The notes under the pieces: model-generated
Database searches by the model: none
The model's input: only the letters and a program-made list of their open reading frames with translations
What the model was told of the DNA's origin: nothing
Translations under genes and position numbers: made by a program
Shown here: positions 1 through 39,985 of the stretch, piece after piece
How positions within the stretch are numbered: position 1 is the stretch's first letter
Layout of the letters: each line of letters starts with the position of its first letter
IMG/VR virus record: IMGVR_UViG_3300043103_000132
Span: 1-39,985 of that record
DNA: 39,985 nt
Direction: 5' to 3' (one strand)
Origin: a virus
Taxonomy: Duplodnaviria > Caudoviricetes

Positions 1-893
1 GGCTGCACTACAGGTGACTCAGCCAATCCAGTAATAGCCGTAGCTGTTCCGTTTGTGACGGTATTCCAAGAACCAATTGTGTCTTCAAACGAAGAGTCGT
101 CCTGAGTAAGCATCAAGTTTGGGGGGGTGCCTAGAACAGCGTCATAGCCAGAGAATGCTCGGGCAAAAGCTTTAACTCCATACGCTGAGCCTTTAGTCAT
201 ATAGATTTGAGCAGCGTATTGTAGTAAGCGTCTGCCCTGTGCAATTCCCATTTCAGACTCGTAGGTCCAACCAAACTGGTCCATCATCAGAGGTATGAGT
301 CGGCCGTCTAGCAGTCTGATGTTATATCTGTTTTTAACGTTCTCTGCGGTGGTCTTAATGAGGTCGTACTCAAAAGCAAACACCTTTAGGAAGTTGTACA
401 AGTCAGTGTTGGTTCCAGGTGCCGGAGTTAGGGCAGTGTTAAAGTCTGTGACCTTGTATGGTGTCGGCAGGTAGTTGTACATTAAATCTGCAGTTCCGTA
501 ATTTTTTACAGAAACGCAGAGGGTGTTACCTGCCCTAAACCACAAGCTGTCGGTGGTGCGCTGTACAAAGACCGAGTAGTAGTAGGTTTGCCCCTCAGCC
601 AGGCCAGCGCCGCCGACGAAGTCTGCGCCTACATCTACAAAAGGAAGCTGTAGTGAGTCGTGGTCCGCAAAAGTAGTAGATATCAAAGTGATACCGTCAT
701 CAGGTGTAACTGGGAAACCCAAGCTGCTTCTGACTAAGACAAAGTTTGACCAGTCACCAGAAGGCTTGGTCCACCATACCGAAATAGTTTTGTAGTCAGT
801 AGGGTTAGCGTAGATAGGTCTGGCGTCAAAGTCAGCAAGCGTCTCCGCACCATAGGTGAAGAGATTATAAAAATTACTGCCGTAGAGCGCCAT
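1..893 (-). CDS. Baseplate wedge / P2 gpI-like tail protein (partial, runs off window)
   Basis: Not in ORF track; ATG at 893 with AGGA upstream. Hand translation MALYGSNFY...LYNFLKVFAFEYDLIK...LMMDQFGW...RRLLQYAAQIYMTKGSAYGVKAFARAFSGYD has the gpI-like 'IYxxKGT/S' pattern and follows baseplate J. Confidence 0.75.
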   Translation of the reverse strand, partial: MALYGSNFYNLFTYGAETLADFDARPIYANPTDYKTISVWWTKPSGDWSNFVLVRSSLGFPVTPDDGITLISTTFADHDSLQLPFVDVGADFVGGAGLAEGQTYYYSVFVQRTTDSLWFRAGNTLCVSVKNYGTADLMYNYLPTPYKVTDFNTALTPAPGTNTDLYNFLKVFAFEYDLIKTTAENVKNRYNIRLLDGRLIPLMMDQFGWTYESEMGIAQGRRLLQYAAQIYMTKGSAYGVKAFARAFSGYDAVLGTPPNLMLTQDDSSFEDTIGSWNTVTNGTATAITGLAESPVVQ

Positions 894-905
894 TTAAATT
901 CCTAA

Positions 906-1391
906 TTAGCCAAATACGTAGGTAAGTACTTGTAGGTTGTCGATGTCTTCTGTAACTCTAGTGTCCACCAGGCCACCGGCTGCGGTGATGTACGCAAGGG
1001 GAGTAGTAGAACCGCTAGGCTGAAACTCCAGCAAGTTAGCAGTCTGGCTAGCTGCAGCTTTGACTATCAAGCCTTTGGTGCTTGAGCTTGCTGCGGTAAT
1101 GGTGCTCCCACCTACGATCTTTACGTACTGGGTGTGCACATCGCCTGTGATACCAACCTCAAGGTTGGTAAGACGCTCAGCCACTGATGCGTGGGCAGTA
1201 CCTGTTGTGAAGCCTGAAGTGGTATAGGTTCTTGTACCTACGTGCGGGTTTACGCCCAAGTAGGTTTCAATAGCGATTACCTCATCCTGCAGAATATTAG
1301 GGTGCGACGCGTCTACAATATCGGTGTTGTTTACCTTTGTAGTGAAGTCCGTCTTAATATTGCCAGGGTAATATGCGTTTGCTAATGGCAT
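906..1391 (-). CDS. Baseplate-associated short fibre/adaptor protein
   Basis: Lies between the J and I-like genes; Thr/Gly-rich; hydrophobic C-terminus LQVLTYVFG. Confidence 0.55.
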   Translation of the reverse strand: MPLANAYYPGNIKTDFTTKVNNTDIVDASHPNILQDEVIAIETYLGVNPHVGTRTYTTSGFTTGTAHASVAERLTNLEVGITGDVHTQYVKIVGGSTITAASSSTKGLIVKAAASQTANLLEFQPSGSTTPLAYITAAGGLVDTRVTEDIDNLQVLTYVFG

Positions 1392-1400
1392 TCTATTTCC

Positions 1401-3104
1401 TTACTGAATACCACCAACACCGGTTAGGGTGAAGGTGCCCTTTGAAGGGATTTCGTTGACTGCACACGAGATTGTCTCTACGACATTTGCTCGTACGGTG
1501 GACGTAGCTGTTGGAGTAGTCGTGGTCAAGTTGCTACCAGTATTTGTAAACGAGATGGTGGTTGCGCCTACAGCAGTTACTACTGAGGCCGCGGTGTCCA
1601 CGTTGTTAGCGCCGTTTACTGAGTCGGTGACCTTGATCGACTGGCCAACAGTGATGTTGTGAGTAGCACTTGTAGTGAGGGTTGCTACGTTAGAAGTTCT
1701 TGTGTAGCTGGATACTGTAAATGTCTGCTCGCTTGTATTTTTGCGGAGGTGCTCTACGGTGATGTAGTCAACACCGTTAACTGTGCTTGCGCTTGTTAGC
1801 AGGTACTGTACTGGAATCAAGTCTGCAAAGAACGAGCTATCAGTAGAAACAAGCTGCGAAAGCGCGGTCATTACCTGAGCAACAACCACGCTCTGCTGGT
1901 ACTGAGGCAGAACACGCACTGTAATCTCTAGGTTCACAGGTACGTAAGTAGGCGGAAGAATAGTCAAAGATACGTTAGGCGCAGTCTTGTCCATAAAGTA
2001 AGCTGCAACTTTATCTGCCTGGGAGGTGAAAGCTGCAGTAGGGACGCCGGCGCTAACACCGGGATCTCCGGCAGGGGCCATGTACAGGATAATGCTGTTA
2101 AATGAGTTTGCATCCGCGCTTGCCTTTGCAACACCTGAAACCTGTAGTGCTAGGTAAGCGTAGTCCCTGAGAGACACAGCTCTAGTTAGAGCCTTTAAAG
2201 CCCTGGGGGTGTTTAGACGAATAGAGTCGGACGATTCTTCATCCGCACCGCCAGTAGCAGCAGATCCGTTAGTTACAGTAACTCCAGCAGCAGAGTTAGT
2301 TAGGAAGTTTTGCAGCGTCTGTGCTGGAACGTTTCCTGCGTGCCCGTTACCCGTGCGGTAAGTGGCGTAAACAGTGTTTCCAGCTGCAGGAACTCGGCCC
2401 ATAACACCGTCACCAAAAATAATGTAAGTGTTCTCATCAGCATCATTTATAGTTGTAAACACGGTGTCAAAGCTATTGCTTTCAACCAATGAGGTCAGGT
2501 AAGTGTAAACAACGTTATTAACAGTCACAGTAATGCTGTCATTGATTACGCCAGTGTTTGCAAGCCTAAACACCTGGCTCGGGGATCCGTTAGACGGGCC
2601 CATGTCTTCGAGGGTAGTAGTAACACCCTCAGTAGCAGCTACTGCAACAGTACCGTTAACGCCAGAAACTTTAGCGGGAACGGTAACTTCACTATCTGTT
2701 TCAAATACAATTTGAGTGTTTAAGCCGTTAACCACTGCAGTAGTAGCTACTTGGGTCTTGGCCGGGAATGTAACCGCAGATGCGGTTGAGTTACTAAAAG
2801 TCAAGGTAGTGGTGGCGGCCACTGCTTTTGTAGGCGCATACCCCAACATAGCTGCCATCTGCAAAATACTGTCACGCTGGCTAGCGGTAGCCAAGAACCC
2901 CTCGTTTGCGGCGCGGTCAGTATAGAAGTTCATAAGGTCGCCCATGTAAGCAAAGAGCTCAATAAGCGTCATACCCAAGTCAGACGGGTCACGGCTAGTC
3001 CAGGCAGGGTTGTACTGGTTAATGAGGTTAAGAAGGTCGTCACGAATAGCAGAGTAATCGCGAGAGGTGTAGTCTACCTGCGGTATGTAATTTACATTAG
3101 CCAT
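1401..3104 (-). CDS. Baseplate J / gp47-like wedge protein
   Basis: DYTSRDYSAIRDDL, DPSDLGMTLIELFAY, IFGDGVMGRVP, GGADEES, RAVSLRDY motifs. Confidence 0.92.
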   Translation of the reverse strand: MANVNYIPQVDYTSRDYSAIRDDLLNLINQYNPAWTSRDPSDLGMTLIELFAYMGDLMNFYTDRAANEGFLATASQRDSILQMAAMLGYAPTKAVAATTTLTFSNSTASAVTFPAKTQVATTAVVNGLNTQIVFETDSEVTVPAKVSGVNGTVAVAATEGVTTTLEDMGPSNGSPSQVFRLANTGVINDSITVTVNNVVYTYLTSLVESNSFDTVFTTINDADENTYIIFGDGVMGRVPAAGNTVYATYRTGNGHAGNVPAQTLQNFLTNSAAGVTVTNGSAATGGADEESSDSIRLNTPRALKALTRAVSLRDYAYLALQVSGVAKASADANSFNSIILYMAPAGDPGVSAGVPTAAFTSQADKVAAYFMDKTAPNVSLTILPPTYVPVNLEITVRVLPQYQQSVVVAQVMTALSQLVSTDSSFFADLIPVQYLLTSASTVNGVDYITVEHLRKNTSEQTFTVSSYTRTSNVATLTTSATHNITVGQSIKVTDSVNGANNVDTAASVVTAVGATTISFTNTGSNLTTTTPTATSTVRANVVETISCAVNEIPSKGTFTLTGVGGIQ

Positions 3105-3504
3105 TAGTGATCTCCTGGATCAAGTCTCCGGTTCGGTTGAATATAGCTGTGTTGATAGATACGTTGTCCTCGTCCCCAGTAGGCAAGTTGTATCTGACAT
3201 AGACATCCATGTAGCCGGTGGTGTAGTCGTAGCTAGGTATAACCTCTATTAATTGTAGTTCACGAAGCCAAGTATTAAAGGCGATAGTTATAGTTCTCTG
3301 GGCTATATCAGCCGCCATAGCCTCGTTCTCAAAGAGGGCGGTGTACAGGTCGCTGCCAAAGTCAGGGCGCATGACGCGCTCACCGAACCGGGTCGAGAGC
3401 ACTAGCACAATACGCTGTTTCCAGTACTGCTTTGCGTCGTTTGTAGCTGAGGTTTGGCCCAGGTTGTTAAAGCTGAAGGGCAGGGTAAATACTGATCCGC
3501 TCAT
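3097..3504 (-). CDS. gp25/gpW-like baseplate protein (sheath initiator)
   Basis: LSTRFGERVMRPDFGSDL motif; start moved to MSGSVF at 3504 (TAATG coupling). Confidence 0.9.
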   Translation of the reverse strand: MSGSVFTLPFSFNNLGQTSATNDAKQYWKQRIVLVLSTRFGERVMRPDFGSDLYTALFENEAMAADIAQRTITIAFNTWLRELQLIEVIPSYDYTTGYMDVYVRYNLPTGDEDNVSINTAIFNRTGDLIQEITNG

Positions 3505-4217
3505 TAGAATGTTCCAATCCATAGTGGGAAATTAGGGTCTCCACCTTCAAAGGACGCCCAGACCCCGGCGGAGGTAGGTGGGGTTACTTTACCTACGGCA
3601 GCAACTGTGAGGATGGAGCTGGCGGCAGAAGGGTGGTCCGGGGTAGTTCCTGGAGCATAGTACGGCATACTCACGGCAGTGCTGTCTACGTGCCACTTAA
3701 GTTCAAAGTAGTCATTAGCATCAAATTTAAGCACGTAGTTCCAAGCCGCAATTGTGCTGCCTGGAATGCTGCCATGCTTAGTGGGGATAGTCACAATTCC
3801 GGCAGAGCCAGGGACATTTACGCCATTTTTACTAAGCCAAACAGTGGCGTTGTGGTCGGCTGTGTCAGTATTTTGAAACTGAAACGAGAACTGAATGTTA
3901 TATACACCAGATAGGCTAAAGTGAATTTGGCTATTATTCAGTAGCTCTAAGCCATCGGCACCATCGTTAGTCCCAAATGTAACTGGATAGGCAACTGTGG
4001 CGCTAGCGGCTGTCTGGGAGTAGTCTGCTTGCCACTCACCATAGACAGGTTTAAACCCAGAAATTCCGCCTAACACAGGCCAAGCCCAGTCAGTTACGCT
4101 TTCGCCAGATACCTGCGGAACAATCATTTTAATTCGGCCCAAGTTCTTAGGGTCAGCGTTGTCTATTACGACTCCTCTGTAAAGCCCTGGATACCTAACC
4201 TCTGGCTGCATTAGCAT
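3504..4217 (-). CDS. Baseplate spike (gp5/gpV OB-fold) with inserted C1q/TNF-like domain
   Basis: YRGVVIDNADPKNLGRIK...WAWP and VWASFEGGDPNFPLWIG are the two halves of the gp5 OB-fold; the middle contains the C1q-like SGVYNIQFSFQF...VWLSKNG pattern. Confidence 0.8.
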   Translation of the reverse strand: MLMQPEVRYPGLYRGVVIDNADPKNLGRIKMIVPQVSGESVTDWAWPVLGGISGFKPVYGEWQADYSQTAASATVAYPVTFGTNDGADGLELLNNSQIHFSLSGVYNIQFSFQFQNTDTADHNATVWLSKNGVNVPGSAGIVTIPTKHGSIPGSTIAAWNYVLKFDANDYFELKWHVDSTAVSMPYYAPGTTPDHPSAASSILTVAAVGKVTPPTSAGVWASFEGGDPNFPLWIGTF

Positions 4218-5508
4218 TCACCTTAAACCTTTGCACGGGGGACGTAGGAGACGGCTGTTTGGTGTTTAAGTTACCTTGCACTGAAGTCCATGCAGCCTTA
4301 ACCAAAGATTTAGAGGCTACGTCGGCTCGGTTAACTCGCCCTACCAAAGCCGTTGTTTTAGTCTGTTGCGCGTGAAGCCCGTTACTCTTAAGTTTGGTTT
4401 CTGGCTTTACTCTGGTGTTTCTGACATTAGGAACAATGTATCGTGCCGGCTTAGAGGCTGGGCGCTTAGGGTGCTGAGGCTTTGTGGTCTCACCCAAAGA
4501 GTCGGTACCTACGCTAAGTGTGGTGTTGTAAACCTGAACGTTGAGGTTTTCTTCAACGACTTCATGCTCTACACGAAGAACGGTCCAGTATCCAGAGAAA
4601 TCTTTTCCTACATTAGACAGGTGCACAGGTATACCTGGGCGCAAAGAAGTCGTACCGATAACTTGGGCATCCGCTTGGTAGGGAAAAAGGCTCTTATTGT
4701 CAGCGGCATCTGCTTCAGAGACAGCTGCCTGGTAGCTGTTAGCTACAACGTTGGTGGCGTGTTTATCAAACATTTCAGGATTAGATATTGCTCTAGTAGG
4801 CTTTGATCGGGTTTGTTTAGTGTATTTAAATAGTTTACCAGTTTCTGGGTTAACACCTGCAATTGAGGTAGCTGCTTTATCCGCTCCGTGGTGCACAAGC
4901 GTCTCTCCCACAAGAGGCTTAAAGTAATACAAAGGCGGACCAGACTTGATACCGGCATCAGCCTTAATAAAGTTCTTAGCCTCGTTAATTAGCCCATCAA
5001 AATCCTCTAGCAATGGCTGGAAGTACAGCACGGTGTTCTCGGCGCGCAGGAAGTAACCAGACTGTTTAGCTAGCTTTACCATAAACTCCCAGTCGGTTAG
5101 GCCGCCCTGAGAGATGTGCGGAAACACGCGAGGGTGGGCAGTAACCTTGTACCCAAAGTTATACTTCTTAGCGATCTGCACAATAATCTGGTCAGCCGTA
5201 ACGTTGTTATAAACCTTTTGGCTAGCCTGTCTCATGACCCACGATGCGCCAATAAACCCGATCTCAGTAAAGTTGCTGTTGTTATCCTGATGCGAACGTA
5301 CGTCATGCACGTATCCGTAGAACTTCTTACCGTGCAACTCAATCACCATAGGCGACCCAGACCTAAGTTGAGTAGGGCTAATCGCCCAGTCTCTAAAATA
5401 GATGCGAGCAAAGTCGTGGTGGTAGTTCTCTTGCATGTAGCTAAGCTTGTAAACACGCTTAAACTTAAACTGGTTATTAGGTAAATCAAGTTTTACAAAG
5501 TTAGACAC
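4195..5508 (-). CDS. Baseplate hub (gp27 / late control D / VgrG-like)
   Basis: TADQIIVQIAKKY, QGGLTDWEFMVKLA, LRPG..V.LSNVGKDFSGYWTVLRVEH motifs. Confidence 0.88.
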   Translation of the reverse strand: MSNFVKLDLPNNQFKFKRVYKLSYMQENYHHDFARIYFRDWAISPTQLRSGSPMVIELHGKKFYGYVHDVRSHQDNNSNFTEIGFIGASWVMRQASQKVYNNVTADQIIVQIAKKYNFGYKVTAHPRVFPHISQGGLTDWEFMVKLAKQSGYFLRAENTVLYFQPLLEDFDGLINEAKNFIKADAGIKSGPPLYYFKPLVGETLVHHGADKAATSIAGVNPETGKLFKYTKQTRSKPTRAISNPEMFDKHATNVVANSYQAAVSEADAADNKSLFPYQADAQVIGTTSLRPGIPVHLSNVGKDFSGYWTVLRVEHEVVEENLNVQVYNTTLSVGTDSLGETTKPQHPKRPASKPARYIVPNVRNTRVKPETKLKSNGLHAQQTKTTALVGRVNRADVASKSLVKAAWTSVQGNLNTKQPSPTSPVQRFKVNANAARG

Positions 5509-5782
5509 TAGGTATCCTTAGCTTTGTTCCGGCAGGGATGTTCTGCGGGTCAACAACGTGGGGGTTGTACTCAGCAATAATCCACCAGTGGTCTGGGTAC
5601 TGGTAGAACTTAGACGCAACCTGGTCTAGGCGGTCGCCTTCTTTCCATAGGTACTCAACATACTGAATTTGACCAATGTCCGAAAACTCGTAGAAGACAA
5701 TAGGGGCCGCGTCTCCAGCCGAAGAAAATGCTACAAAATCTACTACTGAATCTTCGTAGCGAGAGCCGATGTGAATAGTCAT
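5501..5782 (-). CDS. LysM-like / P2 gpX-like baseplate protein
   Basis: KEGDRLDQVASKFY...WWIIAEYNP...IPAGTKLRIP. Confidence 0.88.
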   Translation of the reverse strand: MTIHIGSRYEDSVVDFVAFSSAGDAAPIVFYEFSDIGQIQYVEYLWKEGDRLDQVASKFYQYPDHWWIIAEYNPHVVDPQNIPAGTKLRIPSV

Positions 5783-7236
5783 TAGCTTGTTCCTCCTGCC
5801 AACTCGGGTGCGGTAAGTCCAACTGTAGCCAGTAGGTTAAAGGCAATAGTAAGGTCAGAGCGAATAGGAATCATGTCTTGAGTAAAGGCACCGTGCTCAA
5901 TTGACAGGCTAGTAACGTAGCCCTGGTACGACAATGGGCCGATGTCAATGTTAAGAACGGTAGGGATAAGGAATCCAATGTCGGCTGTAGAGATGCCTCG
6001 GCCGTTTGCCCACGTAACCTGCTTACCATTCTTAGAGCTGCCTGGCCCAGAGCCGTTAATAGCTCGAAGTAGAAACTCAATGTCTGCTAGGGTGCCGCGC
6101 TGGTACAGGTCAATAAGTTTTGCTTCGATAGACGCGTTCGACTCGTCCTGAGCAAAGCTACCATTAACTCGGTAGTACTTAACAAACTTTGACACCTGAG
6201 ACTTGTCTACAAAGTTTTGGTGCTTAGCAAAGTTATTTGCAATAGCGCTTTGGTTACTAGCATCAATAATATCTGGAGATAACCCGGAAGATCTAGTCAG
6301 CAGAGTAGGTGGCTTAGCCCATGTAGGCCGATCAAACATGCTAGCTGCACAAGCAAAATCGTTAGTTCTGTCAATCCTAATAGTCAACGAAAACACTTCA
6401 GTAGCCGGGAAGTAGCCAGGACCACCGATAAAACGGTCCTGTGCAGATGGCGTAGCTTCCATGTTTACTTGCACTGAAGTAGTAAATTTCTCAGGATTCC
6501 ACAGGAACTGGAAGCCGTACTTGTGAGCATCGTCTTTTCCTGCAACGCTAGCGTTTTTGCTATTGTCAGTGCTAGTTCCGATAGACAGGTTAGGGTCGCT
6601 AGATTTCCACCATAGACGGCCGCGGCGATAACGGTCCTGAGAAGGTGGGCGGTTATACCCTTTAGGCATAAAGTTAGGGTCGCTGGAAGGAAGCACAGGA
6701 AGGCTCCACTTGTGAGGGGGCAGATTCCACCTGTATTCATGAGGGCTGCTAGGCTTTGCCGGAATAGGCTTATTGTCTACACTTGGCTTAACAACAACTG
6801 GCTTAACTTTAGGTATGTAGTAGCCACGGTAGAATAGCCAGTTACCGTCAGGGCCCTTGATCTTAACCGACTGGTTAACGAACTTGTAGTTCTTAGTGAC
6901 GCTTGGGTTCTGCGTGTCTGCGTAAGACAGCACTTTAGTAACTCCCATGGTTACTCCACCAGTGGCTTTATTGCCCGGTGGGTAGCAAGCCGCAGGTACA
7001 ACAGGGATACCGGCAGCGTGGCGAGAAGTGTTCAGCGACCAAATAGAATTGTTTGCGGGACCAACCGTAGTAATAATAGTTCCCGCTTTAATCTGGGGTT
7101 GTGGTGTACCGGGCTTTACTGACGGGTCTACGCCAAGGTTAGCGTAGTACTGCGCAGGAGTTTGACTTCCGGTGTTAGCGTTAGCCGTTCTTTTAGAGGC
7201 TGAGCTCTGAAGATTGTACAGGCCTTGGTCACTCAT
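5782..7236 (-). CDS. Tail tube initiator-like baseplate protein
   Basis: FQFLWNPEKFTTS and YQGYVTSLSIEHGAFTQDMIPIRSDLTI patterns; position between tape measure and LysM gene. Confidence 0.65.
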   Translation of the reverse strand: MSDQGLYNLQSSASKRTANANTGSQTPAQYYANLGVDPSVKPGTPQPQIKAGTIITTVGPANNSIWSLNTSRHAAGIPVVPAACYPPGNKATGGVTMGVTKVLSYADTQNPSVTKNYKFVNQSVKIKGPDGNWLFYRGYYIPKVKPVVVKPSVDNKPIPAKPSSPHEYRWNLPPHKWSLPVLPSSDPNFMPKGYNRPPSQDRYRRGRLWWKSSDPNLSIGTSTDNSKNASVAGKDDAHKYGFQFLWNPEKFTTSVQVNMEATPSAQDRFIGGPGYFPATEVFSLTIRIDRTNDFACAASMFDRPTWAKPPTLLTRSSGLSPDIIDASNQSAIANNFAKHQNFVDKSQVSKFVKYYRVNGSFAQDESNASIEAKLIDLYQRGTLADIEFLLRAINGSGPGSSKNGKQVTWANGRGISTADIGFLIPTVLNIDIGPLSYQGYVTSLSIEHGAFTQDMIPIRSDLTIAFNLLATVGLTAPELAGGTS

Positions 7237-9602
7237 CGATTTACCGCCATCTTTACTCGTTCATCTTCTTGAAGAATTCTCTTTACTTCTCGGGCTAATG
7301 TCTGTTCGTTAATTGACGCGCTAGCAGGTACGTTAATGTTTACGGTAACGTTATTGCCGCCGTGGCTTCCCGACCCGACTGGAAGAATAGTAGGGTCAGT
7401 AGATTCAGACCCACCGGTACCATCGCTTGAATTAACGCCAGAGAATAGTGAGCCGGAGCTAGAACTAAACAACGATCTAGAAACTATATCTTCTGTGGAA
7501 CCTGAGTGAACACCAGAAGCCGTTACATCCTTAGATCCGCTTAGGTAAGCCGCAGGGTCGTAGGTTTTACCGTTAATGCTCTTCTGCACCTGGAAATGCA
7601 AGTGAGGGCCGCTAGAGAATCCGGTATTACTGCTCAACCCAACAAGCTGACCTGCTGTAACTTTGTCACCCTTTTGCATAGACTTAGAGCTTAAGTGGCC
7701 GTATACAGTTTGGTAGCCGTCATCGTGCTGAATAATTACGTTGTTACCAAAGCCATCCGGGTTGTAGCCAGTGTGTATAACTGTTCCGTCTTTAACAGCC
7801 TTTACAGACGTACCCTCGGGAATGCCGATATCCATACCGCCGTGAGGCTTAGTAGTTACCTTCTTGCCATCAATAACTAGATGGCGGATTTTTCCCCAGC
7901 TACTGGTAATTTTATTTTGGTAACCGTCGGCAGGACTAGCAACAGTTCCGCTGTCTCCCATGCCGTAAAGCTCGCCGTCGCCGCCCTTACCAAAGTTTTC
8001 CCACCAAGGCTTGCCGTCTGGGCTAGAAGGTATGTACATTCCGCCGTTTGCGCTCATGCCCGACTCGTGGAAAAGCGTGGCTTTTTCAGTTTCAGTTAGC
8101 GGCACGTTCTTATCTCTAGTAGCAAGGCCAATCATATTACTTACACCTGTTATTAGAGGTGCGGCAAAAAGACCTGCTGACCTAGTAGCTAGCTTAGTAG
8201 CCGCAGCTGTACCAGCTTTAGCAACTGTGCTCGAAGCAGCTGTTCCGGCAGCAGCTGTTCCGGCAGCAGCCGTGCCACCGCCACCGAATATGCCCTTAAA
8301 GAAACCGGTTATAGGCCCAAAAGCTTTTGCCAAAGCCATTCCAATAGCTGGGCCAATTAGGTTTCCAAGACCACCGATTAGGTTTCCTATACCACCATTA
8401 GCTCCACCGCTGAGTGTCTGCATAAATGTGGTTAGCTGGACTACTGGGCCTAATAGGAATTCTAAAGCAGTCGCTACTCTAGCTATCTGAGCAATAGCAT
8501 CATTAGCGTCTACAACGCCCTGAACACCTTTGTTAGTGTAAGCGTTAATCGCGCCATAAGCAGCAGCGTTTCTTCTACCCGTAGACTGAGATACCGCGGG
8601 GTTAGCGTTAGACTTCTCTAGGTCCTTCTTGCTTGTGCCTCTTCCTGAAGCAAACTGGTACAGGTAACGAATGACTGACTGACGAAGAATAGGGTCATTA
8701 CCAAAATACTGATTAAGCATTGAGTCAAGTGAGTTACCCGACTGAAGCGCAAAGCTAAGGTCATCGGCGGTAATAGTTCCTCGGCCATCTCCGCCGGTCA
8801 TGCTCTTCAGCTGGTTCCAAACCTGGCGAGCAACATCCTCTACGGCTCTAGGCAAGCCGTTAGCGTCACGAACTTGAATACCGATCATACGAAGCTTGTT
8901 TACGGAGCTAGCCTTGTTAAGGGCTGCCTGAGCTTCCATACCGCCTTCAAGACCAACGCCAGGCATGATGTTAGAAACACCTGCGGCTCCCCTAAATGCG
9001 CCACCGCCTAGGCCGGGCATAAGGCCATTGCTGGCACCCATCATAGCGGCGTTAGCTGCGTCTAGGGAGCTAGTGGCGGTTCCCTGGTTCATCATTTGCT
9101 GCATCTGTCTGCCGCCCAGATCAGCGCCGGCTTGACCGCCTATACCTTGGTAGAATCCCATGGAGCGGCGAGCCATGTCATTCGCAACAAAGTCACTAGG
9201 GTTAATGGCTTGCAGAAATCCTGTGCCAGCTGCGGCTGCCATACCCTTAGCGCCAGCCGCGATAGAGCCCATGGCTTCTTTGCCCACTTCGCTCCAGCTC
9301 ATGCTGCTAGCGCCAGGGTTCTTAAACTGAGTGTTTCCAACTGCAGTGGTTAGACCGCCGCCTGGGCCGCCGCCAGTAAATGCTGTGTTACCGCCATTTA
9401 TAGGCGGAGGTGGGCTGCTTCCAAATTGCATGGAGCCGCCACCAGCGCCGCCGCCCTTAGCATTTTTAAGTCCCTTTGCGACTCTTTCCGAAAGCGCTGC
9501 AGTTTTTTCAAGGACAGCGTTGAGCTTGGTATACTCGGCGGCAAGGTCAGCGACTAGCTTAGCCTTTTTAGGGCTGCTACCACTTCCTGGTAAATTCAGC
9601 AT
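7233..9602 (-). CDS. Tape measure protein with C-terminal M23 peptidase
   Basis: Ala/Gly-rich helical body; M23 motifs PHGGMDIG, YGHLS, TGFSSGPHLHF; NVTVNINV end motif. Confidence 0.88.
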   Translation of the reverse strand: MLNLPGSGSSPKKAKLVADLAAEYTKLNAVLEKTAALSERVAKGLKNAKGGGAGGGSMQFGSSPPPPINGGNTAFTGGGPGGGLTTAVGNTQFKNPGASSMSWSEVGKEAMGSIAAGAKGMAAAAGTGFLQAINPSDFVANDMARRSMGFYQGIGGQAGADLGGRQMQQMMNQGTATSSLDAANAAMMGASNGLMPGLGGGAFRGAAGVSNIMPGVGLEGGMEAQAALNKASSVNKLRMIGIQVRDANGLPRAVEDVARQVWNQLKSMTGGDGRGTITADDLSFALQSGNSLDSMLNQYFGNDPILRQSVIRYLYQFASGRGTSKKDLEKSNANPAVSQSTGRRNAAAYGAINAYTNKGVQGVVDANDAIAQIARVATALEFLLGPVVQLTTFMQTLSGGANGGIGNLIGGLGNLIGPAIGMALAKAFGPITGFFKGIFGGGGTAAAGTAAAGTAASSTVAKAGTAAATKLATRSAGLFAAPLITGVSNMIGLATRDKNVPLTETEKATLFHESGMSANGGMYIPSSPDGKPWWENFGKGGDGELYGMGDSGTVASPADGYQNKITSSWGKIRHLVIDGKKVTTKPHGGMDIGIPEGTSVKAVKDGTVIHTGYNPDGFGNNVIIQHDDGYQTVYGHLSSKSMQKGDKVTAGQLVGLSSNTGFSSGPHLHFQVQKSINGKTYDPAAYLSGSKDVTASGVHSGSTEDIVSRSLFSSSSGSLFSGVNSSDGTGGSESTDPTILPVGSGSHGGNNVTVNINVPASASINEQTLAREVKRILQEDERVKMAVNR

Positions 9603-9760
9603 TACTGACCTATCCTATTTCTGGATGCACGAGACAACCAATTTAAACGTTCTCTTACGGACATCGCTCTAATGTCAGAGAGTGTCCACCCGGGGAATGA
9701 TCTGGTTAGTGCTTCGTACTGGTCGAGTAATGCTTCGTAATCTTCGTCTCTATAGACGAA
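9602..9760 (-). CDS. Tail chaperone C-terminal extension, probably reached by +1 frameshift
   Basis: YEALLDQYEALTRSFPGWTLSDIRAMSVRERLNWL resembles short chaperone-extension ORFs; no credible start/RBS; lies in the +1 frame of the upstream gene. Confidence 0.6.
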   Translation of the reverse strand, partial: FVYRDEDYEALLDQYEALTRSFPGWTLSDIRAMSVRERLNWLSRASRNRIGQ

Positions 9761-10553
9761 ACAAATCTGCCAACGACAATGGCATAGGAATATCCTCGCC
9801 ACATGCGTCACAGGTCGTCTTCACCTCCCCGAGGCGCGGACCTGGGGTTCTGGTAATAATCTCAGTGACAAGCTGCTCGCGGTCTTTCATGCCAAGCTTT
9901 AGAACAGAGCTAGCGCCTAGAGAACCTGCGCCGTTGATTGAGTCTACACAGCCAGCCAAAAGGATGGTGTTTAGCTCAGGGCGGCTCTTCTCGATGTTCT
10001 CAAGAAGCTTTCTTTGTACAAGGCCAGTAGGCAGTGATACTTTAATGTCACCGCTGTTCTTCGACTTGTACACAAAGGTACGGTCCTCTTGTGGGTCCTC
10101 AAGGTTCTTGTATGGAACGTCCGTTCCAAGGTCTACAGTCACCTTTAACTCAGTCTTGCAGTTTTCGCATGGGAACTCGAAGTCGATAGTGTCACCAAAG
10201 GTTACTCGACGAATTCCAACAAGCACAGCGTCGCGGTCTCCGCTAAGCATCTTGTCTAGGTCTTCCTTGGTAGCGGGTTCTCCACCAAGAGATACTAGGC
10301 CTCGCTGTAGCATTGCCATGAGCGCCTTGCCTGGAGTTCCCGTCTTGGCAATAGCCTCTTCGTCAACTCCGTTAAGCTCACGCACTTCTGCGTACTTTAC
10401 TACCGCGCCGTCCCTGGTGATAAATCCACCAGGGAGCAGCACGTCAGTATTAGATGGTGCAACGGTTTCGATTATTACAGCCGGCTCTTCGTTGACTTCG
10501 GCGATCGCCGCTTCAATTGCAGAGGTGCTGCTTGTAAAGATTTCTTCAGCCAT
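9750..10553 (-). CDS. Tail/baseplate hub assembly chaperone (T4 gp26-like)
   Basis: VRELNGVDEEAI, MLSGDRDAVLVGIRRVTFG, two CxxC pairs; lies between tube and tape measure; AGGAG RBS. Confidence 0.8.
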   Translation of the reverse strand: MAEEIFTSSTSAIEAAIAEVNEEPAVIIETVAPSNTDVLLPGGFITRDGAVVKYAEVRELNGVDEEAIAKTGTPGKALMAMLQRGLVSLGGEPATKEDLDKMLSGDRDAVLVGIRRVTFGDTIDFEFPCENCKTELKVTVDLGTDVPYKNLEDPQEDRTFVYKSKNSGDIKVSLPTGLVQRKLLENIEKSRPELNTILLAGCVDSINGAGSLGASSVLKLGMKDREQLVTEIITRTPGPRLGEVKTTCDACGEDIPMPLSLADLFRL

Positions 10554-10598
10554 TTAATGCTCCTAATTAGTTATTTATTAGTTTACCAGAGTTTATTA

Positions 10599-11195
10599 CT
10601 ATTGTACGAAAGATACTGATAGACCCTCGTGTACAAGAGTCATGGTCTCGTACATTAGAGCGTTGTCCTGGGCGTTAAGGTCAGTGAAGTTAAGCGACTG
10701 GATCCAGGCGTTGTGTACCTTAAACTTCATCTTCCATGCCTTTGTAGACACGATATCATTGGCCGTGATCAGCGGGTCAGCGGTAATCGGGTGGTCAAGC
10801 ACGTAGATGACCAAGTTGCAGCGGAAGTTCTTTCCACCAGAACCTGGGATACCCTCACCAGCAGCAGCTGCGAATAGGGTCTTCATCCAGTTGATTGACT
10901 CATCCTTACCGTAGATAACTCCACGCTGAAGGGTGATTGGCTGGAACGAAGTCTGACCAGGGACCTGGTGCAGAGTTGTGTTCATGCCGCCTTCGCGGTA
11001 GCTGATGCTCTGGGTAGTGATGTTCAGACCTGAGATCTGAGTGAATCCTCCACTGAAACTCATGAAGGTGTTGGCCGCTGGATCGCCATCCGCAGTAGTC
11101 TCAAATTCCACAAGGAATCTAAAATTACGGATTGGATCAGTAGCCAGTTTAGAGAAGCGCTGAATGCTACTCTTGGCGTTGGTAGTGGTTGCCAT
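10599..11195 (-). CDS. Tail tube protein (T4 gp19-like)
   Basis: DPIRNFRFLVE, GFTQISGL, YREGG, PITLQRG, NAW, ETMTLVHEG. Confidence 0.93.
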   Translation of the reverse strand: MATTTNAKSSIQRFSKLATDPIRNFRFLVEFETTADGDPAANTFMSFSGGFTQISGLNITTQSISYREGGMNTTLHQVPGQTSFQPITLQRGVIYGKDESINWMKTLFAAAAGEGIPGSGGKNFRCNLVIYVLDHPITADPLITANDIVSTKAWKMKFKVHNAWIQSLNFTDLNAQDNALMYETMTLVHEGLSVSFVQ

Positions 11196-11206
11196 TTAGG
11201 TTCCTC

Positions 11207-12724
11207 CTAGGAAATGGTTACAACAGCGCCGCTGTCGTACTGGCTAATACGGATAACTACGAATTCAGCAGGACGCTGCAGAGCAACTCCCACCTCGACC
11301 ACTACGTTTCCATTGTCAATCTGGTTGGTAGTGTTGTTTTCCTCGTCACACTTGACGTAGAACGCATCTGCCGGGGTTAGACCACGGAGACCGCCCTGTT
11401 GCCAGAAGTCGGTGAGGAAAGTTTCTACGGTGGAAGTTAGTCGGTTCCATAGGCGCTCGTCGTTTGGCTCGAAGATTGCAAAACCAGTTAGCTCTTCCAA
11501 GCTCTTCTTGACGAAGATCAGGCTGCGACGAACCGATACATAACGGTCTGCGTATCCTGGCTTTAGGGTGCGAGCACCCATAACCACGATTCCAGAACCA
11601 GGAACGTAACGGATTGCGTTTACAGGAGCCGAAGCGCTGTTTAGAGCGTCAAGGTCAGAGTTGGTTAGCTGTGCTACCGAAACAACTCCAGAAAGACGAG
11701 CCTCTAGACCAGCAGGAGACTTGAAGACTCCTCGCGAAGCGTCAGTCGCAACGTAGCGGCCCATAACAGCAGCTCCGTTTGAAACGGTAGTGATTGCGTT
11801 TGGTGCGCTGCTTGTCGGGTCTGGAACTACCAAGTTAGGGTAGTACACAGCTGCGTACGAGCTGCTGGTGTAAGCAGCGGCACGAGTAAGCTGAGCCGAG
11901 ACAGTGTCGTTAAGCGCATCAATTACTACAAACACGTCGCCACGACCTGTTGCGTAAGTGATGATACCGTTTACTTCAGTAGCGGCTGTAACACCCGGTA
12001 CGTTCAGGATTAGGCTCTGAGTAACAGTATCAAGCGCAGTCAAGGCAGAGACAAGGTTGGCGTCTGTAGGAGCAGTACCGTCTGCGCCAGTAGATAGCTC
12101 TACAGGAACGCTTCCGCCAGATCCGGTAGGAGCTGGGTTGTCGCTTGCTGTGTGGCTGTCGCTAGGGCTAGAGTCAGCTACGGTGATGTACGCAGAGCTT
12201 CCATTAATAACTGAAATAGCGTAGCGTGGGTCGCTATTTAGCATAGTAATGTCGGTGAAGCGTTCAACTGCGGTGCCCGAAGTAGCCGCGCTACCGTAGT
12301 AGACAGTCAAATCAAAGTAACCTGTGATAGCCGAGTTAGCGATACCAACGTAAATATCGTTACCCCAAGCACCAGCGTTAAGCGCAGTTACAGCTAGGGT
12401 CGCGGCTGGGGTGGTGTTGGTGTCGTTAAAAGTACTTGTAGCAGATACAGGGGTACCAGCAGTAACACGCTTAACGTAGCAGCGGCTTCCGCCGTTTGCA
12501 AAGAACATGTATACAGCTGTGACTAGCTTGTTACGGCTAGCAGTCGTGCTCCACGAGCCGTATAGGCTTGTGAACTGTGACCATGAGGTCACTAGAGTTG
12601 TGGCCACTGGGCCCTTGTCAGCGGAGCCTACGAAGGCGGCGACTGAGTCAGAGTTAGGACCGATGATAGGTGGGTTTGGATTGAGGGTTTCCTCAATGTA
12701 CACACCGGGACGTAGGTACGCCAT
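11207..12724 (-). CDS. Contractile tail sheath protein
   Basis: YLRPGVYIEE, FFANGG, RGVFKSPAG, GARTL, RYVSVRR, FEPND, PAEFVVIRI. Confidence 0.96.
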   Translation of the reverse strand: MAYLRPGVYIEETLNPNPPIIGPNSDSVAAFVGSADKGPVATTLVTSWSQFTSLYGSWSTTASRNKLVTAVYMFFANGGSRCYVKRVTAGTPVSATSTFNDTNTTPAATLAVTALNAGAWGNDIYVGIANSAITGYFDLTVYYGSAATSGTAVERFTDITMLNSDPRYAISVINGSSAYITVADSSPSDSHTASDNPAPTGSGGSVPVELSTGADGTAPTDANLVSALTALDTVTQSLILNVPGVTAATEVNGIITYATGRGDVFVVIDALNDTVSAQLTRAAAYTSSSYAAVYYPNLVVPDPTSSAPNAITTVSNGAAVMGRYVATDASRGVFKSPAGLEARLSGVVSVAQLTNSDLDALNSASAPVNAIRYVPGSGIVVMGARTLKPGYADRYVSVRRSLIFVKKSLEELTGFAIFEPNDERLWNRLTSTVETFLTDFWQQGGLRGLTPADAFYVKCDEENNTTNQIDNGNVVVEVGVALQRPAEFVVIRISQYDSGAVVTIS

Positions 12725-12759
12725 GGGTTTTCTCCTTGATAGTTAGGGGTAGCGGAATA

Positions 12760-13371
12760 TTAGATAGGTCGTAGTCTAGGCGGGATGTTTTGTGTAGTGG
12801 GGTTGATAAGGACCTCTTCTACTTCCGGCGCGTCGACTGGTAGTAGAGCAGCTCCCTCACTTGTAACTGTGAGTGTGAACACGTTTCGGTACAGCCGACG
12901 GCCATCCTCGATAGTGTCACGTTTTGTGTATTCATCAAGGAACAAGTGGCGGTAACCCGTTTCTGTCCCTAGATCATTTTTAATAGGCAAGTACCCGCGC
13001 TTTGACGGGAATACCTTATTAAGCAGGTGGGCCAGAATAGCGCGGTCGTGGCGCGGGTGTCTGGCATAGGATGTGACTTGGTAGGTAAGGTCCCAAGCCA
13101 CTGGAACTTCGTAGGTGTACAGCTTCCCAGTTACCGGAGCAATAGTTCCCTGAGCGTCGTTGTCTACAATCAAGCCAGAGGCCTGACGGTAGCTAGCCCA
13201 GGTTGTATCAATTAGCTCAACGGTGATGTAAGGGTAAGACTGCGCACGCTGTTCAATATCAGGGTTAGCAAACCAAACGCCAACCTCACGGTTGCTGTTC
13301 TTCTCGTCAGAAACGATTATTCCCTTAAGGCGGTTCTTTAGGGCCTCATCTTCGCTAAATAGAAAACTCAA
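12760..13371 (-). CDS. Tail completion/terminator protein
   Basis: Directly upstream of sheath; YPYITVEL and WDLTYQVTSYAR patterns. Confidence 0.65.
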   Translation of the reverse strand: MSFLFSEDEALKNRLKGIIVSDEKNSNREVGVWFANPDIEQRAQSYPYITVELIDTTWASYRQASGLIVDNDAQGTIAPVTGKLYTYEVPVAWDLTYQVTSYARHPRHDRAILAHLLNKVFPSKRGYLPIKNDLGTETGYRHLFLDEYTKRDTIEDGRRLYRNVFTLTVTSEGAALLPVDAPEVEEVLINPTTQNIPPRLRPI

Positions 13372-13706
13372 GGTAGCACCCCCGAGTCAAATAGATGATT
13401 AATCGACGACTCGGCAAAAACGTTCTGAAAGTCATCTGAGTGTCGATCTACAAATAGACGAAGGACCGGCGTAGGCGGCTGGTCTTCGCTACCGTACTCT
13501 AGGTCTTCGATGTCTCGTGCCAGCTTCTCTGTGTAATCGATGTAAATATTTGACTGGTCAACTCGAACGCTCAGCGCATTGGCGTACAGCTTAGGCCACC
13601 CGGCAGAGATGGCGTCAGTTTGTAGCTCCCTAGTCAAAGCTGACTGGAGCGTCTTAAGTGAGTTGGCTGCGGTATCTTTAAAGGTTGTCGCCACTACTTG
13701 TACCAC
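13368..13706 (-). CDS. Putative neck/tail completion protein
   Basis: DLEYGSEDQPPTPVLR resembles the EYGT..P motif of HK97 gp10-like proteins; position. Confidence 0.5.
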   Translation of the reverse strand: MVQVVATTFKDTAANSLKTLQSALTRELQTDAISAGWPKLYANALSVRVDQSNIYIDYTEKLARDIEDLEYGSEDQPPTPVLRLFVDRHSDDFQNVFAESSINHLFDSGVLP

Positions 13707-13861
13707 CGTACTGCTTTATTTACTAGAAACCCTATTGCTAGACCAGCCAGCAGATTCGCTGTGCCGTGGCCCTTAGTAGCGCTGTCAGCCATTCCGCGGA
13801 TGAAATCCATCTCGGAAAATTGTGAGACCGTTCTGTGTTGGTCTCTGTCAAGGCTAGACAT
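13694..13861 (-). CDS. 55-aa hypothetical protein with hydrophobic C-terminus
   Basis: Not in track; GGAG RBS; MSSLDRDQHRTVSQFSEMDFIRGMADSATKGHGTANLLAGLAIGFLVNKAVRWYK. Confidence 0.65.
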   Translation of the reverse strand: MSSLDRDQHRTVSQFSEMDFIRGMADSATKGHGTANLLAGLAIGFLVNKAVRWYK

Positions 13862-13928
13862 GAGTGTCTCCATTAAATAAGCAAAGTACAGCGCAAGTTT
13901 GGTTCAGCCCCCGCATAGGGCCACTTAC

Positions 13929-13965
13929 AGGATAAAAGAAAAGCCCTGCTTTCGCAGGGCTAAAC
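13929..13965 (-). promoter_or_regulatory. Putative late promoter GTTTAG-N25-TATCCT (tail operon)
   Basis: Same spacing as seven other intergenic sites. Confidence 0.55.
13934..13961 (-). terminator. Intrinsic terminator
   Basis: AGCCCTGC-GAAA-GCAGGGCT followed by TTTCTTTT. Confidence 0.85.
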
Positions 13966-13974
13966 CTTATTTAA

Positions 13975-14184
13975 TTACTGCCGTCCGGCATGAAACTCAG
14001 AGTTCCGTTTAGTGTAGTTTCCTACGTACTCTGCAGACTTGACATTGTTGTCCCAAGACATCTTTGGCCAGGCCTTAGTAGACTCGGTAGTCTTATCGCC
14101 CAGCTTGCCGTACGTATCGTTTTTACGACTAGCCTCGGCGTGGCGCTTGGCGGTAAGTCTGACTGCCTTTGGGGTGTTAGGCAT
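13975..14184 (-). CDS. Small basic protein
   Basis: TAATG-coupled; Lys/Arg-rich. Confidence 0.65.
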   Translation of the reverse strand: MPNTPKAVRLTAKRHAEASRKNDTYGKLGDKTTESTKAWPKMSWDNNVKSAEYVGNYTKRNSEFHAGRQ

Positions 14185-14480
14185 TACTTGCGTCCAGGCT
14201 TCTTTTCCATCTTGTCCTCACGCTTTTCGCCGCGCTTGGTCTCCTTGGACTCGTGCTTCTTCTCGCCGGCCTTAATCTTGCCGATGATCTTAGCGTCGAT
14301 CTTCTTATCCTCGGCCATGGTCTTAGGCTTGCCCTTGGCAGCGTGAGCCTTGTCCATCTTCTCGAACTTGGCCTTGTCCTCCTTGTCAGTTAGACCGGCT
14401 TTGCGGAGCATTGCTGCGTCCTTTGGCTTGTCTTTCTTCTCGGTGTACTTGCCTTTTTCGTATGCTGGCTTCTTATTCAT
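14184..14480 (-). CDS. Small highly charged Lys-rich protein
   Basis: AGGA RBS; K/E/D-dominated sequence. Confidence 0.75.
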   Translation of the reverse strand: MNKKPAYEKGKYTEKKDKPKDAAMLRKAGLTDKEDKAKFEKMDKAHAAKGKPKTMAEDKKIDAKIIGKIKAGEKKHESKETKRGEKREDKMEKKPGRK

Positions 14481-14489
14481 TTACTTTCC

Positions 14490-14789
14490 TTACGCTGGGA
14501 TAACTAGTGAGAATAGAACAGAGACGTCATAACCAGAACCGGTACCGGCGGCTGAAACTGCGTATAGCGAGTCCCCACCGTTTAGCCAGATGTCCTGGTT
14601 TGTAAGCGTAGCGATCCTAAGACCGCGGTCTATTGTACCCGCTGCAGCTACTGAAGAGTCTCCGATAAATACCGAAGCGCCATTTGAGTTGCTAACAACT
14701 ACGTGAGTCAGTGGGTTGCCCATAGGGACAGTCGCAATAAGTACTGGGGTGTTTGCAGCTAAAACAAAGCTGTTGTGTACAATGGCCAT
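14490..14789 (-). CDS. Small beta-sandwich virion protein
   Basis: VVVSNSNGASVFIG...GLRI...LNGGDSLYAV strand pattern; AAGGAG RBS. Confidence 0.65.
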   Translation of the reverse strand: MAIVHNSFVLAANTPVLIATVPMGNPLTHVVVSNSNGASVFIGDSSVAAAGTIDRGLRIATLTNQDIWLNGGDSLYAVSAAGTGSGYDVSVLFSLVIPA

Positions 14790-14842
14790 TAGTTAGGCTC
14801 CTTCTTTCCGCAACCGCAGTTGCCGCACTTGCAGTCTTTCAT
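14789..14842 (-). CDS. 17-aa Cys-rich micropeptide MKDCKCGNCGCGKKEPN
   Basis: Fills the gap exactly, with TAATG overlaps at both ends. Confidence 0.65.
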   Translation of the reverse strand: MKDCKCGNCGCGKKEPN

Positions 14843-15066
14843 TACTTACTTCTTTTCTTCGCAGTGGCGGCTGCCTTGTTGCGCGTCTTTGGTGATGCCA
14901 TAGCGAGGATCTCGCCTGGAGCTTTAATTGTACCACCCTTGGCTACAGAACCTTTAGACAAAGCCTCTCGGGCTTTGCGGTCTACTGGGTTGTTTGGAGC
15001 ATACTTTGGCTCAGCGTTTGACTTCTTATTGATTGAGCTCTTGGAGCCCTTTGGTGCTAGACCCAT
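14842..15066 (-). CDS. Small basic protein
   Basis: TAATG-coupled; Lys-rich. Confidence 0.7.
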   Translation of the reverse strand: MGLAPKGSKSSINKKSNAEPKYAPNNPVDRKAREALSKGSVAKGGTIKAPGEILAMASPKTRNKAAATAKKRSK

Positions 15067-15383
15067 TACTTGGTGCCTTTCTTCTTGTTTTCGAGACGCT
15101 TAGACATGGCAGCTGCCTTCTTCTTAGCGTCAGCTTTGGATGATGCTCCCCACGCCTGTAGCGATAGCAGTAGGCGGGTGGGGTCTCCGTTTGGCTTACG
15201 TTCTGGGCCGGGGTTACCGCCCATTCGAGCTAGGAACGAAGCGCGGCGAGGGTTGTCGCCGGACTTTACTGGGGCTTTTAGGTCAGAGCCAGGGTTAGCC
15301 TTTTCATAAGACTTACGGCCCTTTTCGTTCAGGCCGCCTTTCTTAGCTTTGCCTTCTTTTTTCTGCCAAGCTTCACTTGCCAT
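15066..15383 (-). CDS. Basic phage protein (DUF6321-like)
   Basis: AWQKKEGK..KGGLNEKGRKSY...RRASFLARM motif; start moved to MASEAW. Confidence 0.75.
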   Translation of the reverse strand: MASEAWQKKEGKAKKGGLNEKGRKSYEKANPGSDLKAPVKSGDNPRRASFLARMGGNPGPERKPNGDPTRLLLSLQAWGASSKADAKKKAAAMSKRLENKKKGTK

Positions 15384-15609
15384 TTCGTTTACCTTTTCCA
15401 ATCTCTGGGTGCTTCTTGTGGTAGTCCTTGGTATCCTTGACACCCTGCTTAACGGTCTTAGCTCCCGATAGCTTGGTGAGGTTCATACGTTCTTTTTTAC
15501 CAGTCTTGCTGCTCTGCTCAACAATAATGTCGCCTTTATTTCCAGCACCCTTGTCGACCTTCTTTTGGGTGACTTTGTGGTTTAAACCCCCGGCGGTTAC
15601 TTTAGCCAT
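15373..15609 (-). CDS. Small basic protein
   Basis: TAATG-coupled; Lys-rich. Confidence 0.7.
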   Translation of the reverse strand: MAKVTAGGLNHKVTQKKVDKGAGNKGDIIVEQSSKTGKKERMNLTKLSGAKTVKQGVKDTKDYHKKHPEIGKGKRNGK

Positions 15610-15776
15610 TACTTGCCCTTTTTCTTTTTAGCCGCATTCATGTTGTCTACGAGGTTAGGGTAAGGCCTACCAGCGGCCTTAGCCTTGGCTTTCGCAGAGG
15701 ACTTCTGGCTTTTGCTAAGCGGCTTATCTTTTTTAGTAGGGTCTGGTTTTTCCCAAACAGGTTTCTTGTCAGCCAT
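15609..15776 (-). CDS. Small basic protein (GRPYPNLVDNM motif)
   Basis: AGGAG RBS before MADKKPVWEK; start moved to 15776. Confidence 0.75.
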   Translation of the reverse strand: MADKKPVWEKPDPTKKDKPLSKSQKSSAKAKAKAAGRPYPNLVDNMNAAKKKKGK

Positions 15777-15783
15777 TTTTCTC

Positions 15784-16317
15784 CTATGATTGTGCGTAAC
15801 TGAGGAACTGTACATCGTTTACCAGCTCATCCGGAGCTAGCTGCATCAGGTCAATAACAATTAGGGTGTGGCGATTAGCCACTAGACCGGCTGGCTGTGT
15901 CTTGATAGGGCGGTAAACCTGACCCTTCCACACGACGCGGTACTTGTTTGCAAGGTCGATAGACGGCTTAATCTTAGAGCGATCAGAGAATAGCTCTGAG
16001 CTGATATCGTACATGTCATCGATGTTGACAGTAAGGTGAAGGGTGTCTGTGTTGTAGAAACCACGGGTGTTTAGAGGGCTAGATCCCTCAGTAACTGAGG
16101 AACGAATAACACGTAGAGTGCTAGGCCCTGTCCATACTCGGCCGGTTCCGATAGGCTCTACATCGTACACCGCGTCTACAAGGCTGCTGACTGAGTTAAA
16201 TTTCCACCATTCAGCTGAGTTACCTGCGGGATTGGCTAAATCCTCAGTGATGCCTTCACTGATACGATCGGACTCAAAGTCCGCGTCAAATCTACCGCCA
16301 GGTGTATGTGCTCTCAT
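15784..16317 (-). CDS. Putative head closure/neck protein
   Basis: DAVYDV...GRVW, GFYNTDTLHLT, RVVWKGQVY beta pattern; position. Confidence 0.55.
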   Translation of the reverse strand: MRAHTPGGRFDADFESDRISEGITEDLANPAGNSAEWWKFNSVSSLVDAVYDVEPIGTGRVWTGPSTLRVIRSSVTEGSSPLNTRGFYNTDTLHLTVNIDDMYDISSELFSDRSKIKPSIDLANKYRVVWKGQVYRPIKTQPAGLVANRHTLIVIDLMQLAPDELVNDVQFLSYAQS

Positions 16318-16367
16318 GATTACCTTTTTTTAGTATACTGGTATTTTGTCAGCTTTGTCGGGTAATT

Positions 16368-16406
16368 AATAAGTAAAGCCCCAGTCACCTCTGCTGGGGC
16401 TTTACT
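16368..16406 (-). terminator. Terminator-like hairpin after the glycosyltransferase gene
   Basis: AGTAAAGCCCCAG-N9-CTGGGGCTTTACT inverted repeat. Confidence 0.75.
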
Positions 16407-16433
16407 CTAGTACCTTGTCGGGTATTTTTGTTC

Positions 16434-17189
16434 CTACCTGCTACCAGGTAAGTCTTTATTTAACTGACTTAGGTCAAGACGCTTATTATTAGTCTGAAAA
16501 GTGGAAGCGCTCCCATCAAGTCTGATGCCGCTATAAATATTTGGTTTTAGTGTATAAGAAATGATCTTTTCAGTCTGCTTAGACCAGAACCAATCTAAGG
16601 GTAGATCGATACCTTCTTTAACTATATCTAGCAGCTTCTGGGCCGATCTCCTATTAATCACATAGCATAAGTTTGACCACTCCTGGTATACCCTACAAAC
16701 ATTCGGCGCTCCGACATCTAATTTTTTTGAGTACCACCCTGCGTCTTGATCGTGCACAAAGTGATGGTACATATCCCAGTCATCTGGCAACTCTGCCATG
16801 TAAGAAACTAACGTCGGCATAAAGTCCGGGTTAAAGATAGCATCATCTTCCATCAAAATCAGGTAGTCAGAGTCTGTATCTAGAAAAGCCTTCCAGGCCA
16901 GGAAGTTGCTAGCCCATATCCCAACCTCCCCTAGCTTCCACCCCTTAAGCGTAGGCAGCGTCCGTAATAATAAGTTTCTAGTAAGGTCTTTCGGGTTATA
17001 TCCAGAGAAATCTAACGCAAAATCTAAGTTAGACTTACAAAAATCATTAATGCCTACAACTGATTCAAAATCAACTGTAGGTGAGTTTATAAGCTCAGCA
17101 AACTCCAGCATATATTCGTGCATAGCCTGAACATTCGCGTCTCTGTAGTCATCTTTTGATAGATGAAACATATTGTAAGAGTACTTCAT
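16434..17189 (-). CDS. Glycosyltransferase family 25-like
   Basis: GEVGIWASNFLAWKAF...LILMEDDA...LPDDWD...CYVINRRSAQKLL...PLDW matches the GT25 motif order. Confidence 0.85.
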   Translation of the reverse strand: MKYSYNMFHLSKDDYRDANVQAMHEYMLEFAELINSPTVDFESVVGINDFCKSNLDFALDFSGYNPKDLTRNLLLRTLPTLKGWKLGEVGIWASNFLAWKAFLDTDSDYLILMEDDAIFNPDFMPTLVSYMAELPDDWDMYHHFVHDQDAGWYSKKLDVGAPNVCRVYQEWSNLCYVINRRSAQKLLDIVKEGIDLPLDWFWSKQTEKIISYTLKPNIYSGIRLDGSASTFQTNNKRLDLSQLNKDLPGSR

Positions 17190-17515
17190 TATATGTACTC
17201 GACGCCTACCCCGATGAACTGGTACGTTAGCTCTTCATTAGGAAATCTTGGGTACCCGCTGGGCATGAGAAAGACCTGTGGGTCACGTGACTTAAGGAGA
17301 TTCATAAGTCGCTTTATGCTAACCTCTGCTACCTTCCACTTTGGATCAAGCGAAGGCAAGTCAACCTCATCAGAAATTATGCAGACAATAGCTTGCTCAG
17401 GAGTATTGTGTATCGCATCGACAAACCCGCCGGCTGCTCTGATTATGTCAAAAATCTCTACCGGCGCTTCTTTTTGCCCCGGCTCGTAATAAGGAGTCCA
17501 TTCCATATATCTCAC
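17189..17515 (-). CDS. Hypothetical protein (partner of the propeller cassette)
   Basis: GAGG RBS; coupled on both sides. Confidence 0.6.
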   Translation of the reverse strand: MRYMEWTPYYEPGQKEAPVEIFDIIRAAGGFVDAIHNTPEQAIVCIISDEVDLPSLDPKWKVAEVSIKRLMNLLKSRDPQVFLMPSGYPRFPNEELTYQFIGVGVEYI

Positions 17516-18060
17516 TGGTCTGTCACCTCTGGCGCTTGAGCTGGGTCTTCCTCTATGAACTTAACCCCAATTTGACGTAGAGCATCCAGAGACGCCCAGC
17601 CGACGTGGCCTCCACTGCCCATGGCCTCTAAGTGGGCCTGGCGGTTTAAGCGCGTGTGCCAGTACACAGGCTGGTCTGCCTCTATGTCCTCATAGGTGTA
17701 CTTAGTCTCAAAGGACTCCCAGATAGCTACGATGTCTTGGATCTCACGGCGCATTCCGAGTAGCGATAGCTTTTGCTGGTCTAGCTGTATGCGGTGGATT
17801 TCAGCATCAATAGCATCTATTTCATCGCCGGTTTTTAACAGTCTTTTTATCTGGATCTCGGATTTCTTTATCTCAAGCTCTGTAATCCTTATGTTTGTAA
17901 CTAAAACTGAGAACTCTAACAAGGTCTGCTTATATTGCTGAACTTCGGTGTCATGTTGGCCGACTACAAAGTTTTGTAACTGAAATTGACTCCTAGGCTT
18001 TTGAATTTCTACTAGGGCCTTAAAGATAGGGTGCGTTTCATCAATTACTTTTAGTTCCAT
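17512..18060 (-). CDS. Coiled-coil hypothetical protein
   Basis: AAGGAG RBS; RSQFQLQNFVVGQH...QYKQ followed by a long heptad stretch. Confidence 0.7.
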   Translation of the reverse strand: MELKVIDETHPIFKALVEIQKPRSQFQLQNFVVGQHDTEVQQYKQTLLEFSVLVTNIRITELEIKKSEIQIKRLLKTGDEIDAIDAEIHRIQLDQQKLSLLGMRREIQDIVAIWESFETKYTYEDIEADQPVYWHTRLNRQAHLEAMGSGGHVGWASLDALRQIGVKFIEEDPAQAPEVTDQ

Positions 18061-18069
18061 TTTTGCTCC

Positions 18070-19035
18070 TTAGTAGGTGTTCCAGGTATTTACGCCAGTT
18101 CTGTTAACAGTAGCGGTCGCTACGTTAGATACCGTTTCGTTAGAGTAAGTTAACTTACTTACCGTAGTTAAGACAGGCGCTGCCGAACCTCCAGTGCTTC
18201 TACCGCTGGCGTAGTAAGCAGACACTCCGGCTTGCACCCCCACTCTGGCGGGGGCTCGGGCCGCTGATAATGTTGCCGATAAAGTAGAGTAGCTGGTATC
18301 ACTGGCAAAAGATATCTTAAGTATATTAGTTGGAAATGTCTGATAGGGCATTGAGTTACCGCCAGCAAGATATGCTCCAGTAGAGCCGTTTTCAGCTCCT
18401 GATGTGTTTGCCCTGGAGGTGGCTGTGGCATCTGCCCACACACTGCTCGCTGTGCTACTAGAAGTGTTAAATTTAACTAACCCCCCGTAGTAATATGGGC
18501 CGGCTGGGGTACCTCCCCCAAAGTAAATTGAAGGGCTATTGCTAAAGGTGTAGTTTCCAAAAGGGCCTATATTACTAAAACTTTGTAGGGCAGTAGATGT
18601 CGTAATAGTATCGGTTGAAAAATTCCAAGCGTTTACTATAGCACCGGACATGGCGGTCGTTGGGTTAGTGACATAGTAAGCGGCAGCGGGGGTAAACCCG
18701 CCCCTATAAGTACCTGCTAGCTGGGACGGAGTACCTAAAGTAGAAATAGTTTCCGTACCTAGGTTAAATTTATTTATAGCAGAGCCGCCTAGAAGGGCAT
18801 AGCCATTTATGTTGGAACTAAACGCTGTGCTGAGGGTGAACGCAGAGAACGTTAAGGTAGCGGATAACGTAGAAAAAGTCTCTGTGTTAAACGGCATCTT
18901 ATTTATTGCCGTTGAGCTTCCTTCACCTGGGGTAAACATCGAAGGATTAAGGGGTAAGTACCCCAAGTTTCCTACGAGCATGGAGCGGTAATCCCATTTT
19001 TCCTTAATTCCGCTTCTAGTCATAGATCTATTCAA
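18070..19035 (-). CDS. Beta-propeller-like (kelch-like repeat) putative receptor-binding tip
   Basis: About six repeats of Y/F-x-x-GG...I-x-K-x-x-F-S-T-D/E-T-x-S-T-L; probable TTG start at 19035, 10 nt after AGGAG. Confidence 0.65.
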   Translation of the reverse strand: MNRSMTRSGIKEKWDYRSMLVGNLGYLPLNPSMFTPGEGSSTAINKMPFNTETFSTLSATLTFSAFTLSTAFSSNINGYALLGGSAINKFNLGTETISTLGTPSQLAGTYRGGFTPAAAYYVTNPTTAMSGAIVNAWNFSTDTITTSTALQSFSNIGPFGNYTFSNSPSIYFGGGTPAGPYYYGGLVKFNTSSSTASSVWADATATSRANTSGAENGSTGAYLAGGNSMPYQTFPTNILKISFASDTSYSTLSATLSAARAPARVGVQAGVSAYYASGRSTGGSAAPVLTTVSKLTYSNETVSNVATATVNRTGVNTWNTY

Positions 19036-19315
19036 TTGGGACATACTCCTCGAGCTGCTCGTCAAAGATGTGGGGCTCCCCGCCTTCTGGTGGGTACTGC
19101 CCAGGCTCTATAAACCGGTCTAGCTCTTCGTCATAGGTGTAGCCAACTCCGGCAAATACCCCGCGGAAGTTGTTGTTATAAGAGGTCTTAACCCAGCGAC
19201 CGCCTAAATTTTCCATGATCCATCTGTAGCCTTCATCGCCATTAGGGTCATTGTTGTCCCCCACAATAACCCTAATTACTACATTGTCTTCATTAAGTTC
19301 AGCCCAGTGAGCCAT
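19028..19315 (-). CDS. Small acidic fibre-assembly/chaperone-like protein
   Basis: MAHWAELNEDNVVIRVIV...WVKTSYNNNFRGVFAGVGYTYDEELDRFI; follows the Gly-rich tip. Confidence 0.7.
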   Translation of the reverse strand: MAHWAELNEDNVVIRVIVGDNNDPNGDEGYRWIMENLGGRWVKTSYNNNFRGVFAGVGYTYDEELDRFIEPGQYPPEGGEPHIFDEQLEEYVPIE

Positions 19316-20388
19316 TACCCACCAACCGATGCTTTTGTATAACGGAAGATTACTATTCCAGAACCGCCGTTACCGACAGTGCCGCCCACGCTCTGTGCAG
19401 TAGTACTACTAGTAGCGTAGTAACCACCGCCGCCGCCTCCGCCGCCCGTATTCGCAGCCCCGGTAGTCGGGCCGGTGGGAGTAGCGCCCACCGATGCTTG
19501 CCCAAGTCCTGTACCCCCGCCGCCGTTGCCGCCGGCTGCGGCTCCAGCCCCCGCGTAGTAAATCCCGCCGCTTTGATAAAGACCCATGCCGCCGCCGCCG
19601 CCGCCGCCGATCCAGTAAGTTCCAGAAACATTTTGGCCCGCCGAGCAAGCTTGAAGCCACGACGAGTATGCAGAAGTGCCATTGCCGCCGCCACCGCCGG
19701 GAGATGCGGTGTTAGTAGTAGTCGTGCTTCCATTAGCACCGTTGTTACCGTTACCGGCACCACCGCCGCCACCGCCGTTACGGGACCCGTTATAAATAGC
19801 AGATCCTCCAGTACCTCCGGCACCGGCAGCTCCTGCGACAGTTGCGCCGCTACCACCTCCGCCGCCACCGCCGTTTGATGTAGGGGCCTGTGTAACAACC
19901 CCTGGGCAGCACACGCTACCGCTCCACCCGCCAAAGCCTCCTACAAGACCTTGAGTTCCACCGCCGCTGGTTGGGGTTACAGTAGACGCTGTTGCATCAA
20001 GCATGTAACCATTACTGGTGTTTTGCGCTCCACCAGCAGCTACTACTACTGAAAAACTGCCTGTGGCAAACACGGCGTTTGTCCAAACGCTAACTATTCC
20101 GGCACCGCCACCGCCACCGCCTTGGTGGGCAGCTGTATAGCTTCTTCCACCGCCGCCTCCGCCACCCACGAGCATCACATCCGCAGTAAGGGAGGCGTTT
20201 GCTGGGTAACCACCAGAAACAACTAAGCTACCGCTGGCTCTGAAAGCGCGGTAGTAATAGGTTGCGTCAGAATAAAGGGTGCCGCCTGTGACCGTAGGGT
20301 AAGGAAAATTTGGGCTATTTTCCGCAAGTGCGCTGCTGTATTTTTTAAAGGTGGAAACCCCAGAGCGCTTAAGAGATTGAATTGCCAT
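19315..20388 (-). CDS. Glycine-rich (polyglycine-II type) putative receptor-binding tip
   Basis: LVGGGGGGG, GGGGGAG, ANTGGGGGG, GNGGSGIVIFRY motifs. Confidence 0.8.
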   Translation of the reverse strand: MAIQSLKRSGVSTFKKYSSALAENSPNFPYPTVTGGTLYSDATYYYRAFRASGSLVVSGGYPANASLTADVMLVGGGGGGGRSYTAAHQGGGGGGAGIVSVWTNAVFATGSFSVVVAAGGAQNTSNGYMLDATASTVTPTSGGGTQGLVGGFGGWSGSVCCPGVVTQAPTSNGGGGGGGSGATVAGAAGAGGTGGSAIYNGSRNGGGGGGAGNGNNGANGSTTTTNTASPGGGGGNGTSAYSSWLQACSAGQNVSGTYWIGGGGGGGMGLYQSGGIYYAGAGAAAGGNGGGGTGLGQASVGATPTGPTTGAANTGGGGGGGGYYATSSTTAQSVGGTVGNGGSGIVIFRYTKASVGG

Positions 20389-20399
20389 GCGGCCGCTCC

Positions 20400-20729
20400 T
20401 TAGCTAATTTCGGACCCGAACAGGTTAAAGCTTAAGTTAGCGGTAGATGCGTAGACAGTAACTACGTCAGTTGCGGCCAGTGTGATACCCAGAGTCAATG
20501 TGGTGGAATCTGATAGGCCGACAGTAATGTCGTAAGCAATGTAGTGCTGGTTGGCTAGCGTTGCGCCGGATGGTCTAATTGCAATACGGTATGTCGCTGC
20601 GCTTGTAGTACGGTTGGCGATCACAATAGTGGAAATTACTGCATTCTTACCGGCACCTACGGTGTAGATGTCAGTTGCAGTAGTGGCTGATGGTGCCGAT
20701 TGTGCGAGAACCTTGTAAACGGTAGGCAT
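20400..20729 (-). CDS. Small beta-sandwich fibre adaptor
   Basis: IYTVGAGKNAVISTIVIAN...FNLFGSEIS; paralogue of 34604..34933. Confidence 0.7.
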   Translation of the reverse strand: MPTVYKVLAQSAPSATTATDIYTVGAGKNAVISTIVIANRTTSAATYRIAIRPSGATLANQHYIAYDITVGLSDSTTLTLGITLAATDVVTVYASTANLSFNLFGSEIS

Positions 20730-20759
20730 GTCTTATCTCCTATAGATATATATATTATA

Positions 20760-20993
20760 TTATGCGCCCATTAGTAAGAATGGATCAAGTCCGCCAGCGC
20801 TAGGCGTAGTCCAAGTAGGGCTTGTACCGGTACCTGAAGATGTAAGCACCTGACCCGCTGTACCATTACTTCCGACAGGAAGAGTTATGGGCGAGTTTGA
20901 GCCGCTAAATGTGATGCCTCCGCTAAATGTAGCTGCACCAGAATGACTAGAAGTGCTTTCTAGGGTTACTGAGGTTTTAAATACTCTTGCCAT
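20760..20993 (-). CDS. Short fibre linker protein
   Basis: GTAGQVLTSSG..SPTW fibre motif; ends PFLLMGA. Confidence 0.7.
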   Translation of the reverse strand: MARVFKTSVTLESTSSHSGAATFSGGITFSGSNSPITLPVGSNGTAGQVLTSSGTGTSPTWTTPSAGGLDPFLLMGA

Positions 20994-21002
20994 AGCTTAA
21001 GC

Positions 21003-22691
21003 CTAGCCTACAATAACGTACTGGAATCCAGTCAAGGTCTGTGAAGAAGCAAATGTAAATGTCGTAGTTCCGCTGTTGGTAGACGCATTTAGCACATCCA
21101 CTTCAACCAAGTTACCGCTAGTGTCAAAGATCTGGGCAGTAACCCACTGACCAAGGCCGTGGTTCACAACCATTGCTGTACCAGTACCAATACCGACGCC
21201 GGCTACGCGGCGAGCAGAGGTGATTGTTCCAGAAGCGGCTGTAGCTGTAGCTGTAGAAGTAGTGGTGCCTAGCGCGGTAAACGGAACAGACGTGTAAGTC
21301 ACACCAGTTACGCGACCGTAGGTGTCAACCGTGATGTCGTCTACGATAGTAGAAGAGCTTGCCGAGCCAGAGTTGCTTGCTGTAACAGTTGCAAGGTTAA
21401 CGGCATCGGCGGTTACGGTTAGCGTGGTAGAGGCAATGTCTAGCTGGTTAGGGTTAGTTCCATTAGTAACAAGACCGGCACCAGCAAGGGTGGCAGAGGA
21501 TCCAGAGAACTGTGACCAAGTAACAGCTGAGGTACCGATAGTAGTAACGATAGCGGTCTCTACGAATCCGTTACCGCCGTTTGATGTACCTGCAAGAACG
21601 TATACCAGGTCACCGGCTTCAAGCTCCGGAACCTGGTCGTTGTCAGTTGCACGAGTAAATACAAACGAAGTGGTGTTTCCAACCTCACCGACAGAGGTTA
21701 CAGTGTAAATACCGTTCTGAAGTGCAGACGCCTGGTTTTTAATTAGAACGCGGTCAGTAACAGTTAGAGACTGGCCGTCAATTGTGATAGCAGTCCAGTT
21801 TGAGGATGTTCCGATGGTAAGCGTTGCACCCTGGCCGCTAGACCCATTTGCATAGGTAGTCGTGATAGTACCGCCAACAAGGTTGCCAGTGGTGCCCAGT
21901 GCGCCAGTGGTGGCGTAGTTAACGGCATCGTGTGAGTTAAGGCCCTGGGATACGTTATCAACGTACGATTTAGTAGCGGCATCGTCTCCTGCGGTAGGAG
22001 TTCCAAGACCGGTGATCTTGCTTCCACCCATAGCGATAGCACCAGACATAGTGCCACCTGCCTTTGGAAGGGCGGCATTAGCTAGGTCGTAGGCAGACTT
22101 AACGCTGTTTGGGGTAGCGGCAGTCGTAGTGCTGGTAGACGAAGTAGAGTCAGTTAGGGAGACAATACCTGCAGTCGAGGTAGAGCCAGTAGCAACGCTT
22201 AGTGTACGGGCTGTGCCACCTGTGTAGGTAGTGCCAGCATCGTAAGAAAGTCCGGTTCCTAGGCTAAGAGCGCCTAGGGTGCTACCCAGAGAAACGCCAG
22301 AAATAGTTGAGTTAGTAAGGCCAGCGTTAGGGATTGTGGCTACAGACCCTAGAACACCGCTGCCGTTATTGGTCACATAACCAGCAGTGGTAAGCGGCGT
22401 AGTAATGGTGCCGCTAAACGTAGGCCCTGAAAGGGTAAGACCTGCAATTGTGGTAACTGTGTCACCTAGGGCTACAGAGGTGCTACCAAGTGTGAAAGAC
22501 CCAGCGCCTGAAGATATAGTCTTCCAGCCAGTGTTGTCACGGTACTTAAGGACGTGCAGGGTGGAGTCATACTGGATACGGCCAGTACCTGACGTGATGG
22601 AGTTGATAGACGTAGTCGATAGGTTACCTACCGCAGCGTCTTGAAGTTCAAGACCATTCAGGTTTATTGGGGTATAAAAATTACGAGCCAT
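21003..22691 (-). CDS. Ser/Thr/Gly-rich fibre protein
   Basis: GIVSLTDSTSSTSTTTAATPNSVK, GGTMSGAI, DAATKSYVD, DRVLIKNQ...QNGIY, ITVDTYGRVT fibre motifs. Confidence 0.85.
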   Translation of the reverse strand: MARNFYTPINLNGLELQDAAVGNLSTTSINSITSGTGRIQYDSTLHVLKYRDNTGWKTISSGAGSFTLGSTSVALGDTVTTIAGLTLSGPTFSGTITTPLTTAGYVTNNGSGVLGSVATIPNAGLTNSTISGVSLGSTLGALSLGTGLSYDAGTTYTGGTARTLSVATGSTSTAGIVSLTDSTSSTSTTTAATPNSVKSAYDLANAALPKAGGTMSGAIAMGGSKITGLGTPTAGDDAATKSYVDNVSQGLNSHDAVNYATTGALGTTGNLVGGTITTTYANGSSGQGATLTIGTSSNWTAITIDGQSLTVTDRVLIKNQASALQNGIYTVTSVGEVGNTTSFVFTRATDNDQVPELEAGDLVYVLAGTSNGGNGFVETAIVTTIGTSAVTWSQFSGSSATLAGAGLVTNGTNPNQLDIASTTLTVTADAVNLATVTASNSGSASSSTIVDDITVDTYGRVTGVTYTSVPFTALGTTTSTATATAASGTITSARRVAGVGIGTGTAMVVNHGLGQWVTAQIFDTSGNLVEVDVLNASTNSGTTTFTFASSQTLTGFQYVIVG

Positions 22692-22699
22692 TTACTTTC

Positions 22700-23095
22700 C
22701 TAAGATAGATACGCAAATCCGGTTGTGCCGAAGCCAAAGTCGATAGTTAGAGTAGTAGCGCTCGTGTAGTTCACTGTGCCCTCCATGCTGAAACCAGCGG
22801 AGTCTGTGGTAGTGACGTTAGGTTTGAAACTCAGATTGTGTGTAATGCTCCAAGTAGAGGATACCGCATTTTGCGTGTGGGTGTATGCGATAGTGGGCGT
22901 AGTTCCAGCAGGTCCTTGAGGTCCAGTAGCACCAGTAGCACCAGTAGCACCAGTAGCGCCAGCAGGACCAGTTTCTCCTGGAGGGCCTGGCTGGCCCTCA
23001 AGTACTGATATTTGAGGTGGGGGTGTTGTCGGCGTTACCGCCGGAGTTACTGTTACTGTGACAGACGGAGAGGGCGTTACTATTACGTCTACCAT
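22700..23095 (-). CDS. Collagen-repeat fibre protein with C-terminal 'THNL' domain
   Basis: About 10 Gly-X-Y triplets, then YTHTQ..SSTWSITHNL; start moved to MVDVIV at 23095 (TAATG). Confidence 0.8.
   Translation of the reverse strand: MVDVIVTPSPSVTVTVTPAVTPTTPPPQISVLEGQPGPPGETGPAGATGATGATGATGPQGPAGTTPTIAYTHTQNAVSSTWSITHNLSFKPNVTTTDSAGFSMEGTVNYTSATTLTIDFGFGTTGFAYLS
22923..22958. repeat. 9-bp tandem repeat (CCAGTAGCA) x4 encoding collagen GAT triplets
   Basis: Seen directly; last copy imperfect. Confidence 0.85.
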
Positions 23096-24159
23096 TAAGC
23101 TGTCGTCACCTCTCGGTTTACAAACACCTGACCGCGTAGGTAAGTGCGTGTAAAGGTAGGATCTGACAGAGAAGTTGCTTGGATATCCCAGGCGCATCGT
23201 ACAGGAAGAATATCAGTCTGCTCTTTAGTAAGCGACACGGTCAGCTTCTTTAGAGTCGAGCTATTTACAGCAATACCCATAGTTGCCCACAACGTAGGCG
23301 ATCCTGGGTAAGTACGGATCTGAGCCTTGAATACCAAGTCATTAAAGTTAGTGTCGTCTGGGAAGTCTAGAGTTACAGAGAAGTTGTCGCCCTCTTCAAT
23401 AACCAAGTCGTAGATTCCAACGGTAGTAGGAAGCGGCCCACGACCAGTAAGGTCGTTCTGCAAATAGACTCTCTCCGGCTTTCTGCCGTCATCAATTTCC
23501 TGAGCCATGTAAACAGGTACAAGCTTGTTCGTTGTCCTGCTCACGCGGCGTAGAACGCCCATTTCGATACGCCAGAGGCCGATGTTAAGGGCAGAACAAA
23601 TGTTGCGGTATTGTTCCTGGCGCTGGGCAATAAGTCCCATGAGCTGGCTGTAGCGCTGCGCTCGCGGGATTGTAACGCCATCCGGTGCTTGGATGTCGAT
23701 ATCGAAAGAAGCGTCTGTTGCCAGAGCGTATAGGGCCTCTATGGTAGATAAGATCGTTATTGGATAGACCTCGACCTCTGGCAACATGCTAATGTTCATC
23801 TGTCGACCGAAACCGTCTGTGCGGTTATAGGTGTGCTGGGTCACAGCAGTATTAACAAAATACTCAATTTCGGCATCAGAGAAGTATCGGTAAACGCTAC
23901 CAACTACCTTAAGGATAACGTTAGACGCAGGGGCAGTAACGGTATGAACAACACCAATACTCGCCTCAACTGTGTAGGTTGTTGGGTTGGTAAGGGTTGT
24001 GCTACCTGAAGTAACTAGAAGAGTGTTAGCATCAATCGGCTTAACGCCGAGATTAAAGTCTTTAGTTGCGCCGTCCCCCGTGAACGACTTAGTGAACTGA
24101 CGAGGCTGGTCGTTCAGTTCAGTTCTTACCTTAGCCACTAGGTCTAAGAGAGTTGCCAT
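23095..24159 (-). CDS. Head-tail adaptor with extra Ig-like domains
   Basis: LVAKVRTELND, YFSDAEI, C-terminal YDLVIEEGDNF...KAQIR...WDIQ...TYLRG (BppU-N-like); second gene after capsid. Confidence 0.7.
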   Translation of the reverse strand: MATLLDLVAKVRTELNDQPRQFTKSFTGDGATKDFNLGVKPIDANTLLVTSGSTTLTNPTTYTVEASIGVVHTVTAPASNVILKVVGSVYRYFSDAEIEYFVNTAVTQHTYNRTDGFGRQMNISMLPEVEVYPITILSTIEALYALATDASFDIDIQAPDGVTIPRAQRYSQLMGLIAQRQEQYRNICSALNIGLWRIEMGVLRRVSRTTNKLVPVYMAQEIDDGRKPERVYLQNDLTGRGPLPTTVGIYDLVIEEGDNFSVTLDFPDDTNFNDLVFKAQIRTYPGSPTLWATMGIAVNSSTLKKLTVSLTKEQTDILPVRCAWDIQATSLSDPTFTRTYLRGQVFVNREVTTA

Positions 24160-24189
24160 TTAATAGCCCCTAACGGATTCACTATAACT

Positions 24190-24225
24190 ATGGTGCCTTA
24201 AATGTAAGGAAAAGTCTGGATAAAC
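24190..24225 (-). promoter_or_regulatory. Putative late promoter GTTTAT-N24-CACCAT
   Basis: Motif spacing. Confidence 0.45.
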
Positions 24226-24250
24226 GAAACAGCGGGCACTAGGCCCGCTG
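24222..24250 (-). terminator. Intrinsic terminator
   Basis: CAGCGGGC-CTAGT-GCCCGCTG then TTTCGTTT. Confidence 0.8.
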
Positions 24251-24268
24251 AGTCGTAGGAAGCTGTGT

Positions 24269-24637
24269 CTAGTAACGAGTGGCTAGGTAGCCCTTTTGCT
24301 CTAGGTGATAAGCAACCTCTGGGGTCACTTCGTACTTCTGACCAGCCTTAAAAGTGTAGTAATTGCCAGCGCCTAGAGTCATCGATTCGATGTCCTCTGC
24401 AACTCGGATTACGACAGTCTTGCCGCTTGCGCCTGTAGTTGTGATGTCGTCTACTACGATAGTCTCAACTAGGTTTGGCTTGGTTGCGTCGAGAATTTCA
24501 GTCTCGACCTTGAAAGCTGCTTCTGCAGTAGCAAGCGCCATTTCAGTAGCGCGTTCCTGCATAGCCTCTAGATTTTCTTGCGCAAGCTTGTCGCGCTGAC
24601 GTCCTGTAAAGTCGGTTGCCTTTTTTTGTGTAGCCAC
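24269..24637 (-). CDS. Capsid-adjacent hypothetical protein
   Basis: AGGAG RBS with GTG start; FKAGQKYEV...HLEQKGY. Confidence 0.75.
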   Translation of the reverse strand: MATQKKATDFTGRQRDKLAQENLEAMQERATEMALATAEAAFKVETEILDATKPNLVETIVVDDITTTGASGKTVVIRVAEDIESMTLGAGNYYTFKAGQKYEVTPEVAYHLEQKGYLATRY

Positions 24638-24672
24638 GGGGTATTCTCCTGATTAGTAACTGATGGGGGGTG

Positions 24673-24703
24673 AAAAGTGGGGGGCCATCTCTGACCCCCC
24701 ACT
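24673..24703 (-). terminator. Terminator after the major capsid gene
   Basis: AGTGGGGGGTCA-GAGA-TGGCCCCCCACT then TTT. Confidence 0.8.
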
Positions 24704-24716
24704 AATCGGGGTACTA

Positions 24717-25784
24717 CTAGTTGGTTTCTGCAATCACAACAGCCTGGTCAGTGATTAGACCAAGACCGAAGATTGAGTACCAAGCGAGGGCGTGCTCACG
24801 ACCGAAGTCAAGAATACCGCCGTCACGAAGCTCTACTGGAAGAGAGATCGCGTGACCGAATGCGTTGTCACCAATGAAGATGGCGTCGTAGCGGTCAGAC
24901 GAACCGTTACCGGTAAAGTCGTTTGGAGTGATGTAACCTCCACCAGGAGTTACTGTGTAAGCAGCAGCTGTGTCGGTGGTGTAGTTGGTACCTGCACCGT
25001 TAGGTGTACGGCGAACCTGAGTGGTCTCGATGAATACGGTGTCGTATAGACGGCCGATCTCACCTAGCATGAAGTTACCAGGTGCAGCGTACTTGGTTAC
25101 TTCGATGAACTCTGGGTTGTCGCGTAGACGACGGCTCTGGTGTGGGTGAACGAACGCAACGTAAGTCTCACCTAGTCGTGGGATGTTCTTGGTCGAGAGT
25201 GTCTCAACTGCATCCTTGACGGTGCGAGGGCTTAGGTAGTTCTGACCGGTCATCGAAGCACGGCTTGTACCGTTAACTCCGTAAGCGTACCAGTTGTTTA
25301 CACCAGCAAGACCTGAACGGTCCTCACCGTAGATTGTAGAAGTCGCGCTGTATAGAGTGTCGCGTGACAACTTGTCTAGGTAAAGAGCCATGTTACGGCC
25401 TAGAAGACGCGAAGCTGAAGCCATTACGTCATCGAACGAAGCGTTTAGAAGAAGCTCTGATACAGCAAGTGCGTATCCGTGCTCTGAAACGGTGATCGAG
25501 AACTGCTGTGCAGTCAGTGCGTTGGTCTGCATACGTACACCTTCAACGAGCGGTGAAGCTGCTCCGAGGTTGTTGTAACGCAGGAAGTTAATCTGAAGAC
25601 CAGGTGCAACACCTAGTTCTGTCTTCTTAACTGCGAACTGCTCAAAGCGAAGGATCGGCATAGCCTGGAAAAGGATTTCCTTTGACCAGATCTGCTGAAT
25701 CGCCTGAGTTAGCTGGGTGTTTGTACCCGAGTATGAGGTTGGGGCTGCGGCTAGATTGCCGGTACCCGTAATACCTGATGCCAT
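24717..25784 (-). CDS. Major capsid protein (N4 gp56-like)
   Basis: LRFEQFA, LVEGV, YVAFVHP, GEIGRLYDTVFIET, DFGREHALAWY; strong codon bias; follows scaffold. Confidence 0.92.
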   Translation of the reverse strand: MASGITGTGNLAAAPTSYSGTNTQLTQAIQQIWSKEILFQAMPILRFEQFAVKKTELGVAPGLQINFLRYNNLGAASPLVEGVRMQTNALTAQQFSITVSEHGYALAVSELLLNASFDDVMASASRLLGRNMALYLDKLSRDTLYSATSTIYGEDRSGLAGVNNWYAYGVNGTSRASMTGQNYLSPRTVKDAVETLSTKNIPRLGETYVAFVHPHQSRRLRDNPEFIEVTKYAAPGNFMLGEIGRLYDTVFIETTQVRRTPNGAGTNYTTDTAAAYTVTPGGGYITPNDFTGNGSSDRYDAIFIGDNAFGHAISLPVELRDGGILDFGREHALAWYSIFGLGLITDQAVVIAETN

Positions 25785-25822
25785 TGGTTTGTCTCCTTAA
25801 AGACTTAGTGGTTGAGGTTGGG

Positions 25823-26632
25823 TTAGTTTCCGAACAGTCCCTGGGAGCGTCCCTGAGCCGTTGGGCTCAGTAGGCGCTGTCGATATTTAGCGTATTCGTT
25901 CATCGGCATGGCTGCAATTTCATCAGCCGTGTAGTTTCTTTGCTCCGAATTAATGTCCATTGGCCCGGCGGGAGGAGTTGTTACACTCGTTCCCTTCATT
26001 TCCTTACGAGCATTCTGCATTGCTGCTTGAGCACTCTCAAGAATACGAGCTGAGCGCTCTTTCAAGCCCTCGATGCTCTGTGCGATCTCTTCGCGGGTGT
26101 TTCCGCCTACAAGATCCAATAGTTCGGGAATGATGTTTTCCCGCTCAGCTTCCAAAACGTCAGTTTTAAAAGACTGGATGTCAGCAAATTGCTTCTCGCG
26201 CTCCAGCGTTGCAAATAGGCGTTCACGCTCCTGGCGTTCACGCTCCAACTGCTCGTTGAACTCCTGTTCCTTCTGCTTTAGAAGGTCCCGAACGTCCATC
26301 TCTGCCTCAGCCTTGGCGCGGGCTTCCGCATCCCTGGCTTCTTTCTCAGCGAGTTTAGCCTGGACCTCTTCATCTCGGAGCTTCTTTAGCTCTTCGAGTT
26401 CGGCCTTGTACTTCTCGATCTGAGGGTAGAGTTTATCCTTCTCCTGCGCACGAACTTTAGCGAGATCATCGTCAGTGTAAAACTTTGACGACTTCTCATT
26501 CTGCGTCTGGGTGAAGGTAGACGTGTCCGTAGCAATTGACGCGTCAGCGTCGGGGCTTACTACGACTGGAGTTACTCCTGCTTCGGCTTCAAAAGCCTCT
26601 GCAGCAGCTGATGGGGTTTCTGCTGTGCTCAA
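25823..26632 (-). CDS. Capsid scaffolding protein
   Basis: YTDDDLAKVRAQEKDKLY, long coiled coil, IAAMPMNEYAKYR end; TTG start. Confidence 0.85.
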   Translation of the reverse strand: MSTAETPSAAAEAFEAEAGVTPVVVSPDADASIATDTSTFTQTQNEKSSKFYTDDDLAKVRAQEKDKLYPQIEKYKAELEELKKLRDEEVQAKLAEKEARDAEARAKAEAEMDVRDLLKQKEQEFNEQLERERQERERLFATLEREKQFADIQSFKTDVLEAERENIIPELLDLVGGNTREEIAQSIEGLKERSARILESAQAAMQNARKEMKGTSVTTPPAGPMDINSEQRNYTADEIAAMPMNEYAKYRQRLLSPTAQGRSQGLFGN

Positions 26633-26714
26633 TTTATTTCCTTTATTCTATAGGTCGTTTTCCAAATGCACCTAGGTGCGTAGCTCGTATGACCGCTCAA
26701 TGGTTTCAGTATCA

Positions 26715-26751
26715 AGTATGACTTGACACTTTTGTTTTTTTGGTGCTAAAC
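26715..26751 (-). promoter_or_regulatory. Putative late promoter GTTTAG-N25-CATACT (scaffold/capsid)
   Basis: Motif spacing. Confidence 0.6.
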
Positions 26752-26756
26752 CCTAA

Positions 26757-28463
26757 TTATTTCTCGTAATCTTGCGGTACTTGCCTCTGTGGGAGACGAG
26801 TTCCGTAAGCTTCGGTGACAAGTCGTGTTCTGACTTTCTGCTCACCTAGGCGTAGGTTATCGAGAATAGCTGGGTCTAGGACTTGGGTGCTGCCAGTGGC
26901 CTGTTCAGCCATAGCAACTTGCTCAGGTGCAGCCGGGGTAGCCTGTCCGTCAGGTCCAGTGGCCATACCAGTGAGCGACATGATCTCATTTTGGATCTCT
27001 GTCTTAATAAGGTTGAGGGAGCCCTCTGCCAGAGCGTCGTCAATAAGTTCCTGACGAATCTCCTGTAGCTTCGACTCTGGGAACTCCTCGCCTAGGTCGC
27101 GCAGCGCGCCTTCCTTAGACTGAAGACCAAGCGATAGAAGTGACTGAATTTCGTTCAGCACGATTAGCTTGTCTAGCGGTAGCGGTGGAGGGAAGTGGCA
27201 GTAGGTGCGGTACGTGTGCGGGTCGTTAGGGTCAAGCTGAATAAGCTGGTCAGGCTTAGGTGGAGTCTCGCTGTCAGGGTCAAACATAAATGTTTCTGGC
27301 TCTTTAATAGCGAGGGTCTTAAGTACAAGCTCATTGATACGCTCTAGGCCGTGCGCGTACTGCACGATCTTCTGGTGGTAGCGGTTCATCAAAGGCTGGA
27401 ACTGAATAGAAAGAGCAACACCAGAAGTGTTAGAGATAGGCTGTGCCTGACCAAGAGCAGTCTCAGGAACACCAGTCATTTCGTGCATAGCCTTCTTTAG
27501 GCGGTCCATGAAGTCCATAGCGCCCTTGAGGCCTGTGCCGCCGCCCTCAAGGTTCATAACCTTAGCGTCCTTTGGCAGACCGCCCCAAACCTTGTTAGCG
27601 CCCTTCTCAAGCTGGCTAGCCTTTGCGCCTGTGATAACGGTTACAGGAGCGGCGTGGTAGTTAACGATGTCTGCGATGTCTGTAGCGACCTCGTTGTACG
27701 TGCGGTTAATGTTGATAATTTCATTACAGTCGCTAAGGCCCCAAGGAGAACCAGAGACACGAACATTAGGAATATGAATGATAGGAATAACACCAAGTGG
27801 GTTAGGGCGCGAGTCAATAAGTTCATCATTAATGTACTCTTCAATCATGTCGTCAGTAAGGATTTCGGTGTAGGTGTAAACCTGGCGGGTTCCTTCTAGC
27901 GAGGTGCCCCAGAAACGGTACTTGAGCTTGAAGCGGATAAGGCGCTCGCGGTCGTGAGGGTGGAACTCAGGGAAAGCAAAAGAAGAGTTAAGCGGAAGAA
28001 TGCGAACACGGCCCGGGTGGATCATTCCAGCTGGGTCTTGGTATCCCTCTTCGTACGCAACCTTGATAAAGCAGTCGCCTGACACACCGCCCTGCTGACC
28101 AATCTCCCAAAGGACGGTAGCCTTATTGTTGTCTACTTCCCAGACACGCTCTAGAAGGGACGGCAGGATAGCTTCGGTGGCCTTCTCGCTGCGGAACTGT
28201 ACGCCCTTGCTGAAGGTAAAGTTAATAATAAAGTCTGTGATTGCTCGGTAGTAATTTAGAACAATAGAAGATTCGCCAGCCTGACGGCGGTAAGAAGTGT
28301 GGTGGCCTAGGTACATGGCCCAGTTCAAAGAGTAACGGTTTAGACGAGGACCGTGGACCTCAAATTCTTCATCAGCAAGCTCAACAAGACCCAATGGGGA
28401 AATGGAGATAGTGAGGTCGGAAGACGCAGCTCTATAGCTTGGTGGGGAAAAATCAATTGACAT
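26757..28463 (-). CDS. Portal protein (SPP1 gp6-like)
   Basis: NPLGVIPIIHIPN...WGLSD, SGVALSIQFQPL; position. Confidence 0.92.
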   Translation of the reverse strand: MSIDFSPPSYRAASSDLTISISPLGLVELADEEFEVHGPRLNRYSLNWAMYLGHHTSYRRQAGESSIVLNYYRAITDFIINFTFSKGVQFRSEKATEAILPSLLERVWEVDNNKATVLWEIGQQGGVSGDCFIKVAYEEGYQDPAGMIHPGRVRILPLNSSFAFPEFHPHDRERLIRFKLKYRFWGTSLEGTRQVYTYTEILTDDMIEEYINDELIDSRPNPLGVIPIIHIPNVRVSGSPWGLSDCNEIININRTYNEVATDIADIVNYHAAPVTVITGAKASQLEKGANKVWGGLPKDAKVMNLEGGGTGLKGAMDFMDRLKKAMHEMTGVPETALGQAQPISNTSGVALSIQFQPLMNRYHQKIVQYAHGLERINELVLKTLAIKEPETFMFDPDSETPPKPDQLIQLDPNDPHTYRTYCHFPPPLPLDKLIVLNEIQSLLSLGLQSKEGALRDLGEEFPESKLQEIRQELIDDALAEGSLNLIKTEIQNEIMSLTGMATGPDGQATPAAPEQVAMAEQATGSTQVLDPAILDNLRLGEQKVRTRLVTEAYGTRLPQRQVPQDYEK

Positions 28464-28561
28464 GCTTTAGCGCGCTTCCAGGGTTGTAATCAGCATTTTT
28501 TTATTTTACACCTAAAGTGTATCGTAATTAAATATTTGTAGTTTGGAGTGTTTCGAGTTAT

Positions 28562-28861
28562 CTAGATCTTTTTAGTAACTTTTTTAGTGACTTGTTTAGT
28601 GACTTTAGTTTTAGACTTCTCTTCCTGCTTATCCATCTTTTCCTGGGCGTAGTCTCGGAATCTAGGGTCTACATCCTTCTCGGAATCGACAAAGCGGCCG
28701 CCTAGCTGCACATAACGTGAGTGCACCCAGTGAGCCGCTGCAGGTGAAGGGTATTTAGCAAACTTAACCTTTGCTTGTGTGGTGGTCATGTTCCACAGCT
28801 TAGGGTTAGCAGGAATCTGTCTAGGAGTTTCCTTTACTTCTTGGCCTTTAATTAAAGCCAT
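28562..28861 (-). CDS. Basic hypothetical protein
   Basis: PANPKLW...AK.KF.KYPSPAAAHWV..RY..LGG motif; AAGGTGG RBS. Confidence 0.75.
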   Translation of the reverse strand: MALIKGQEVKETPRQIPANPKLWNMTTTQAKVKFAKYPSPAAAHWVHSRYVQLGGRFVDSEKDVDPRFRDYAQEKMDKQEEKSKTKVTKQVTKKVTKKI

Positions 28862-28883
28862 AACACACCACCTTAGATGCTAG

Positions 28884-28921
28884 TGCACCCCGCCCGCTGC
28901 GGTTAGCAGCGAGCGAGGGCA
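28884..28921 (-). other. Intergenic GC-rich hairpin without U-tract
   Basis: CCTCGCTCGCTGC-TAACC-GCAGCGGGCGGGG with G-U pairs. Confidence 0.55.
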
Positions 28922-28932
28922 ATAAGCAATTA

Positions 28933-29331
28933 CTAGTCCTGGACCTGAGCAGGGTTTGGGTGCTGCTGGTGAGAACCGCTAACGAACTTTTCTTCGTAGG
29001 TGTTCTGACCGTAGTCCTGGAACGAACCGCTAGAGAATTCCTGAAGGAAATCAGGTGCTTCTACCCACGATGCTGAACCGACGTGAGCACGCTCGCTCAT
29101 GGTCTCTTCAGCAGTCTTTGTGTGGACAGCCTGGTTGCGGTTTGGGCGACCTGGTGCTGGCATGTAGCCCTGCATTGCTCCACGCGAGAATTCGTTTGGA
29201 ACGTCGGTGTCAGTGCCGATACCCTCTTCAAAGCGAAGTGGGCCGCGCTGGCCAGGAACTGCTGCAGATACCTTACGGTCGTAAGTTGTTCCCGGCTTTT
29301 CTGGGAACTTTGGAGCTGGGGCGATTGACAT
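28933..29331 (-). CDS. Hypothetical protein between terminase and portal
   Basis: AGGAG RBS; own promoter motif. Confidence 0.8.
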   Translation of the reverse strand: MSIAPAPKFPEKPGTTYDRKVSAAVPGQRGPLRFEEGIGTDTDVPNEFSRGAMQGYMPAPGRPNRNQAVHTKTAEETMSERAHVGSASWVEAPDFLQEFSSGSFQDYGQNTYEEKFVSGSHQQHPNPAQVQD

Positions 29332-29365
29332 AAATATTCTCCTAAAAGGTTGAGGCCTCCATACA

Positions 29366-29401
29366 AGTGTTGCCCTAAATTGATTATTTTGCAGGATAAA
29401 C
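29366..29401 (-). promoter_or_regulatory. Putative late promoter GTTTAT-N24-AACACT
   Basis: Motif spacing. Confidence 0.55.
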
Positions 29402-29406
29402 GCAAT

Positions 29407-30987
29407 TTATCTAAAAAATGGTGAGGAAGAAACTTCTACCTGCGGCATAGTCAAATCTATGGTCAAAGACACGGCTATCGCTAGGCTGTCGGCGTAGTCA
29501 TCGTGCGCGTGCGCCTCGTCCGGCGCGTGAGCTAGGAAATTAGGTCCAGTGAACTTAGTCTCTAGATCAGTCATCTGCTGGTAAAAGCGCTTCCAGGTGC
29601 GGAGGCGTCGGGTCTTGGCGTGGGCCGGCCAGCCTACCATTCGCCTGTCCAGCAGCTGCTTTAGGTGCTTCCAGCGCTTTGATTGCTCTGGCTGGCTCGA
29701 CCCAATTGAATATACCTCTGAACGGGGGAGTAGCAGCCTCAGACGCTGGGCTACAGCATCTCCAACTCCATTCGCGTCTACGCCCACAGCTAAGACATTG
29801 TAGTTCTCTAAGAAGTTTACTATCTGAAAGTATTGGTCTTCCCAATCGTCACCTTGAATCTCTAGCCAATTTAATATACGGTGGTCAAAATAACCGAACT
29901 CGTCTGGGCGATCCCAGTCTACCCATAGTACCGTTACTACAGTAGAGTCCATCTTACGGGCGGGGTCAATGCCCACCACACAAGCTGTTCGGTGCCAGGC
30001 CTTTACAACCTCTTGTGAAGTGTCGCCCAGCTCGTCCATAACGCCTGAAGTAACAAACATACCTCGCTCAAGGAGCCACTTGCAGTTGTATGACATTTGG
30101 AACTCGTCAGAGTCCTCGCCGATGCGTAGGGACTCTTTCTTAATAAACTTACCGTATTCTACGCTCACCTTAGAGACGTCACGCCAATCCCACTGGAAGT
30201 GGTTTTGCTTTGTTCCGCGCCCGGTCTGTCGGCGCTTATTCATTTGAATAGCGCGATAAAAGTTGTTCTTGTGCGTAGTAGGGGTTCCGGTCTTAACCAT
30301 CGTACCGTTAGTAGAAGCAAGCATAGGACCAATAGACTTGGCCACGATAAAGTCGTCGGCTTCCTGACACTCATCGATAACAATAAGGTGGAAGGTCTTA
30401 GACTCAATCTTTGCGCGGGGGTTAGCAGTCATCATCATTACTGATGAACCAGAGTTCTTTAGCTTTACCTGCTTAGTGACGCCGGCAACCTTCTTTGCCT
30501 CATCATCAATCTCTGGATCTCCCAGAATCTCTAGAGCATGGTCGCTAGTAAGACGCGAGATAACACGGCTGAACAGTGTTTCTGCCTGACCCTCTACAGG
30601 GGCAAATAGCCCTACCCAAAGGCCGTGCTTAAACCTACCCAACAAATCAGGGTACATCTTAGCCAAACGGGGCAGGATGACCATAAGAGCGGCTACGGTG
30701 TCTGCTACGGTCTCAGACTTACCTGACTGACGAGAAGCTAGCGCAGTAATCTCTTCGCCGTCGTTAATAATGACTGATTCTATTAAGCGGCGAGCTAACG
30801 GCTTTTGGTAGGTGCGCAGGTCATGCCCAACTAAAGCCTTCATAAAGATCATGATCTTATCGACGAGTGTCTCTACAAATTCGCGAGAGAGCTCATCCAG
30901 GCCGTCGTCGTACTCGTCCGCTAACTCATCGTCAGGGTTCTCTTGTTCCTCGAAATCATCTTCGTAGAAATCTTCTAAATCGCTCAT
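29407..30987 (-). CDS. terL: Terminase large subunit
   Basis: Walker A ASRQSGKS, Walker B LIVIDE, motif III TGTP, nuclease GIDPA and HDDYADS. Confidence 0.95.
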   Translation of the reverse strand: MSDLEDFYEDDFEEQENPDDELADEYDDGLDELSREFVETLVDKIMIFMKALVGHDLRTYQKPLARRLIESVIINDGEEITALASRQSGKSETVADTVAALMVILPRLAKMYPDLLGRFKHGLWVGLFAPVEGQAETLFSRVISRLTSDHALEILGDPEIDDEAKKVAGVTKQVKLKNSGSSVMMMTANPRAKIESKTFHLIVIDECQEADDFIVAKSIGPMLASTNGTMVKTGTPTTHKNNFYRAIQMNKRRQTGRGTKQNHFQWDWRDVSKVSVEYGKFIKKESLRIGEDSDEFQMSYNCKWLLERGMFVTSGVMDELGDTSQEVVKAWHRTACVVGIDPARKMDSTVVTVLWVDWDRPDEFGYFDHRILNWLEIQGDDWEDQYFQIVNFLENYNVLAVGVDANGVGDAVAQRLRLLLPRSEVYSIGSSQPEQSKRWKHLKQLLDRRMVGWPAHAKTRRLRTWKRFYQQMTDLETKFTGPNFLAHAPDEAHAHDDYADSLAIAVSLTIDLTMPQVEVSSSPFFR

Positions 30988-30999
30988 TTAATACACCTT

Positions 31000-31069
31000 A
31001 AAAATAAGTAACCCTGAGCCAACACGACTCAGGGTTACTAAGTGCCACACGGGAGAGAGGAGGTTGGCT
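31000..31069 (-). ncRNA. Candidate ~70-nt small RNA/attenuator with anti-SD loop and terminator
   Basis: Extended -10 TGcTATTAT (31075-31083); GCCA-ACCUCCUCUCUCCCGUG-UGGC; 14-bp stem followed by UAUUUUU. Confidence 0.6.
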
Positions 31070-31101
31070 ATTTAATAATAGCAGAACTAAATAGTAAAGT
31101 A

Positions 31102-31350
31102 TTAAAATAGAGGCGTAATTCTTTTATTTAATTCGTTTGTAACGGCATGCACGGCCTCTGCAGCTGTAAGTAATTCTCCGGCAGTTTCTTTTCCCGGGTT
31201 TCTTTCATACGCGCTGGTCAATCTACCTAGCTCATAAATAGCTTGGTCTAACCATACGGTTAAGTCGTTGGTAGGTATGCGAGATACTCGCTTAGAGATC
31301 TTTTCTGAGAACGGCTTATCCCACTTACGGCGGCTACTAAAAATCCTCAA
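31102..31350 (-). CDS. Small helical hypothetical protein upstream of terL
   Basis: ORF; start uncertain. Confidence 0.65.
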   Translation of the reverse strand: MRIFSSRRKWDKPFSEKISKRVSRIPTNDLTVWLDQAIYELGRLTSAYERNPGKETAGELLTAAEAVHAVTNELNKRITPLF

Positions 31351-31624
31351 GTTCGCCTACCTTTTGCCAGGTTTTGATTTCCTCTGGCTTTGGTGCCTTG
31401 TCGAACGCCTTAACGGCCTTTTGCAAAGCTACGTCTTCATGTACTGGCTTGCCCCAAATTCCAAAGGCATAACCGCGAGGTGCGAATGGTACCCAGAACA
31501 CGATGCAAACGGCGCTCTCTCGGAACGGCTCTTCGGTTTCCTGCGACCAGCCCCACTCAAACATTGGTCGAATTGGGTGCTTTAGTTTGATGGTGTCTAC
31601 GTATAGTGATCCGATTGACTTCAT
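31337..31624 (-). CDS. Hypothetical protein
   Basis: AAGGA RBS; GWSQETEEPFR. Confidence 0.7.
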   Translation of the reverse strand: MKSIGSLYVDTIKLKHPIRPMFEWGWSQETEEPFRESAVCIVFWVPFAPRGYAFGIWGKPVHEDVALQKAVKAFDKAPKPEEIKTWQKVGELEDF

Positions 31625-31633
31625 TGGGTTCCT

Positions 31634-32137
31634 TTATTGATTCGGTTTATTACTAGGATACATGTAATCTGCAAATTTTTGCACATCGTTCATCTGAGCG
31701 CGACGGTTGCGCGGCATGTTAGTCACATCTGCCGGCCCCATGTCAGCCCAGTTGTCTAGGCCAGAACTACGCAAGAACTTTCCCTTAGAAGGAGCAGAGT
31801 TAAAGCTTAGCCACATCGAGGCTGGGACCTCACGGTATTCCCACCAAGTGCCATCCCTAAAGATGACGGTCATTGTGTTAGTTGTGTAGTCGTACCCAGC
31901 TTGTAGCGTGCGAGGCCTGTCTGGGTTAGAAGAAGATGTTACAGACAGCAATGGTCCGCCCTGATCCATAGTTTCAAAGTCTGTGTCTTCTTTAGGAGAG
32001 ACCTCTGCCATCATGGTATCGCGCCACTCCGCCGGAGTAGATGGTTTAGGTGGCAGGAACGTTTTTTCCCAGGTCTTAGACACTCCCGCGCCTCGGCTGA
32101 GGTCATCCCAGCTTGGGATGCTTGGTCTTTTAGCCAT
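31634..32137 (-). CDS. KTSC-domain protein
   Basis: GYDYTTNTMTVIFRDG..WEYREVP...F.SAPSKGKFL. Confidence 0.85.
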   Translation of the reverse strand: MAKRPSIPSWDDLSRGAGVSKTWEKTFLPPKPSTPAEWRDTMMAEVSPKEDTDFETMDQGGPLLSVTSSSNPDRPRTLQAGYDYTTNTMTVIFRDGTWWEYREVPASMWLSFNSAPSKGKFLRSSGLDNWADMGPADVTNMPRNRRAQMNDVQKFADYMYPSNKPNQ

Positions 32138-32401
32138 TTATTCTCCGCAGATATGAGCTTCTATTTCTTCTTCCGTTACGCGAAGGTCGCAGTGTCGGCA
32201 TCTAAAATAGCGAGCAGGTCTGTAATTGTTCTGGGCGGTAGCGCCTGGTTCTAGACTAGACGAGCCATCGTCGTCTTCGCTAGCATAGTCGTAGATAATC
32301 TCTGGTTCGTCAAACAACTCTACCGGAAAAGGGCCGTAAGGCTCGTGTACCCTTTTGGGCACTGGGTGGGCTTGTACAGCCTGTACCCGAACAATTTTCA
32401 T
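32138..32401 (-). CDS. Hypothetical protein with C-terminal CxxC...HxC zinc finger
   Basis: FRCRHC...AHIC; TAATG-coupled. Confidence 0.65.
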   Translation of the reverse strand: MKIVRVQAVQAHPVPKRVHEPYGPFPVELFDEPEIIYDYASEDDDGSSSLEPGATAQNNYRPARYFRCRHCDLRVTEEEIEAHICGE

Positions 32402-32640
32402 TATTCGGCTTCGTCTGAAGAAGGCTCTTCTACTACGGGCTCTTCTACTGAGGCCTCTTCTACAACAGGGGTAGACTTCTTCTTAGAAGAGGTTACTACA
32501 GGCTCGTCTAGAGGGAATAGGCCTAGGTGTGCCTGTGCCTTGTATGAGAGGGGAAGGTGCTTCTCGCAGTAGTAGCGTACGTTGGCTACTATAGGGTCGA
32601 TCTTATAGAGAGCTGATTCTGAACAGTTAGCGCAGTTCAT
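32401..32640 (-). CDS. Small CxxC...CxxH protein with acidic tail
   Basis: CANC...YCEKHLP; AAGGA RBS. Confidence 0.7.
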   Translation of the reverse strand: MNCANCSESALYKIDPIVANVRYYCEKHLPLSYKAQAHLGLFPLDEPVVTSSKKKSTPVVEEASVEEPVVEEPSSDEAE

Positions 32641-32687
32641 AGGTTTCCTTAGTAGTTAAATGAATTAATAGGTATAGTCTACCAGAT

Positions 32688-32957
32688 TTAGCGGATTGTT
32701 TCTTTAATGTGCTGATCGAACTTGCCTTCTAGCGAGGCCACGTCTACCTTAAGCTCAACTACGTCAGAGCGAATGCCCTTTACCTCATCTCTTAGGGATG
32801 AGCCTGAGTTCGGCTTAAGTTCGGACAAATACTCTTTAATTAAACCACTGACAACGCGATTAGTGTGGTTGCGCATAATGCGTGCGAGTAGGGTGCCGAC
32901 AAAAGCTAGCACTGTGGCGAAGGCGGCGAGCGTGGTGGCTAGCTCTGCAATTGTCAT
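32688..32957 (-). CDS. Single-pass membrane protein with coiled coil (possible lysis accessory)
   Basis: N-terminal hydrophobic helix, ELKPNSGSSLRD, then heptads. Confidence 0.7.
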   Translation of the reverse strand: MTIAELATTLAAFATVLAFVGTLLARIMRNHTNRVVSGLIKEYLSELKPNSGSSLRDEVKGIRSDVVELKVDVASLEGKFDQHIKETIR

Positions 32958-32997
32958 TAGAAAATCCTATTTAATTCGGCAAAAAAGCATTAGTAAA

Positions 32998-33033
32998 AGT
33001 GTCGCATTTTTTGACTTTACAAACGGGCTTAAC
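32998..33033 (-). promoter_or_regulatory. Putative late promoter variant GTTAAG-N24-GACACT
   Basis: Motif spacing, one mismatch. Confidence 0.4.
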
Positions 33034-33043
33034 TTCTGAAAAA

Positions 33044-33328
33044 TTACCACTTATGCAGCGGGCACTCAGCATGTTTGATTGTGGTTTTAGCTTTCATAAA
33101 GCAACCGCACTTTTTGCACTGCAGTAATCCCTGTATTAGTTCAGGGCATGATTTGCAAATATCTAGGCGAATGGCCGCCTCTTCTTTAGATACGTACTCG
33201 GTATTAGGGTTTATGAGGTCCCAGGGCCTAGATGCCTTGTTTACTTCGCCTGATCGAGCTTCCACCAAAGACTTAGAATAATCTTCGGGATTAGCTTTAT
33301 ATTTTTCCCACTCACTCAGGTCGGCCAT
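33044..33328 (-). CDS. Cys-rich small protein (DUF6171-like)
   Basis: RLDICKSCP...CKKCGCFMKAKT...CPLHKW; GAGG RBS before MADLSEW. Confidence 0.75.
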   Translation of the reverse strand: MADLSEWEKYKANPEDYSKSLVEARSGEVNKASRPWDLINPNTEYVSKEEAAIRLDICKSCPELIQGLLQCKKCGCFMKAKTTIKHAECPLHKW

Positions 33329-33674
33329 AGCGAACCTCAAAACTAACGCCTGTTCTATAGGCAGCAGCAAGCGCTGCGTGCTCTACTAGAGAAGGGTCTA
33401 ACAAGTGAACATAAACGCATACCTCATCCACGACAAACGCAAAATAAAGCATGTCGGGCAACAGGCGGGGGTATTTTTCGGTCTCAAACTCTGAGCCATT
33501 CCAGCGAGCTCCGCGGGCTGGCTCCCAACCCATTCCGGTAATCTCAACAATAAGCGTTGGGTTTTCTGCGATAGTTAGCCAATGGCGGGCTTTATCTAAG
33601 TCAGTTAAATAAACGGCTTGTACCAGGTCGTCGCCAACCTTTATTTCTACTACCGCTTTTACGTTTTCAAACAT
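33312..33674 (-). CDS. Fibre-partner hypothetical protein (leaderless start)
   Basis: P..GARWNGSEF motif; TATACT 6 nt before ATG. Confidence 0.7.
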   Translation of the reverse strand: MFENVKAVVEIKVGDDLVQAVYLTDLDKARHWLTIAENPTLIVEITGMGWEPARGARWNGSEFETEKYPRLLPDMLYFAFVVDEVCVYVHLLDPSLVEHAALAAAYRTGVSFEVRYGRPE

Positions 33675-33695
33675 GTTAAGAGTATACAGCTTTAG

Positions 33696-34451
33696 CTAGC
33701 CCTCAATGCAGATGTTGCCATCTACAATCACAACTCGGTTAGCGCAAGTTGTTCCGCAGCAAGGATCGTACTGAGCGTAAATGTATCTAACTCGGTTAAC
33801 CCCATAAGGGCCGCATGTGAACTCCCCGGTATCCTGGCAACAAGCAGTGCAGGGGTAGGCGCTACAGTCCGGGTAACTGTAAATTTCGGAGCCGGAGCAG
33901 ACCCAGCCATACGGATAGCCATAATTAGCTTGCATCTGGTTGCACGCGGCAGACACGTCGGTATACCCATCCATGAATGAGGCACCGCCGGTGCCTGTGT
34001 TCACGCCTGAACAAAAAGCAAAGTAAATAGTTACTCCGGTAGGTGCCGGCGCTGCCACTGAGATGTTTACAGAGTATGTGGCAGTGTTAACGCCATTTTC
34101 TGCGGTAACTACGATGCTCTTAGTGTTCGGGTTGCCGCTGTAGGATACAGAGACTGTCCCCAAGCCAGTAGCCGTAGCTCCCGCAGGTATTGTGGCGGCT
34201 AGTACCACTGAAGTGGTGCCATTGGATACAGGATAAGTACCACCATTAGCTACCGCGTTACCGTTTACAGTCAGGTTAGTTAAGGTTGTATCGGCTGAAA
34301 GCGGGTACGGGTAAGCAGTTACCCAAGCGCCATTTACTTTAGACTTAACGCCAGTAGCCAGCTTCCAGGTACCCGCTACTTTTACATAAGTTGCAGAAAC
34401 GGTACGCCATTCACCGCTTACTTTAACCTTGCTTCTATAGACGTCAGGCAC
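33696..34451 (-). CDS. Fibre tip: YVKVxGxW repeats + cadherin-like beta-sandwich + Cys-rich C-terminus
   Basis: SADTTLTNLTV...IVVTAENG..ATYSVNI; about 12 Cys in the last ~105 aa; AAGGAG + GTG. Confidence 0.75.
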   Translation of the reverse strand: MPDVYRSKVKVSGEWRTVSATYVKVAGTWKLATGVKSKVNGAWVTAYPYPLSADTTLTNLTVNGNAVANGGTYPVSNGTTSVVLAATIPAGATATGLGTVSVSYSGNPNTKSIVVTAENGVNTATYSVNISVAAPAPTGVTIYFAFCSGVNTGTGGASFMDGYTDVSAACNQMQANYGYPYGWVCSGSEIYSYPDCSAYPCTACCQDTGEFTCGPYGVNRVRYIYAQYDPCCGTTCANRVVIVDGNICIEG

Positions 34452-34460
34452 GAAGGCTCC

Positions 34461-34604
34461 TTAAGCGTAGACGATCCAGACATCTCCATTTTGACCGTCG
34501 GTAGATGTAGGAGCCGAGGTTGAAACAAAAATGTTGCGCTGACCGTCGTCATTGCTAGGAAGAATAGTAGTGCCGTAAGAGGTCACATCACTTGGGCGTG
34601 CCAT
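34461..34604 (-). CDS. 47-aa fibre linker peptide
   Basis: Not in track; TAATG-coupled; MARPSDVTSYGTTILPSNDDGQRNIFVSTSAPTSTDGQNGDVWIVYA. Confidence 0.75.
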   Translation of the reverse strand: MARPSDVTSYGTTILPSNDDGQRNIFVSTSAPTSTDGQNGDVWIVYA

Positions 34605-34933
34605 TAGCTAATCTCAATTCCACTTACTAGGTAAGTAATTACTGAGCCCGTAGCAGCAAGCATAGATAGCTTCTCGCCCACGGTGATTGGGATGTCAGCT
34701 GCCCAGATAAGCTGCGAGTTAGGGGCAACAGTCAGTGAGCTGATGATTGCGTTGGAGGCACCTGCGCTAGCGCCTACTGGAAGAATGTAAGCAGTAACTG
34801 CTACAGCGGAGGCTGAAGTGTTATTAATAATAATCTGCTTAATAACCGCTGTACTAGGAGCGGTGTAAATAGCAGTAGCCGAAGTAGATAGCTGGGCTGG
34901 TCCAGCAAGTCTCTTAGGGGTATAGGTGGCCAT
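34604..34933 (-). CDS. Small beta-sandwich fibre adaptor
   Basis: AIYTAPSTAVIKQIIINN...SGIEIS; paralogue of 20400..20729. Confidence 0.72.
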   Translation of the reverse strand: MATYTPKRLAGPAQLSTSATAIYTAPSTAVIKQIIINNTSASAVAVTAYILPVGASAGASNAIISSLTVAPNSQLIWAADIPITVGEKLSMLAATGSVITYLVSGIEIS

Positions 34934-34990
34934 TACGGTCCTTTCAAATGCTTCAGGTCAAGGATAAACTATTATCCCAAATAAATCAGG

Positions 34991-35146
34991 CTATCTAGTT
35001 CCCCACCAGTGTCTGCCGGGGTTGTTGTATGTAAGGATACTTGGTTTTTCCAAAGTATTCAGGTAAATCTTTCGGATGCCAAAACGCGAATCATTTATTT
35101 GAACTGGCTTAAAAACAGCGCTCTTAAACTCTTTTTTATTTTTCAC
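34991..35146 (-). CDS. 51-aa basic protein
   Basis: Not in track; GTGA overlap, GGAAGG RBS; MKNKKEFKSAVFKPVQINDSRFGIRKIYLNTLEKPSILTYNNPGRHWWGTR. Confidence 0.6.
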   Translation of the reverse strand: MKNKKEFKSAVFKPVQINDSRFGIRKIYLNTLEKPSILTYNNPGRHWWGTR

Positions 35147-35256
35147 GGCGTCCACCTTCCCCACTGGATCAGGTTAGTTCGCTGACCAGGAAGGCCGTAA
35201 TCTCCGACACGCATAATGGCGTCTCGAAACTCTCGCGTTCTTCCTGAAGGCTTCAT
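35143..35256 (-). CDS. 37-aa basic protein
   Basis: Not in track; ATG right after the upstream TAA; MKPSGRTREFRDAIMRVGDYGLPGQRTNLIQWGRWTP. Confidence 0.6.
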   Translation of the reverse strand: MKPSGRTREFRDAIMRVGDYGLPGQRTNLIQWGRWTP

Positions 35257-35979
35257 TTACTTCCAAGTACCGTCTGACTGACGGGTTACTTCTTGATAGC
35301 CCGGGGACGTAGGCTTGCGAGGTGCACGCGGGGCAGATGGAGCAGGAGGGGTAGGGGCAGAAGCTACTGGCTGCGCACCCGCCTTCGGCCCACCAGCCTT
35401 CTTAGCCTTAGAATTTGCAAGTGCGTTTGATACAGCGCTTCCTGCGGCTTCTCCAAGCTTAGCGCCGACTTCTCCGCCTACTGCGGCACCTGCAGGGTTC
35501 TTAACGGCTGCGGCTCCTAGGGCAGTTCCAATAGTGCCGCCAATTGCAGCACCTACCTCAGCACCGCGGCTCTTAGATCCTGTAGAAGGCTTAGGAGGGG
35601 TTTTAGCAGTCTGACGGCTACGTGTAGCAGCTGGTTTTGCTTCTGCCTTTGCTGCGGCCTCTGCTCGGCGCTGGGTGTAGGCGTTCTTTACGCCTCTGTC
35701 ACCGTACTCTACGCCACTGGCAAAAGTGCCTTCTGGAGATAGTTCGTGAGACTTACCTAGGTAATCAAGACGACGAGCGTGCTCACGGTTAGCGTAAGCA
35801 TCCATGTTTTCCCAGTGGGCTTGGCTAGGTTCGCCATTCCTACCAGATCTGTTAGATGGCCTATTGTCTGCAAAGTACTTGCCGGTAAGAATACCTGCAA
35901 GTACCGAGTTGTGGCCTCGGCTTGCTCCAGCCGCACTGGATATTTGATTTTGCGCTGCGCGCTCGATGTTTTCTGCCAT
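35257..35979 (-). CDS. Ala/Pro/Lys-rich protein with glycine-zipper segment (leaderless)
   Basis: GAEVGAAIGGTIGTALG...GAAVGGEVGAKLGEAAG; TACAAT 6 nt before ATG. Confidence 0.7.
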   Translation of the reverse strand: MAENIERAAQNQISSAAGASRGHNSVLAGILTGKYFADNRPSNRSGRNGEPSQAHWENMDAYANREHARRLDYLGKSHELSPEGTFASGVEYGDRGVKNAYTQRRAEAAAKAEAKPAATRSRQTAKTPPKPSTGSKSRGAEVGAAIGGTIGTALGAAAVKNPAGAAVGGEVGAKLGEAAGSAVSNALANSKAKKAGGPKAGAQPVASAPTPPAPSAPRAPRKPTSPGYQEVTRQSDGTWK

Positions 35980-35985
35980 GGTTCG

Positions 35986-36021
35986 ATTGTAGAGCGTTTT
36001 AATAATTAATTACTGCTAAAA
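35986..36021 (-). promoter_or_regulatory. Putative late promoter TTTTAG-N24-TACAAT, leaderless
   Basis: Motif spacing; ATG at +1. Confidence 0.6.
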
Positions 36022-36050
36022 GAAAAAACCCCAGCCGATTGGCTGGGGTT
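36018..36050 (-). terminator. Intrinsic terminator
   Basis: AACCCCAGCC-AATC-GGCTGGGGTT then TTTTCTTTT. Confidence 0.9.
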
Positions 36051-36065
36051 CTTCTTTGGGAGCTA

Positions 36066-37268
36066 TTAGCTTGCAGCTGCCCATGGGGTGATAGTGATTG
36101 TAGCGGTTGTTGCGATAGACGCAGCACCTGCTGCAGTTGACTGAGACTTGATAGTTCCAGCAACTGCCACAACTGCACCTGTAAGGCCTGTAAGAGCCAG
36201 TACTGTGGTTGCGGTTGATACGATTGTGAAGGTGTCGTCTGTGAGCTTAGTGATGGTGAAGGTTCCGTTAACACTTGAGTTACCAGTGGAAGAGATTGTG
36301 ACCTTGTTGCCGGTAACAAATCCGTGTCCTGCATCTGTAATAGTCGCAATTGCAGAACCTGCTGTACGAGATACTGCTGTAACAACTCCAGCTGCGTTAG
36401 TTGCAGCAGTAGCAGTGGTGATGTTAGCGGCCTCGTAGCCAGCGTCCTTTAGCGCGTCAAGAGCAACAGCAGTGGTTGCGCCTAGAACGTTAGGAACGAT
36501 GATGTAGCCGAGACCAGCGCCGTCAGCAGCTGTTAGTGCATCAGTTGCCTGAACCTTGCCGTACTGACCGGTAACAAGACCAGCGTTAGCAGAGTTAGTA
36601 ACTGTGAACGAAGTAGCGTTTACAGATGCCACAGTGGCGCTAGTAAGGTTGTATGCCGAAGCAGTTAGTCCGGTAATGTTTACAACTTCGCCAACAGTCA
36701 AGAAGTTCTGTGAGGTGTAGGTGACTGTGGTTCCGTTACCAGATGCAGCAGTAACGATGAAGTTACCTTCGCCAGCAACGAATAGAGGGTAGCCTGACCA
36801 TCCGGCCTCTGCGTCCGAGTGCCCGTCAAGAGCAGCGTTTAGTCGGTCTGAAGCAACCTGAGTAGTAGCCGACCAGTTGTAGTCTGCACCAACGCCTGGA
36901 AGGCGTCCAGCAGCAGCGGTAGCAACAGCAGTAGCGCCAGTAACAGCGGTTCCGGTAGCTGCGTTAGTTACAGTGAACTGTGTACCTGATACTGTACCAA
37001 CTGCTACGTTAGTCAAGTTAAACGCAGAAGTCGATAGACCAGTGATGGTTACGATCTCGCCTACCTGAAGAGTGTTAGCAGATGTGTAAGTTACAACGCC
37101 ACCTGAAGCCGAAGCCGCAGTAACAACGTAAGTCTTGTTCTGAGTCTGAGTAGAACCAGTGGTTCCACCAGTGTTGCTGATTGTAGCCGCACGGTCATCG
37201 TTTGGCTGCATAGGGAATTTTCCCCATACGAAATCTACGGCTTGCTGGCCGCTAGAATCTGTTGCCAT
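36066..37268 (-). CDS. Thr/Ala-rich virion surface protein with three beta-barrel repeats and a split PASTA-like domain
   Basis: IVPNVLGATTAVALDALKDAG...GTIKSQSTAAG; three 'L.VG..V.ITG...N...V..V...FT' repeats; own promoter and terminator; strong codon bias. Confidence 0.75.
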   Translation of the reverse strand: MATDSSGQQAVDFVWGKFPMQPNDDRAATISNTGGTTGSTQTQNKTYVVTAASASGGVVTYTSANTLQVGEIVTITGLSTSAFNLTNVAVGTVSGTQFTVTNAATGTAVTGATAVATAAAGRLPGVGADYNWSATTQVASDRLNAALDGHSDAEAGWSGYPLFVAGEGNFIVTAASGNGTTVTYTSQNFLTVGEVVNITGLTASAYNLTSATVASVNATSFTVTNSANAGLVTGQYGKVQATDALTAADGAGLGYIIVPNVLGATTAVALDALKDAGYEAANITTATAATNAAGVVTAVSRTAGSAIATITDAGHGFVTGNKVTISSTGNSSVNGTFTITKLTDDTFTIVSTATTVLALTGLTGAVVAVAGTIKSQSTAAGAASIATTATITITPWAAAS

Positions 37269-37327
37269 GGTTTTTTCCTTAATCTCTAGAGAAGTAGTTA
37301 CAGCGCCTGATCGGGACGCTACTAATA

Positions 37328-37363
37328 AGTATCGCGCCTAGGAGAAAGTTTAAAGGTCTAAAC
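37328..37363 (-). promoter_or_regulatory. Putative late promoter GTTTAG-N24-GATACT
   Basis: Motif spacing. Confidence 0.6.
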
Positions 37364-37375
37364 TAAATTATTTGT

Positions 37376-37528
37376 TTAGTAACCTTCAACACCGGAAGTG
37401 GAAGTGCTGGCAATAGATGGTGCAGAACCAGTAGCAGCAGGTGCCTCAGTAGGCTTGCTGCCCTCATTGCCGGTCGGGGTAGCAGCGCCCATAGAAGCGC
37501 CTGGAGTCTGAGTTGTGTTTGGGTACAT
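37376..37528 (-). CDS. 50-aa low-complexity Ser/Thr/Pro/Ala peptide
   Basis: Not in track; TAATG-coupled, GAGG RBS; MYPNTTQTPGASMGAATPTGNEGSKPTEAPAATGSAPSIASTSTSGVEGY. Confidence 0.55.
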   Translation of the reverse strand: MYPNTTQTPGASMGAATPTGNEGSKPTEAPAATGSAPSIASTSTSGVEGY

Positions 37529-37740
37529 TACTTGCCCTCTTTGTTTGTGGTGTGATCTACAACGTCATAACCATACATTCCATTGCCACGATCTGCGCGG
37601 TGCATTCTGACGTCCTTGCCCCAAATGTCTTTACCCATAGTCGAGGCAGCGCCGCAGTCAGGGCACGCCTCTAGGTTAGCTGGGTCGTGCTCACTTTGTA
37701 GCTTGCGCAGTTCAGCAAACTGATCTTTGTTTGGTTCCAT
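37528..37740 (-). CDS. Small protein with MEPxxxQF leader and CxxC
   Basis: TAATG-coupled. Confidence 0.7.
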   Translation of the reverse strand: MEPNKDQFAELRKLQSEHDPANLEACPDCGAASTMGKDIWGKDVRMHRADRGNGMYGYDVVDHTTNKEGK

Positions 37741-37964
37741 TAGTTTTCGTACGCTTTCTTTACTTTAAGCTCTCGGGCTCTGTGTTGAGTGATGTCCTGA
37801 AGTAACTGAGCGCCGGCACTGGTATAGGTTCCTGGCCCCTCGTACTCGCCTTCAAATTCGCTTGGATCAACTAAAGCAGCTCTCATAGTAGCTGCCTTCT
37901 GAGCAGCTTTAGACATTCCGTGCTCTTCTAGCAGGTCAGGCAGCTGCTTGTCCTTCGGCTCCAT
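37740..37964 (-). CDS. Small protein with MEPKDxQL leader
   Basis: TAATG-coupled. Confidence 0.7.
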   Translation of the reverse strand: MEPKDKQLPDLLEEHGMSKAAQKAATMRAALVDPSEFEGEYEGPGTYTSAGAQLLQDITQHRARELKVKKAYEN

Positions 37965-38296
37965 TACTTCTCGTTTTCCTTCTTGCCGGCACGACGCTTG
38001 TTTTCCTTAGCGGTGTTAGCTCCGTGCTTAAGTGGGCGAAGGTTCGACATCTTGTCGTCAGAGTGATTGTTGTTCTTGTGGTCGACGTCGGTGCCCTTTG
38101 GGAGCTTGCCGTGCTTCTGCTCATACTTGAACTTAGCAGCATCTACAGACGTGCGAGAACCGTCCTTGTTTACGACAGACATCATAGGGCGTCCGCCATT
38201 CTTAGCGGAACCCTTGAATGGTCCGTAGACCTTCTTACCATCTTTAGTGGTAGCGGCCTTAGTCTTAGCCTTGCTTGCTGGTTTCTTCTCAGCCAT
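37964..38296 (-). CDS. HNH endonuclease
   Basis: DVDHKNNNHSDDKMSNLRPL..GAN. Confidence 0.85.
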   Translation of the reverse strand: MAEKKPASKAKTKAATTKDGKKVYGPFKGSAKNGGRPMMSVVNKDGSRTSVDAAKFKYEQKHGKLPKGTDVDHKNNNHSDDKMSNLRPLKHGANTAKENKRRAGKKENEK

Positions 38297-38490
38297 TATT
38301 TCTTACCCTTATCGTCAGCGCGGGTCTCCAGGTCGGAAACGCAGTCGTCGCAGTAATTGTAATCCCCATAGAAGCCGTTGTGGAGCACGCCCTTGCAGTT
38401 GACGCAGTTAGGTAGCGGTCCGTTGACCTTGACAGGATTGTCCTTGCGCATGTGAGACATGTCGCCAAACTGATTGTCTTTAGACTCCAT
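38296..38490 (-). CDS. Small C4 zinc-finger protein with MESKDxQF leader
   Basis: CVNC...CDDC; GAGG RBS. Confidence 0.7.
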   Translation of the reverse strand: MESKDNQFGDMSHMRKDNPVKVNGPLPNCVNCKGVLHNGFYGDYNYCDDCVSDLETRADDKGKK

Positions 38491-38672
38491 TAGAAATTTC
38501 CTCTGTAAGGGTTGCGTGCGACGTCCGATGCCGCAATAGAAACATTGTACCGCTGAACAGCACCTCTAGGACCGGTAAAGATACGATCGTTTACTCTGTG
38601 TACATCAGCTTCAAAAACGGGCTTTTTTGGGGTAAATACACCCGATTGGAACTCGTGAACGCGGCCGGCCAT
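38490..38672 (-). CDS. Small basic protein
   Basis: TAATG-coupled on both sides. Confidence 0.65.
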   Translation of the reverse strand: MAGRVHEFQSGVFTPKKPVFEADVHRVNDRIFTGPRGAVQRYNVSIAASDVARNPYRGNF

Positions 38673-38845
38673 TAGTTCTCTTCCTTCTTTGGTTGCTCTT
38701 TTACTGACTTGTGCTTGATGCGGTTCTCAGGGTCGCCGCGGTAGGCGCTCATAGGACCGAATGGTGTACGACGCGCGATACGCTCGTCAGCCAGGTTGAT
38801 TACTTCCGCATCCTTCTTAGGGAGCTGCGAGTCTTTAGGTTCCAT
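38672..38845 (-). CDS. 57-aa protein with MEPKDxQL leader (leaderless mRNA)
   Basis: Not in track; MEPKDSQLPKKDAEVINLADERIARRTPFGPMSAYRGDPENRIKHKSVKEQPKKEEN. Confidence 0.7.
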   Translation of the reverse strand: MEPKDSQLPKKDAEVINLADERIARRTPFGPMSAYRGDPENRIKHKSVKEQPKKEEN

Positions 38846-38851
38846 CGTTCC

Positions 38852-38887
38852 ATTATCTACTAGCCGGGAAGCTCTAGCCCTGTAAAC
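38852..38887 (-). promoter_or_regulatory. Putative late promoter GTTTAC-N24-GATAAT, leaderless
   Basis: Motif spacing; ATG 6 nt after -10. Confidence 0.65.
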
Positions 38888-38892
38888 GTTCG

Positions 38893-38920
38893 ATTATACT
38901 TAAGATTTTTTGCATGTCAA
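38893..38920 (-). promoter_or_regulatory. Consensus housekeeping-sigma promoter TTGACA-N16-TATAAT
   Basis: Both hexamers perfect; spacer 16. Confidence 0.75.
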
Positions 38921-39082
38921 GCTAGCTATTCGGGCGCGCAGCAGACAAAGCTACTTCAACTCTTCCAATCATCTATTAAAGTAGCTATTCAAATATTTAA
39001 TGCAGATCTGCATGCGCCGCAGGAAAAAGTTACTATGCACGTTACCTGCTCCATACGATTGTTTAAGCAATAACCAAGAGAA

Positions 39083-39124
39083 CCCGCCGATCCCGCTGCG
39101 CCGCCGTGCCCGCCACCCCCGCCG
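39083..39124. repeat. Five (C/G)CCGC(C/T) units at ~9-bp period
   Basis: Copies at 39083, 39092, 39100, 39109, 39118. Confidence 0.6.
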
Positions 39125-39183
39125 TTTTAGGCTACTGCCTACCTTTTAGCACCTTCAATCGTTCCTGACACCTGGCGGGGTAG

Positions 39184-39199
39184 TCGAACAGATGTTCGA
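39184..39199. promoter_or_regulatory. LexA (SOS) box TCGAAC-AGAT-GTTCGA
   Basis: Perfect match to the actinobacterial TCGAAC-N4-GTTCGA consensus. Confidence 0.8.
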
Positions 39200-39217
39200 T
39201 TAACCCTACCCCCCTGA

Positions 39218-39233
39218 GCGAACAAGTGTTCGA
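39218..39233. promoter_or_regulatory. Second LexA (SOS) box GCGAAC-AAGT-GTTCGA
   Basis: One mismatch from consensus; 34 bp from the first box. Confidence 0.75.
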
Positions 39234-39376
39234 GAGCAGTCGTTATCAATCTGTTATAAAGTATGTCTGTTAGCAGGATTGTTAGGCACTAGATTAGTAG
39301 TAGTTGGAGGGAACCAACTAATCGGCTAGGCGATTACCTAGACACTATCCCGCAAGGGAGATAGGGGCTAGACACT

Positions 39377-39622
39377 ATGTCTATCTCATTATCGGTGTAT
39401 CTCTACAATGAAGAGAACGCCCGCATTACCGCTTACGCAGACAGCGATGGCGACATTCACGCTCGGCTTACCGCCGACAATGGACAAGGGGTTAGCGTGT
39501 TGCTATCACCTGCTCAGGCTAAGCAACTCAAAAAGTTGCTAGTCTCTAGTCTTGCCGAGAGCAAGGCTAACCGCAAGGCTAAGGCAGAAGCCGAAGCCGA
39601 AACCACTAGCGAAACCGACTAG
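39377..39622 (+). CDS. Hypothetical protein, first gene of the divergent (probably early) arm
   Basis: ORF; AGGGG upstream. Confidence 0.7.
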   Translation: MSISLSVYLYNEENARITAYADSDGDIHARLTADNGQGVSVLLSPAQAKQLKKLLVSSLAESKANRKAKAEAEAETTSETD

Positions 39623-39921
39623 TGGCTCTCTCAATCCAGCGTGAGGGGGTGGAGGACTTCCTCCGCTCCCTCAACGGCAAAATGTTCTCGGTCGTGTTCA
39701 CCAAGCGAACCACAGGTGAGACCCGCAAGATGTTGGCAACAACCAACTTCGCAAGCAAACTAAAAGGTGGAGACCCTGCCTATGACGCCAAGTCAAAAGG
39801 TTTGCTAGTTGTTCTTGATGTAGTCGCAAGCAAGGCAACCCCAGAGCGAGCAATCCGCTCTATCCCGCTAGACGCAGTTAGCGAAATCCACGCTAAAGGC
39901 GAGGTTTACCAAGTCAAGTAG
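39622..39921 (+). CDS. Stand-alone SH3/Sm-like beta-barrel protein (WYL_2/DUF2693-like)
   Basis: FSVVFTKRTTGETRKMLAT...LLVVLDV...IRSIPLD pattern. Confidence 0.6.
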   Translation: MALSIQREGVEDFLRSLNGKMFSVVFTKRTTGETRKMLATTNFASKLKGGDPAYDAKSKGLLVVLDVVASKATPERAIRSIPLDAVSEIHAKGEVYQVK

Positions 39922-39924
39922 AGC

Positions 39925-39948
39925 AGGGCGGGGCGCAAGCCCCGCTCT
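39925..39948 (+). other. GNRA-capped hairpin without U-tract
   Basis: AGGGCGGGGC-GCAA-GCCCCGCTCT; the next gene starts at 39973 after AGGAG. Confidence 0.65.
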
Positions 39949-39985
39949 CTCCCAACTCTTAGGAGCAATCAAATGTATAAATGTT

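Follow-up and report, generated by a model that had tools for sequence, protein, structure and literature searches.

A candidate multi-protein phage appendage whose segments may join one after another, as their genes are arranged, by matched terminal connectors

Described fibre-docking systems

The long tail fibre of T-even phages is built from several polypeptides (gp34-gp35-gp36-gp37(-gp38)) whose gene order equals their physical order, and in T2/T6/S16-type phages it ends in a Gly-rich adhesin. To our knowledge, the joints of T-even fibres are each unique and lineage-specific, with no reused portable socket family. In the Klebsiella podophages KP32 and K11, one fibre carries a branching domain to which the protein encoded next docks by a short, conserved peptide at its N-terminus; deletion of either the domain or the peptide is reported to stop incorporation, and the modules are swappable (PMC13352976). 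The XD2 and XD3 domains of CBA120 TSP4 and T4 gp10 are beta-jellyrolls of ~60 aa that form trimers, with a face to which a second trimeric fibre attaches (PMC8825819). In TP901-1 and Tuc2009, the anchoring protein BppU ends in a beta-sandwich that connects to the stem formed by the N-termini of the trimeric RBP (PMC4742702). Finally, an Ig-like domain of the T5 p132/DT57C LtfC collar anchors the side-fibre N-terminus (PMC10038345).

The first-pass annotation of the locus treated here knew of no description of a connector code for fibre segments. The docking principle itself, in which a small beta-sandwich of one fibre takes up a conserved peptide at the N-terminus of another, is, however, already established by experiment for KP32 (PMC13352976) and CBA120/T4 gp10 (PMC8825819). 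Searches of the open-access literature yielded no description of the socket family seen here or of its serial use, and PMC7150772 and PMC12908700 offered nothing on the subject.

A row of fibre genes behind a likely neck protein

The window, a 39,985-nt stretch from a lake-type phage, carries a row of fibre genes behind a likely neck protein (Table 1). The open reading frames and motifs quoted in the first-pass annotation all lie where it had placed them, on the minus strand.

Table 1. Features of the candidate appendage locus in the window
Feature	Position	Strand	Basis or remark
Predicted head-tail (neck) adaptor, 354 aa	23095..24159	-	Pfam, AF2 model, Foldseek, VIA
Segment A, 131 aa	22700..23095	-	PF01391; first follower of adaptor
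THNL-A socket, 62-aa beta-sandwich	22703..22888	-	AF2; profile matches; covariation
Plug 1 (MARNFYTPINLNGLELQD...)	22617..22691	-	THNL-A directly upstream (reverse test)
Segment B, 562-aa Ser/Thr-rich fibre shaft	21003..22691	-	PF03406; 9EFK; PHROG 2647, 8745
THNL-B socket, THNL-A paralogue	21006..21188	-	hhalign; PDB 9NX3 profile match
Linker, 77 aa: plug 2 (MARVFKTSVTL) N-terminal, FLLMGA tag (20763-20780) C-terminal	20760..20993	-	
Small, highly conserved protein, 109 aa	20400..20729	-	FLLMGA adjacency; PHROG 1276/11338/693 partial
Tip 1, glycine-rich domain, N-terminus MAIQSLKRSG...KY	19315..20388	-	PF21722 E=6e-5, just below cut-off
MAHWAEL small companion of Gly-rich tips	19028..19315	-	PHROG 7759
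Tip 2, degenerate tip N-terminus	18070..19044	-	Start uncertain: 19065 TTG, 19044 or 19023 ATG
Three trailing genes: 182 aa PHROG 1409, 108 aa, GT25 glycosyltransferase	16434..18060	-	In block swapped along with tips

The adaptor gene sits between the major capsid gene (24717-25784, upstream) and the tail genes, among them the sheath gene (11207-12724, downstream). Its product combines a helical core (residues ~1-203), into which an XD2/T7-gp17-N-like beta-sandwich is inserted at residues 18-91, with a C-terminal LtfC/p132-like beta-sandwich (residues 245-352) that matches PF23926 LtfC in Pfam at 28.7 bits, over the cut-off. The AF2 model (pLDDT 72) retrieved 7qg9 in Foldseek (E=7e-8), and VIA gave Z scores of 9.9 for 7qg9, 9.9 for the GP4 portal-tail chain, 9.3 for the T4 gp13/gp14 entry and 9.8 for the inserted sandwich. 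Residues 1-203 aligned to 8jov_2 (Z 9.9), 9lu4_D (9.3) and 8vb4_M (9.0), middling values that helical folds reach easily. The model suggests a head-tail adaptor of the T4 gp13/GP4/PhiM1 class. A PDB sequence search with the adaptor gave no convincing match, and the ESM Atlas returned unnamed viral clusters only, with no model for the adaptor or the 109-aa protein.

The LtfC/p132-like domain is likely the fibre anchor. In T5, p132 stands on its own, as a dodecamer at the tip of the tail, whereas here the domain is fused to the predicted head-tail adaptor. From the co-occurrence of the LtfC tail with the fibre cluster we infer that it anchors the fibre N-terminus, and the appendage would sit at the neck; in Streptomyces phage LuckySocke (one genome), an adaptor lacking the LtfC tail has no such cluster directly behind it. 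Among 50 loci, the adaptor's first follower ends in THNL-A at 37; by eye, most of the remaining followers likewise begin with an [IV][IV]xxP-type strand. At distant loci, a narrow profile placed an LtfC-like gene before segment A in 3 of 68 cases. Such a gene may be commoner, judging by eye and from RcMaeve and Mvi-JY20.

The THNL sockets and the first joint

Segments A and B each end in a domain named here after its THNL motif. The likeness of these two domains, noticed at first reading, reflects homology (hhalign P=96.8% and 97.7%, the latter with E=2e-12), with nothing significant in pairwise BLAST of the THNL pair or of the other look-alikes claimed at that stage. A type-B profile built without the window recovered 21003-22691 at E=3e-6 and ranked 22700-23095 second of the 649 window ORFs. 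The family is large: the THNL-A profile matched 18,201 protein clusters (50% identity), with no confident Pfam match for THNL-A and weak PF18667 matches in 7 of 82 members. In GTDB prophages, a sample ascertained by pattern, 111 of 121 matches were true THNL-A, and the domain lay at the extreme C-terminus in 108 of 109 complete cases, behind N-terminal bodies that by eye are unrelated to one another. THNL-like domains also form internal tandem arrays; among the best 150 profile matches, a ranking that favours repeats, 71 end with one, and no natural THNL-plug fusion was present in this biased sample.

The AF2 model of THNL-A (pLDDT 97.6) gave nothing at E<=0.001 in Foldseek, and its fold matches are middling, the best (Z 6.8) being to a neuraminidase domain. 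Near folds at Z 5-6 include CBA120 TSP4 XD2, TP901-1 BppU-Ct and T7-gp17-N-like domains. The alignment to TSP4 188-249 (Z 5.1, rmsd 2.1, 54 residues) is too low to tell a relative from an ordinary sandwich fold, and no XD domain was among the matches listed in PDB profile searches with THNL queries. A similar alignment was obtained with BppU-Ct (Z 5.2, rmsd 1.7, 52 residues). The THNL socket is probably a small XD2/BppU-Ct-like beta-sandwich in serial rather than branch use. The XD domains occupy N-terminal or internal positions and form branches off an anchor in the baseplate; BppU has a larger domain in a single baseplate joint, where its loop enters a cup of RBP N-termini; and KP32/K11 has a single internal branch point for a second RBP beside the enzymatic RBP1. 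In the window phage, in contrast, the sockets stand at the extreme C-terminus and would act twice in series, with joints of other kinds after them.

Neither THNL-A nor the plug had a convincing match when searched against PDB sequences. The THNL-B profile matched PDB 9NX3 at residues 184-242 (E=1e-10). This entry lists a single sequence, present as 6 chains and unaccompanied by a partner: the last 237 aa of a protein from a cluster C1 mycobacteriophage that resembles Alice gp232. Searches of the open-access literature found no paper on it. Like segment B, it ends in THNL-B, and in Alice the three following genes have a common MATLKYVG-like start; gp232 lacks the plug 1 start.

Segment A comprises a beta-rich N-terminal "plug 0" (MVDVIVTP), a collagen repeat (residues 34-65) and the THNL-A socket. 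Segment B has plug 1 at its N-terminus, a fibre repeat at residues 170-211 and THNL-B at its C-terminus; its residues 144-398 form a domain in common with LME-1 orf22 (9EFK, E=1e-20), and its PHROG matches are annotated "head decoration" (2647) and "tail fiber" (8745). Domain searches found no enzymatic domain in either segment. Complete followers of THNL-A end in THNL-B in 118 of 129 cases, at lengths of 220-1190 aa. The order is fixed, with 142 AB arrangements; the rare BB or ABB calls are a misclassified A plus an interrupted gene.

The first reading proposed testing whether a THNL domain is almost always followed by a MARxF gene, and at joint 1 this adjacency proved near-obligate in both directions and across phyla. 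In GTDB prophages, 75 of 93 distinct THNL-A followers scored above the 99th percentile of 500 controls for a MARxFL-type plug. Conversely, 90 of 93 plug-starting genes in metagenomes have THNL-A directly upstream; this sample came from 119 loci after removal of 11 duplicates and 5 short sequences, with 10 internal or other matches counted apart (1 of 10 with THNL). The same succession of A and plug-B occurs in cultured phages of five host phyla (RcMaeve, T12, YS40_Isch, E3 and Mvi-JY20). In this respect plug 1 and THNL-A resemble the KP32/K11 system, where a docking domain is accompanied by a conserved peptide at the start of the downstream fibre.

An inter-protein MI scan across joint 1 gave a top pair of z=10.1, against <=6.2 in 30 shuffles. 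An acidic socket residue goes with an R/K plug in 42 of 46 cases, versus 5 of 80 otherwise, the covarying column having been chosen from the scan itself and plug length contributing part of the signal. Disjoint neighbour contrasts of this charge pairing were 10 concordant and 0 discordant, with 6 ties. The corresponding pair in the window is Glu105 (THNL-A column 36) and Arg3 of the next protein. Such acid-base covariation is what a physical contact would produce, and the sequences are consistent with one.

The second joint, the exchange boundary and the tip module

The linker, like segment B, had been read as sharing a MARxF start. This holds within the phage group of the window: with a PSSM trained only on THNL-A followers and 843 control N-termini of the same group, 40 of 41 distinct THNL-B followers exceeded the 99th percentile, and the window's own plug 2 outscored all 843 controls. 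In distant prophages the signal is weak, with 3-6 of 54 THNL-B followers above the 99th percentile and a loose motif in 19 of 54 versus 31 of 250; the gene after THNL-B is not plug-like in AR9, Sundance or Mvi-JY20. Charge pairing at joint 2 appears only on pooling (17/29 vs 11/49) and is unsupported by contrasts (1 concordant, 2 discordant, 8 ties).

A close relative of the window phage (L002, 87% nucleotide identity) diverges at this joint. Adaptor and segments A and B are common to both up to window position 20986, past which the relative carries a different module, again beginning MART. This natural swap boundary at ~20986 falls within the 77-aa linker gene, and everything downstream is exchanged exactly at joint 2, in agreement with the early suggestion that segments can be swapped. 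The further claim of three orthogonal connector pairs is not supported for joints 1 and 2: their sockets are paralogous and their plugs share ~10 residues, and at one locus (L297) THNL-B is followed by a plug-1-type gene.

Further along, the proposed succession of FLLMGA and a small beta-sandwich is borne out, as FLLMGA-stop precedes this small protein (109 aa in the window) in 97 of 108 cases, behind bodies that fall into 33 clusters. The protein, which has no confident match in Pfam or among PDB sequences, likely serves as a beta-sandwich adaptor that links the FLLMGA tag to a tip. In Pontimonas phage phiPsal1, the FLLMGA/sandwich module lies within the tail cluster. The two tips had been credited with a shared N-terminus. 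Tip 1 conforms, at 32.5 bits on a profile from other loci, and gave no convincing match in a PDB sequence search; tip 2 reaches only 8.5 bits without the usual MA[VI] start, although it ranks second of 243 candidate window N-termini on the tip-N profile. At another locus (L066), a gene with a canonical tip start comes immediately after the sandwich gene and precedes a homologue of 17512-18060. MAHWAEL homologues occur at 39 loci, mostly behind tip genes.

A proposed serial chain and its alternatives

Because the matched end tags are found side by side across phages and prophages from many groups of bacteria, the separately made pieces likely lock onto one another in the order of their genes. 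On this sequence-based evidence, the cluster probably encodes one multi-protein virion appendage whose segments join head-to-tail through matched terminal connectors. At joint 0, the p132/LtfC-like domain of the adaptor would hold the N-terminal strand of segment A. At joint 1, a THNL-A trimer above the collagen stalk would bind the plug that opens the 562-aa shaft, itself a trimer, placing Glu105 near Arg3, and at joint 2 the paralogous THNL-B would bind the shorter plug of the 77-aa linker. The hydrophobic FLLMGA end of the linker may then bind the 109-aa sandwich (joint 3), which in turn would bind either tip, or both, by the conserved N-terminus (joint 4), with everything past joint 2 forming an exchangeable host-contact module. 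Order would probably come from unequal plug lengths and the other-type joints 0, 3 and 4, rather than from strict orthogonality of joints 1 and 2.

The genes might instead be linked cassettes whose products attach to the virion independently, for example with segment B as a capsid decoration fibre held by its own N-terminus and THNL as a terminal trimerisation or sugar-binding cap. The title of 9NX3, "capsid decoration protein", for a chain ending in THNL-B points this way, as do PHROG 2647 and homologues labelled "head/capsid decoration", the internal THNL arrays and the lack of a plug follower at 3 of 8 cultured loci. Yet linkage leaves unexplained why only the facing termini are conserved when both bodies vary, as well as the reverse adjacency and the acid-base covariation with its uniformly concordant contrasts, and we regard independent attachment as distinctly unlikely. 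A narrower objection concerns FLLMGA, which could merely reflect a Shine-Dalgarno site, or a signal coupling translation to that of the following gene, rather than a binding tag: its Gly codon is GGA, a possible ribosome-binding site, in 31 of 40 cases, and the gap to the next start is often 0-5 nt. Gly-Ala is nevertheless kept with GGC or GGT in the other 9 of 40, most of which, the window included, have a separate purine-rich site in the gap, and the F-L-L codons vary synonymously. These two observations speak against such a signal as the sole cause; the by-product reading is highly improbable, and it has no bearing on the 62-aa THNL joints.

The joints could also be real without forming a single collinear neck fibre. 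The assembly might be branched or mixed, with A/B cross-reaction, B self-chaining or alternating tips, or might sit on the head or tail. In favour stand the homology of sockets A and B, the residues common to plugs 1 and 2, the L297 arrangement, the adaptor's second sandwich (residues 18-91), of the same fold class, and the tail-cluster position of the phiPsal1 module. Against these stand the fixed A-then-B order and the co-occurrence of the adaptor's LtfC tail with the cluster, and we hold such an arrangement to be somewhat unlikely. Going beyond the collinear neck fibre preferred here, one may tentatively imagine a general, genome-readable assembly code of tailed phages, in which portable connector pairs string segments together as their genes are ordered, whether at neck, head or tail. 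Segment B, which starts with a plug and ends in a socket of the homologous family, may then self-chain to variable length. Docking domains of modular synthases offer an analogy. The connector set of this code could conceivably comprise LtfC/plug 0, THNL/MARxF, FLLMGA/sandwich, sandwich/tip peptide and DGG/xQxRR.

If the joints are real, the appendage architecture of thousands of uncultured phages and prophages would be readable from terminal motifs alone, and the THNL family would gain a function. Chain segments would become recognisable among proteins at present annotated as "hypothetical" or "head decoration", and the exchange of host-contact tips at defined boundaries would be explained. 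For joint 1, the named residue pair makes the proposal directly testable in cultured phages.

Paired end motifs of the two THNL joints

The first-pass annotation had proposed a chain of fibre genes joined by end motifs, and its coordinates and motifs were recovered exactly. The cluster occupies the minus strand, with the capsid gene on one side and the tail genes on the other. Pairwise BLAST detected none of the claimed resemblances. With profiles from related loci, the likeness of the C-terminal sockets THNL-A (of segment A) and THNL-B (of segment B) proved to be homology (P=96.8% and 97.7%). The common start peptide was likewise confirmed within this phage group: 40 of 41 post-THNL-B genes exceeded the 99th percentile of 843 controls under a 10-position matrix with post-THNL-A genes as its sole training set.

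Features of the fibre cluster and its surroundings
Feature	Position	Remark
Small Lys-rich ORFs	14184-15815	several
Head-closure-like gene	15784-16317	
GT25 glycosyltransferase gene	16434-17189	close of swapped fibre block
Tip 2	18070..19044	
Tip 1	19315..20388	
Sandwich	20400..20729	109 aa
Linker	20760..20993	77 aa, FLLMGA-tagged end
Segment B (shaft)	21003..22691	562 aa, ends in THNL-B
Segment A	22700..23095	131 aa, ends in THNL-A
Adaptor	23095..24159 (-)	354 aa
FTGDG-type inserted sandwich	23887-24108	adaptor residues 18-91; THNL fold class

At joint 1, where THNL-A precedes a gene with an N-terminal plug peptide, an M[AS]RxF-type gene follows in 79/79 loci with downstream sequence (from 80 IMG/VR loci fetched by THNL-A, close relatives that were not dereplicated). 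An independent sample of GTDB genomes, searched by a DNA-pattern scan, yielded 121 loci from many phyla. A true THNL-A domain was present in 111 of these, at the protein end in 108 of 109 complete cases and behind bodies that varied by eye. The adjacency foreseen in the annotation held in both directions, with a plug in 75 of 93 distinct GTDB followers and THNL-A directly upstream of 90 of 93 plug-starting metagenome genes. Followers range from 220 to 1190 aa, and 118 of 129 complete ones end in THNL-B. Among cultured phages, those infecting Rhodobacter, Streptococcus, Thermus, Rhodococcus, and Microcystis carry the pair as well. In all, the THNL-A profile matched 18,201 clusters (50% identity), and its matches in Pfam were weak (best E=8e-4), none being confident. 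The matched proteins P0001-P0030 are large and carry 2-12 tandem THNL-like domains each; they are possibly multi-socket scaffolds or plain spacers.

Joint 2 (THNL-B and plug 2) is strong in this phage group but weak elsewhere. Among GTDB followers of THNL-B, 3-6 of 54 scored above the 99th percentile for the plug, and a loose plug motif occurred in 19/54 versus 31/250; in AR9, Sundance, and Mvi-JY20, THNL-B lacks a plug-like follower. The description of the connectors as orthogonal is unsupported, because joints 1 and 2 are paralogous and THNL-B precedes a plug-1 gene in one locus (L297). A close relative (L002, 87% nucleotide identity) matches the window to 20986, in the first codons of the linker gene, and resumes at 16455; between these points lies a different module, its start also MART. 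In mycobacteriophage Alice, three consecutive genes after a THNL-B protein (gp233-235, L585:9026-11969) share a MATLKYVG-like start; we read this cultured phage as having three alternative putative plugs that fit a single socket. Locus L277 has an HNH-like insertion after THNL-B, the end of which duplicates the socket's last ~20 residues, with a sandwich-like gene next.

The FLLMGA tag, the sandwich and the tips

At joint 3, 80 loci were fetched by the 109-aa sandwich protein; an FLLMGA-like tag ends most upstream genes, whose N-termini are unrelated. When cases were ascertained by the tag alone (120 minus 11 duplicates and 1 short), the sandwich gene followed as anticipated in 97 of 108 distinct cases, the tag-bearing bodies falling into 33 clusters. 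This adjacency is not strict, because two genes are inserted between tag and sandwich genes in locus L014. The Gly codon of the tag is GGA in 31/40, often serving also as ribosome-binding site, and the peptide is preserved in the 9/40 without GGA. Tag, sandwich, and an MGHWAK companion gene are also found in the tail cluster of Pontimonas phage phiPsal1. In relatives without THNL (L037, L041-L045), other hydrophobic tails (VALAGL, YIGVLA) precede divergent sandwich-like genes of ~100 aa, which suggests that tag and adaptor subtypes may co-vary.

At joint 4, between sandwich and tip, the tip N-terminal profile matched 69/87 sandwich loci versus 4/258 others, a partly circular test since the profile was trained on sandwich loci. 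The N-terminus said to be common to both tips is clear in tip 1 but marginal in tip 2. Relatives have an alternative joint here, a DGG-type tail and then an xQxRR start (33/50 versus 33/3294), the latter presumably Mtd_N.

Residue covariation and the socket fold

Covariation was scored in 126 socket-plug pairs of joint 1, dereplicated at 70% from 246. The top inter-protein signal linked plug residue 3 with socket column 36 (z=10.1; 30 shuffles, <=6.2); because this column was picked from the same scan and plug length is part of the signal, the covariation is only suggestive of contact between the window's equivalents, Arg3 of segment B and Glu105 of segment A. The plug residue is Arg/Lys with 42/46 acidic sockets versus 5/80 others, and disjoint nearest-neighbour contrasts gave 10 concordant, 0 discordant, and 6 ties. 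For joint 2, the equivalent charge pair appears when pooled (17/29 versus 11/49, p=0.0015) and fails in such contrasts (1 concordant, 2 discordant, 8 ties).

AF2 models THNL-A with confidence (pLDDT 97.6) as an all-beta domain. Its nearest solved folds include a neuraminidase domain (best, Z 6.8) and, at Z 5-6, LME-1 orf22 N, BppU-Ct, and TSP4 XD2; at these middling values the predicted fold is compatible with a docking role and may belong to the XD2/XD3 class.

Proposed anchoring and assembly of the fibre

The window, a single contig of 40 kb, comes from a myovirus-like phage and encodes terminase, portal, capsid, sheath, a T4-gp19-type tube, and baseplate. Its close relatives are uncultured IMG/VR contigs, and matches to the adaptor in the cultured collection were confined to Streptomyces phages of BRock type. 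The core of the adaptor model is helical and resembles head-tail adaptors (GP4, T4 gp13 entry, PhiM1). The model also contains an inserted XD2-like sandwich, possibly a second attachment site, and its C-terminal domain is similar to T5 p132/LtfC. The T5 study identifies p132 as the anchor of the side fibres (PMC10038345). THNL-A ends the adaptor's first follower in 37/50 loci, and by eye most of the remaining first followers open with a similar beta-strand. LuckySocke, a Streptomyces phage, has an adaptor without the LtfC tail, and in this one genome a cluster of this kind is missing directly downstream of it. On these grounds, the putative attachment of the appendage to the neck is likely in the phage of the window. 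Homologues of segment B carry the label head decoration, and PDB 9NX3 covers the C-terminal part of a THNL-B-ended protein from a cluster C1 mycobacteriophage. Between the head-closure-like gene and the tail genes lie small, very Lys-rich ORFs, also present in relatives.

A GT25 gene closes the swapped fibre block, and three glycosyltransferase genes stand ahead of gp232 in Alice. Ser plus Thr make up 21-35% of the fibre proteins, and the fibres may be glycosylated.

A serial chain of segments is the best reading of the cluster, and would run from adaptor to collagen stalk, shaft, linker, small adaptor, and tips. According to the respective papers, comparable joints are proven for the KP32 branching domain and its peptide (PMC13352976), XD2/XD3 of CBA120 and T4 gp10 (PMC8825819), and BppU-BppL (PMC4742702). 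The proposed chain would work like these joints; unlike in them, its putative sockets are terminal and reused in series across phyla. Among main texts open without subscription, no account of the THNL socket family was found. The genomic grammar of paired end motifs is real and widespread, and one residue-level sign within it hints at contact. The docking principle is already known; in the form proposed here, binding and virion location are putative.
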